From NCBI GenBank assembly GCA_038087875.1, contig JAXLNO010002386.1, forward strand, positions 372,001-436,000: DNA of 64,000 bases, given 5' to 3'. Below are positions 1 through 64,000 of this stretch, in pieces; position 1 is the first letter of the stretch; every line of letters begins with the position of its first letter. Below the pieces are notes generated by a model. That model was not told the DNA's origin. It saw only the letters and a program-made list of their open reading frames with translations, and did no database searches. Both the position numbers and the translations under genes were made by a program. The stretch is from Malacoraja senta (taxonomy: Eukaryota).

Positions 1-32
1 TTAATCCTTTTGTACAGCATAGACATTTCAAA

Positions 33-1564
33 ATGGAAACTTTCCCTACTGCTAAACAGCTGATTTTCAAAGGGTTATATGGCAAGCATAGATCTTAAAG
101 ATGCATATTACTCAGTGTCTGTTCATTGCGATAATAGGAGATATTTGAAGTTTAGCTGGATGAGTCAATTATGGCAATTCAAAGCACTGCCTAATGGATT
201 AACCTCAGCTCCTAGATTGTTTACCAAATTGTTAAAACCAGTTCTGGGGCTACTTCGAGCTCGGGGTCATATCGTAATGGCCTATTTGGACGATATCCTA
301 ATTGTAGGAAAAACTCGGGACGCAGCTGAATCATCCGTTTCCGTTGTTATACTCACTTTTGAGAAATTGGGGTTCATCATTCATCCAGTTAAATCCAAAT
401 TAACACCAGTCAAAGTTATTCATTACTTGGGCTTCACTATTAACTCAGATCACATGTTGGTGATGGCCCAGGGATAAAAGGCTGCAGTTAATTGAAGGTG
501 GTATCAAGCTCATTGCTGAACAACGACCTTCAATCAGACAGGTGGTGAGCTTGATTGGTAAATTAGTGGCTGCTTTACCAGCTGTGCAGTTTGGACCTCT
601 GCATTATCAACAATTACAATGAGCAAAAGAACAGGCACTGAGGACACATTCAGGTCAATTTGATAGGTCCATGGAATTACCAGCTGAAGCCATTGCTGAA
701 ATACAATGGTGGATCATGAATGTCTCAAGTAGTTCCAGGAAAATTTTGGTTGAACCACCTTCCATAGTTTTACAGACTGATGTTAGTGCTCTAGGTTGGG
801 ATGCTACTGATACTTTTTCCAGCTGTGGAGGCAGATGGAATAGGGAAGAGGCATCCCTTCTGCAATTACGAGGGATCAATTATTTAGAGCTATTGGGAAC
901 GTTTTATGGGCTTAAAGCTTATTGCCCTACCAAGAGTCATTTGCATGTGCAGGTTCAAATTGACAACAGTACAGCAGTGGCGTATGTTAATCATATGGGT
1001 GGAGTCAGGTCGGAATCTTGTGATAGATTGGCTAATCAGATCTGGAGCTGGTGTATTCCCAAAGACATTTGGCTTTCAGCAATCTACTTACCAGGTAGAT
1101 TCAACATAGTGGCAGATACTAGGTTACACCAATTCAATGACAACACAGAATGGATGTTGAGTCATGACATAGTTAAAGATGTTGCTGCTCGGTTTGGGAT
1201 GCCAAATATCGATTTGTTTGCATCCAGACTAAACCACCAGTTGCCTAAATGTGTTTCATTGGAACCAGTTCCTGGGGCAACAGCAGTAGATGCATTCTCG
1301 CTGCATTGGGGTGGAACGTTTTTATATGCATTTCCTCCATTCTGCCTCATCAGTCGGTGTCTGCAAAAAATCAAGCAGGTCTCCGCCTCACGAGTATCGG
1401 TGGTACCCGACTGGCCTACTCAGCCATGGTTCCCTCTTGTTTTACAGATGACTACAGAGCCTCATATGATTGTTCCCAAACATAGAAACCTACTGGTGCA
1501 CCCGGTAACTGGCGATCAACATCCTTTACATGATCATATTGATCTATTAATTTGCAGATTCTAA
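33..1564 (+). pseudogene. DIRS copy 1 RT-RNase H-methyltransferase-like ORF, frameshifted
   Basis: ORF 79-477 has IDLKDAY, ALPNGL and YLDD. ORF 671-1564 has RNase H (LQTDVSALGW, NYLEL, QIDNSTA) and a DLFASRLN...DAFSLHW...YAFPPF MT-like block. The frame breaks at about 475-670. Confidence 0.9.
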
Positions 1565-4160
1565 GAAGGCCATACCTGGGGAGAGGACTATCCGATCGCA
1601 CCGTGGATGTTATCACTGCGGCCTGGAGGGATAGTACCCAAAAGCAGTACATCTCTTTGATAAAAAAAGTGGGAGGTGTTCTGCTTACGGCAGAATATTT
1701 CATATCAAACTGCAGGCATCCCAGACGTGCTGGAATTCTTGTCAATGCTCTATTTCGATCACAAGTTAAGCTATATGTACCAAAATATATTTTTTCTAAA
1801 CTGAACGCTAATATTACTAATTTTGTTTGGGATTATAAATCACATAGAATTAAAAAAGAACACTTATGTAAACCAAAAGATGTCGGGGACTTTCACTCCC
1901 AAATCTTTTGTATTACTATTGGGCAATACATATTAAGAATATAATTTACTGGTTGGATAGTTAACTCAACAGACAGAATGGATAAAAATGGAGAAAGAGG
2001 ATTGTTATCCTTGTAATATAGGAACAATCCTCTTCTCCCCGAAAAAAATGAACAATACAATATACAAGAAAAACCCAATTATACAAGATACAATAAGAAT
2101 ATGGAAACAAATAAAATTATCCTTAAAATTAAGAAACCTATCATTGTTAATACCGATAGCGAATAATCCTTTATTTAAACCATCTATGATGGATAAAATA
2201 TATAATCAATGGGAAAGTTTAGGAATTAAAAGGGTCGGGGACATGTATGAAATGGGAGATTTATTATCATTTCAACAATTACAATTAAAATTTAAACTGA
2301 AAAACACTCATTATTTTAAATATTTTCAGATTTGTAATTTTTTGAAGACATACATACAGGGATATCAAAAAATAACTCCTGATTTACTAGAAGAAGTAAT
2401 GAATATAAAAGCTGATACACAAAAAATAATATCATATTTATATAATAGTATCTTAAATATAGATTTACCTGTGACCGAGGTAATTAGAGAAGAGTGGGAA
2501 CGGGAATTATTGATAAAAATTACGAAGGCTACATGGGAAAAGTATTTGACATACATTCACAAGTGTTCGATTAACGCAAGACATAATCTAATCCAATTTA
2601 AAATTTTACATAGATTATATTACTCAAAAACAAGATTAAATAAATTTTATCCAAATATATCGCCCATTTGCGATAAATGTTTAACTCAAGACGCAACTAT
2701 AACACACTCTTTTGTTTCTTGTATAAAACCTCATGGATTTTGGAGTGATATTTTCGAAATATTTACAAAACTATTTAAGACAAAAATGGAACCCAATAAT
2801 GAATTGATTATATTTGGGGTAATGGAAGACGGGAACAAATTGAGCTCATCTCAAAAGTCAATTTTTAATTATGGTTTAATAATAGCAAAATAATTAATAT
2901 TGAAATTTTGGAAAAATACACCAATACCAACGCTCAAAATGTGGATTGCAAGTATGTTGGATACCGCACATCTTGAGGAAATGCGATTCCTCCTAATAGA
3001 TAAATTTGACCAATTCATAACGAGTTGGTCTCCATTTGTCGTCTTTTTGGAAACATATGGTGCAAAACAGGTGTAAAAGCTAATCCGTGACTGCGGATGG
3101 TCAAGATTATAAATGATCTCCTATTTTCTTTTCTTCTCTTCTTTTATTCTCTTTCTTCTATTTTCTATGTCTCAACTTTCTTTTTTCATTCTTTATTTTT
3201 CTTTTTCACACACTATATATCTCACATTTTTCTATTTTTCATTATCTAACTTTTTTCTTTTTCTTCTTTATTACAAAAAAAATTTTAAATAAGAAGCTGT
3301 ACATAAAAGGTATTATGAAAATATGATTGTATACAATTGTACTTACTTCTAATAAAATTAAAATATTAAAAAAAAAAAAAAAAGTTAAGCTATAGTGCGA
3401 TCAATAGAGCCAGAAGTGCTCTGTCTTCATACTTATCCATGGGATCAGAACTATATTCTGTGGGGACACACCCTCTAGTTTCTAGATTTATGAAAGGAAT
3501 TTTTAATTCCAATCCTCCCAGGACCAGGTATTCGGTAATCTGGAATGTAAGCAAAGTTCTTATGCTCCTTCGTCAGTGGACTCCTGTCACAGCCCTGTCT
3601 TTGGCCAATGTCACCATGAAGGTAGTCATGGTTATGGTGTTGGTTTCAGCCCAATGTGTGCAGACATTACAGAAGCTGCGACTAGACAGGATGGAAGTGT
3701 CAGCAGATACCGTCATTTTTTACATCTATAATTTGCTCAAGCAGAGTAGACTAGGGGCAACAGGGTGTAAGATTACTTTTTCGGCATACCCTACAGATTC
3801 CCGCCTGTGTGTGGTGTCATGTTTGTTATATTACATCGAGGCTACCAGAACCCTAAGAGGTGCGGAATCAGCATTGTTTATTAGCCACAAAAAAACACAT
3901 AGAAAGGTGTCAGCTCAGACTATTTCAAGGTGGCTAAAGCAGGTTCTGCTTTATGCTGGGATTGACACCGACAATTTTAAATCTCATTCCATCAGGGCGG
4001 CATCAACTTCAGCGGCCAGGGTAATGGACGTCCCTATAGACCATATTCTCACGGCCGCAGGATGGTCCAGTGAATTGATGTTCCAAAAGTTTTATCATAA
4101 ACCAATTGCCAAACTGGGGGTATTTGCCCATTCTGTTTTGAGTTCAGTTTTATGGTTTCC
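1565..4160 (+). pseudogene. DIRS copy 1 tyrosine recombinase, split by the L1 insertion
   Basis: Removing 1776-3394 rejoins ...LYFDHKLSYSAINRARSALSSY... in frame. The C-terminal part has SHSIRAAS, AAGWSS and FQKFY. The first catalytic Arg is changed to Cys (AQCVQT at 3655-3657, versus AQRVQT in copy 2). Confidence 0.9.
1776..3381 (+). mobile_element. 5'-truncated L1-clade LINE, copy A (ORF2 C-terminus, 3' UTR, poly-A)
   Basis: Contains the ORF2 C-terminal CDKC...HSFVSC zinc knuckle, AATAAA and poly-A at 3368-3381. A 13-bp TSD aagttaagctata lies at 1763-1775 and 3382-3394. There is a premature TAA at 2891-2893 where copy B has AAA. Confidence 0.95.
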
Positions 4161-5235
4161 CCCCGGGATAGAAGGGGTTGCTATTGTTTCTTTACAAAAT
4201 AAACCGTTAATGCGTTTAAAGCAATGTTATGGTTTGATGCATTATTGATTATTTACTCATTCTGAGTCAATCGATGCAGTGAGACGCCTGGATTTGAATC
4301 TGCGGCATGAAATCACAGAGCTTTGAAATCTTCACATAATCACTCACGTGACTCCGAAGTAAAATAGTAAGATTAAAAGAGAACTTACCAGTTTGAAGTT
4401 TGATCTTTATTTTATGAGGAGTTACGATGAGGGATTACGTGCCCTCCACTCCCAACCCTCATAAAGGTCATCTGGTAGTTCTAGTCTTCTCTAATCTTAC
4501 TATTATACTTCAATTACTATTACCTGTGATTTCACACCGCTGCTTTGAAGATTGACGCACATGCGGCTGGACGGGGTCTTCTTCACGTAATCCCTCGTCG
4601 TAACTCCTCATAAAATAAAGATCAAACTTTAAACTGGTAAGTTCTCATTTAATCTTACTATTACTCCTTAGGATGGTGACATCCAATTTCCAACAGTTCT
4701 CTATTTGAAGAACTTCTTCCTCCCATTCCCTCTTGGAATATTTGGTGTTATTATTCAGCAGAGATTCATGAACAAGTAGAAGCAATCATGTCTACAGTAT
4801 CAATCCCAATGGTGAGTTATACTCCTCCATTGGGCCCTGCATTCCCCTTTCATCTGCGCTGTCAGTTAAAGTCTGGAGCTAAGATAAGGAGCATGTCAGT
4901 GATATTAAAACTAAATGTTTTGTTGTTTTGCCAGAAATGCAAAATGAAAAGAGAAAAGGCTGTAAACTTTGTGCAAGATAGAACTGCAGATGATGGTTTA
5001 CACTGAAGATAGAAGATGTTGGAGTAACTCAGTGGGTCAGGTAGCATCTCTGGGCATTCCTTCTCTCCAGAAATGCTGCCTGACCTGCTGAGTTATTCCA
5101 ACATTTTGGGTCTAGGCTGAAAACTTAGTTCAGCCAGAGAAAAAACTGATTGGGAAAGAGGCGAGTTGCAGTGATCTTACAATTGAAGGCTTTTGTTCAC
5201 GTCTTCACTGATTCTGACGCTTCTTACACTTGCAG

Positions 5236-5508
5236 AAACCCCTGAGGTGTTTATTGGGATTAAACGTGATGGGTCACAATCACTGAGACTCTCCTGCCTT
5301 GTCACAGGCTTCTAGCCACGGGCCATCGATGTAACGTGGCTGAGAGATGGTGAGGGGGTCCACGAGTCTGAATCCAGTGATCTGTTGCCCAATTGGGATG
5401 GGACTTACCAGCTGAAGAATACAATTCAACTGAGTAGAGAAGATGTGGCAAAATTCTCCTATTACATCGAACATGCAACTCTGCTGCAGGGAGTCAATGT
5501 TCCACAGG
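5236..5508 (+). pseudogene. MHC class I-type alpha3 (Ig C1-set) exon with an in-frame stop
   Basis: 273-bp phase 1-1 exon bounded by ttgcag and g|gtaagt. It translates TPEVFIGIKRDGSQSLRLSCLVTGF*PRAIDVTWLRDGEGVHESESSDLLPNWDGTYQLKNTIQLSREDVAKFSYYIEHATLLQGVNVPQ. TAG at 5313-5315 replaces the Y of GFYP, and TAT at 5460-5462 stands at the second Ig cysteine position. Confidence 0.88.
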
Positions 5509-5602
5509 GTAAGTGGCAAGTCACTGAGTCTGATCACTTGAGACAATAAACCTCCTGGACTGAGATAACAGCCTCAACTCACACTCTTAACTAAACTGTG
5601 GC

Positions 5603-6262
5603 TTTAGATTTTAGACTTTAGAGATATGGTGCAGATACAGGCCCCACAGCTCACTGAGTCCTTGCCGAACAGTGATCATCCTGTACATTTACACTAACCA
5701 ACACACTGGGGACAATTTACAATTTTACCTAAGCCAAGTAACCTTCAAGCCTGTATGCCTTTGGAGTGTGGGAGGAAACCGGAGCACCCGGAGAAAACCC
5801 ACGCAGTCACAGGGAGAACATACAATGTCCTTGCAGACAGCACCTGTAGTCTGGATCAAACCCAGGTCTCTGGTGCAGTAAGGCAGCAGCTCTACCGCTA
5901 CGCCACTGTGCCACCCATTATTAATTTGTGGTTATCTAATTGCCCAGAATTATTGATAGTCAATGGAATGTGGTTTTAGTTTAAGAGATACAGCGCAGAA
6001 ACCGGCCCTTTGGCCCACGAGTCTGCGTCAACCAGCGATCCCTGCACACTTACATTATCTTACTTATTAGGGGACAATTTACAATTATACCAAGCCAATT
6101 AACCTACAAACCTGTATGTCTTTGGACTGAGGGAGGAAACCGGAGATCCAGGCAAAACCCACGCAGGTCCCGGGGAGAAGGTACAAAACTCTGTACAGAC
6201 GGGACCCGTAGTCAGAATTGAACCGGGTCTCTGGCGCTGTAAGGCAGCAGTTCCACCGAGTG
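5603..6262 (-). mobile_element. Two adjacent tRNA-derived V-domain SINEs (HE1-like)
   Basis: Each has a tRNA-like head, the V-SINE core (ggtgctccggtttcctcccacactccaaag on the minus strand) and a short-repeat tail. Copies are at about 5603-5916 and 5974-6262. Confidence 0.85.
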
Positions 6263-6274
6263 GGCAAAGCAGAG

Positions 6275-7055
6275 CCAAATGGAATACAGTGTAGCAAGTG
6301 TCTGGTTTTACATTTTGGCAGTCGGAATAAAGACAGACTATTTACTAAATGGGGAGAGAATTCAGAGATCTGAGCTGCAAAGTGGGAGTACTAGTGCAGG
6401 ATTCCCAAATAGTTAATTTGCAGATTGAGTCGGTGGTAAGTAAGGCAAATGCAATGCCAGCATTCATTTCCGGGGGCCTAGGATATAAAAACAATGATAT
6501 AATGCTGAGGATTTATCGGGCACTGGTGAGGATACATTTGGAATATTGTGAGCAGTTTTGGGCTCGATATTAGAAGGGATGTGCTGGCTTTGGAGAGGGT
6601 CCAGAGGAAGTATGTCTTGGGGATGATTGATTTAACGTATGAGGAATGTTTGAAGTCTCTGGGCTTCTACTCGTGGGAATTTAGAAGGATGAGGGGGTAA
6701 ATCTCTGAAACCTACCAGTTAATGAAAGTCCCAGTTAGTGGATGTGGATAGGATGTTTTCAGTAATGGGAGAGTCTAGCACAGCCTCACAATAAAAATAC
6801 GTACTTTTAAAATGGAGATGAGGAGGAATTTCCTTTGTCACAGGGTGGCGAATCTGTAGAATTCATTAATACAGACAGCTGTGTGGGTCAAGTCATTGCA
6901 TATTTTAAAGCAGAGAATGATAGGTTCTTGAGTAGTATGGGTGCCAAAAGTTACAGGGAGAAGGCTGGAGAATGGGATTCAGAGGTAAAAATAGATCTGC
7001 CATGACTGAATGGTGGCGTAGACTCAATGGACTGAAAGGCCTACTTCTGCTCCAA
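6275..7055 (+). mobile_element. CR1 LINE 3' fragment
   Basis: Degenerate CR1 ORF2 C-terminal motifs (LVRIHLEYCEQFW, YEE.LK.LG.YS) and a CR1 3' UTR. Confidence 0.85.
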
Positions 7056-7364
7056 TGGTAAAAATTATTCTTATGTCACCCTTAACTCACACATCCAAAT
7101 GTAGGAAGCAAGATAGGCTGATCCTGGCCAAGGTCTCTTATCTTATTTCTTGGGCATCTAGCTAATTTTCTGATAGTAGTTAGTTGCACAAAAGGCCAAT
7201 AGTGGTGCCACATCCAACCCCATTATCAGGCTGAAGTAGCAGCACCTGTTCTGTAGCTGACTTATTTGTTCCAGACAAGACCTCTGCAAATATCTTCACA
7301 CCAGGGCCAAGATGACATGGTTAAAATTGCTGGTCAGTACAAATAGACAGTAGTGTTAATGTCT

Positions 7365-7500
7365 GAGTGTGCCTGTGTGTGCCTGTGTGCCTGTGCCTGT
7401 GCGTGTGCGTGTGCGTGTGTGTGTGTGTGCTCATGTGTGTGAGACAGAGAGAGGGGGAGGGGGGGAGGGAGGGAGAGAAAGAGAGTGTGTGTGTGAGAAT
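7365..7500. repeat. Compound GT/GC/GA microsatellite
   Basis: (gtgt)n, (gcgt)n and (ga)n/(ggga)n runs. Confidence 0.9.
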
Positions 7501-7644
7501 ATCAAACTCTCAGATATTGAAATATCAGCAAAGTTTAAAACCTTTGAAGTTTTATCAACTATAAATGGGTTCACTTTTATTTGCTAAAATAACAATGGTC
7601 AACATAAGAAAATAGCGGTGTTGACTTCTACACTGCAAATAGAC

Positions 7645-8505
7645 CACCAGGGGGCGCTGACCTGTGTGCGGCTGCCCAGCCAGCAGCTGTCTGTCCTTTC
7701 ACCTTTATTTTTTATTTTAGTCAGTAAAGTGTTTTGTTTTGGAGGTCTAGACTTTTGTGTGTGGGGGGGGGAGGGGGAAACAACCTTTCACGGTCCCTAC
7801 CTGGCCGGAGAGGCAGCTTTACTCCGGGCTGCAGCTTCGACCCGTCCTCGCGGCCTACCAGCGGTCCTGGAGCAGCGTTTCCTGTCGGGGACCGCCCAGA
7901 GCCTCGGCTTCGGCGGTGGCACAGCACTGGAGCGCTATCGCGGAGCGGGCGATGCCTTGCCCGGGTCGCCGCGCTGGAGCTCCGGTGAGGTGAGGATCGC
8001 TGGAGAAAAGATCGCGGAGCTGCGGGACTGTGGAGCGACCAGCTGCGGGCTACGGCGCTGAACTTTACACCGGGAGCCTGGGATCTCTAGATGAGATCGC
8101 CAGTTGTGGAGCTCCAACCGGTGCGGCCTTGTTGGCTTTGGAAGCCGCGGCCTCCAGTGCGGAAGCGGCCGTTCCAGGGTTCCGAGGCCGCTGGGAGGAC
8201 TCTCCCGACGCCGGAGCAACATCACCCGGCGAGAACGGCCTGGAACATCGGGCCTCCGTAGAGGCAACTGTGGAGGCCTCAATGGGCCCGACTATGGGTG
8301 AACTGGGGTTGGGGACTGGACTTTGTGCCTTCCCTCATGGTGGGACCCATTGTGGGGGGATGTTCAGTGTTAAGACTATCTTGGTTTTGTGTCTGTATTC
8401 TCTCTCTTTTTTGTGTGCTGCATCATGGCAAAAAGCATTTCACTTCACTACACCCGGGTGTATGTGAATGTGACTAATAAAATATCTTGAATCTTGAATC
8501 TTTAT
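7645..8505 (+). mobile_element. CpG-rich non-autonomous retroposon with a LINE-type 3' tail
   Basis: GC/CpG-rich body ending ...atgtgactaataaaatatcttgaatcttgaatctt, a tail of the same type as the Rex-Babar-like 3' ends in this window. Its ORFs show no recognisable domain. Confidence 0.5.
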
Positions 8506-8752
8506 TTCTGATATATGCTTGATTCTTTAAATTCATAATTAAATGCTGCAGATAAAATCTCAACGCTAATATGAACTTCAAAGATTTTTCATTGATCTAT
8601 TTAAACATCCATCGTCTGGACAATTACATAAATCTAAGACTTTGTTACTTTTTATTTAGATGTGAACAATGCTAGTTTAATGTAGATAATAAAATCATTT
8701 CAAAGTCGTTATTGATCAATAAATGTTTAAAATGCACTATATATGCCAACAG

Positions 8753-8979
8753 AGATGGCAGCGAAAGAAGATATAAAGATTAGGATCGTGACTGGAGCTG
8801 TAATCGTTCCTCTCATTCTCCTGGGGATCATCCTTGGAATTGGTTGCTGGAAGAAGAGGAAAAAGATAAAACCTTTCAATGAACAGGGACCAGCTGACAA
8901 CAGCAGAGACCAGGAGACGACTGCAGTGACCATGAAGCACAATCAACTTCCATTGGGATGCAGAGGTCTACCGGAATGA
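8753..8979 (+). CDS. Candidate connecting-peptide/transmembrane/cytoplasmic exon of the class I-like gene
   Basis: Acceptor ccaacag ends at 8752. Phase-1 joining to the alpha3 exon gives ...VPQ-E-MAAKEDIKIR-IVTGAVIVPLILLGIILGIGCW-KKRKK..., a 22-residue hydrophobic stretch followed by a basic stop-transfer cluster. The 3' boundary is uncertain. Confidence 0.7.
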
Positions 8980-9440
8980 TGCGTGGATTAGTGGGGTATT
9001 AGCCACAGGGAGAAGTTGGACAGACTGGACAGTTGGATTGTTTTCTCTGGCATGTCGGGGATTGAGGGGAGACCTGACAGTAATATATCAAACTGGGAGG
9101 AGTAGAGATAGGGTAGACCATCAGACTTTTTACCCAGGAAGGAAATATCAAATAAGAGCAGGTATAGCTTTACAATGAGTGGCAAAGTTTAAAAAAGATG
9201 TGCAGGACAAGTGTTTTACGCCAAGGGTGGCAAGTGACTGGAATGTGCTGCCGGGGGTGGTGGTGGAAGCAGATATGATAGTGGCATTTAAGAGACTTTT
9301 AGATAGGCACATGTATATGCAGGGAATGGATGGATATGGATTATGTGCAAGCAGATAACAATTGGTCTTGGCATCATGTTCGGCACAAACATTGTGGGTC
9401 AAAGGGACTGTTATTGGGCTGTACTGTTCTATGTTCTATG
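8950..9440 (+). mobile_element. CR1 LINE 3' fragment, degenerate
   Basis: Similar to the other CR1 3' ends here (ttggacagactgg...ttgttttctctgg...gagggggagacctga; tail ctgtactgttctatgttctatg). Confidence 0.75.
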
Positions 9441-9704
9441 CTCTTTATTGTATCAATGCTGACTGATGGCTTTACATTCAGCCATTAATTTTTCAAGTGC
9501 TGTCTTCACTGCAGTTACCCTGTGATTCCAAAGTCATACATTGCGCCACATTTTGGAATTAAAGGTCGCCCATTTGATTGATTGATACTTTATTACCATA
9601 TGTGTCATGTCACAGTGAAATTCTTTGTTTTGCATGACATACAAAGAGTCACCATATATAGGGTGTCGACGCAGTTACAAAGTAATCATTACAGTTCCCA
9701 ATGG

Positions 9705-9890
9705 TCCCTCTTTGTTCTCGGCAGCCCCTCCATGTTGGGTTCACCTGTGTTATCAACGGCCCCCCAACCCCGGGACCATCTTTGTTCTCGGCAGCCACTC
9801 CATGTTGGGTTCACCTGTATTATCAGCCCCCCCCCCCCCCCCCCCACCCCGAGACCCTCTTTGTTCTCGGCAGTCCTCCCTTGCCAGGTT
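9705..9890. repeat. Imperfect tandem repeat, about 2.5 units of about 70 bp
   Basis: ctttgttctcggcag occurs three times; the first two copies are followed by ctccatgttgggttcacctgt. Confidence 0.85.
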
Positions 9891-12062
9891 CTTCTTTAAA
9901 ATAGCTACGAAGAAGATTTATTTTCCAGGAGGTGTATGATTTGCCTGAACATTCTATTCCAGCTGTGAAGATAAGGTGAATTAATATTTTCCAGGTTGAG
10001 ATATAGAGAGTTTTAGATCAGAAATGAATCAAAGATTGCAGAAATAATGCAGTAAACTGATCGAAATCAGATTGGACATTATGTTATTGAATGATGCAGT
10101 CTGTTCAAGGGGGCTTACAGCTGATTATTAATCTTATTTTATATAAAACATAAAAATGTTCATCTCAGGAAGAGGCCCTTTGGCCCACAATGTCTGTGGT
10201 GAACATGATGAGATGCTAAACTGATCCCATCCAACTGCAACATGATCCATATCCCTCTATTTCCTGCAGATCAGTTTGTCAATCTAAAAGCCTCTCAAAC
10301 ATCATATACATATCTTGCCAAAGATAGACACAAAAAGCTGGAGAAACTCACCGGATCAGACAGCATCTCTGGATACAAGACATAGGTGACATTTCGGGAT
10401 GAGACCCTTGTTCAGACTCCAGAAATGCTGTTTGACCCGCTGTGTTACTCCAGCTTTTTGAGCCTATCTTCGGTTTAAACCTGCATCTGCAGTTCGTTCC
10501 TAGTTATTTTGCCACTTCTCTTTGTCACATACTGTAACCTGCATTCCTTGTTCACATACCTGATGGTGTAGTGGAGAAGTAATTGCCTTTGCATTTAATG
10601 CTTCACTCAGTGCTTCAAGTATTTGATGGGCCAGTCAACAAGGATCTTTGTTTTCAATACGAACCACGCTCTACACCACAGCTTACATAATATTGCTTAG
10701 TTTAGTTGAGTTATAGAGCATGGATGCAGAGCCTTCAGCTCATCGAGTTGATACCAACCATCCTGCACACCAGTTCTATGTTATCCCTCTTTCACATCCG
10801 CTTTCCATACACTAGAGCAATTTTACAAAGGCCAACTCACCTACAAACCTGTACATCATTGAGATGTGCGAGGAAACCGGAGCACCGGGAGAAATCCCAC
10901 GTGGTCACAGGGAGAACATGCAAACTCCACACAGACAACATCCCAGTACCATGTCCAGTGAATATTTATGGAACATGGTAACGTATGGGGGCTGTGTTTT
11001 GTTGACCTGACAGAGCACTGGGAACAATACTCATTATCAAAGCTGTGGTGTAATAGCTGTGGAAGTGTTTTATGTGCAACAGACCGAGAATGTCATTGTA
11101 TATCCACCAGTGTCATTTCTGAATTATGAGCATTTAATAAAATACTTTTGAATGAGTTTTACCAAGACGTTAGCATGCTACACTGAGCTATATACTTGTT
11201 TTGTCATTGTTAATACTACAGACAGCTATTTACTCAATCATAAGTTCATAAGATCATAAGTGATAGGAACAGAATTAGGCCATTCGTCCCATCTACTTAG
11301 CTGTAAGTAGACACACTCTCTACAATACCTTTCTCACACGACCGAACTTTGAAGATCAGTTCTCACATGGTATGTTTGAGAGCTATTTCCATTTACTGGG
11401 AGACATCACAGCCTAGCCTGAACTAGACTGCATGCTACTCTATAGTTAATGGCGAGATCAAGGCTTTTTGTCTGTCAGTCTGATATTGATTACAGTTGAA
11501 TTCAGGAAACCCAATACCAAGCACAGCCTTTCACGAGGAAAAGCAAACAAATTGTGGCATTTACTTCAAGAAATACTCACTCTCCCTATTGGACAATGTT
11601 AATGAATTCTGTTTCAAACAATGAGTTCAAACCATGCTAAACAAGTCCAAAACATTCTTAATGTAAACAAAGGAACTGCAGATGCTGGTTTAAGCCGAAG
11701 ATAGACACAAAATGTTATAGTAACTCACAGGCACAGGCAGCATCTCTGGATAGAAGGAATGGGTGATGTTTTCGGTTGAGATCCATTGGGGGGAAAAATC
11801 CTCCTGGCCTATGTGTAAATCGCATGTCAATGAGAATGGAGATGTTGACTGTGAAATGGGAGTCAGTGGGATTTGGATGGAAATGTGAACTTATAAAATT
11901 TAAAAGTAGTCTATTGGATCTGAACACATCTTGGTCTGAAGTAGGGTCTCGACCCACAAAGTCACCCATTCCTTCTCTCTAGAGATGCTGCCTGTGAGTT
12001 ACTCCAGCATTTTGTGTCTGTCTTCCATGTAAACTGGCATCTGCAGTTCCTTCCAGTACATT

Positions 12063-12265
12063 TGTAGATGAGATATGCATGTGCCTTTAACATAGTGACC
12101 TCACACCCACTAACCACTCCCCATATCACAAGTATAACTACCACCTCCACACTCACAGATCGCTCTCTAGTTCCTGTGACAGACCACGTACAGCTAGTGC
12201 AATGTATAATGTCCAGTATGAATAAAGATAGTAAAGTAACGATGCCTCGTTATCAATCCTTTACA
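12063..12265 (+). repeat. Gypsy 5' LTR
   Basis: Identical to the 3' LTR except T12153 versus C16691; contains AATAAA. Confidence 0.97.
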
Positions 12266-12273
12266 TGGTGTCA
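12266..12273 (+). promoter_or_regulatory. Primer-binding site (partial match to a tRNA-Leu(CAA)-type 3' end)
   Basis: TGGTGTCA lies immediately after the 5' LTR. Only 8 nt match the TGGTGTCAGAAG type, so the primer tRNA is tentative. Confidence 0.6.
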
Positions 12274-12358
12274 AATAACTTACCTTGCGCCTCCCGTTTA
12301 TCGGTTTATCATTTAATTTTGACCCAGTTTTTTGTTTCCCCCCCTAACTGTTTTTGTT

Positions 12359-15300
12359 ATGGCCTCTTCTGCCCGTAAGCCCGATGCGCTCGTTTTCGAT
12401 TTCGACATCGCCCTACGATGGGACATATTCAAACGCGACTTTGAACACTATTTCACGATTGCCCATCCTGGCGCCACCGACGCTCTAAAAGCTTCGCTGC
12501 TTCTCAACTTGGCTGGTCCCAACGCCTTGACTCGCTCGGACTTCTTCGTCTACGCTCCTGGAGAATCAGCTCGGGACCCGGCATGTCTGTTGGCTAAGTT
12601 TGACGCTATTTGTGACATTCCTACTAATTGTATTTTAGAACGTTTTAAACTGTTCGCGCGGCGTCAGCTCCCTGGGGAATCTGCTGAGAACTATGTCATT
12701 GCGCTGCGGGACCTGGGCAGGCGCTGCCGCCTCGAGACGTGGACCCCCGATAATGTCATCAGGGACCTACTGGTTTACGGTCTCCGTGATGAGAAGCTCA
12801 GGTCAGAACTACTTCGCAAGCCGGATCTGACCTTGGCCGATGCAATGCACGCGACTCGCTTAGCCGACGCTGTTTCCGCGGCGGCGCCACCGGCTGAACA
12901 GGCGATCAACTTTGCCAGCACTCCTAGCTATCTCATGAACGCACCCCAGTCGCGACCCCCGGTGTCGCTCGCTGCTCGAGGGGGACGCGCCCCGGGGTTC
13001 GGTGGTGCCACAAGGGGAGACACCCAGCAAAGGTGCCCTAATTGCAACTTCACGACTCATCAGTTCAATGTGTGCCCTGCGCTGGGAAAAAACTGCAACT
13101 CCTGTAATAAGTTGAACCATTTTGCTTCAGCTTGTCGTTCCCGTGGGAAGCCTGTCGTTGCTCGAAGGCAAAATTTAAACAACCTTCTACAGTCGGATAA
13201 TGATCTCAGCTCCCAGCACTATTCCGATGAACATTCTGTTCCTACATCTAACTCCTCTCAGGGGGAAACCAGCTTGTTTACCGTGGTGAACGCACCTGCT
13301 ATGATAACGGATCCTTCTGTGCAAGTCACTGTGAACAACTCGACCTTCACGGCCAAAATCGACACTGGGGCGGTTACCAATGTTATGTCAACATCTCTTT
13401 TCAACCAGTTAAGGACTAATGAGAAGATATTTTCTCAGAGCTCAAACCTGCATGCCTACGGTGGGGAGATCCTTACTCCTGTGGGCAAGGCCACACTACA
13501 CTGTAAGATACTGAAGGCCACTCGGCCCCTCACCTTCTTTCTCCTCAATCGAAGTTGCGTTCCCCTGCTGGGGATCCAGGCATGCCAGGAAATGGGACTG
13601 GTGTCCTTCCACCGGGACATCCGCCACGTGCAGGCTCTTATGGACCCGCTGGCCGAGTATCCTGACCGCTTTGATGATAAGCTAGGCAAACTACCCTGCA
13701 GCTACAAGATCGAAGTGGACCATAAGATCGTTCCTGTGGTCCATGCTCCTCACCGTATTTCCTTCGCCATGAGGGATAAAGTGGAGGCGACCCTACACAG
13801 TATGGTACAAATGGGCGTCCTAAAGGCGGTCGCCGAGCCCACCAGCTGGGTCTCTTCCATGGTTGTTGCTGCTAAAAAGGACATGAGTGAGATACGCATC
13901 TGCATCAACCCCAGAGACCTCAACCTGGCCATTCGGCGCCCTCACTACCCTATGAGAACGGTGGAAGACGTCGCTGCACGGGTTGGTCCAGCAACGGTCT
14001 TTTCGGTCCTCGATGCCAAGAGTTCATTCTGGCAGATACCACTGGACGAGCGGTCGTCCATTTTGACAACCCTCGCCACCCCCTACGGAAGGTTTCGGCT
14101 CCTCCGAATGCCCTTCGGAATCAACTCTGCCAGTGAGGTATTCCAGCGAACCATGGAACAGTTGTTTTCAGATCTGCCTTGCGCCATAATTGTTGACGAC
14201 ATCCTCGTTTACGGTAAGGATGTTGCCGAACACGATGTCAACCTCCGCCTGATCCTGGACCGGGCCAGGCAAATCAACTTGAAACTGAACCCCAAGAAGT
14301 GCCGATTCCGCGTCTCGGAGGTCACCTATGTTGGACACGTATTCACCGCTGAGGGGCTGAAGCCAGACCCGCAGAAAACGACTGCCATCTCAGGGATGCC
14401 TCCTCCTACTAACGTGGCAGGCCTGCAACGCTTTCTCGGCTTGGTAAACTACCTGGGGAAGTTCATCCCCGACCTAAGCGAGCTCAGCGCTCCCCTGAGG
14501 GATCTGATCAAAAAGGACACTTCCTGGCTTTGGTTACCCAATCATCAGAAGGCATTTGACATTCTTAAGTCTAAACTGATCAGCACACCCACGCTCAAGT
14601 TCTTTGACCTGCGGCATCCCATTGTCCTCACCTGCGACGCCTCTCAATTCGGACTCGGTGCCGCCTGCCTCCAGGTCCATGACGGCCTGCAGATGCCTGT
14701 CTCATTCGCGTCCCGCACCATGACCGCCACCGAACAGCACTACGCGCAGATTGAGAAGGAGCTGCTGGCCGTGCTGTTTGCCTGCTCCAAATTCCGGGAC
14801 TACATCGTGGGCAACACTTTCACCGTTGAAACTGACCATCAACCACTTGTTACCATCCTCAACAAACCGATCCATGTGGCCTCATCACGTCTGCAGCGCA
14901 TGCTGCTGCAGCTCCAGCGTTTCACGTTCACGGTGGTTTATCGTAAGGGGAAGGACATGTTCGTAGCCGACACGTTGTCTCGCGCCCCGCTGACGTCCAC
15001 TGCTCGCCACCAATACGAAACGTCCGAGTTACTAGTCCTACGATTGAACTTCGTCCCCTCGCCACAGATGAAGTCCCTGGTTGAACACACTACCAACGAT
15101 CCTGCCCTGCAACAGCTGTCTGCCGTCATCCGGCAGGGCTGGCCTGACCGTCGCTCGGCACTGCCGGCTGGAGCCGTGCCCTACTTCCTGATTCGGGACG
15201 AGCTCGTATTGCACGACGGCGTGGTGGTGAAGGGTCACAAAGTGATCGTGCCCGCGGCGCTGCACGATCACTATTTTCAGGTCGCACACCGCGGTCACAC

Positions 15301-16531
15301 TGGGGCCGAAGCCACTTTGTCTCTCGCCAAGGCACAGTTCTATTGGCCGGATATGGCAAAGTACATCCGGGAGAGGGTCTCATCGTGTTCCACCTGCAAC
15401 AGCCGCGCCCCCCATCAGCAGCGTCAGCCGCTTCTACAGCAGCCCGCGCCCGGACTGCCCTGGATGGCGCTCGCCACAGATATTTTCGAGTGGCGGGGCA
15501 AACATTTCCTGGTACTCGTTGACTTCTACTCCAGCTGGTTTGCGGTTGACCGGCTGCCTTCCGTGACCTCTTCGGCCGATATCGACAGGTTGGACCCTCA
15601 CTTTAGCACTTTTGGCCCCCCAGCAAGCTTGCAGTCTGACAATGGCAGCCAGTTCACGAGCTCCGAGTTTAAAGCGTTCGCTTCCAGATGGAACTTTCGC
15701 CATTTCACCAGCAACCTGGAGTACCCGCAAAGCAACGGTTTGGCCGAGCGCGCGGTCCGCAGTGCTAAGCACCTGTTGGAACAGTGTGGTGGCATTAACT
15801 CCGACTTCCACCTGGCCCTCCTCAGCCTTCGGAACATCTCTCGCGACCCTGCCATGGGTTCACCTGCTCAGCGGCTCCTGTCTCGCGCTACCAGGCTCCC
15901 ACTCCCGGTGGCCCAGCGATCCCTCATACCCTCGGTCCTTCCACCTGCGGCGGTTCAGAAACGAATTGCCTTCAGGCAAGACGTCCAAAAGCGGTCCCAT
16001 GACAGGTCCTGCCACCCGCTGCCGCCCCTCTTCCCCGGTCAAGTAGTCCGTATGCAAACCACTCCCGGTCACTCCAAGCTCGCCACTGTCGTCGGCTCTG
16101 CGGGGTCGCCCAGGTCCTATTTCGTCGACTACGCTGGGACCATTTACCGACGGTCTCGCCAGCACCTTCGGCTCGTCCACGAGCCGCGTCCTCCTGCCGC
16201 CGATCCCTTTGCTCCCCTGCTGCCTGTTTCCCGTCCGGCCGTTGCCCTGCCCGTGATCCCATGCATGCCTCGCTCTGCTCCTCCTTCGCACCCTCCGCTC
16301 CAACACACTCCGACTAGTCCTCGCACGCCCCCCCGCGCTCTTCCCGGTCCCGGCCCCGCATCCCCTCCGGTTTCGGTGCCGCGATCTCTTCCGTTTCCTC
16401 CCGTTTCTCCCTTTCAGGTTCGTCTGTCCCCGCTGGTGCCTCTTCCTCCTCCAGGAAGGGTGGATGGCGAGACGCGAACCCGGGCGGGACGTCTGGTCAA
16501 ACCGCATGACCGCTATGGCGATGTTGCCTAG
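12359..16531 (+). CDS. Gypsy Gag-Pol polyprotein, 1390 aa from the first ATG
   Basis: Two CX2CX4HX4C knuckles, protease KIDTGA, RT LRMPFG/IVDD, RNase H TCDASQ...EKELLA...TDHQPL, integrase HHCC plus TDIF...DNGSQF...NGLAER, a Pro-rich tail and a TRAGR motif. There are no internal stops. The ORF track starts at TTG 12332; the first ATG is 12359. Confidence 0.95.
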   Translation: MASSARKPDALVFDFDIALRWDIFKRDFEHYFTIAHPGATDALKASLLLNLAGPNALTRSDFFVYAPGESARDPACLLAKFDAICDIPTNCILERFKLFARRQLPGESAENYVIALRDLGRRCRLETWTPDNVIRDLLVYGLRDEKLRSELLRKPDLTLADAMHATRLADAVSAAAPPAEQAINFASTPSYLMNAPQSRPPVSLAARGGRAPGFGGATRGDTQQRCPNCNFTTHQFNVCPALGKNCNSCNKLNHFASACRSRGKPVVARRQNLNNLLQSDNDLSSQHYSDEHSVPTSNSSQGETSLFTVVNAPAMITDPSVQVTVNNSTFTAKIDTGAVTNVMSTSLFNQLRTNEKIFSQSSNLHAYGGEILTPVGKATLHCKILKATRPLTFFLLNRSCVPLLGIQACQEMGLVSFHRDIRHVQALMDPLAEYPDRFDDKLGKLPCSYKIEVDHKIVPVVHAPHRISFAMRDKVEATLHSMVQMGVLKAVAEPTSWVSSMVVAAKKDMSEIRICINPRDLNLAIRRPHYPMRTVEDVAARVGPATVFSVLDAKSSFWQIPLDERSSILTTLATPYGRFRLLRMPFGINSASEVFQRTMEQLFSDLPCAIIVDDILVYGKDVAEHDVNLRLILDRARQINLKLNPKKCRFRVSEVTYVGHVFTAEGLKPDPQKTTAISGMPPPTNVAGLQRFLGLVNYLGKFIPDLSELSAPLRDLIKKDTSWLWLPNHQKAFDILKSKLISTPTLKFFDLRHPIVLTCDASQFGLGAACLQVHDGLQMPVSFASRTMTATEQHYAQIEKELLAVLFACSKFRDYIVGNTFTVETDHQPLVTILNKPIHVASSRLQRMLLQLQRFTFTVVYRKGKDMFVADTLSRAPLTSTARHQYETSELLVLRLNFVPSPQMKSLVEHTTNDPALQQLSAVIRQGWPDRRSALPAGAVPYFLIRDELVLHDGVVVKGHKVIVPAALHDHYFQVAHRGHTGAEATLSLAKAQFYWPDMAKYIRERVSSCSTCNSRAPHQQRQPLLQQPAPGLPWMALATDIFEWRGKHFLVLVDFYSSWFAVDRLPSVTSSADIDRLDPHFSTFGPPASLQSDNGSQFTSSEFKAFASRWNFRHFTSNLEYPQSNGLAERAVRSAKHLLEQCGGINSDFHLALLSLRNISRDPAMGSPAQRLLSRATRLPLPVAQRSLIPSVLPPAAVQKRIAFRQDVQKRSHDRSCHPLPPLFPGQVVRMQTTPGHSKLATVVGSAGSPRSYFVDYAGTIYRRSRQHLRLVHEPRPPAADPFAPLLPVSRPAVALPVIPCMPRSAPPSHPPLQHTPTSPRTPPRALPGPGPASPPVSVPRSLPFPPVSPFQVRLSPLVPLPPPGRVDGETRTRAGRLVKPHDRYGDVA

Positions 16532-16600
16532 CTATCCTAGCGCATGAGCCGTGGTCGCCATGTCACCTTTGTATTTGCCTGTCGTTTCGGGGAGGAAGGA

Positions 16601-16803
16601 TGTAGATGAGATATGCATGTGCCTTTAACATAGTGACCTCACACCCACTAACCACTCCCCATATCACAAGTATAACTACCACCTCCACACCCACAGATCG
16701 CTCTCTAGTTCCTGTGACAGACCACGTACAGCTAGTGCAATGTATAATGTCCAGTATGAATAAAGATAGTAAAGTAACGATGCCTCGTTATCAATCCTTT
16801 ACA
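16601..16803 (+). repeat. Gypsy 3' LTR
   Basis: Preceded by the PPT; identical to the 5' LTR at 202/203 bp. Confidence 0.97.
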
Positions 16804-16820
16804 GTATGTGAATCAGTATT

Positions 16821-17046
16821 GTGTGAATGGATAATATTTTGAATGGGGATGTTCTTCAGAATGGTGCTGGTGGATACATTTTTGAATGGGGTATGTGATT
16901 CACCATCGTGCTGGTGGATACATTTTTGAATGGGGTATGTGATTCACCATGGTGCTGGTGGATACATTTTTGAATGGGGTATGTGATTCAGAATGGTGTG
17001 AATGGAGGAATTTTTGAACGGGGCATATGATTCAAAATGGTGTGAA
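16821..17046. repeat. 44-bp minisatellite, about 5 units
   Basis: atggtgctggtggatacatttttgaatggggtatgtgattcacc units at 16861, 16905 and 16949, with more diverged units at 16993 and 16821. Confidence 0.9.
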
Positions 17047-17584
17047 CAGATCAAGCTTATCAATGACAGCTACATTTATGCAATTAATCTATATTTATCA
17101 TATCTAATTTTATAACATAAATATGAACTTCAAATTGAATTAATTACGTTCCACCCTGTTACTTGATCTTTTAGATAGTTGAGAAGGTATTGAAAGAGTG
17201 CCTTGTTCACTCAAGAACCCAGGCAATAGTGGACAGTTTATCAGCAAACACTTGGCCCAGTGCCCGAGGTACTCCAGTCACTAAGTGATGGAAATGTATT
17301 TGTCATTCCATAAATCTCACATTGTGTAAGAGGTTGGGGCTGGAGTCTCAGCCCAACAGATGTCAGAAGAGGTACAGGAACAGAGGCAGGGTGAATGTGT
17401 GCTTTGTAGACTATCAGATACAGAATATTACAGGTCAGGAACTCACCCTTTGGCCCACAATGTATATGCCAAATGTAATGCCAAGATAAACTGACCTAGT
17501 CGAATGCAAACAGAAATTTTACATTCGATGAACACTTTCACATCATACAACCCATCTCCAATGAAAATTATCTCCTTCCTTCCA

Positions 17585-17905
17585 TGACTTAAACATAGAA
17601 ACATAGAAACATAGAAACATAGAAAATATGTGCAGGAGGAGGCCATTCGGCCCTTCGAACCATTCATTATGATCATGGCTGATCGTCCACAATCAATAAC
17701 CTGTGCCTGCCTTCTCCCCATATCCCTTGACTCCACTAGCCCCTAGAGCTCTATCTAACTCTCTCTTAAATCCATCCAGTGACTTGGCCTCCACTGCCCT
17801 CTGTGGCAGGGAATTCCATAAATTCACAACTCTCTGGGTGAAAAAGATTTTTCTCACCTCAGTCTTAAATGACCTCCCCTTTATTCTAAGACTGTGGACC
17901 CTGGT
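17585..17905 (-). mobile_element. CR1 3' end with (TTTCTATG)n tail
   Basis: (aaacatag)n at about 17591-17625 followed by the CR1 3' UTR and ORF2 end on the minus strand. Confidence 0.85.
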
Positions 17906-17914
17906 TTAGTTATG

Positions 17915-20900
17915 GAGTCATAGAGTGATACAGTTTGGGAACAGGCCCTTCGGTCCAACTTGTCCACACCGGCCAACATGTCCCAGCTACACTAGTCCCA
18001 CCTGCCTGCCTTTGGTCCATATCCCTCCAAACCTGTCATATTAATGTACCTGTCTGTTTCTTTTTTTTTAATATTTTTATTTTATTAGAAGTAAGTACAA
18101 TTGTATACAATCATATTTTCATAATACCTTTTATGTACAGCTTCTTATTTAAAAAAAATTTGAAATAAAGAAGAAAAAGAAAAAAGTTAGATAATGAAAA
18201 ATAGAAAAATGTGAGATATATAGTGTGTGAAAAAGAAAAATAAAGAATGAAAAAAGAAAGTTGAGACATAGAAAATAGAAGAAAGAGAATAAAAGAAGAG
18301 AAGAGAAGAAAAGAAAATAAGGAGATCATTTATAATCTTGACCATCCGCAGTCACGGATTAGCTTTTACACCTGTTTTGCACCATATGTTTCCAAAAAGA
18401 CGACAAATGGAGACCAACTCGTTATGAATTGGTCAAATTTATCTATTAGGAGGAATCGCATTTCCTCAAGATGTGCGGTATCCAACATACTTGCAATCCA
18501 CATTTTGAGCGTTGGTATTGGTGTATTTTTCCAAAATTTCAATATTAATTTTTTTGCTATTATTAAACCATAATTAAAAATTGACTTTTCAGATGAGCTC
18601 AATTTGTTCCCGTCTTCCATTACCCCAAATATAATCAATTCATTATTGGGTTCCATTTTTGTCTTAAATAATTTTGTAAATATTTCGAAAATATCACTCC
18701 AAAATCCATGAATTTTTATACAAGAAACAAAAGAGTGTGTTATAGTTGCGTCTTGGGTTAAACATTTATCGCAAATGGGCGATATATTTGGATAAAATTT
18801 ATTTAATCTTGTTTTTGAGTAATATAATCTATGTAACATTTTAAATTGGATTAGGTTATGTCTTGCGTTAATCGAACACTTGTGAATGTATGTCAAATAC
18901 TTTTCCCATGTAGCCTTCGTAATTTTTATCAATAATTCCCGTTCCCACTCTTCTCTAATTACCTCGGTCACAGGTAAATCTATATTTAAGATACTATTAT
19001 ATAAATATGATATTAATTTTTGTGTATCAGCTTTTATATTCATTACTTCTTCTAGTAAATCAGGAGTTATTTTTTGATATCCCTGTATGTATGTCTTCAA
19101 AAAATTACAAATCTGAAAATATTTAAAATAATGAATGTTTTTCAGTTTAAATTTTAATTGTAATTGTTGAAATGATAATAAATCTCCCATTTCATACATA
19201 TCCCCGATCCTTTTAATTCCTAAACTTTCCCATTGATTATATATTTTATCCATCATAGATGGTTTAAATAAAGGATTATTCGCTATCGGTGTTAACAATG
19301 ATAGGTTTCTTAATTTTAAGGATAATTTTATTTGTTTCCATATTCCTATTGTATCTTGTATAATTGGGTTTTTCTTATATATTGTATTGTTCATTTTTTT
19401 CGGGGAGAAGAGGATTGTTCCTATATTACAAGGATAACAATCCTCTTTCTCCATTTTTATCCATTCTGTCTGTTGAGTTGAACTATCCAACCAGTAAATT
19501 ATATTCTTAATATGTATTGCCCAATAGTAATACAAAAAATTAGGGAGTGAAAGTCCCCCGACATCTTTTGGTTTACATAAGTGTTCTTTTTTAATTCTAT
19601 GTGATTTGTAATCCCAAACAAAATTAGTAATATTAGCGTTCAGTTTAGAAAAAAAATATTTTGGTACATATACTGGTATAGATTGAAATAGGTATAATAA
19701 CTGTGGTAGGAAGCTCATTTTAATAGCATTTATTCTGCCTATTAATGATAAAGGGAGTGTTTTCCAAAATTTTATCATTATATTAAGTTTATTTATTAAG
19801 GGTATAAAATTGGCATTGAATAAAGCTTTATGTTTTCTAGTAATCTGTATACCCAAATATTTGAATTTTTCTGTTGCTATTTTAAAGGGGAATTTCAATA
19901 AGTGTGTGGATTCTTGAGGTTTTAACGTCATAATTTCACTTTTGTTCCAGTTTATTCTATATCCAGAAAAGGACCCAAATTCCTCTATTAAATTTAATAA
20001 ATTTGGTATGCTCGTTTGTGAATTTGTTATATATAACAAAATATCGTCTGCATACAATGAAATTTTATTATTTGAGTCCCTAGTATTATAACCCTGAATA
20101 TTCGGATGGCTTCTTATACTTTCAGCCAGAGGTTCTATCATAAGGGCAAATAGCAGGGGTGATAAAGCACATCCCTGCCTATTACCCCTTGATAATTGAA
20201 TTTTTTGAGATAACATGCTGTTAGTTAAGTCTAACTGTTTCTTAAACGAGGGGATAGTCCCAGCCTCAATTACCTCCTCTGGGAGCTTGTTCCATACACC
20301 CACCACACTTTGTGTGAAAAAGTCGCACTTCGGATTCCTATTAAATCTTTTCCCATTGACCTTGAAACTGTGTCATCTGGTCCTCGATTCCCCTACTCTG
20401 GGCAAAAGACTCTGTGCATCTACCCGAACTATTCCTCTCATGGTTTTGTATACCTCTTACAAGATCACCCCTCATCCTCCTGCGCTCCAAGGAATAGAGA
20501 CCCAGTCTACTCAACCTCTCCCTATAACTCACACCCTCTAGTCCTGGCAACATCCTTGTAAATATTTTCTGACCAGTTTCAAGCTTGACAATATATTTCC
20601 TATAACATGGTGCCCAGAACTGAACACAAAATTCTAAATGCGGTCTCACCAACGTCTTATACGACTGCAACATGACCTCCCAACTTCTGTACTCATTATT
20701 CTGACTGATGAAGGACAATGTGCCAAAAGCCTTTTTGACCACCTTATCTACCTGTGACTCGACCTTTAAGGAACCTTGCACTTGTACTCCTAGATCCCTC
20801 TCCTCGCAACACTCCGCAGAGACCGACCATTTACTGTGTTAGACATCCCAAAAAGCAACACCTCACACTTCTCTGTACTAAATTCCATCAACCATTCCTC

Positions 20901-21290
20901 GGCCCACTGGCCAATCGATCCAGATCCTGCTGCAATCGTTCACAGCCATTGTCTACCTGCAACCGTTCACAACCATCTTCACTATCTGCAAAACCACTCA
21001 CTTGTGTATCATCAGCAAACTCGCTAATCTTGGATAATTATATCATCCAAATCAATTATGTAGATGACAAACAGTAACGGGCCCAGCACCGAACCCTGAG
21101 TCACACCACTAGTCACATGCCTCCAATCAGTGAAGCAACCTTCCACCATCATCCTCTGCTTCCTTCCATGGAGCCATTTGCTATCCATTCCGGTATCTCT
21201 CCTTGGATCTCATGTGATCAAATCTTCCAGAGCAGCCTACCATGCGGAGGCTTTTCGAATACCTTTCTGAAATCCATGTACACAACATCT
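17915..21290 (-). mobile_element. CR1 LINE fragment split by L1 copy B (host parts about 17915-18060 and 20229-21290)
   Basis: ORF 20341-20781(-) has LVRPHLEFCVQFWAP...RERLSRLGLYSLERRRMRGD. The 3' UTR continues across the L1 and matches the uninterrupted CR1 end at 22430-22730. Confidence 0.9.
18061..20228 (-). mobile_element. 5'-truncated L1-clade LINE, copy B (RT domain to poly-A)
   Basis: Open ORF2 segment with RQGCALSPLLF, LYADD and the C-terminal knuckle; poly-A appears as T at 18061-18069. Imperfect TSD: gtctaactgtttctt (20229-20243) versus gtct----gtttctt (18052-18062). The nick site is TT|AAGA on the minus strand. Confidence 0.95.
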
Positions 21291-21469
21291 ACAGCTCTGT
21301 AGAGCTTCCACAGCTTGAGTTATGCAAAGTCATGGAGAACACATCTCCGGTCAATCAGCTAATTTCCATTGTGTTCAGTGTGTTGGACTGAGGGAAAAAA
21401 ATGGGATTAAAGGATGAGATTCGTTCTCCAGGTGCTGTGATACATTGTAAATGGATCGATTGTAATGTG

Positions 21470-21662
21470 TACGAAGGAACTGCAGATACTGGTTTAAACT
21501 GAAGATAGACACAAAAAAGCTGGAGTAACTCAGCGGGGCAGGCAGCATCTCTGGAGAGAAGAATTGAAGAAGGGTCTCAACCCGAAACGTCACCCATTCC
21601 TTCTCTCCAGAGATGCTGCCTGTCCTGCTGAGTTACTCCATCTTTTTGTGTCTATCTTCAGA
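21470..21662. repeat. Inverted pair of Penelope terminal repeats
   Basis: A minus-strand copy joins directly to a plus-strand copy (tgaagaagggtctcaacccgaaacgtcacccattcc...). The same unit forms the 3' end of the Penelope ORF at about 36720-36850. Confidence 0.85.
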
Positions 21663-22429
21663 TCGATTACAATCATGTATTGACTTTCTGCTGACTGGTT
21701 AGCACACAACAAAAGCTTTTCACTGTAAACAGCTTTCACTGTTTCACAATAAACTAAACTGAACTGAGACTATTAATACTTCATACATGTGCATAAACCT
21801 GGGCAAATGAATTTTAAAATCATTCTTGACTATAACCTGCTTATGTATTCAAGTGACAGTGGGTGCATTGATCCAATGGTTCAATGGTACTTTATTGTCG
21901 CATATACCTGGGTTCAGTGAAATTCCTTTTTGCATACAGTTCTGTCAAACATTTACAATACACAAGGACAATCATACTTTAGTACAAGACTACAGGAAAT
22001 ATAGATTACATTGAGACAATACACAAGAGTTACCACATTTCCACTAACATTTTGCATAAATCAAAACTCCAAAGTTGTAAACAATGTAGGGATTTAACTT
22101 GACCTTATAACCTATTGCTTTGGTGGCAGCACTGGTTTGGAGCTGCAGGGTTTAGCCCACATTATTTGGTATTAGTGTAAAGTTCACAATATCAGGATTA
22201 ATCTTGCATGGAACAGACACTGGTCCACGGCCCCAACTTGAATCTGATTTCATGAATTAATTGGCCATTGTACACTTGGCCAGACATTCCTTATCAAGAT
22301 TACCATAAGGGACAACCTGCCCAGCCAATATTACCTCAAAGTGACTATGAGTGTGGTGAACATGGATTGACTTGGAAAGTTTCCTGAAAGATCAGCACAC
22401 ATTGAAATGATAACGCAATCAACTGTTAT

Positions 22430-22730
22430 TCGATGCACAGAGACTTTGCCCAGAGTAGGGGAATCGAGGACCAGAGGACATAGGTTCAAGGTGAAGGGGA
22501 AAAAGATTTAATAGGAATCCGAGGGTTAACATTTTCACACAAAGGGTGGTGAGTGTATGGAACATGCTGCCAGAGGAGGTAGTTGAGGCTGGGACTATCC
22601 TATCCTTTAAGAAACAGTTAGACAATCGCAGGCTAGTGGGACCAGTGTAGCTGGGACATTGTTGGCCGGTGTGGGCGAGTTGGGCCGAAGGACCTGTTTC
22701 CAAACTGCATCACTCTATGACTCTATGATA
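22430..22730 (+). mobile_element. CR1 3' end with (ACTCTATG)n tail
   Basis: CR1 3' UTR ending gggccgaaggacctgtttcc...actctatgactctatga; this 3' motif is shared with the V-SINE tails. Confidence 0.85.
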
Positions 22731-23149
22731 TTATTAATAAAATTAATTAACGACAATCAAGTAGATTGTTTGAAGCTGTTCCCATTCCTTATGCAGATCC
22801 AAGTAACCCGATCAAGGTAAATCAATGTTAGGTGCCTGGAAGATGTGGAGTACTCAATAATCAAGATCTGGTACTTTAGTGACCTTCCTTCCATTAAAAA
22901 GTCAAAAGTGATTGTCTGTTGTTGATTGCACAATGCTCAATTTCATTTCCTCATTTATTCACTGCACCACAAGCTTTAACCAGCGACAAAACATACTGCA
23001 GATACGTGTCGTCTAGCCCATCAGAACATTCCAAACTCAACATCTCAAGCACAAGAACAACATGGTCAGCAGATGTGTGGGAACCTGACCTGGGATCCAT
23101 CCTGACTTAGAAATGAATCACCATTTGTTCATAATTGAGTTTGGTTTAG

Positions 23150-23500
23150 AGATATGTCATTCCGGCAGTTCGAAATAAACAGGTCGGGAGAGGGTAGAAG
23201 GCTGGCACAGGGGGTCAAAGAGGATGGGGTTTGTAGGATAAGGAGGACTGTGTTTTCACCGGGAGGTGAGGACTCCTTCCCGTAGAAAAAGGCTTGGAGG
23301 CGGAGGCAACTGAAGAAGATCTCTACATCATGGTGAGCCCTGAATTTGTTGAGGTGGGGGCGTAGGGATACAAAGATAAGGCCTCAGTTGACGACTGACT
23401 GTTCTGTATCAGAAGGAAGTCGGTGGGGAAGGACCCCGGAGAGCTTTACTGTATATTGTCGGGGCCAGCAGCGTAGAGGCCCAAGGCCGGAAAAGGGGCT
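23150..23500 (-). mobile_element. Penelope-like element N-terminal ORF fragment
   Basis: The minus strand reads TEQSVVN*GLIFVSLRPHLNKFRAHHDVEIFFSCLRLQAFF, resembling the conserved LSKGLxFxP...FFRRLRLRAYF block that precedes Penelope RT. Confidence 0.7.
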
Positions 23501-23749
23501 TGCAAACCATGTGTTGATGTCTTTGGCCAACTGGTGGCCGGTGAAGAGGCGAGGATCGGTGGAGTCAATGGGCCCACGAGTGGCTAGAGTACAGGTAAAT
23601 GTTGGCGGCAAACATGGCCTGGAAGCTTTGTGGGCCGATGGTGGCATGATCAACAGTGTCAGTAGGTCAGGCCTGGAAGCTCCATTAACCATTCTTCAGC
23701 CCACTTGTTGCACTGATCACAATCCAGCTGTAATATTTGATAACTATGT

Positions 23750-24640
23750 TCACTGTTTATGATACCAACTAGGTCAATGTCATCTGCAAAGTTTCTAATC
23801 ATGCCGCACATTTTCATCTAAGTCGCTTATATAAACCACAATCAGCAATGGGCCCAGCACTGAACCCTGAGGGACACCTCTATTCACAGGCCTCCAGTGT
23901 GAAAAGCAAACTTCCACTATCACCCTATGCTTCCATGAACGTAATTCTTTGTTTAGGCAGCTAGTTCTCCCTGAATTCCATGAGCTCTAATCATCCAGAG
24001 CAGCCTACCATGCAGAAACCTATCAAAGGCCTTGCTAAAGACCATATGTACAATGTCTATGACCTTATCATCATCAACCTTCTTGGTTACTTTTTCCAAA
24101 AACTACCAGATTGGTGAGGCATGATCTCCCACGTACAAAACCATGCTGACCACCCCTTGTCTCTACAAATGCATATTTACCCTATCTCTCAGAATCCTGT
24201 CCAGTAACTTACCTACCGCAGATTGTAGGCTCACTGATTTATAGTTTCTAGGCTATGCCCTGTAGTCATTCATTTGCCACCCTCCAGTTATCCGGCACCT
24301 CACCCATGTCTAACAATGATTCATATCTCTAAGTCAGGGCACTTGCAATTTTTTCTCTAGCTCCCCACAGTGTCCTCTGATATATCTGATCAGGTCTGGG
24401 TGAATTATCTACTTTCATATGTCTTAGGATGTCCAGCACATGATCGGCCATAACACGGACTGTCCTCCAGACATCTCCATTTCCTGTTGCAAGCTCCCTC
24501 ATCTTCAAATCTTTCTCCACAGTAAAAACAGGGGAGAAATACTCATTGAAAATCTTGCTCATATCATGCAGCTCCTCACAGAAATGACAGCTTTTATATT
24601 CTGAGTGGATTTATTCTTTATCAAGTTACCCTCATTCATT
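23750..24640 (-). mobile_element. Degenerate CR1 RT-region fragment
   Basis: ORF 24329-24562(-) reads FNEYFSPVFT...MKVDNSPRPDQIYQRTLWGAREKIASAL (SPGPD block), with further RT remnants to the left. Confidence 0.8.
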
Positions 24641-25377
24641 TAATATAGGAGCGAAGAAGACTGTAAAAACTTGTGAACACTGCCCAGTCCATCACCGGTT
24701 CTAACCTCCCCACCATCGAAGGAAGCTCAAAAAGACAGCAAGGATCATCAGAGACCCACACCACCCTGGCCACACACTTATTTCACCCCTGCCATAGGGT
24801 AGACGGTACAGGAGCCTGAAAATTGTAACGTCAGGTTCAGCAATAACTTCTACCCTACAGCCTTTAGGCTATTAAACACTGCAGCCTTAAACAAGCTCTT
24901 AACTACATAGACTATTATTGTTATTGTTGCACCATTATTGTTTGTTTTTTGTGTGTACATATATATATATACGAATATGGTCTCTATATATGTGTATTTG
25001 TGAGTATGTGTATATATACACACCCAGATATTTTTATTTCTTGTTTCTTATATTGTTTAGAATGTACTAGGTTTACATATTCTGTTGTGCTGCTGCAAGT
25101 AAGAATGTCATTGTTCTATCTAGGACATCTCTATATAACTAAAAGTCTTTGGCTTGTTTGTGCCCACGATGTGTCTCTGTGTGTGTCAATCTCGTTCATT
25201 CCAATCTTCTTCCTGATGCTAGGCCACAGCCTTCCTATTTTCACACATCTTACTCACATTTTTCCCGTGGTGGCGATAAACATCTTCCCGTCACATTTCC
25301 AGCTATATTTCCAAAGTTATTAATCGTTAAATTTTAAAAGTCTTATTTCTTCAAACACTTCCATTTTGGAAACAAAA

Positions 25378-25676
25378 TCCGAGTGACTTCACAATGCACT
25401 CGCAAGGCAGGACAGGGCCACTCAAGGAGGGACGGACACTCCAGTGCTCCAACCCTCCTTCCCCCCTCCCCCCTCCCCACCCCCTCCAGTGCACCAATCA
25501 CAATGGGCTCTCAAGGTGCCGAGTGCCACACCCCCTGCCCCCTCCCCCCCTCCCCCCCACCGGGTTATTCATGATTAAAGGTTTTTTTAAAGCCAAACGG
25601 TTTACGTTGGGGGAACGGGTGAGTGCTGGAATATTGCGTTGGGGGAGCAGACCCAACGGGTCTGCAATTGGTCTGG
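25378..25676 (+). mobile_element. Helitron-like non-autonomous element
   Basis: GC-rich 8-bp-stem hairpin GCAGACCC-AAC-GGGTCTGC (25647-25665), a 7-nt spacer, then CTGG (CTRR) followed by T. A possible A|TC 5' end lies at 25378. Confidence 0.5.
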
Positions 25677-26644
25677 TATGACAATGAAACAATATTGATT
25701 CTTGAATGTACATAAAGTATCTTTGGATTCTTCTTTGTGTGACACCAAAATTGATAAGTATATTAGGTAATGAAAATTGTTGTCTAAGATTACAAAATAA
25801 TGTTGATCAACCGGAAAGGTATGGAGGTGAGGGGATGGGAGGTGAGGGAGGGAAGGAATGCCAGTTGAAATCTAACTTAAACAAGTGTGATTTGATGCAT
25901 TTTGGGAAGTCAAATCAGGGCTGGCCAAATCTATTGCAGGATTGTAAATGGAGCTGTACCTTGGTGTACAATTACATAGTTCCCTGAAAATGGCATCATA
26001 GCTTGATAGGGTAGTGAAGGAAATATATGTCTGAAGAATCGCCTCAACCCAAAACGTCACCCATTCCTTCTCTCCGGAAATATTGCTGCTGAGTCTCTAT
26101 AGCTTTTTGTGTCTATCTTCGGTTTAAATTAGCATCTGCTGTTCATTCCTACGCAGAGTATATGTTATGCCTTGTTCCTCAGCCATGGTACTGAGGACTA
26201 GGGTTGGGGTGTCATGTTACAGTTGTACAGAATGTTGAACAGGCAACCATTAATCTGTCCAGGGGCTCAGCTGATTTGTTGCACAATAGACTCTAATCCA
26301 AGGTCTGAACTCTGAAAAGAAAATCAAGAAATTCAAGTTGCCACTCATCCATGGACTGAATAACAAAACACATCTTAGTTTTGCTTAGTCTGAAGAAGGG
26401 TTTCGGCTCGAAACATTGCCTATTTCCTTCGCTCCATAGATGCTGCTGCACACGCTGAGTTTCTCCAGCATTTTTGTGTACCTTAGTTTTGCTTATCTGG
26501 CTTGAGAACTCTTAACTTTGATCTATTTTGCTTCATAGTGTAGTCCATTTATAAACTGGCCATCCCCAGACATCCTGTGTCCACACTGTTTCCCAAGGGC
26601 ACCTCACCTATTTTCAGCTCTGCTCTCAACAAGTATCAATCACA

Positions 26645-26790
26645 TTATCCCTCTCTCTATCTATCATCTCTCTCCATCTCACTATCTCTCTCTCTCTCTC
26701 TCTCTCTCTATCTCCCTATCTCTCTCCATCTATTTATCTCTCCATCTCTCATCCCCCAGCTCTATCTCTCTTTCCTTCATCTCTTTCATT
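26645..26790. repeat. CT-rich microsatellite/low-complexity tract
   Basis: (ct)n and (ctat/ccat)n runs. Confidence 0.9.
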
Positions 26791-27029
26791 TCTGCAAATT
26801 GAAATCATTAATCAGTCTGAGATCACTGTGTGTGACTGAATGACATCAGAGCATCAGTCCCTGAGGCATACCACTGGTCACAGGCTTCCTATGTAAAAAA
26901 AACAACCTTCCACTACTATTCTCTGACTCCTACCACCAAGCCAACTTTGTGTCCAATTGACTAGCTCACCCTGGATCCCATGTTTTCCAACCTAATGGAC
27001 CAGCCACCCATGTGGGGCCTTGCTGAAGG

Positions 27030-27340
27030 ATGGCATGGTGGCATAGTCGTAAGGCTACTGCTTTACAGTGCCAGAGATCTGGGTTCAATCCTGACTACAA
27101 GTGCTTTTCTATATGGAGTTTGTACGTTCTCCCCGTGACCTGCGTAGGTTTTCTCCAAGATCTTCGGTTTCCTCCCATACTCCAAAGACGTACAGGTTTG
27201 TACGTTAATTAGCTTGGTATAAAAGGTAAAATTACCCCTAGTGTGTGTAGGGTAGCGTTAAAATGCGGGGATCACTGGTCGGTGCAGACACGGTGGGCTG
27301 TAGGGTCTGTTTCCTCACTGTATCTCTAAACTAAACTAAA
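27030..27340 (+). mobile_element. V-domain SINE (HE1-like), near full length
   Basis: tRNA-like head (tggcatggtggcatag...ggttcaatcc), V core and (ctaaa)n tail. Confidence 0.85.
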
Positions 27341-27583
27341 CATAGACAACATCTGTCATCCAGTCACACATTGGGCAATTTACAGAATTCAATTAACCAA
27401 CCAACTCGCATGTCTTTGAGATATAGGAGGAACGGAGCATTTGGTGGAGATCCACGTGTCATAGGGAGAACAAGAAAATGATACACGCTGTACCCGAGAT
27501 CAGGATTGAATCCAAGTTGCTGTAGCAGAGGGGCACCAATTCTGCCAGTTGCCTCAATGTACTGCCTTTTAAAAAGAAAATTC

Positions 27584-27902
27584 AAAGCCTGTCCCACTGT
27601 ACGAGGTAATTCAAGAGCTGTCCCGAGTAAAAAAAAAAATTAAACTCGTGGTAAGCACGTAGAATGTACGTAGCGGGTACGTCGGAGCTCGGGAAGTCTC
27701 CTAGCGGCTCGTAACGCTAACGGCAGGTACTCGGGAAACGCGGTAAGCTCGTGAAGACTCGTGAAGATTTTTTAACATGTTGAAAAAAGTCCACGAGAGC
27801 CCAAAGTACCTACGACCGGCAATTACCGTAATTCTCCGAGTTCAAATCAGGGGAAACTCGGGAGAACTCTTGAATTAGCTCGTACAGTGTGACAAGGCCT
27901 TT
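27584..27902. mobile_element. MITE-like non-autonomous DNA transposon (possibly PIF/Harbinger type)
   Basis: About 40-bp imperfect terminal inverted repeats (gcctgtcccactgtacgaggtaattcaagagc ... ctcttgaattagctcgtacagtgtgacaaggc) with no ORF. The superfamily is a guess from the termini. Confidence 0.7.
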
Positions 27903-27944
27903 AAGCTGTGTCTGCGTTGTCCAAGCAAACACTCTCAGGGCAGA

Positions 27945-28252
27945 ATTAGTTTAGTTTAGTTTAGAGATACAGCATGGAAACAGGCCTTTCGGCCTACCAA
28001 GTTTGCGAAGACCAATGATCCCTTTACATTGGCACTATCCTACACACACTAGGTACAAATTACAATTTACAAACCAATTAACCTACAAACCTGTATGTCT
28101 TTGGAGTGTGGGAGGAAACTGGAGCACCCGGAGAAAACCCATGCGTTCACCCAACATACAAACACCGTGCAGACCGCACCCATAGTCAGGATCGAACCCT
28201 GGTGTCTGTTGCTATAAGGCAGCAATTCTACCGCTGCGTCACCCTGCCGCCC
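27945..28252 (-). mobile_element. V-domain SINE (HE1-like)
   Basis: (tttag)n tail, V core and tRNA-like head on the minus strand. Confidence 0.85.
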
Positions 28253-28757
28253 CTAAGTATAGATATAGGGAAAGATACAGCAGCCTGAAAACCGTGACAA
28301 CCAGATTCAAGAACAGCCTCTTCTCAGCACACATCAGGCTCTTCAACACCACACAAAACTAACTTCAGCATCTATGATCATCTACGGACTGTCTTTGAAT
28401 GTACTATGAATTTAGTTTTTTGCACTATTATGATAGTCCAGTATTACAGTTATTAATTTATTGTTTTATTGGTTGTTTTATATTATCTCTGTGTTATTGC
28501 AGTTACATGCAGGTGAAGCTGCAGCAAGTCAGAATTTTGTTGTTCTATTGTTGATACATATGACAATTAAACGACTCTTACCTCGCATTTGATTTTGGGT
28601 AAAGTCACTCCATATTACCCCCACCATACACTCAGGAAAGTACAAGGAACAAGTACATGTTTAAGAAAGAACTGCAGATGCTGTAAAAATCCAAGGTAGA
28701 CAAAAATGCTGGAGAAACTCAGCGGTGAGGCAGCATCTATGGAGCAAAGGAATAGGT

Positions 28758-28785
28758 GACGTTTTGGGTCGAGACCCTTCTTCAG
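28758..28785 (-). ncRNA. Degenerate minimal hammerhead ribozyme motif in a Penelope terminal repeat
   Basis: The minus strand reads CUGAAGA-A-GGGUC-UC-GACCC-AAAAC-GUC, one change (G12 to A, at a CpG) from the repeat consensus CUGAAGAAGGGUCUCGACCCGAAACGUC. Confidence 0.6.
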
Positions 28786-28825
28786 ACTGATATGGGGGTG
28801 GGGGGCGGGAAGAAGAAAGGAAGAG

Positions 28826-29200
28826 GTGGAGATGGGGTTGGACAGGCTAGATGCAGGAAGATTGTTCCCGATGTTGGGGAAGTCCAGGACAAGGGGTCAC
28901 AGCTTAAGGATAAGGGGGAAATCCTTTAAGACCGAGATGAGGAAAAACGTTTTCACACAGAGAGTGGTGAATCTCTGGAACTCTCTGCCACAGAGGGTAG
29001 TTGAGGCCAGTTCATTGGCTATATTTAAGAGGGAGTTAGATGTGGCCCTTGTGGCTAAGGGGATCAGGGGGTATGGAGAGAAGGCAGGTACGGGATACTG
29101 AGTTGGATGATCAGCCATGATCATATTGAATGGCGGTGCAGGCTCGAAGGGCCGAATGGCCTACTCCTGCACCTATTTTCTATGTATCTATGTATCTATG
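28826..29200 (+). mobile_element. Young CR1 3' fragment
   Basis: ORF 28826-29101 (LDRLDAGRLFPMLGKSRTRGHSLRIRG...) is closely similar to the copy at 62870-63340. Confidence 0.9.
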
Positions 29201-30066
29201 AGGTAGTAGGCTGTGGGAGAGCTTCGAAGGGGAGGGGAAGGAGGGAGAAAGCAAAGACGACCTGAAAATGGAGGTCAATGTTCATACCGTTGGGGTGTAA
29301 ACTACCCAAGCGAAAAATGATATGCTGCTCCTCCAATTTGCGGAGGGTCTTACTCTGGCCGTGGAGGAGACCCAGGACAGAAAGGTCGGATTCTGAATGG
29401 GAGGGGGAGTTGAAGTGCTGAGCCACCGGGAGATCAGGTTGGTTAATGCGGACTGAGAGGAGGTGTTGGGCGAAGCGATCACCAAGCCTGCGCTTGGTCT
29501 CACCGATGTAGAGCAGTTGACACCTAGAGCAGCGGATGCAATAGATGATGTTGGAGGAGGGGCAGGTGAACCTCTGCCTCACTTGGAAAGACTGCTTAGA
29601 CCCTTGGATGGAGTCAAGGGGGGAGATAAAGCGACAAGTGTAGCATTTCCTGCGGTTGCAAGGGAAAGTGCCAGGGGAGGGGAAGGTTAGGGAATGGGGC
29701 TTCTTCTCTTCGACTATAGATGAGGCTCTCACCAGGGTCTCTTCTATATCTCGTTGCTCCGCTCTCACTCCCCATCTCCCCACTCGTGACAAGTCCCCCT
29801 TGTCCTCACATTACACCCTACCAGCCGTCACATACAACAGATAATCCTCCGACATATTCGCCACCTCCAACGGGATCCCATCACTGGCCACATCTTCTCA
29901 TCTTCTCCCCTTTCAGCTTTCTGCAGAGACTGCTCCCTCTGTAACTCCCTGGTCAATTTGTCCCTTCCCACCCAAACCACCCCCTCCCCTGGTACTTTCC
30001 CTTGCAACCGCAGGAAATGCTACACTTGTCGCTTTACCTCCCCCCTTGACTCCATCCAAGGACCTA
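29200..30066. mobile_element. Penelope-like element fragment with internal inversion (GIY-YIG endonuclease region)
   Basis: 29200-29690(-) encodes NIIYCIRCSRCQLLYIGETKRRLGDRFAQH. 29715-30066(+) carries the upstream part, and the two arms share an 81-bp inverted overlap. Confidence 0.9.
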
Positions 30067-30879
30067 GGCATGCCATGCTATCCAAACAGATTAGATATAC
30101 TATACATAGATATAATCAATTAAAAGGGGAATAATATCATGCAGCATAATGATCTCAGCATTGTAGCGCATCAGTTCCAGTGAGAAAGACCAATGATCTC
30201 GGTGGATAGACATAAATCATACTTACCATAACCTACAGAAAAACTGTTCAGAAGCCTGATAACAGAGGGGAAGAAGCTGTCGCTGAGGCTGGTGGTACGT
30301 GCCTTCAATCTTCTGCACCTGCCAGACGGGAGCCAAACCTATCCATGCCTTTCATAATTTTACATACTTCTATCAGGGCTCCCCTCAACTAATTGGAGCA
30401 GGAAACCAATGTAAGGACTCAGTTTTGGAAATGATACAAAAATAGATGAAATGGCACGGTTTAATGAGGAAAGTATGATTTTACAACAGGATATAGATAG
30501 CTTGAGTGATTAGTCAAAACCTGGCTAATGTGTTTAATGTGGGAAACTGTGAGGTCATGCTGAAGATAGACACAAAATGCTGGAGTAACTCAGTGGGACA
30601 AGCAGCATCTCTAGATAGAAGGAATGGGTGACGTTTCAGGTCGAGACCCATTTTCGGACTGCAGAACTCTCGTTGGAGAGAGGAGGAGAACTTCTTCAAA
30701 GTAGGCATACCTTGAGGAGATTTCTCAGTGGAGCAGCCAAATTGTGTAGGAAGGAACTGCAAATGCTGCTTCACACTGAAGATAGACACAAAATGCTGGA
30801 GTAACTTAGCAGGACAAGCAGCATCTCTAAGTAGAATTGGTGATGTTTCGAGTCATGCTCTTTGGCATGAGGAATCAAG

Positions 30880-31390
30880 TCAGCTTGCCCCAATCAGTAT
30901 CAATGGTGCCAAAGTAGAAATGGTTGAGAGCTTCAAATTCTTTGGTGTAAATATTACCAATGAACCTTAATGGACCAACCACATTGAAGGGACAGCCAAG
31001 AAGGCACACCAATGCCTCCATTACCTCAGACGACTGAGGAAATTTGGTATGTGTCCAATGACTCTTACCAACTTCCATAGATGCACCATAGAAAGCATAC
31101 TATCAGGTTACGTCACAGCTTGTTTTCAGAGTAGCTTTGCCCAAGACCACAAGATATTGCAGAGAGGTGTGGATGTAGCACAGTCCATCACACAGACCAG
31201 ACTGCCCATCATTGTCTCCATTTACACTTCCTGCCTCTTCAGGAAGACAGCCAACATTGTCAAAGAACTTTCTCACACTAGTGATTCCTTTTTTCTCCAC
31301 TTCCATCAGGCAGAAGATGCAGAGCTTAAAGGTGTAGAGCACCAGACACAGGAACAGCTTCCTCTACTCTGTTATCAGGCTTTTGAATGT
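30880..31390 (+). mobile_element. Rex1/Babar-type LINE 3' fragment
   Basis: KVEMVESFKFFG...AKKAHQCLHYLRRLRKF...NFHRCTIESILSG motifs. Confidence 0.85.
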
Positions 31391-32364
31391 TCCATGTGCT
31401 AGGACCCATTCCCAATTCTCCTTTACCTCAATATGGCCATTGGATTTTGTCTCTGGAACTGTTGTACAATAATGTTGAGAGCTATATTCTTCACTCTGCA
31501 TCTTATCCTTCAGTCTGCCTATTGTACTTGCGTTTGGCTTGATAGTATTTATGTATACAACAGCAAACACAATGCTTTTCACCGTACCTTGGTACACATC
31601 ACAATACCAAACCTAAAGCTAAACCTTAAATGGTGGATTATTGTCTAAATGGAGAGAGACTGTAACTGAGTGAAGTTCAGATGGGATCTTGGTATTCAAG
31701 TGCATGCATCAAATTAAGTTAGTAGCAGGCCCAGTAACCAATGGAAAAAATGCAGTCTTTACTGCAAAGGGGATGGAATTTAAGAACAGGGAAGTTATAT
31801 TGGAATTATGCAGGATGATAGTGAGTCAATAACTGGAAAACCGCACACAGTTTAACATTAAAAAGGGTATAGGAGCATTGGATGCAGACCAGGTGAAATT
31901 CACCAAACTAAGTCAAGAGATGAAAAGGTTGTCCCATCAAGAGCGGTAAACACTTTAGGTCTCCATTCCTTGGAGTGTAGAAAGTGATGAGTGACCTTAT
32001 TCACACATGCAATATCTTAAGGGGCTTTTCATGATAGATGTTGATATGTTTCACTGGTGGGAAAGTCTAAAAACAATGGGAAACAACTACAGAATAAGGG
32101 ACCAGTTGTTTAAAACTGAGGTACATAAAAATTACTTCTTTCAGAAGGGTGTGAATCGCTGGAATTCTGTGCCCAGAGGTGGTGGTGGCTAAGGCATTAG
32201 ATATGCTTATGAACAGATAGAGAAAGCTTTGAAAGATTCAGGCAATTGAGGGTTTTGGGGTAATGGAACAGAGGAGGAGTAGTCCACTCCTGCTATTCTT
32301 ACTTGTGTGTTGACGATTACCCTCATGAATAAAGTTAGACATGCAACCAACATTTCAATGAGAG

Positions 32365-32905
32365 GGGCCTCAGAGTGGCACAGCAGTGGAGTTACTTCCT
32401 TGCAGTACCTGTGACTCAGGTTTGATCCTGACTAAGGGTGCTGTCTGTACCAACTTTGTATGTTCTCTCTGTGACTGCATGGGTTTTCCCCTGGTGCTTC
32501 GGTTTTCTCCCAGTTCCAAAGACCTGCAGGTTTATAGGTTAATTGGCATCTGTAAATTGTCCCATGTGTATAGGATAGAACTGTGTAGGCAGCACGGTGA
32601 TGCAAAGGGGTGGCGCGGAGTAGCAGCGGTAGAGTTGCTACCTTGCAGTGGCAGAGACCCAGGTTTGATCCTGACCATGGGTGCCGTATGTATGGATTTT
32701 TTAACGTTCTCCCCGTGACCTGTGTGGGTTTTCTCTGGGGGTTCCAGCTTCCTCCCACTCTCCAAAGACATGCAGGTTTGCAGGTTAATTGGCCCCAGGT
32801 GTGTGTAGGATAGTGTTAGTGTGGGGGGGTCACTGGTCAGCACAGACTCAGTGGGCCTAAGGGCCTGTTTCAAGGCTGTACCTCTAAACCAAACTAATCT
32901 AAGGA
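32365..32905 (+). mobile_element. Two tandem V-domain SINEs
   Basis: Two tRNA-head plus V-core units, starting at about 32365 and about 32590. Confidence 0.8.
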
Positions 32906-34464
32906 GCTGAGGCCAACTGAACAGTGATCATTTTATTGAATGGTGGGACAAGTTTGGTGACTATTCTCAGGGGCTGATAGCCTACTACTGTTCTATTTCC
33001 TCCTGTTCTTGATAGTTCCCCTCATGGAGGAAACTAGACCTTGGAGGCCAAGGTTTCAAACTGAGGAGAAAATTGTTTTATTTTTCTCCCAGATGATAAC
33101 GAATCATGGGAATTTTCAACTGCAGAGTGTAGATTCATTACGTTACTGAGAAGGGTGGATTTGTTTCTTTGGGAAGTTGTGGGTTACTGGCTACAGACTC
33201 TTCTGGTCATGAGTAGATCAGTCATGACCTAATTGAGCTGCAGAACAGACTTTACTCATGGCCAACAAATACTTCATTTTTCTTGTGATCTCTACAATTA
33301 CCCACTACAATCATTGCACTCTTACTTGTTTATGATTGCACTCACGTATGGTGTATTATGACTGGATAGCATGCAAAACATGGTATTTCACTGTATTTTT
33401 GTACACATTACAATAATAAACTCAACTCAACTTTAGGGAGAAGGGAGCAGAATAATGTGGCCTCTATCAGTGGTTGAGTAACATGGACTAAAACATTGGT
33501 TTGGACTAATTCTGCCAGTGGCTTGTGGGCCTATTCCTGCTTCTCCTTTCTTGTGTTCATGTATTTGATGTCTCTTGCTTACTGTGGTCACTGCTGTGAG
33601 TTATAACTCCAGTAACATAAGCAAATTAGTTCAGCACTATCCGAGCAAAATTAAAAGCATTTTTTAAAATGCAGACTTAAATCTGGTGTAGTGAGGGAGA
33701 AACACAGACATCTTTGGGTTGATTGAAATGATTTTGGTTAAGAGCTGAAAATTAAAATGAATAGAAATTAACATTTTGACATTAGACTTCAGAGGTACAT
33801 CACGGAAGCAGGCCCTTCGGCCCACCGAGTCCTCGCTAACTCCCCGTACAATAGTACTATACCACGACAGGTGACAATTTACAATTTTACCAACGCAAAT
33901 TAACCTAAAAGCCTGTACTTCTTTGAGATGTGGGAGGAAACTGGAGCACCCAGAGAAAAACAATGCAGTCACACATGGAGATGCAGGGAGAATGTACAAA
34001 CACTGTACAGACAGCACCGTTAGTCAGAATCAACCTGAGTCTCTGCTGCTATAGGCAGCAACTCTACCCTTGCAACACTGAGGATATCTTGAATTACAAA
34101 AGCAATATTTTGGGCTCATCACCAACCATACAAGCACCTGCATTCTTTATATGGTACATTAATATGGAGTTTATTGCATTGAAACAGGCCCACAAGCCTG
34201 CCCTGTTGTTCAATACAATCCCTCAGTCATTCCTGATCTGGTTTGATTAGGATGCAAATAAAAGCTTTTCACTATATCACAATACAAGTAACAATAATAA
34301 ACCAATACCAATGCTATTGTGTAAGTTCTCCCCATATATGATAGATAGATCCTTGATAAATTTGTAGACACCATCGCCGTCTATATCCACCACCATTTGC
34401 TGCACAGTTTCAATGTCCAAACTAGCTTCCAATATAACTGTTTTACAGAATTCCATTTTGAGTT

Positions 34465-34975
34465 GAAAGATACAACATGGAAACAGGCCCTTCAGCCCAC
34501 CATGCTGACCACCGGTCACCCCTTCACACTAGTTCAATGTTATCCCACTTTTTTGTCCAATCCCCACACACGCTAGGGGAAATTTACAGATGTCAATTAA
34601 CTGACAAACCCACACACCTGTGGAATGTGGGAGAAAACCAGAGCACCCGGGAAGAACCCAGATGGTCACAGGAAGAAGGAACAAAATCTATACAGTAGCT
34701 AGACAAAAATGCTGGAGAAACTCAGGGGGTGAGGCAGCATCTATGGAGCGAAGGAATAGTTTTGGGTCAAGACCCTTCTTGGAGGGTCTCAACCGGAAAC
34801 GTCGCCTATTCCTTTGCTCCATAGATGCTGCCTCACCCGCTGAGTTTCTCCAGCATTTTTGTCTACCTTCGATTTTTCCAGCATCTGCAGTTCTTTCTTA
34901 AAGAAAATCTACACGGACAATACCAGAGGTCAGGATCTAACGCTGGTCTCTGGTGCTGTGAGGCAGCAGCTCTAC
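34465..34975 (-). mobile_element. V-SINE interrupted by an inverted pair of Penelope terminal repeats (about 34700-34905)
   Basis: The SINE tail and core lie left of 34700 and the head lies right of 34905; the insert is self-complementary. Confidence 0.75.
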
Positions 34976-35489
34976 CTGTTGTGGACAGTGTTTGGTTTCC
35001 TCCTTTTTGTTCTGCATTGTAATGATTCAAGTCAGGATAGGCATTGGATTTATGGGTCTCCTGAATCATAACATAAGGAGCAGTTAGCAGCATAAGAATG
35101 GAGCGTTATCTGAAACGTAATTACAGTTCCAGGCAACTACGCCCTGCCTTTCCATTCCATTTGCTATAGAGTGCGAACAAAACAAAGTGCTGGAGTAACT
35201 CAGCAGGTCGGGCAACATCTCTGGAGGACATTGACAGGCGCTGTTTCAGATTGGGACCCTACTTCAGACTGACAATAGTCACCTATCCGTTTTCTCCAAA
35301 GATGCTGCTCGACCCGTTGAGTTACTCCAGCGCTTTGTGTCTATCGTCACCTATCTATGCCCTCCGGAGTTGTGACCTGACCTGTTGAGTTACACCAGCA
35401 CTTTGTGTCTTTTGTTGTTGTAAATCGGCATCAGCTCCTCCTCGTGTCTCCATTACAGTCAATTGTTTCCTGCTGGTTCAATGACATCG

Positions 35490-35532
35490 CTCGACAACTG
35501 GTGACGACCCGTGGTATTTTGATTCTGATTGC
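35490..35532 (+). promoter_or_regulatory. Candidate MHC X1/X2/Y promoter module
   Basis: ctcgacaactgg (X1-like), TGACG at 35502-35506 (X2/CRE half-site) and CTGATTGC at 35525-35532 (Y-box CTGATTGG with one mismatch). Spacing is close to that of mammalian MHC promoters, and the module lies about 55 bp before an ATG. Confidence 0.45.
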
Positions 35533-35585
35533 ATGATGAGATCCTGCTTTGATGTTGGTGCAGTTTGGCTCAGTTGCTGCTGTTG

Positions 35586-35658
35586 ATGCGTGAGGTTGTG
35601 CGTGAAATGATGCTGTTCATCTTGTTGAGTTTCTTCCGCGTACAAGGGGCTGAAGCAG
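35586..35658 (+). CDS. Candidate signal-peptide (leader) exon, phase 1, GC donor
   Basis: MREVVREMMLFILLSFFRVQGAEA+G has a hydrophobic core and an A-E-A cleavage motif, and ends CAG|GCAAGT. An alternative start lies at 35607. No downstream exon was identified. Confidence 0.55.
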
Positions 35659-35929
35659 GCAAGTTAATGATTTTCATTGTATTCGCTACTGGCTAAAAGC
35701 GTCTTGGCTTTATCTCAATCTTGACCGGAGGCGACTGAGTTTAAACAAGCGCGCAATACACATTCAGTCTGGTTCATGGTTCACGTTAAAAGGGTTTAAT
35801 CTCCACTGTTTCAGTACAATCCAGACTGGAATTTCTGCATTGATTTGCACAATGCCCCGTTTCCTCTGTGGAAGAAGGAACTACAGATATTGCTTTAAAC
35901 TGATTTTAACTCGTGTAAAACAAACAGGA

Positions 35930-36850
35930 GCGAGGCATTCACTAGGGTTTCCTCGCTGCTCCGCTCTTGCTCTCCCTTCCCCCCACATTCATAACAAGGA
36001 CAGAGTCCCCCTTGTCCTCACCTTCCACCCCATCAGCCGTCGCACAGCATATGATCCTCCATCATTTTTGCCACCTCCAACAGGATCCCAATACTGGCCA
36101 CATCTTCCCATCTCCACCTCTTTCTGCTTTCCGTGGAGACCGTTCCCTCCGAAATTCCCTGGTCAACTCGTCCTTTTCCACCCAAACCACCCCCTCCCCA
36201 GGTACTTTCCCCTGCAACAGCAGGAGATGCAACACGTGTCCCTTTCCCTCCCTTCTCGTCTCCATCCAAGGACCCAACCAGTCTTTCCAGGTGAGGCAGA
36301 GGTTCACTTGCACCTCCTCCAATTTCATCTACTGCATCCGCAGTTGCAGGTGTCAACGTATCTACATCAGTGAGGCCAAACACAGGCTCGGCAATCATTT
36401 CACTGAACTACTCCGCTCTGTCCATCTTAACCTACCTGATCTCCTGGTTGCTCAGCACTTCAACTTCCCCTCCCATTCACAATCAGACCTTTCTGTCCTG
36501 GGCCTCCTCCATGGTCAGAGTGAGGCCCAGTGCAAATTGGAGGAACAGCACCTCATATTTTGCTTGGGTAGTTTACACCCCAGCGGTATGAACATTGACT
36601 TCTCTAACTTTAAATATCCCTTGCGTTCCCTCTCTATCCCCTCCCCCTTCCCAGTTCTCCCACCAGTCTTAATGTCTTCAACTACATTCCATCTTTGTCC
36701 CGTCAACTCCCCTGACATCAGTCTGAAGAAGGGTCTCGACCCGATAGGTCGCCCATTCCTTCTCTCCAGAGATGCTGCCTGCCTGCTGAGTTACTCCAGC
36801 ATTTTGTGTCTACCTTTGAGTTAAACCAGCATCTGCAGTTCTTTCTTACA
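35930..36850 (+). mobile_element. Penelope-like element 3' fragment: GIY-YIG domain plus terminal repeat
   Basis: ORF 35967-36824 reads NFIYCIRSCRCQRIYISEAKHRLGNHFTE...LEEQHLIFCLGSLHPSGMN. It is followed by the hammerhead-like terminal unit (36723-36750) and the repeat end at about 36850. Confidence 0.9.
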
Positions 36851-36999
36851 CAAAGTGCATTGTTTGACAGGTTCATGTTTATGGCCAAATGTGGGAAGAG
36901 AGTGAGGCACTAGTACAATGCAAAATCAATAAAAGATTAGCACACACTGTGGATTTGTTATTGACTGAGTGACAACTCTTAGCTCCAAACGTGCGGTCG

Positions 37000-38330
37000 T
37001 CACGTTTACATGGTTTATTAATGATTTGGATAAGGGGATTGAATGTTTTGTGGCCACGTTTGCAGATGATGCTAAAATAGGTGGAGGGGCAGGCAGTGTA
37101 GAGGATGCAAGGACTTTGCAGAAGGACTTGTTCGGGTTAGGAGAGTGGGCAGAGAAGTGGCAGATGAAATTCAGTATAGCAAAGTGTGGGAGACATGCAT
37201 TTGGTAATAAGAATAAAGGCGTAGATTATTTTACAAATGGAGGGAGAATCCAGAAATCGGAGGCACACAGTGACATGGGAGTGTTGGTGCAGGACTCCCA
37301 AAAAGGTTAATTTGCAAATTGAATCGGTAGTCAGGAAGGTGATTTATATCAAGAGCACTGGATTACAAAAACAGAAATGTCATTCTGAGGCTTCAAAAGC
37401 GCTGGTCAGGCCACGTTTGGAGTACAGTGTACAAATTTGGGCCCCCTATCTGAGGAAGGATGTGCTGGCTCTGGTTCAGAGGAGGTTTACAAGAATAATT
37501 CCATGAATGAGTGGGTTAGCATGTGATGATAGTTTGACAGGACTGTGCCTCTACTCGCTGGAGGTAAGAAGGTTGAGGGGGGAACCTCATTGAAACTGAC
37601 AGAATAATGAAAGGCAAAGATAGAGTGGATGTGGAAAGGATGTTTCCACTGGTGGGTGAGTCTAGGACCAGAGGTCATAGCCTCAGAATTAAAGGGTGCT
37701 CTTTTAGAAAGGAGGTGAGGAGGAATTTCTTTAGTCAGAGGGTAGTTAATCTGTGGAACACATTGCCACAGAGGGCTGTGAAGGCCAAGTTGGTGGATAT
37801 TTTTAAGGCAGACATCGACAAATTTTTGATTAGAACGGGTTATCATGGAGAGAAGGCAGGAAAATGGGATTAGGAGGCACAGATCAGCCATAATGGAATG
37901 GTGGAGTAGACTCGATGGGCCGAATGGCCTACTTCTACTCCTGTAACATGAACGTGTACAGGTTAGGAGAGTGGGCAGAGAATTGGCAGATGAAATCCAG
38001 TATAGCACAGTGTGGAGACATGCATTTTGGTAATAAGAATAAAGGCGTAGATTATTTTACAAATGGAGAGAGAATTCAGAAATTGGAGGCACACAGTGAC
38101 GGGAGTGGTGGTGCAGGACTCTCAAAAGGTTAATTTGCAAATTGAATCGGTAGTCAGGAAGGTGATTTATATCAAGAGGACTGGAATACAAAAACAGAAA
38201 ATGCCGCCCGATTTGTAAGAGTGTCAAAGGTCACAGGGAGATGACAGGAGAACGGCACTGAGAGGTAACGATAGGTCAGCCATGATTAAATTGTGGAGTA
38301 AACTCGATGGGCTGAACAACCAAATTCTGC
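37000..38330 (+). mobile_element. CR1 RT-to-3' fragment with a local 245-bp internal duplication
   Basis: FINDLD...FADDAKIGG RT motif; 37135-37379 is repeated at 37961-38203. Confidence 0.88.
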
Positions 38331-39254
38331 ACCTTTGACTTATGAAGTGAGTCAAAGTTCAGAACATGAGGGATGATCTTTTTATTTCTCCCCAGACTGG
38401 TGTGTCTGGAACCAACATTCACAGTTTAAAAATAAGGGTTCAGACATTCTTATGGCACCAAAACAATGGTGACACTTGTGTATTGCCTAGGTTAGGTCTG
38501 CTATATGATTTTACCGAGTTGTATACGGAACGAAGCATTTCACTGTACCTAGTTGCATGTGACAACAAAATATCATTGAATCATTGAATTCAGTGCAGTA
38601 ATGAGATGAAATTAGTTTTAATTAGTCTTTCAAATTCTCTGTCCAAGAAGGCTGCAGGCATTCAGTCAATCAGATGCTTGAGGCAGGGATAGGAATATGC
38701 TTGGATACAAAAGGAATCCGGAATTGGGAAAAATGGTGGTCTGTTAGAGGATCGGTTATGATCTTATAGAATATCAGAGATTGGGAACAAAGGATGAATG
38801 GCAACATTTTGCTTATGTTAGGTTTGATCCCACTCCACAAGAGAGTCCAGAAGGAAAGAGAGTATAGAATGTTCAATGTGCTGACTACAAAACAATGACA
38901 TTCATGTAGCAGACCTGTAAGACAATACAAATAGATAACATACTAAAAATCCAGTTAATTGATAATCCCAATACATGTGCACAAACACCGCAAATGCTTA
39001 GTTTAACCAAAGACAGTCCATAGGTCCACAGGGTCCGACTCGACACATTACCTATCCATTCTCACCAGCGATGCTGCCTGATCTGCTGAGTTACTCCAAC
39101 ACTTTGTCTTTATTTTGTTCATTAATCATAGCTGAGTATAGTGTCGTTCAGGGTTCAATATAAAAGAAGATTTTAATGATCACATTCCAGCACGCATCTC
39201 CAGAGCCAAACAAAACAATGACATTCTCCTTTGATGGTAATAATCTAATTTGGT

Positions 39255-42200
39255 GAATAGAATAGAATAGAATAGAAACTTTATTTGCCACACGACCAGG
39301 GTTGGTGGTAATTGGGTTCGGTACATGATGGTACACTGCTTTAGCACATTAACACTAACAACAATAATAATAAAGCACATCACAAATCACAAATCTCACC
39401 AACAATACATAGTGCAAAAGAACAGACAAAAACCATAGACAAGACACTGTATACATCAAAGTCAAAAAGTTATTGGAGGGAATTAAGTGTTCTTATTGCT
39501 GAGGGGAAGAAACTGTTTTTAAAACGGGTAGATTTTGTAGCAAGTGACCTAAGGCGCCTCCCTGAAGGGAGAGACTGGAAAAGGTGGTTTGCTGGATGGG
39601 AGGGGTCCGAGATGATCTTTGTTGCCCGTTTTGAGGTACGTTGGAGGTAAATGGAATGGATTGAGGGGAGGGGAGAGTTGATGATCCTAGAGGCCTTGGA
39701 GACAATGCGCTGTATTCTGTGTAGTGAATGACTGTCAGTGTTTCCGTACCAGACTGTGGTTGAGGAGGTGATGATGCTTTCAATGATGGATTGATAGCAG
39801 CGTACCAGGAGGTGTTTGTGGACTCTGAACTTCTTGAGCTGTCTGAGGAAGTATAGGCGTTGTTGTCCTTTCTTAATGATGTGGTCAGCATTGATGTGCC
39901 ATTTTAGATTATTGCAGATATAGGTGCCCAGAAACTTAAATAAGTTCGTGGAGGTTATGGGATGGGAGTTGACATGGACCGGGGGTTTGAGGTTTTGTTT
40001 GCGTCTGAAATCTATGATGGTTTCTAAGGTTTTTGAGGTGTTAAGCTGGAGGTTGTTGTCTGCGCACCATTTGACTGCGCTGTCCACTGTTTGATGGTAT
40101 TGTGATTCATTGTTGTCTGAGATGAGGCCAATTATTGTTGTGTCGTCTGCATATTTGAAAATTTTAACTGAGCTGCATTGGGATGTGAGGTTGTTGGTGT
40201 AAAGTGAGAAGAGCTGAGGTGACAGAACGCACCCTTGAGGGGCTCCTGTATTGATAGTCTGGAGAGTTGGAGAGTTTTTCACCCACCTTGACTCTTTGTT
40301 GTCTGTTTGTCGGAAAATGTAAAATCCAATGGCACATGGCTAGGTGAATGCCCATGTCCAACAGTTTATTGTAGATTTTACTTCAGAGTCACGTGAGTGA
40401 CTACGTGAAGAAGCCCGTCAGTGCGCCTGCGCGTCATTACGTCAGACGCCTTGACGCAAACGGACGTGAGGAGCAGTGCTCCTCGAGTGGTTTGTAGTTT
40501 TTCAACTACAAGGTAAGTAAAAACTTTTTTACAGGTTTGCCAGGTCCGTTTACTGTGGGTCTATGGCGATTTTTTCCACAGACGCCATGGGAAAAAACGG
40601 ACAGGGGGAAGAGGCGAGCGACATAGCCGACAGAAGTCGGGAAAGTCGGGAGTCCGCGGTTAGAGACCAACCGCCTCTAAACCCCGGTACAGTCGCCAGC
40701 GGTGAGCATAGCGACTGTGGACCTGGGGCTGGTGAAAACACAGTCAGTGCCTGTCGGGCAAAAGACAAAGTTTAAATCCCAACGGAGGGAGTCCCAGGCA
40801 ATGAAGAAGCTCCAGGGCTAGATACTGCTTTAGAGCGTATTGCCCAAATAGAAAGCCTTTTACACAGGCTGTTGGAGCAACGTTCACTCAGTGAGGAGTG
40901 TTCTGAAAGCCAAGCTGCTGGAAACAGCTCAAACAGCTCCTGGTACAGGGCTAGATACTGCTTTCGAGCGTATTGCCCAAATAGAAGCCTTTTTCATAGG
41001 TTGTTGGAGCAAAAGTTCACTCAGGAAGGATTGTACTGTAATCCAAGCTGCAGGAGCAGCTTAACAGCACCTGGCTCAGGGCTGATGGAATGCACCCTCA
41101 GGAATGAGGAGCGTGCTACGGGTCATGAGATTTCAGACCCCGACTCTGACGGTGAGGCTGTACAAGGCGATGAAAGGCAGCTGCCAGATGTTCCAACCCT
41201 GGTAGTAGGATTCGCTGCCCCGTCAGGGTCAGGAGAGCAATTAGGAAGAACTGGCCTCCTTAATAAATTACTTGGTTTACCATTAGCTGGAACAGCATGA
41301 AATGGATGAGACTGCAAGAGTATCTGGAATCAGTTGCAGAGAATATTAAAGCTGCTGGGTTCTGGAATAACTGCTTTTACCAGAATAGCAGGTAACAACC
41401 AAAAGATGACGAAGTTGCATCAGCAAGCACTGGGGTTGCTATGCAGCACCCACTTCGAGAAGTGCTATACGGTCTACTATGAATCCGAAATTCGCAGCAC
41501 TCTGCAAACCAAGTAATATACAAATTACCCAACTTACTCTTTGGAGAGATCTTGGGAGACGTATTAAAGAGTTGGAAGATGAAGCGAAAACAGGATTGAT
41601 GAAGACATCAATGGTTGTGAAGTCTGTAAAGAGGAAGTATCCTTTCAGACGTCATACGGATCCTGGACCAAGTCGCTCATCAACGCAGGGACGTAGTTGG
41701 CGGCCTGCAGCGGGAGCAAGAACCAGTGGGCGTGCTTCCGGGAGAACCCAGGAATCTCAGGGTACTGAAATGACTCAAGAGGTAGGTGGACCTGGTTCTC
41801 ATGGGAACATACTAACTGGATTAAGTCCAAAAGTTGGAGGCAGGTTACATTTCTTCTATAATAATTGGAAGAAAATTATTTCAGATGTGGTAATCCTGAA
41901 TAATATACAAGGATTTCGAATTGAATTCAATCCAAATTATGATTTGCCTGTTCAGCATGTTCCTAGCCGAACTCTGCACTTTGTAGAAAAAGAAGTGATG
42001 GAGGTTCAGGTTGCAATTGAAACCCTATATAAAAAAAGGGGTTATTGAAAAATCAGTCTACCAAAGTCACCAATTTGTGTCAAAAATATTCCCTCGATCA
42101 AAAAAGGATGGAGGATGTAGGATTCTTGTAGATTTGATAAATCTGAATCCTTTTGTGCAATTTAGACATTTTAAAATGGAAACATTTGTGACTGCCAAAC

Positions 42201-45200
42201 AGCTTATTTCAGAAGCATGTTATATGGCAACTATAGACTTGAAAGATGCATATTATTCAGTGTCTGTTCATTCACAAGATAGGAAGTATCTTAAATTTAA
42301 ATGGATGAACCAGTTGTGGCAGTTCAAAGCTCTGCCTAATGGGTTAATATCTGCACTCAGAATATTCACAAAAATTGTTAAACCAATTCTGGGCTTGCTG
42401 AGTAGCCAGGGGCATGTACTAATGGCATATTTGGATGATGTCTTGATTATAGGAAAGACAAAACAGTCAACAGAAGTATCTGTTGCAGTTGTGAAATCAA
42501 CTTTTGAAAAGTTGGGGTTTCTAATTCATCCACAGAAATCTAGGTTAACACCATGTACCTCTATTAATTATTTGGGGTTCACAATTGATTCAGTCCAAAT
42601 GAATATCACTTTGCCCAGGGAAAAGGGTGGATTTGATTAAAGATTGCAGTAATCTCCTAAACGAGCAAAAACCTTCAATTAGACAGGTGGCTCGTGTACT
42701 GGGAAAATTAGTAGCAGCATTCCCAGCAGTCCAATTTGGACCATTACATTATCAACAACTGCAGAGACTTAAAGAACAGGCACCGAGAATGCATGTTGGT
42801 CATTTTGATAGAACCATGCAACTAACAACAAATGCTGTTTCTGGTCTGCAGTGGTGGATTCTACATGTCTCAAGCAGTTCCAGCAAAGTGCTGATTGAAC
42901 AACCTTCCATGATATTACAAACTGATGCCAGTGCACCAGGATGGGGTGCAACTGACTTAACGTCTAGCTGAGGAGGCAGATGGAATCAGGAAGAGTCATT
43001 GTTACTGCAGACATGGGGAATTAACTATTTGGAGCTTCTAGGATGTTTCTATGGGCTCCAAGCTTATTGTTCTAACACAACTAATAAGCATGTTCAAGTT
43101 CAAATTGATAACACGACAGTAGTTGTTTATATTAATGATATGGAATTAAGTCGGTGTCTTGTGACAAAATGGTTAATCAACTTTGGGCTTGGTGTATTGA
43201 AAAGAACATTTGGATTTCAGCTATCTATCTACCAGGTAGAATGAACGATAGCAGACACCAAGTCACGAAAAGTTACATTATAATAAAGAATGGATGTTGA
43301 ATCAAGAGGTGTTCAATGATATAGTCATCAGATTTGGAATGACCGACATCGACTTGAATCATCAGCTATCGAGATATGTCTCATGGAAACCAGATCCAGG
43401 AGCAGTGGCGATTGATGCTTTCTCGCTACATTGGGGTGGTATGTTTCCATATATATTTCCACCTTTCTGCCTCATAAGCCAATGTTTGCTTAAAATCAGG
43501 CAAGATGCTGCTTCAAGGGTATTGGTAGTACCAGATTGGCCTACACAGCCATGGTATCCGTTGATATTAGAATTAACAACACAAATGTTGATGAAGTCCC
43601 AAAAAAGAGTAATTTATTGCTGCTCCCTGTACAGGGGAACAACATCCATTATATGATCGTTTGGATTTGTTGATTTGCAGGTTTTAAGAATGCCTTTTCT
43701 GGGACGAGGACTGTCTGAGCATACTGTGGACATGCTTACGGCAGCCTGGAGGAAGAGCACTCAAAAACAGTACCTTTCTTATATTAAGAAATGGGAAAAG
43801 TTCTGGGTACAAAAGAATGTGCAATAAAGTACTGCAGATATTTCAAATGTTTAGAATTTCTGTCAAAACTTTATTATGATGAAGGTCTGAGTTGTAGTGT
43901 AATTAATTCAGCCAGAAGTGCATTGTCCTCATATTTGGTTCTGGATTCAGAAAGAATCTCAATTGGGTCACACCCAATTGTTTCCAGACTAATGAAAGGA
44001 ATCTTTAATTCCAAACCACCGAAACCTAGGTGCGTGACAATCTGGGATGTAAGTGTGGTACTGAAACTACTTTGTGATGGTTATCAAGTGTGTCTTTACC
44101 TTTGGTCAAGCTCAGTATGAAAGTATTCATGTTTATGGCATGAGTGACAGCACAACGAGTGCAAACACTTGGAAAATTACAAATAGATAGTATGGAAGTA
44201 ACTGAAGACAAGGTTACATTCTATATCTATGACCTAATAAAGCAAATTAGGCCAGGTGTGACAGGATTTAAAATTATGCTGGCAGCATATCCAAATGATC
44301 CATGTCTTTGTATTAAGACATATTTATTACAATACATTGAGGTCACAAAGAATTTGAGAATACGGAAACTGGGTTTTTGATCACACACAAGAAACCACAC
44401 AAGAGAGTTTCAATACAGACTATTTCCAGATGGATAAAAGAAGTCTTAACAGCTGCTGGTATTAACACTTATGTTTTTACGTCTCACTCGACTAGGGCAG
44501 CAGAAATGTCGGCGGCCAGGGCAAAAGATGGCCCCGTCGACCATATCCTCGCAGCCGCAGGGTGGTCCAATGAGTTGATGTTTCAACATTTTTACCATCG
44601 GCCTATTGTTAATGCGGGGTTGTTTGCAGAAACTATTTTAAGTTCTGTGTAAATTCCTCTGGTTTAAAGGGGATCTGATTCATTTCATTCTTGAAATGAA
44701 TTACTGCATTTGTGGTACAAATGTTATTATGAATGCATGATTGATTATTCTCGTTCCGAGTCAATCTATGCAGTGAGAAGCCGGGATTGATCCACGGCAT
44801 GAAATCACAAAGCTTTAAAATCTTCACGTAGTCACTCACGTGACTCCGAAGTAAAATAGTAAGATTAAACGAGAACTTACCTAAATTTGAAGTTTGATCT
44901 TTATTTTATGAGGAGTTACGCAGGTGATTACGTGCCCGCCACGACCCTACCCTCTATCATAAAGGTCAGATGGAAGTTCTTGTATTACTCGTTTTAGTAT
45001 GAGACTATATTACTTCGGTTCTTGTTTTTTGTGATTTCACACCGCTGCTTTGAAGATTGACGCGCAGGCGCACTGACGGGCTTCTTCACGTAATCACCTA
45101 CGTAACTCCTCATAAAATAAAGATCAAACTTCAAACTTAGGTAAGTTCTCGTTTAATCTTACTAGTTTAATTGGGTGTATAGTATTAAAGGCCGAGCTAA

Positions 45201-45341
45201 AATCTATAAACAGGATGCGTGCATAAGTGTTCGGTGATTCCAAATGATGTAGGGAGTAGTGAAGAGCTAGGTTGATAGCATCCTCCACAGACCGGTTGGC
45301 GCTGTATGCAAATTGAAAAGGGTCCATGCAAATTGAAAAGG
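39255..45341 (-). mobile_element. Rex1/Babar-type LINE split by DIRS copy 2 (host parts 39255-40375 and 45165-45341)
   Basis: [17 protein letters not shown] and KKGQQRLYFLRQL motifs and a (ctatt)n tail. The two parts rejoin in frame as ...[19 protein letters not shown]... Confidence 0.93.
40376..45164 (+). mobile_element. DIRS1-type retrotransposon, copy 2, structurally complete (4789 bp), coding regions degenerate
   Basis: The left end is ttttacttcagagtcacg.... ITRs lie at about 40402-40436 and 45058-45091. The ICR at 44821-44934 is complementary to both ends, with the circle junction gtaaaa|tagtaag at 44856/44857. Gag-like, RT (YLDD), RNase H (TDASAPGWG), MT-like and YR (AQR, SHSTRAA, FY) remnants carry stops and frameshifts. 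Confidence 0.96.
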
Positions 45342-47989
45342 GGAAACAGGCTTAGATATAAAGAATAACATTTATAGCAGTTCCAATGTAGGAAAATGCT
45401 TCAATGAGATTCGTAAGAATATTATTCTGTAACATTTTACTTCGAGCAGTATAATGGCATGACATGACAATTAGCAAACTAAACATTTAAGGTGCATCTT
45501 AAAGGAAGAATAAGAGGTAGGGATATTTAGAGAGCAATTCTATGACTTGGGTCTGCTCTTCAGATGAAATACTTAAATTTGTGAATAATCTGGAAGTTAT
45601 ACTGCCTGGTTCATCGTGGGTTCTGACCTCACCACCATCGAAGGGATCCACACGAGGCGCTGCCTCAAAAAAGGCGGCAACATCATCCCCCTGGCCACGC
45701 TTTCATTACCTCCCACCATGGGGAAGAAAGTATAGGTGTTTGAAAACCATGTCCTCCAGGTTCAAGAATAGCTTCTTCCCAACAACTATCACGCACGTGA
45801 ACAATACACAACGCTAACCTCAACTGTGAAATTGTATGGACTGTATGCATGCCGAGGGAGGAGCTGCGTAGGAAGGAACTGCAGATGCTGGTTTAAACCG
45901 AAGATAGACACAAAATGCTGGAGTAACTCAGCGGGTCCGACAGCGACTCTGGAGAAAAGGAATAGGTAGCGTTTCAGGTCGAGACCATTCTTCAGACTGA
46001 TAGTCAGGGGAAAGGGAAACGAGAGATACAGGGGGTGATATAGAGATATATAAGAACAAATGATTGAAAGATTTGCTTTGAATGAAAGAGCTGTTGGTCT
46101 TACATATTTAAATACAATGATCAGAGTTTAAAATCTGAATATTTTTCAATCGGAAAGATGATGGGTGAATGGGATGGAGCAAGTTAGCCCAATGATGACA
46201 AAGTCTGAAGAAGGGCCTCAATCTGAAACATCACCCATTCCTTCTCTCTGGAGATTCTGCCTGTCCCACTGAGTTATTCCAGCATTTTGTGTCTATCGCT
46301 ATGTGCTGGAGTAACTCAGCTGGTCAGGCAGCATCTCCGGAGAACGTGGCTAGATGACGTTTAGGGTAAACACCCTTCCACAGAGTGAAGAAGGGGTCTT
46401 GACCCGAATCATCTATCCATCATCACATATCCATGATCTCCAGGGATGCTGCCGGACCCACTAAGGTGCTCCAACACTTTGTGTCTTTTTGTGAACCAAC
46501 ATTTGTAGTTCCTTGTTTCTACAGTGTAAATTGACTGTCATTTGTAGGTAAGTGATAGAATCTGGAGAGAGATGATGGGAATTTGCAGAGAATAAGAATG
46601 GGTTGGTCAAGAGCAAGAGTTTAATTGTCATCTGTACTGGCAATGGAACAATGAAATTATTATACACATATTAAATATACAACAATCAATGGTAAAATAA
46701 ATTAATATTAGTTATACTCGGTAACCAGACCATAACAGTGGAAAAACAAAACATCCTTACTGCAACCAAAATAAAGTTATTGCAGATCAGAGTTGTTGAG
46801 GTAAGGTTGTGGTTCGTGTTGTGCAGTGTTTAAATGCCTGCTGCTCATGAGAAAAAAAGCTGCTCTTAAACCTGGAGCTAACAGTTCTCAGGCTCTCTAA
46901 CCTCAGAGGCAGTTGATTGGTTCAACGGTATTTTATATGTGGCAAGTACCGAGGTACAGTGAAATTCATTTTTGTATACAGTTTAGTACAAGTATCACTA
47001 TATATAAGCCCTTAGATACGTCTGAGATAAGCATCGCAGATACAGTACAAGTGTATAGCAGTAGTATGCTGAGACAGTATACAGTGTCGCCAGTTTATGG
47101 TGCCATATCCAAGTCCCTCAAGTTGTAAGTGAGGGTTCTTGGCCTGACCATGAGGCCCATTGTCCTGGTGTTGCAGGGTTGACCTGGCCAAGCGAAGCTG
47201 TGGTGTCCTCTACTGCTGCAGGGTGCAACTGGTCCATGCGCCCGGCCTCTTGGAGCAGCGCCTGGAACAGCCAAGCCCCAGGCTGCTGCAGGGCCTCCAG
47301 CGCCCACTCCACTGTTGAGGCCGTGCATTCCCTCCCGCAGCCAGTCTGCCTATAAGCCATCCATCTGACTCCTTCCACTCTGGGCGGGCGAGCTGGGCCT
47401 TCCAGGTGGGTCCTCCATCCTTGGTCCACAGCGAGCAAGAACTCGGTCCATGATGGATGGGCCAGATCTTCCGGGCGAATTCCTGGTCCAGGGTGGCCGG
47501 CCCTGAGAGTATGGCCAGGGTGGTGTGGGTCTCTGATGATATTAGCTGTCTTTCTGAGGCAGCACCTCCTGCAGATCAATGGTGGGATGGAATGGTATGG
47601 AATGAGTGCTTCATGGTCAGTGGACTGTCGGCTGAAGGTTCTGTTTGTGTGTCTCTGTGACTATATGTGTGGAGAATGCTTCAAAAGAGTAGGTGAAGGG
47701 GCATTCTAAATGATGGGATGCACATATCATTGTAAACGGGGCCCTCAAAGTATTGATCTGTAAAATGCTGAATCTGCATTTTATTGCAGGGGACTAGAGT
47801 TTAATGGTAGCCAATCCACATAAACACTTGTCTCGTCTATGAAGAGTTTTGCAGACTGCTCCAATTACAATAAATTAATATATAACGAGTGGGATACTAG
47901 AAGGTACATTCCTTTTATCCATAGATGCTGCTTGTTCCACTGCGTTACTCCAGTATTTTGTCTCTATCTTTGGTGTAAGCCAGCATCTG

Positions 47990-48470
47990 CAGTGCCTTCC
48001 TACACAGACACAAGAAGGATCCCAACAATGGGTTCTGTTTGTATGGAGTTGATACGTTCTCCCTGTGACCTCTCGGGTTTCCCCTGGGTGCTCAGAGGGC
48101 GGTGGAGGCTGGTTCTCTGGATACTTTCAAGAAAGAGCTGGATGGGGCTCTTAAAGATAGTGGAGTCAGGGGATATGGGGAGAAGGCAGGAACGGGGTAC
48201 TGATTGGAGATGATCAGCCATGATCACATTGAATGGCGGTGCTGGCTCGAAGGGCCAAATGGCCTACTCCTGCACCTATTGTCTATTGTCTATTGTCTAT
48301 TGTTTCGTCCCACGTTCCAAAGACGTGTGGGTTTGTAGGTTTATTGGCCGCTGTAAATTGCCCTGAGTGTGTAGGATGTGAAACAGGGAAAACATAGAAC
48401 TAGTGTATGGGTGATTGATGGTCAGTGCAGACTCAGTGGGCAGAAAGGCCTGTTTCCATGCTGCATCTGT
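47990..48470 (+). mobile_element. V-SINE interrupted by a CR1 3' end with (CTATTGT)n tail (about 48095-48303)
   Basis: The SINE core breaks at ...gggtgctc and resumes ttcgtcccacgttccaaagac after the CR1 tail. Confidence 0.75.
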
Positions 48471-49844
48471 TAAAAAAGATTGGTGAGCATGATACCAGAA
48501 TTCAAAGGTTACAGAGAGACCAACACATTTTAGTTTGTACAGAGAAGAACACCCAAGAATGTTTGTATTCAAAGAGACCAACAAAGTAATAAAGGTTTGC
48601 AGGTACAACGTCCAACAGTGAGCATTGCTTAATCTAATCTTATACTTAGAACATTGTAGACGTAGGGCATTCAGCACAGGGAGGCTGTCCCATTGAGGGG
48701 GACGAGAACAAATGGGGTACTGTGGGGATGGGGGCGCCACCAAGAATGAAGGGGGAACTGGTGGGGATGGTGTCTGCTGCCATGTGTGGCAACAGGCAGT
48801 GGATAGGACTGTTCGGTACTTTGTAACTTTGTCTGCGCCAACACATGACGACATTTTTGTACTGCCTAGGTTCAGTTTAGTTTATTGTCACGTGTACTGT
48901 GGTACAGTGAAAAGCTTTTTGTTGCTTACTAACCAGTCAGTAGAAAGACAATACATGATTACAATCAATGCATTTACAATGTAGAGACACATGATAAAGG
49001 AATAATGTTTAGTGCAAGGTGAAGCCAGCAAAGTCCGGTCAAGGATAGACCGAGGTTGTATGGAAAACAAAGCATTTCACTATACCCAGGTACCCTGGGT
49101 ACATGTGACAATAGAGTATCATTCAATCATTCTTTCATTCATCAGTCCTATTCCTCACAATTTATTTTCCATATAACACAGGCACCCATGGCCGCCAATG
49201 CTCCTTTGATTTTCTTTGCCATTTACGTGTGTTGATCTGGCTAATGGGTTTTGTGAAGTACAGCACAGTGGTGCAATGGTAGAGAGTTGCTGCCTCATAG
49301 CGCCAGAGACCCAGGTTCAATCCTGACTTCAGGTCTGTCTATGTGGAGTTTGCACATTTTCACTGTGACCGAGTGGGTTTCCTCCAGGTGCTCCGGTTTC
49401 CTCACACAACCCAAAGGCATGCAGGTTTGTAGGTTAATTGGCCTATGTAAATTGCCCCTAGTGTGTAAAGAGTGGACGAGAAAGTGGAATAACTAGAGTG
49501 AATGGGAGATCAATGGTCAACATGGACTCAGTGGGCCGAAGGGCCTGTTTCCATGCTGTAACTCTAAACTAACCTTAAAAACCACTAAAATTACTGATTT
49601 ATTGCAAGTAGCTAGATTCAAAACTATTTAAACTACTGAAGACGGGTCCTGACTCAAAACGTTACCTGTCCATTCCAGCCACAGATGCTGCCTGACTCAC
49701 TGAGTTCCTCCAGTATTTCATTGCTCAAGATTCCAACATGTCTCGATATTAACTACTTGTTTGAATAACACTGTTGTTTGGTATTTTTATGATATTTTTA
49801 CTGTTGAATTGCATGCTGAAATGTTCATACCTTGAACATAGTTG

Positions 49845-51297
49845 AATAATAATAATAATAATATCTTTTATTGTCATTGCACGTCAGTGCAACGAGATTT
49901 AGTATGCAGCTCCACCGATGTACAAGAAAAGTAAAATAAATAAATAAGCAAGCTGAGTGACGTGACCATCCGAGGGAGACTGTCCAGGGGGGGTGGGGGG
50001 GGGGGGGGGGCACTCAGCAGGGCCGGTTCAGAGCTACTATAGCTCTTGGAATAAAGCTGTTTCTGAGTCTGGAGTTTCGGGCGTAGAAGGCCTTATAACG
50101 TCTGCCGGAGGGAAGTAGTTCAAACAGTCCGTTACAAGGGTGTGATGAGTCCTTATGGATGCTGACGGCCTTCCTGAGGCACCGTGTGTGGTAGATGCCC
50201 TCCAAGGCTGGTAGCTCTGTCCCAATGATCCTCTGCGCTCTGTGGACGACGCGCTGAAGAGCTCTCCTCTCTGCCTCCGTGCAGCTGAGATACCACACAG
50301 AGATGCCATACGTTAATATGCTCTCTGTGGTGCAGCGGTAGAACGTTGTCAGCAGCTGTTGGGGCAGACCAGTCTTTTTTAATGTCCTCAAGAAGAACAG
50401 TCATTGCTGTGCCTTCTTGACCAGCGCAGCGGTGTTGGTGGACCATGTGAGGTCCTCTGAAATGTGAGTGCCCAGAAACTTAAAGCTGGACATTCTCTCC
50501 ACACTTTCCCCGTAAATGGAGATTGGGGCATATTCTCCATTATGGGACCTCCTGAAGTCAATAATAATCTCCTTGGTCTTGGAGGTGTTTAGTGACAAGT
50601 TGTTATGAGCGCACCAGTCCGCCAGGTTCGGCACCTCCGCTCTGTATTTTGTTTCATCACCGTTGGTGATCAGCCCAATCACTGTTGTGTCATCTGCAAA
50701 CTTCACGATGGTGTTGGTGTCGAATGCAGGGACACAGTCGTGAGTGAAGAGGGAGTAGAGCATGGGGCTTAGTACACAGCCCTGTGGTGTGCCGGTGCTC
50801 AGGGTGATAGTGGAGGACAGGTGCGGGCCCAGTCTCACTGCCTGCGGTCGCTCCATCAGAAAGTTCAGGATCCAATCGCATATCGGCGAGCTGAGGCCTA
50901 GCTGGTGGAGTTTGGTGGTGAGCTTGGTGGGGATGACCGTATTGAATGCAGAGCTATAGTCAATGAAGAGCATCCTCACATACGTGCCCTGTCTGTCCAG
51001 GTGAGTCAGGACAGTGTGAAGAGCCAGAGAGATGGCATCCTCTGTTGATCTATTTGCCCTGTATGCAAATTGATGGGAGTCCAGTGAGGCAGGGATGCTG
51101 GATTTGATATGGGAGAGGACCAGCCTTTCAAAGCACTTCATTGGGATTGGAGTTAGGGCAACCGGGCGGTAGTCGTTCAGGTTGGTGACTTTGGACTTTT
51201 TCGGCACCGGCACTATGGTGGCTGTTTTCAGGCACTTGTGGACCGTTGCCAGAGATAGAGACAGATTGAAGATTCTCGTGAATACCTCCGCCAGAAA
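49845..51297 (-). mobile_element. Rex1/Babar-type LINE, 5'-truncated, frameshifted
   Basis: ORFs 50401-51300 and 50014-50391(-) carry [31 protein letters not shown] and KKAQQ; (tta)n tail. Confidence 0.93.
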
Positions 51298-52059
51298 AGG
51301 ATAGTAATTCATTAATGCATGCAGGAATAGTATTATTAAAATTGACTTTAGTAAAATACCGAATACACTGGCAATATGCAGTAGGTCAGGCCTCATCTGT
51401 AGGCAGGAAAGCAGAGCTAATGTTTCAGGCCAGAGACCCTTCAGGACTGGGAAGGAGGAGAAAGAAGAAAGGAGGAACTGAAGATGCTGGTTAACATAAA
51501 AAGACACAGTGTTGGAATAACTCAGTGGGACGGGCAGCATTACTGGAGAACGTGGGATGCTAAGGTTTTGGGTCAGGACCATTCTTCAAACTGATTGTGG
51601 GAGCTGGAAGAGAGGAGGGGCAGAACAAAGTTTGGCAGATGATAGGTGATAGATACCAAAATGAGAGAGCAGTCCTGAACTACTTCTGCCTCATTTGTGA
51701 CCCTCGGACTTTCTTTGATCGGACTTTACTGGCTTTACCTTGCACTAAATGTTATTCCCTCATCATGTATCTCTACACTGTAAATGGTTAGTTTGTAATC
51801 ATGTATTGTCTTTACGCTGACTGGTTAGCAGGCAACAAAAGCTTTTCACTGTACCTCTGTACACGTAACAATAAACTAAACTAAAATGTTGCAGAGAGGA
51901 TTTTCCGACAACAAAGGCCAGAGATGAAAAGACAAAAGGAATTAAAGAATGGTGAATTGTGAAAATAGAGGAATGGATGAAGGGGACGGGGGAGGGCAGA
52001 AATGGATGCAAGTCCAGATGGGGCACAGGGGAGGGCAAGAAATGGGGGGGGGGGGGGGG

Positions 52060-52950
52060 GCGTAGGTTACCTAAAATTCTCATCACTTCCCACACAAACC
52101 ATTGCGTCCCAGGTAATCTCCCCTGCAACTGCGGATGTAACATCTGATCCTGTACCTCCTCTGTGGTCTGCCTCGAGGGACCATAGCAGTCCTTCTAGGT
52201 GAGACAAGATGTTCATGTACACCTTCTCTAAACTGATCTATTGCATCCGGTGTTCCCAATGTGGCCTCCTGTATATCGACGAGACCAAGCATTGACTCCA
52301 CGACCATTTCGCCGAAAATATGCACTGGATCTGCCATGGACTTCTGGATCTCCTGGTTGCTAACCACTTGAACTTCCTTTCCCATTGCCATATTGACCTT
52401 TCTGTCTTGGGTCTCCTCCATTGCCAGTGTGAGGTCACATGCAAACAGCCCCTAATATTCTTCTTGGGTAGCTTTCAACCTGGTGGTGTGAACATTGAAC
52501 TCGCCAATTTTAGGAAACCTAAGCCCTACTCTCCTCCTCCTCCTCCTCCCCTTTCTCCCCCACACCCATATTTCTCCCCACCGTTGACCCGCTCCCCTGT
52601 AGCCCACCTGGACTTGCACCTATTTCCCTCCACTTCCCTTTCCTTCTAAATTTGCCATTTGCAACTTTTCAATTATTTTGTTGCACACCTTCTGTATTTT
52701 TATCTCTGGCCCTTGTCCAATAATCTCCCCATCAACTCCCCCCATTACCGCCTCCTCACCTATGTTCACCTATTACCTGCCCCGCCTTTCATCCAGTTTC
52801 CTTCTTCTCCCCCTCCCACTCCCCCTCTACAATGCCCATATCATCCCCCCCCAACCTCCCACAATTAGTCTGAAGAAGGATCCTGTTCCACAACACCATA
52901 TATCCATGTTTTCCAGTGATACTGCCTGACCATCGAGTTTGTGTCTTTTT
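52060..52950 (+). mobile_element. Penelope-like element 3' fragment
   Basis: LIYCIRCSQCGLLYIDETKH GIY-YIG remnant, a pyrimidine-rich 3' UTR and a decayed terminal unit. Confidence 0.8.
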
Positions 52951-53514
52951 CTAGGAGAAAAAAAGAAGCACGTTAAGCTGCAGGAAGTGTGGGGGAGGGA
53001 GAATGTCTTTCAATGATAGACACAGAAAGCTGGAGTAACTCAGCGGGACAGGCAGCATCTCTGGAGAAAAGGAATGGGTGATGTTTCGGGTCGAGACCCC
53101 TTTTCAGACTTTACAAGCCTTATCTGTTAGAATTTAATGAGATGGACATCTGTTTGTGGTCGAATGCATTATCTGAAAGCTGAATGTAAATTGTACTGTT
53201 AAGGCTTTACAATACGTCATTGGTTAAAATGTGCATGGATTGAGCATATGGGCTTAATTGTCCTCCTGCTTTGAAGGAAAGCTCACAGCATGTCTCAATT
53301 GCATGTCAACCTAGTATCATAAAAACAACTACTGTAGGAACTCAGGTGGTAGAGGAACAACTTTGTAAGAAGAAACTGCAGATGCTGGTTTACACTGAAG
53401 ATAGACACAAAATGCTGGAGTAACTCAGTGGCTCATGCAGCATTTCTGGCAAAAAGAAATAGGTGACATTTCAGGTTGAGACCCTTCCTCACATCTTCAA
53501 GAGACAAGAGTGTT

Positions 53515-54258
53515 ATAGACAATAGGTGCAGGAGTAGGCCATTTGGCCCTTCGAGCCAGCACCGCCATTCAATGTGATCATGGTTGATCGTCCCCAATCA
53601 GTACCCCGTTCCTGCCTTCTCCCCATATCGCCTGACTCTGCTGTTTTTAAGAGCCCTGTCTAGCTCTCTCTTGAAAGCATCCAGAGAACCTGCCTCCACT
53701 GCCCTCTGAGGCAGAGAATTCCACAGACTCACCACTCTCAGTGAGAAAAAGTGTTTCCTCGTCTCCGTTCTAAATGGCTTACTCCTTATTCTTAAACTTT
53801 GGCCCCTGGTTCTTGACTCCCCCAACATCAGGAACATGTTTCCTGCCTCTAGCGTGTCCAAGCCCTTAACAATCTTATATGTTTCAATGAGATTTCCATT
53901 CATCCTTCTAAACTCCAGAGTGTACAAGCCCAGCTGCTCCATTCTCTCAGCATATGACAGTCCCGCCATCCCGGGAATTAACTTTCTAAACCTATGCTGC
54001 ACTCCCTCAATAGCAAGAATGTCCTTCCTCAAATTAGGGGACCAAAACTGCACACAATATTCCAGGTGTGGTCTCACTAGGGCTCTCTACAACTGCAGAA
54101 GGACCTCTTTGCTCCTATATTTGATTCCTCTTGTTATAAAGGCCAACATGCCATTCGCTCTCTTCACTGCCTGCTGTACCTGCATGCTTACTTTCATAGA
54201 CTGATGTACAAGGACCCCCAGATCCCGTTGTACTTCCCCTTTTCCCAACTTGACTCCA
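53515..54258 (-). mobile_element. CR1 LINE 3' fragment
   Basis: ORFs 53598-54077 and 54087-54350(-) carry RPHLEYCVQFWSP...LGLYTLEFRR. Confidence 0.92.
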
Positions 54259-54455
54259 GTTAAATCATCTTGCGAGTGGGATTTTGTGGAACGCGCTGGT
54301 TTTATTGTCATATGTCCCAGATAGGACAATGAAATTCTTACTTGCTGCAAAACAGAAGGGAATGAAATTTGGAGGGAATTACATTTTTCACAATGATTTT
54401 TAACTGGTACAGTAAGTTTCTTCTATTATTCATAAACCATTTGCTGGAGTATGTA

Positions 54456-55496
54456 GCAATGTTACAAAATTTTGAGATTTTAAAAATCAAGTCTGCAATT
54501 TATCCCATCAGATAAAGCATAAAAAGAAGTTTAATTTGACACCTAATTCACTTTCATATCTTCAGTATTAAAAAGGTTATGGCCATTTTCATACTCGGAA
54601 ATTAGCTTCTTGTTCCCTATTGCTTTTCCATTGACTTAACACAAAAGCTGTGATCAAGGACAGTCAAAAGCCCATAACTTTCTTAAAAATTAAGAGAACT
54701 TAATGAAATTTTCAGTTATTATAGATTGAAGCATTCTGAAACAAATATGAAACAATCTTACTTGGATGACCTGAAATTAAAGCATATAATTAGTTAGTTA
54801 CCCAATTGTAGCTAATTACAAAATTCAATTACTAGATCTAAATATCTATCCATTTCTTAAGAAAAAGTTAACATTTTTAAAAAGCCTAAGTGTCCAAATA
54901 ACATTCACACAAGAATTCACAATATAACATTATTTTTAAATCTCATTGTCATTAATTTATAGGCCAAATGGAAGGAATTTAGTGTTTAATTCCTGTAAAT
55001 TAATGGCCATTTAAATCATCTTGCGAGTGGGATTTTGTGGAACGCGCTGGTTTGGAACGCTGCAGTTGCACTGAATTAAACCCCAATATCGGCAGGAAAA
55101 ATACTGCCGGTTGGTATATTTAAATAATCACATTTTCGCAACTTGAAATTTTTATTAAAGGCATCCTAAGAAGCAAGTTTATATGAAAAAATAAACAGTG
55201 TACCTTGCCTTGTCCCGTGCGTGAAATCCGTCCCCGTTGTCGGCGTTGACGGCATTTGAAGATGATTTTAATTTTACTCCAACAATTAAATTATAATGCG
55301 CTAATTTTAATAAACTTAATAAAACGGCAGTCGAAGTGATTTTTCTTCATGAACTATTTAACCTGTTCAAGATCGTTTAGAACAGGCTGCCGAAATATCG
55401 CATTTAAAACCCGGCCCCCTCTCAAAGGCGCCAAAGTCGCGCACACCGGCAGTGACAGAACTGCAGCGCCGCTGAAGGTAAGTTTTGTAACATACC
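54456..55496. mobile_element. Non-autonomous DNA transposon, 1041 bp
   Basis: 14-bp TIRs match at 12/14 (gcaatgttacaaaa at 54456; ttttgtaacatacc at 55483-55496) and are flanked by TA on both sides. The interior is AT-rich and non-coding. Confidence 0.65.
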
Positions 55497-57184
55497 TAGA
55501 GTGTGTAGTAATATTTTCAAAACAATATTTGAAATGACATAAGACCAAGATTGCATGAGAAGTCATCTTCTGATACAGTTTAGGATTTGGCAGGAAATGC
55601 TAAAAAATATGGTTCAGCACGGTGGTGCAGCGGCAGAGCTGCTGCCTTACAGCGCAAGGGACCCGGGTTTGATCCTGACTACGGTTTCAGTCTGCATGGA
55701 GCTTGTACGTACTTCCCATGACCGGCACGGGTTTCCTCCGGGTGCTCCGGTTTCCTCCCACACTCCAATGACATACCAATTTGCTCAGTAAAATTCTAAA
55801 TTGTCCCAAGCGTGAATAAAATAGTGATAGTGTGCGGGGATCGCTGGTCGGCGTGGTTTCGGTGGGCTGAAGGACAGGTTTCTGCACTGTATCTCTAAAT
55901 TAAACTAAATACCCAGAAAGCAAGGAAAAGTTCAAGCTTAAGGAGAGGAAATCTGAATTCACGTTCTAGACCTTCATCATTTAATTTGGCAACTAAATTG
56001 TTGCAACTTTATTTACCTCCACAGATGCTGTTGGATCATTTCCAACATGTTATATTTCTGTGTCAAGTTTATAGCACCACGTCATTATTTTACCTTATTT
56101 TCCACTGAAAATGGAAAGGTTGTTTGATAGATTTGTAATGTAATCATAGCCTAGAACATGGGTCTTTTGCTGATTAATATTGAGTCGAGTCCAGCAATAC
56201 ATTCCTCAGGGCTTGAGCAATTGTGCTCTTGACCTGCTGTGAATTTATCAGAGAGAAGTGTAAGGATGTGTAAAAGTGTAGTTATGCCGGCTGAAGTATG
56301 TACATTTTTGAGATGGTAGAGAAAATGGGAAGATTAATCACTTCTGTTCAGAAGACATTTAACAAGGTTACACTTAAAGTGTTTATAAACATTTGTGAGG
56401 TAGGATCAGATTATTTGACTGGAAGGTAATTTTCCCCAAGTGAATGCGGGTGGTGGGAAAATTGAGAGAGGAGGGAAGTTCATTGGAATGTGAGATTTAC
56501 ATGGAAACATAGAAAATACTGTAGGTGCAGGAGTAGGCCATTCGGCCCTTCGAGCAAGCACCGCTATTCAATATGATCATAGCTGATCATCCAAAATCAG
56601 TACCCCGTTCCTGCTTTTTACCCATATCCCTTGATTCCATTAGCCCTAAGAGCTAAATCCAACTCTATCTTGAAAACATCCAGTGAATTGGCCTCCACTG
56701 CCTTCTGTGGCAGAGAATACCACAGATATACAACTCTCTGGGTGAAAAAGTTTTTCCTTATCTCACTCCTAAATGGTCTACTGCTTATTTTTAAACTATG
56801 ACGCAAGTTTCTGTGTTCGATGACTTTATTCTCCTCAGTGATTTGATACACACGTTAATAGTTTAGTTTAGAGATATAGAGCAGAAACAGGCACTTTGGC
56901 CCACCGAGTCTGCGCTGGCCATCGACTCCCGCACCTTAACGCTGCCCTACACACAAACTTGGGACAATTTAATATTTACACCAAGCCCATTAATCTATAA
57001 ACATGTACGTCTTTGTACGTGGGAGGAAATCGATGGTCTTGGAGAAAACCCATGCAGGTCACAGGGAGAACGTACAAACTCCATACAGACAGCACCTATA
57101 GTTAGGATCGAACCCGGGTCTCTGGCACTGTGAGGCAGTTGCTCTACCTCTACTGCACCGTGCCACCCATAATAGTGCTGCCCA

Positions 57185-58085
57185 AAAGTCAAGAGAGTTT
57201 TATTGTCATGTGTCCCAGATAGGACAATGAATTCTTGCTTGCTGCAGCACAACAGAATATGTAAACATAATACAGAGATAAAAGTTCAGTGTGTCTATAT
57301 ACCATAGACCATATATATACACAATAAATAAACATATAAAGTGCAATAGGCTGTTATTGTTCAGAGTTTGTTTGATATCGTGTTTAATAGCCTGATGGCT
57401 GTGGGGAAGAAGCTGTTCTTGAACCTGGATGTTCCAGATTTCAAGCTCCTGTGCCTTCTTCCCGATGGCAATGGAGAGATGAGTGTGTGGTCAGGATGGT
57501 GTGGGTCTTTGATGATGTTGACAGCCATTTTGAGGCAGCGACTGCGATGGATCCCTTCGATGGAAGGGAGGTCAGAGCCGAAGATGGACTGAGCAGTGTT
57601 TACAACTTTCTTCATTCTTTTCCGCTCCTGGACGATCAAGTTGCTGAACCAAGCCACGATGCAACCAGTCAGCATGCTCTCTACAGTGCACGTGTAGAAG
57701 TCCGAGAGAGACCTCCTTGACATACCAACTCTCCGTAATCTTCTCAGGAAGTAGAGGTGCTGCTGTGCCTTTTTTATGATTGCATCAGTGTGCTGGGACC
57801 TGGAAAGATCTTCTGAAATATGCACGCCCAGGAATTTGAAGTTCTTGACCCTTTCCACCATCGTCCCGGGATATAAACGGGATTGTGGGTTCCTATCCTA
57901 CCTCTTCCAAAGTCCACAATCAGTTCCTTGGTTTTACTGGTGTTGAGGGCCGGGTTATTGTGCTGGCCGATCTCACTAATATACTCTGACTCATCACCAT
58001 CAGTGATTCGTCCCACAACAGTGGTGTCGTCGACGAACTTGATGATGGAGTTCGGACTATGTCTGGCTACGCAGTCATGAGTTTA
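57185..58085 (-). mobile_element. Rex1/Babar-type LINE 3' fragment
   Basis: [20 protein letters not shown] and KKAQQHLYFLRRL motifs. Confidence 0.9.
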
Positions 58086-58494
58086 GAGTGAGTACAGTAG
58101 AACAGTTTTCTTATTTTTCAGTCATCAATATTCTCACTAGAATGGGCCATAAAAAAGTACTTCCTGTGGAAAAAGTTCAGTAACTTGGGGGAAAAAGATT
58201 TAAACTAATTGGTCAACTAAATTGTAAAAGACAACGTAAAAAGAGTACACATGTGATCCATGAACTAGTTCAAAGAGCTGCCTTGCCTCAGCCACCATCC
58301 ACTGAATGCTGCCGAGTGGTGTATTTGTGGGATACTTTGTAGGATTGCATGGAATAAAAATATACATCAATCATAATTAATTTAAATGGCACAGAGGATG
58401 CCAGGTTTTATTTACACTCTATTTGTAAACACAGAACAATGCTATACAAGGCAGGATGTACAGGAAGGAACTGCTGATGCTGGTTAAAACTCTC

Positions 58495-59185
58495 CAGTGA
58501 GTCACTCAGCACGTACTCCTGCAGTCTGGAATGGACAGATGATGTTTTGGGTCAGACGCTTCTTCAGACTGATTGTAATAGAAAGCTGAAAAAGAGATGT
58601 GGGGCTGGGACAAAGCCTGGCAAGTGATACAGGTGATAAGACACAAAAAGCTGGAGTAACTCAGCGGAACAGGCAACATCTCTGGAGAGAAGGAATGGGT
58701 GATGTTTCGGGTCGAGACCATTCTTCAGACCCTTTGTCACCTTTTCACCTCTAGCCGTTGCCACTTACTCCACCCGTCTATTTATCAAAATCCGTTCTCT
58801 AGTCGCACCAGCTTCTCGTTTTCACCCAACAAATAGCTTACAATGGCCTGTTTCCTTTATCATCGTTACTTTTTTGCATATCTTTCATTCATTGTTCTTT
58901 ATCTCTCTACATCATTTTCTATATCTCTTGTTTCCCTTATCCCCAACTAGTCTGAAGAAGAATCTCGACCTGAAAAGTCACCCATTCCTTCTCTCCAGAG
59001 ATGCTGCCTGTCCCACTGAGTTACTCCAGCTTTTTATGTCTTATCACCTGTATCACTTGCCAGGCTTTGTCCCAGCCCCACATCTCCTTTTCAGCTTTCT
59101 ATTACAATCAGTCTGAAGAAGCGTCTGACCCAAAACATCATCTGTCCATTCCAGACTGCAGGAGTACGTGCTGAGGGACTCACTG
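58495..59185. repeat. 236-bp inverted repeat (arms 58495-58730 and 58950-59185)
   Basis: Direct comparison gives 12 mismatches in 236 bp, concentrated in the inner about 85 bp. Confidence 0.95.
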
Positions 59186-60774
59186 AAGCTTGATGCAGTC
59201 AACACCAAGGCTCAGTGGAGGTCTACAGTCTAGGGTCCTTCGTGGTAATACATTGGGGGGCTGCAACTGGTGAAGACGCCCCTCAAACAAGGGAAGGGCT
59301 ATTAACCCAGGAGGGCTATATGAGCGGCAAGGGTGCTTGATATAAGGATAGTTTGTGAACACAACCAAAAATAACCGTAATTAATCCATGTGTGGACACT
59401 GAGAATGGCAGAAACGTTGTTTGCCCTGTTCTTGTTTTGTATATATTTCATTATTCTGAATAATGTTTATTTTTGGCGGGGATAAAATCCCTCCAGATAT
59501 TACCTGACCTGCTGAGTCTCTGCAGCCCTTTGTGTTTTGCAGTGAATAGTATATATGATGTGGATGTGAATATTGGTGGTTTGATTAGTAGGTTTGCAGA
59601 TGACATGTACATTGAAGAAGGTTGTCTATGGATCCAGTGGGATACAGATTAGCTAGAGAGCTGGATGGAGCAATAGCAGAAGGAATGTAATCCAGACATG
59701 TGTGAAGTTGTGCGTGTCGGGATGTCATGTTCTGGTAGGACATAAACGGTAAGAACCTGAGGGGTGATAATATACAGAGTGTCCTTGGGTTGCAAGTTCA
59801 TAGTTACCTGAAAACGCCGACAAGGGTAGACAGGAAAGCAAAGAATGCACTTTGGCATATTTGTCCACCTAGACATAGAAACATATAAAAATTGGTGCAG
59901 GAGAGGCCATTTGGCCCTTCAAGCCAGCACCACCATTCAATATGGTCATGGGTGATCAACCAGAATCAGTACCCTGTTCCTGCTTTCTCCCCATATCCCT
60001 TGATTTCGTTAACCCTAAGAGCTAACTCTCTCTTGAATATATTCAGTGAATTGGTCTCTGCTGCCTTCTGTGGCCGAGAATTCCACAGATTCACAACACT
60101 CTGGGTGAAAAGGTTTTCCCCATCTCAATCCTAAATGGCCTACTGCTTATTCGTAAACTGTGACCCCTGGTTCTGGACTCCCCCAACATTGAGAATATTT
60201 TTCCTGCATCTAGTCTGTCAAATCCCTTATTAGTATTCGGTTTCTATCTGATATCCTCTCATCCTTCTGAATTCCAGTGAATATAAGCCCAGTCGATTCA
60301 TTCTTTTATTATATGTCAGTCCTGCCATCCTGGGAATTAACCTGGTGAACTTTGCTGCACTCCTTCAATAGCAAGAATGTCCTTCTTCAAACTAGGCGAC
60401 CAAGACTGCACAAAATACTCCAGGTGCAGTCTCACCAGGGCCCTGTATAACTGAATAGACTCTGGCATCAAGTATAAGAGTTGAGAAATCAAACAAAACA
60501 TTGGTTAGGCTGCACATGGAGTATTGTGTAGAATTCTGGTCGCTCCACTACTAACGTTACTGTGCGGGGATCACTGGTCGGCGTGGGCCGAAGGGCCTGT
60601 TTCTGCAATGTATCTCTAAACTAAAAAGGATGTGATGGCATCAAAAATAGTGCAGAAGGGTTTTGCCAGGTTGTTGCCTGGAATAGAGGTCTGGTGTTAT
60701 GTGAAGAGATTGGATAGGCTGCATTTATTCTCATTAGAATGCAGGAGTGAAATAATGAGGGCTATAGATTGTGT

Positions 60775-61220
60775 CGGAAGGATCTGCAGATGCTGGTTTA
60801 AACCGAAGAAAGACACAAAAAGCTGGAGTAACTCAGTGGGACAGGCAGCATCACTGGAGAGAAGGAATAGGTGATATTTCGGGTCGAGACCTTTTCGGGT
60901 TGAGTCCCTTCTTCAGGAAGGAACTGCAGATGCTGGTTTACACCGAAGACAGATGTAAAATGCTAGAGTAACTCAGTGGGACAGGCAGCATCACTGGAGA
61001 GAAGGAATGGGTGACATTTCGGGTCAACATCCTTCTTCAGGAAGGATTAACAGATGCTGGTTTACACCGAAGACAGACATAAAATGCTGGAGTATCTCAG
61101 CAGGACAGGCAGCATCTTTGGAGGGAAGGAATGAGTGACGTTTCTAAACATCATCCATTCCTTCTCTCCATAAATACTGCCTGCCCTGCTGAGTTACTCC
61201 AGTATTTTGTGTCTATCTTT
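60775..61220 (-). repeat. Head-to-tail array of three Penelope terminal units plus one inverted partial unit
   Basis: Units start at about 60780, 60919 and 61041; an inverted unit lies at about 61145-61220. Confidence 0.88.
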
Positions 61221-62679
61221 GGGGTATAGATAGGATAGAGAGTAATTGTCTCTTTCCCGGGGCAGTGGAGACTAGAACTGGCGATTTAAGGTGATGGGAG
61301 AGAAATGTCAAGGGGATCTGAGCAGACGTTTCTCACCGCAGTAGTTATCTGGAATGAGCTGCAGGGGAGATGGTAGAGGCAGATATAATCACAGTCTATA
61401 AAGCATTTGGACTTTTGGTAGGAAAGTCAGGGAGGGATAAGGGCGTAATTCATGTAATTGCAGATAAACATCTCGGTCAGCATAGACAAGGTTGGGCAAA
61501 TGGGCCTGTTTATATGCTGCATGATTCAGTTTATTTTAAGATTCTTTCTGTGGTTTTCATGTTGCTATCTCTATTAGCCAGAATAAGCACTGAAAATGGC
61601 TCTACACCAGAGAGAACACTGCGTGAACCAAAGGAAGTGAGATATGTAAAATAGGTTCTTTAGTTTTTTAATTTAGATACACAGCGTGGAAACAGGCCTT
61701 TCGGCCCACCAAGTCTGCACCAGCCAGCGACTAACCCGCACACTAATACTATCCTATGTACACGAGGGACAATTTGACACATGCATCAAGCCAATTCACC
61801 TACATTCCTGCATGTCTTTGGAGTGTGGGAGGAAATCGAAGATCTCAGCGAAAATCCACGCAGGTCACGGGGAGAACGTACTAACTCCGTACAGACAGCA
61901 CCCATAGTCAGGATTGAAACCGGGTCTCTGGCACTGCAAACACTGTAAGGCAGCAACTCTACCACTGTGCTGCCCTTATTGGTAACTTTGTGTGATCTTA
62001 TTTTGTTAGGATGCAAATTCTATGGGAACGCTTTCTCAAAGAGATAGATAATGATGCAGATACAACAAACTGCAGATGCTGGTTTGTACCAAAGAGAGTC
62101 ACAAAGTGCTGGAGTAACTCAACGGGTCAGAGGTGTTCTACAGCATCTCTGTAGAAAAAGGATGGGTAATGCTGGGTGAAGCTTCAGGTTGGGATCCTTC
62201 TTCAGACTGATGTATCGGGTTGGGACCCTTCTTCAGACTAACCCTGCTTGAGACTGAAGTAGGGTCCCGACCCAAAGTGTCATCCAGCCTTTTTCTCCAG
62301 AGATGCTGCCAGTCTCGCTGAGTTACTTTAGCACTCTGTGTCTAAGGTTGATAATGAGTTGTTCAATCCTGATTTTTTGTGATGTTAATTTCTGCATGTT
62401 CACAGGGCAGACTGTGAGAGTAAATAGTTGAAAAACTAGTCTAGCAGGAAATGTGTGGTATTTGAGTAAGTGTGAATGTGGGGCCTCTCCAGTGAGATGA
62501 TTGGGGAACTCCCTGACAAAGGGGGATGTGGTGAACAAGTCACCAGGAGGTCATATCAAAGCAGAAGTTAAATGTTACATTGATATTTTTAGTCTGCTCT
62601 TGATGTACTGGCATGGTGCAATCCGATTTGGACAACTTACTGAATATTGCAGCTGAAGATGGTATAGATATATAGCATT

Positions 62680-63425
62680 GGAACAGGCTCTTCAGCCCAC
62701 CAAGTCCACGCTGAACAGCTATCACCATACAGTAGCAATATCCTATAGACTAGCAACAATTTATAATTTACCAAACCCTATTAAACTACAAACTGATCTT
62801 AGGAGTGTGGGAGGAAGCTGGAGCACCCAGGGAAAACCCACAGGTAGAATGTAAAAACTCCATATAGACTGATTCCTGGGATAGCAGGACTTTCATATGA
62901 AGAAAGACTGGATAGACTTGGCTTGTACTCGCTAGAATTTAGAAGATTGAGGGGGAATCTTATAGAAACTTACAAGATTCTTAAGGGGTTGGACAGGCTA
63001 GATGCAGGAAGATTGTTCCCGATGTTGGGGAAGTCCAGAATAAGGGGTCACAGTTTAAGTATAAGAGGGAAGTCTTTTAGGACCGAGATGAGAAAATCAT
63101 TTTTCACACAGAGAGTGGTGAATCTGTGGAATTCTCTGCCACAGAATGTAGTTGAGGCCAGTTCATTGGCTATATTTAAGAGGGAGTTAGATGTGGCCCT
63201 TGTGGCTAAAGGGATCAGGGGGTATGGAGAGAAGGCAGGTACAGGATACTGAATTGGATGATCAGCCATGATCATATTGAATGGCGGTGCAGGCTCAAAG
63301 GGGCGAATGGCCTACTCCTGCACCTATTTTCTATGTTTCTATGACAGCACCCATGGTCAGGATTGAACCTGGCGGTCTCTTGAGCTGTAAGGCAGTAACT
63401 CTACCGCTGTTCCACCGTGTCACCC
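62680..63425. mobile_element. V-SINE (minus) interrupted by a young CR1 3' fragment (plus, about 62870-63340)
   Basis: The SINE tail and core lie left of 62870 and the SINE head resumes at about 63342; CR1 ORF 62923-63252. Confidence 0.85.
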
Positions 63426-63884
63426 TTTTATGGGGGATCATGCAGAAGCCTCCTCGTGGCGATCCACGGAACCGACGACACGATGCACTCTGAGACGCGT
63501 CGGGTGACCAATTCTGTCAACATGTTGGACGACGACAGAAGCCAACAGTGAGCTACACCTTGTCTGACACACGAGCGAATGAACCCTTGTTAGACTAATC
63601 AACTGAAGGTTACGACTTATAAATATGATGTGATGCAACTAATTGAGAGTGCAGTATAGAGAGTGCAGCACAGAAACAAGCCCTTTGACCCATCAAGTCC
63701 ATACTAACTATTTTGGGACCTGATCTCTTTTTATCTTCCTGATATTTCCAATACCTACCCCTCGATTTTACTCTTTAACGACACACGGAGCAATAAATGG
63801 TGGCCTGTGAACCAAATAACTGCCGTGACTTCCCTTTGTGGGCGGAATATCTGAATATCATATTTCCAAATGTTGATCAGTAAG

Positions 63885-64000
63885 GGCGGCACGGTGGGGC
63901 AGCGATAGAGTTGCTGCCTTAAAGTGTCAGAGCCCCGGGTCCGATCCTGACTATGGCTGCTGTCTGTGCGGAGTTTGTACATTCTCCCCATGACCAGTGG
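63885..64000 (+). mobile_element. V-SINE 5' part, running off the window
   Basis: ggcggcacggtggggcagcgatagagttgctgcc...ccgatcctgact tRNA-like head. Confidence 0.85.

What the first reader, a model, noticed from the sequence alone, without database searches (positions are those of the whole stretch)
5236..8979. Disabled MHC class I-like gene hidden among the repeats (alpha3 plus TM exons)
The ORF track misses this exon because of an internal stop. Seen: a 273-bp phase 1-1 exon with canonical splice sites encodes an Ig C1 domain with class I-type motifs (LSCLVTGF*P, VTWLRDG, LPNWDGTYQL). It has two lesions, each a single substitution from the expected codon: TAG for Tyr and TAT for the second Cys. 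About 3.2 kb downstream an exon joins in frame and encodes a TM helix and a basic cytoplasmic start. Established: this matches the class I heavy-chain exon organisation, and cartilaginous fish carry classical and several non-classical class I lineages. Inference: this is a pseudogene (or null allele) of a divergent non-classical lineage, with alpha1/alpha2 upstream of the window. The DIRS insertion just upstream may be linked to its loss.
Basis: partly seen in the sequence, partly recalled or inferred. Interest (0 to 1): 0.72.

Follow-up and report, generated by a model that had tools for sequence, protein, structure and literature searches.

The report
Broken skate MHC class I-like gene tail
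The window holds the last two exons of a skate copy of an old shark-and-ray MHC class I-like gene, the sister of the lipid-binding-type gene UGA; this copy is disabled by a stop codon and a lost structural cysteine, which is an ordinary fate in this gene family.

Summary
Window 5236-5508 (+) is a 273-bp phase 1-1 exon with AG/GTAAGT splice sites. It encodes a C1-set Ig domain whose best matches are all class I-family alpha-3 domains. It carries TAG (5313-5315) where every relative has Tyr, and TAT (5460-5462) where every relative has the second Ig cysteine. Exon 8753-8979 joins in frame. It encodes the connecting peptide, the TM helix and the whole tail, and ends at the same stop codon as its closest relative.

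The gene is not an unknown lineage. It is 86% identical to the little skate protein P0004. On a tree it falls inside a conserved, mostly one-per-species shark-and-ray clade (NCBI name "MR1-like"). That clade is sister to UGA, the crystallised shark non-classical class I (PDB 9CH4). It lies upstream of a UGA copy on the same strand, as in little skate and sawfish.

A decayed DIRS-like retroelement fills the intron up to 576 bp before the alpha-3 exon and runs off the window start. Whether alpha-1 and alpha-2 exist upstream could not be seen.

Earlier notes from this scan report several intact and broken copies of this lineage on other pieces of the same genome. Verdict: real but ordinary.

The parts
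1..4660 (+). DIRS-like retroelement, cut by the window start. It is decayed and carries a nested LINE fragment at about 1772-3324. It fills the 5' part of the intron before alpha-3.
   Evidence: RVT_1 E = 1.4e-19 (79-474). Phage_integrase-type tyrosine recombinase E = 8.6e-6 (3439-4245; 26.1 bits, just under Pfam's gathering cut-off of 27.1). zf-RVT in the nested ORF 1988-2890. The RT ORFs lie in different frames. A second copy at 42146-45164 (70-71% identity) lacks the nested insert and fixes the 3' end near 4660. A 79-bp inverted repeat lies at 4363-4441 / 4584-4662.
4661..5235 (+). Native remnant of the intron between alpha-2 and alpha-3.
   Evidence: Homology to L002 starts at window 4658 and to L001 at 4712. 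Identity to L001 is 90.5%.
5236..5508 (+). Alpha-3 (C1-set Ig) exon, 273 bp, phase 1-1, with canonical splice sites.
   Evidence: Identity to the L001 exon is 94.1% at nucleotide level and 86% at protein level. The exon boundaries are the same in sawfish L007.
5313..5315 (+). In-frame TAG replacing the conserved Tyr of the F-Y-P motif. It lies 193 nt before the last exon junction.
   Evidence: TAC in L001 and L002. Tyr in all 13 lineage members.
5460..5462 (+). TAT (Tyr) replacing the second cysteine of the Ig-domain disulfide.
   Evidence: TGT in L001 and L002. This Cys is invariant in 32 class I proteins.
5509..8752 (+). Intron of 3.2 kb, rich in repeats.
   Evidence: Colinear with the L001 intron at 87-92% over 5509-6794 and 8504-8752. 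SINE-like repeats and a GT-rich microsatellite lie between.
8753..8979 (+). Last coding exon: connecting peptide, TM helix, basic stop-transfer stretch and full cytoplasmic tail, ending in TGA. The reading frame is open.
   Evidence: There is one 3-bp indel against L001 and the stop codon is shared. In sawfish P0151 the TM and tail also map as one block.
8980..11292 (+). 3' flank colinear with the little skate copy.
   Evidence: 89.5-91.8% identity to L001 22178-24699.
35586..35658 (+). Context only: leader exon of the next gene, a UGA copy, with a GC donor. The rest of that gene lies beyond the window end.
   Evidence: Its translation matches the N-termini of UGA proteins P0252 and P0250. Window 27.9-62.9 kb is colinear at about 90% with the 5' flank and intron 1 of UGA genes in L003, L004 and L006.

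Best explanation
This is the 3' half (alpha-3 exon plus the single TM/tail exon) of an unprocessed, non-functional copy of the 'UGA-sister' non-classical MHC class I lineage of sharks and rays, in a rajid skate. It sits in the ancestral position, upstream of a UGA gene copy on the same strand.

As assembled it cannot make a working heavy chain, for two reasons:
- The TAG in alpha-3 would end translation 193 nt before the last exon junction. By the 50-55-nt rule this makes any transcript a target of nonsense-mediated decay (inference from established knowledge).
- The Cys-to-Tyr change removes the intradomain disulfide of the Ig domain. In class I molecules this is the domain that contacts beta-2-microglobulin (general knowledge).

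The copy has few other derived changes, and its splice sites and last exon are intact, so its death looks recent.

Shown here: the exons, the lesions, the lineage and the synteny. Inferred: fixation of the lesions, loss of expression, and the timing.
For: Exon anatomy and lesions.

Class I alpha-3 identity:
- Pfam C1-set.
- The top 60 PDB hits are all class I, MR1, CD1, ZAG or MIC; the best is 9ch4_A at 2e-13.

Closest proteins: P0004 and P0003 of Leucoraja erinacea at 84-86%.

Tree: the window row lies inside the sister clade (SH-aLRT 99), with the skate copies (100) and with batoids (98). This clade is separate from the UGA clade (100).

PDB 9CH4 is titled shark non-classical MHC class I, UGA.

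Synteny: the order sister then UGA on the same strand is seen in the window, in little skate scaffold 384 and in sawfish.

Selection on the alpha-3 exon:
- Against L001 there are 12 non-synonymous and 4 synonymous codon differences, omega 0.86.
- Against sawfish omega is 0.36-0.38.
- This fits relaxed constraint among the skate copies.

The window-derived residue changes are few and include both lesions. Another little skate copy (L002) is also dead: a stop in alpha-2 and a deleted alpha-3 donor. So decay of copies is usual in this family.
Against: - No reads could be laid, so the TAG and TAT rest on one assembly.
- The 5' exons were not seen.
- Omega near 1 rests on only 15 substitutions and partly reflects changes on the L001 branch.
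- The last exon is fully open and the splice sites are perfect. That pattern would also fit a young null allele of a working gene.
- The species of the window is not established, so L001 may be an orthologue rather than a paralogue.
Confidence: 0.72

Rival explanations
1. Null allele or assembly error. The locus is a working UGA-sister gene in the population, and the two substitutions belong to one haplotype or are consensus errors.
For: Splice sites are intact, the last exon is open, and there are very few derived changes. The terminal branch on the tree is short, 0.04.
Against: There are two independent disabling substitutions within 150 bp. Substitution errors of this kind are generally rare in polished long-read assemblies (general knowledge). 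A decayed DIRS element with a nested LINE sits 576 bp upstream in the intron. No close protein fragment with the intact version of this exact exon was found, although that search sees only short proteins.
Confidence: 0.17
2. Orphan tail. Only the alpha-3 and TM exons were duplicated or retained, with no alpha-1/alpha-2 upstream, so it never was a complete gene at this site.
For: No alpha-1 or alpha-2 exon occurs anywhere in the window with 231 class I queries. All three copies compared have different sequence upstream of the point where homology begins. An earlier scan note (s1-140386, unchecked) reports tail-only copies elsewhere in this genome. No first-stage note reports alpha-1/alpha-2 in the roughly 10 kb before the window.
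Against: Homology to L002 resumes within 3 bp of the DIRS 3' end, as expected for a simple insertion into an intron. The gap to the upstream UGA copy, about 10 kb by note s1-140274, is large enough for the missing exons: alpha-1 to alpha-3 spans 9 kb in L001.
Confidence: 0.25
3. The domain is not a class I alpha-3 but a class II, Ig/TCR-constant, tapasin or beta-2-microglobulin-type C1 domain.
For: The 25-aa piece before the stop on its own gives only weak, non-significant VH framework-like hits.
Against: The top 60 PDB hits are all class I family. In one fusion chain the MR1 alpha-3 scores 27.3 bits and the beta-2-microglobulin part 9.4 bits. The exon is 86% identical to the alpha-3 of a protein that carries PF00129 alpha-1/alpha-2. 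The tree placement agrees.
Confidence: 0.01

Closest known systems
[quoted passage not shown] Examples are XP_055486430.1 of Leucoraja erinacea (P0004) and LOC127585976 of Pristis pectinata (P0151), the latter marked MHC-Ib in the supplement of PMC10751288.
   Same: Alpha-3 is 86% and the TM/tail 85% identical to P0004. It has the same exon boundaries, the same single TM-plus-tail exon, the same stop codon, and the same position upstream of UGA on the same strand. It lies inside the clade on the tree.
   Different: It has a stop codon and a lost cysteine in alpha-3, and a DIRS element in the preceding intron. The 5' exons were not seen.
UGA, shark non-classical MHC class I (PDB 9CH4). The review PMC12562908 reports it, together with UFA, as CD1-like and lipid-binding (personal communication there).
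   Same: It is the best solved-structure match (E = 2e-13 on 64 aa). Its lineage is the sister lineage on the tree (SH-aLRT 91) and the neighbouring gene.
   Different: It is only 38-43% identical over whole proteins to the window's lineage. The window's tail has no tyrosine sorting motif of the YQNI type carried by skate UGA proteins. The UGA clade excludes the window row.
UFA, the second CD1-like elasmobranch MHC-Ib lineage named in PMC10751288 and PMC12562908.
   Same: [quoted passage not shown] That description also fits the sister lineage.
   Different: No UFA sequence or accession is available to the tools, so identity with the sister lineage is only a possibility.
Class I pseudogenes in other MHCs (birth-and-death evolution of class I genes).
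   Same: It is a duplicated unit with intact splice sites and a few disabling point mutations, lying among transposons.
   Different: The parent lineage is single-copy in most sharks and rays found here, rather than an expanded family.

Membership tests
MHC class I heavy-chain family | Membrane-proximal C1-set Ig domain most similar to class I alpha-3 domains | tested here: met
   Pfam C1-set E = 2.8e-6. The top 60 PDB hits are all class I family.
MHC class I heavy-chain family | Alpha-3 encoded by one phase 1-1 exon of about 273-276 bp, followed by a TM exon | tested here: met
   The boundaries are the same in L001 and in sawfish L007.
MHC class I heavy-chain family | Alpha-1/alpha-2 peptide-binding superdomain (PF00129) in the same gene | not testable with these tools
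   None is found in the window.
MHC class I heavy-chain family | Open reading frame with the Ig disulfide pair | tested here: not met
   TAG at 5313-5315 and Cys-to-Tyr at 5460-5462. It is therefore a pseudogene or null allele, not a working member.
UGA-sister lineage (P0004, P0151-P0161) | Falls inside the clade on a class I tree | tested here: met
   SH-aLRT 99 for the clade and 100 with the skate copies, on 68 rows.
UGA-sister lineage (P0004, P0151-P0161) | Lies upstream of a UGA gene on the same strand | tested here: met
   In the window the TM exon ends at 8979 and the UGA leader starts at 35586. The same order holds in little skate scaffold 384 and in sawfish.
UGA (PDB 9CH4 lineage) | Clusters with 9CH4-type proteins | tested here: not met
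   Alpha-3 is 36-44% identical. The UGA clade (100) excludes the window row.
UGA (PDB 9CH4 lineage) | Cytoplasmic tyrosine motif (Y-Q-N/T-I) as in skate UGA proteins | tested here: not met
   The window tail has no tyrosine. The UGA tails are shown.
UFA | Sequence identity to a named UFA reference | not testable with these tools
   The name occurs only in text. No sequence is held, and the supplement has no UFA label.
DIRS-type retroelement (the upstream insert) | Reverse transcriptase together with a tyrosine recombinase on one strand | tested here: met
   RVT_1 E = 1.4e-19. The Phage_integrase match has E = 8.6e-6 at 26.1 bits, just under Pfam's gathering cut-off of 27.1, so the recombinase call is weak. 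A second copy lies in the window.

The most novel reading that the evidence does not exclude
Rajid skates have turned the ancient sister-plus-UGA gene pair, which is one or few copies per species in the other sharks and rays found here, into a repeated array. The copies are born and die quickly, and this window catches one unit just after its death. If the sister lineage is the unpublished CD1-like 'UFA', skates would offer a natural series of intact and freshly broken copies for asking what these lipid-type presenters do.
Probability: 0.35. Interest if true: 0.4.

Novelty: new member of a known kind. Interest (0 to 1): 0.2.

Why it matters
On its own it matters little: it is one more dead class I copy. 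It helps as annotation. It shows that the exon pair belongs to the UGA-sister lineage. It shows that the sister-then-UGA gene order is shared by skates and sawfish. It also shows that skate assemblies hold several diverged units of this pair, some of them broken. That is relevant to anyone counting functional CD1-like (UFA/UGA-type) genes in cartilaginous fish.

Tried and rejected
- Short-protein search with the 64-aa piece, looking for fragments from other individuals: nothing.
- The 25-aa pre-stop piece alone: only non-significant antibody-framework hits.
- Search of earlier findings by sequence: blank, which means nothing.
- Fetching the window's own contig through annotated neighbours failed. 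Scaffolds 161, 384 and 412 of little skate, the thorny skate chromosome and the Rhinoraja chromosome are all only 82-93% identical to the window. The species was therefore not fixed and the upstream DNA not obtained.
- Naming the lineage from papers failed. PMC7002201 and PMC8454915 are not held. A text search for 9CH4 gave only unrelated papers.
- Rejected: haplotig or allele of L001, because about 10% intron divergence is too much.
- Rejected: membership of UGA (tree and tail).
- Rejected: class II, Ig or TCR origin.
Full report
**1. The observation**

- Exon 5236-5508 is 273 bp. It is preceded by ...cacttgcag and followed by gtaagt. It reads in phase 1-1 as a 90-codon Ig domain.
- Codon 26 is TAG (5313-5315). 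Codon 75 is TAT (5460-5462).
- Exon 8753-8979 follows ...gccaacag and joins as G|AG. It encodes a short connecting peptide, a hydrophobic helix, a basic stretch and a tail of about 40 residues ending in TGA.
- The window contains no N runs.

**2. Is it more than chance, and what kind of domain is it?**

- The 64 residues after the stop hit Pfam C1-set at E = 2.8e-6.
- Against all PDB chains, the 60 best matches are all class I family: class I, MR1, CD1, ZAG and MIC. The best is 9ch4_A at E = 2e-13. In a beta-2-microglobulin-MR1 fusion chain, the MR1 alpha-3 scores 27.3 bits and the beta-2-microglobulin part 9.4 bits.
- Against 1.8 billion representative proteins, the two best full matches are 84-86% identical (P0003, P0004; E about 1e-26).
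- tblastn of P0004 covers the whole exon across the stop (86%, E = 4e-46) and the second exon (85%, E = 7e-28).
- The 25 residues before the stop are uninformative on their own.
- Class II, Ig/TCR-constant, tapasin and beta-2-microglobulin readings are therefore excluded.

**3. The lesions**

- Nucleotide alignment with two little skate copies shows TAC and TGT in both (L001 on scaffold JAMYXN010000384.1, L002 on JAMYXN010000412.1). The window's TAG and TAT are thus derived single substitutions.
- Tyr and Cys are kept in all 13 proteins of the lineage.
- Across 32 class I proteins of several lineages the Cys is invariant and the Tyr at least 90% conserved.
- The window row has few other derived residues: Q28R, E64Q, R92M and A107V. 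Most other differences from P0004 are changes on the P0004 side.

**4. The lineage**

- P0004 (XP_055486430.1, Leucoraja erinacea, 'MR1-like, partial') has relatives at 54-72% identity in sawfish, manta, stingray, sawshark, sevengill shark, catsharks, carpet sharks, hound shark and basking shark. In most of these species one full-length relative was found. Many carry the CD1-type Pfam domain PF16497.
- These proteins are only 38-43% identical to a second conserved lineage, P0038 and relatives.
- An AlphaFold model of P0004 (mean pLDDT 77) was aligned to PDB chains. The best match was 9ch4_A (Z 24.4, 40% identity), whose entry title is 'Crystal structure of shark nonclassical MHC CLASS I, UGA'.
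- The 9ch4 fragment shown is 95% identical to zebra shark P0236. The second lineage is therefore UGA.
- On a 68-row tree (IQ-TREE quick search, SH-aLRT support only) the window's alpha-3 plus TM row falls inside the first lineage (99), with the skate copies (100) and with batoids (98). That lineage joins UGA at 91.
- I use the label 'UGA-sister', which earlier notes of this scan also use. I tested the placement myself.
[quoted passage not shown] Whether the sister lineage is UFA cannot be tested, because no UFA sequence is available.

**5. Gene order**

- In the window, a leader exon at 35586-35658 translates to a sequence that matches the start of skate UGA proteins (MREVVREM...).
- Window 27.9-62.9 kb is colinear at about 90% with the 5' flank and first intron of UGA genes of little skate and thorny skate.
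- The expected UGA alpha-1 exon would lie just past the window end. In L003 it follows the last colinear block by 1.8 kb.
- The layout is therefore: sister tail, then 26.6 kb, then the UGA leader, on the same strand.
- The same order holds on little skate scaffold 384, where P0004 precedes P0253.
- It also holds in sawfish. P0151 sits at 13,956,125-13,977,896, which is exactly LOC127585976, marked MHC-Ib in the supplement of PMC10751288. The UGA-type P0241 follows from 14,020,337.

**6. The upstream element**

- ORFs at 79-474 (RVT_1, E = 1.4e-19) and 3439-4245 (Phage_integrase family, E = 8.6e-6, slightly under Pfam's gathering cut-off) lie on the gene's strand. Together they indicate a DIRS-like retroelement.
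- The ORF at 1988-2890 (zf-RVT) belongs to a nested LINE fragment.
- A second DIRS copy at 42146-45164 lacks the nested piece and ends where window 4660 aligns. A 79-bp inverted repeat closes the element.
- Homology to L002 begins at 4658 and to L001 at 4712. The native intron is therefore 4661-5235, and the element lies 576 bp before alpha-3.
- The element is old: it has frame breaks and a nested insert. It runs off the window start.
- None of the three copies shares sequence upstream of this point. An empty site could not be shown, and I found no evidence that the element caused the gene's loss.

**7. How this copy compares with its relatives**

- L001 is colinear with window 4712-11292 at 87-92% identity. 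The alpha-3 exon is 94.1% identical and the last exon about 91%.
- Alpha-3 differs from L001 at 12 non-synonymous and 4 synonymous codons. Nei-Gojobori omega is 0.86. Either copy against sawfish gives 0.36-0.38.
- This fits long-term purifying selection followed by relaxed constraint among the skate copies, on small counts.
- L002 is dead in its own way: a stop at the conserved alpha-2 cysteine, a deleted alpha-3 donor, and no alpha-1 or TM exon found.

**8. Species, and paralogue against orthologue**

- None of the fetched loci is the window itself.
- Unique DNA of the window is about 90% identical to both little skate and thorny skate. Those two are about 95.6% identical to each other. The window is about 86% identical to Rhinoraja.
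- Either the window comes from a third rajid species, so that L001 is an orthologue or co-orthologue, or it is an old duplicate unit within one of these species. I could not decide between these.
- Earlier notes report both intact and broken sister-lineage copies on other pieces of this same genome. These are unchecked leads.

**9. Mechanism**

- As assembled, translation would stop in alpha-3, 193 nt before the last exon junction. By the 50-55-nt rule this should trigger nonsense-mediated decay (established knowledge; inference here).
- Even with read-through, the Ig domain would lack its disulfide.
- The most likely reading is a recently disabled, unprocessed pseudogene copy (0.72).
- Rivals are a null allele or assembly error (0.17), and, as a variant of the pseudogene reading, an orphan tail without 5' exons (0.25).

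**10. Limits**

No read-level check of the TAG or of splicing was possible.

**Verdict**

This is a real feature, correctly read as a disabled class I-type gene. It belongs to an already annotated lineage next to UGA, and this scan has noted other copies of that lineage before. Interest is low.

Noticed in passing
window 35586-35658 (+): Leader exon of a UGA gene copy; its translation matches the MREVVREM... start of skate UGA proteins. It has a GC rather than GT donor at 35659. The rest of that gene should start just beyond the window end. This is already the subject of note s1-141133.
   Followed up: partly
window 42146-45164 (+): Second DIRS-like element, 70-71% identical to the one at 1-4660 and without the nested LINE insert.
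   Followed up: partly
window 1772-3324 and 18057-19881: Two copies of a LINE-like element with a zf-RVT ORF. One is nested inside the DIRS element. Related copies occur in the thorny skate locus L004 at about 83% identity.
   Followed up: no
L002:11716-14217 (Leucoraja erinacea JAMYXN010000412.1): The annotated protein XP model P0003 is built on a dead copy. There is a stop at the conserved alpha-2 cysteine and the alpha-3 splice donor is deleted. The model reads through intron sequence.
   Followed up: partly
L001:12980-13025 (Leucoraja erinacea JAMYXN010000384.1): The P0004 gene model carries 11 extra residues between alpha-2 and alpha-3 (AlphaFold pLDDT under 50 there), because it uses an odd AT-start intron. 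A GT donor 33 nt upstream would give the junction seen in relatives.
   Followed up: partly
L003 versus L006 (little skate scaffolds 161 and 384) and L004 (thorny skate): The two little skate UGA units differ from each other by 1.3-4%, about as much as each differs from thorny skate. They are either recent paralogues or very old haplotypes.
   Followed up: no
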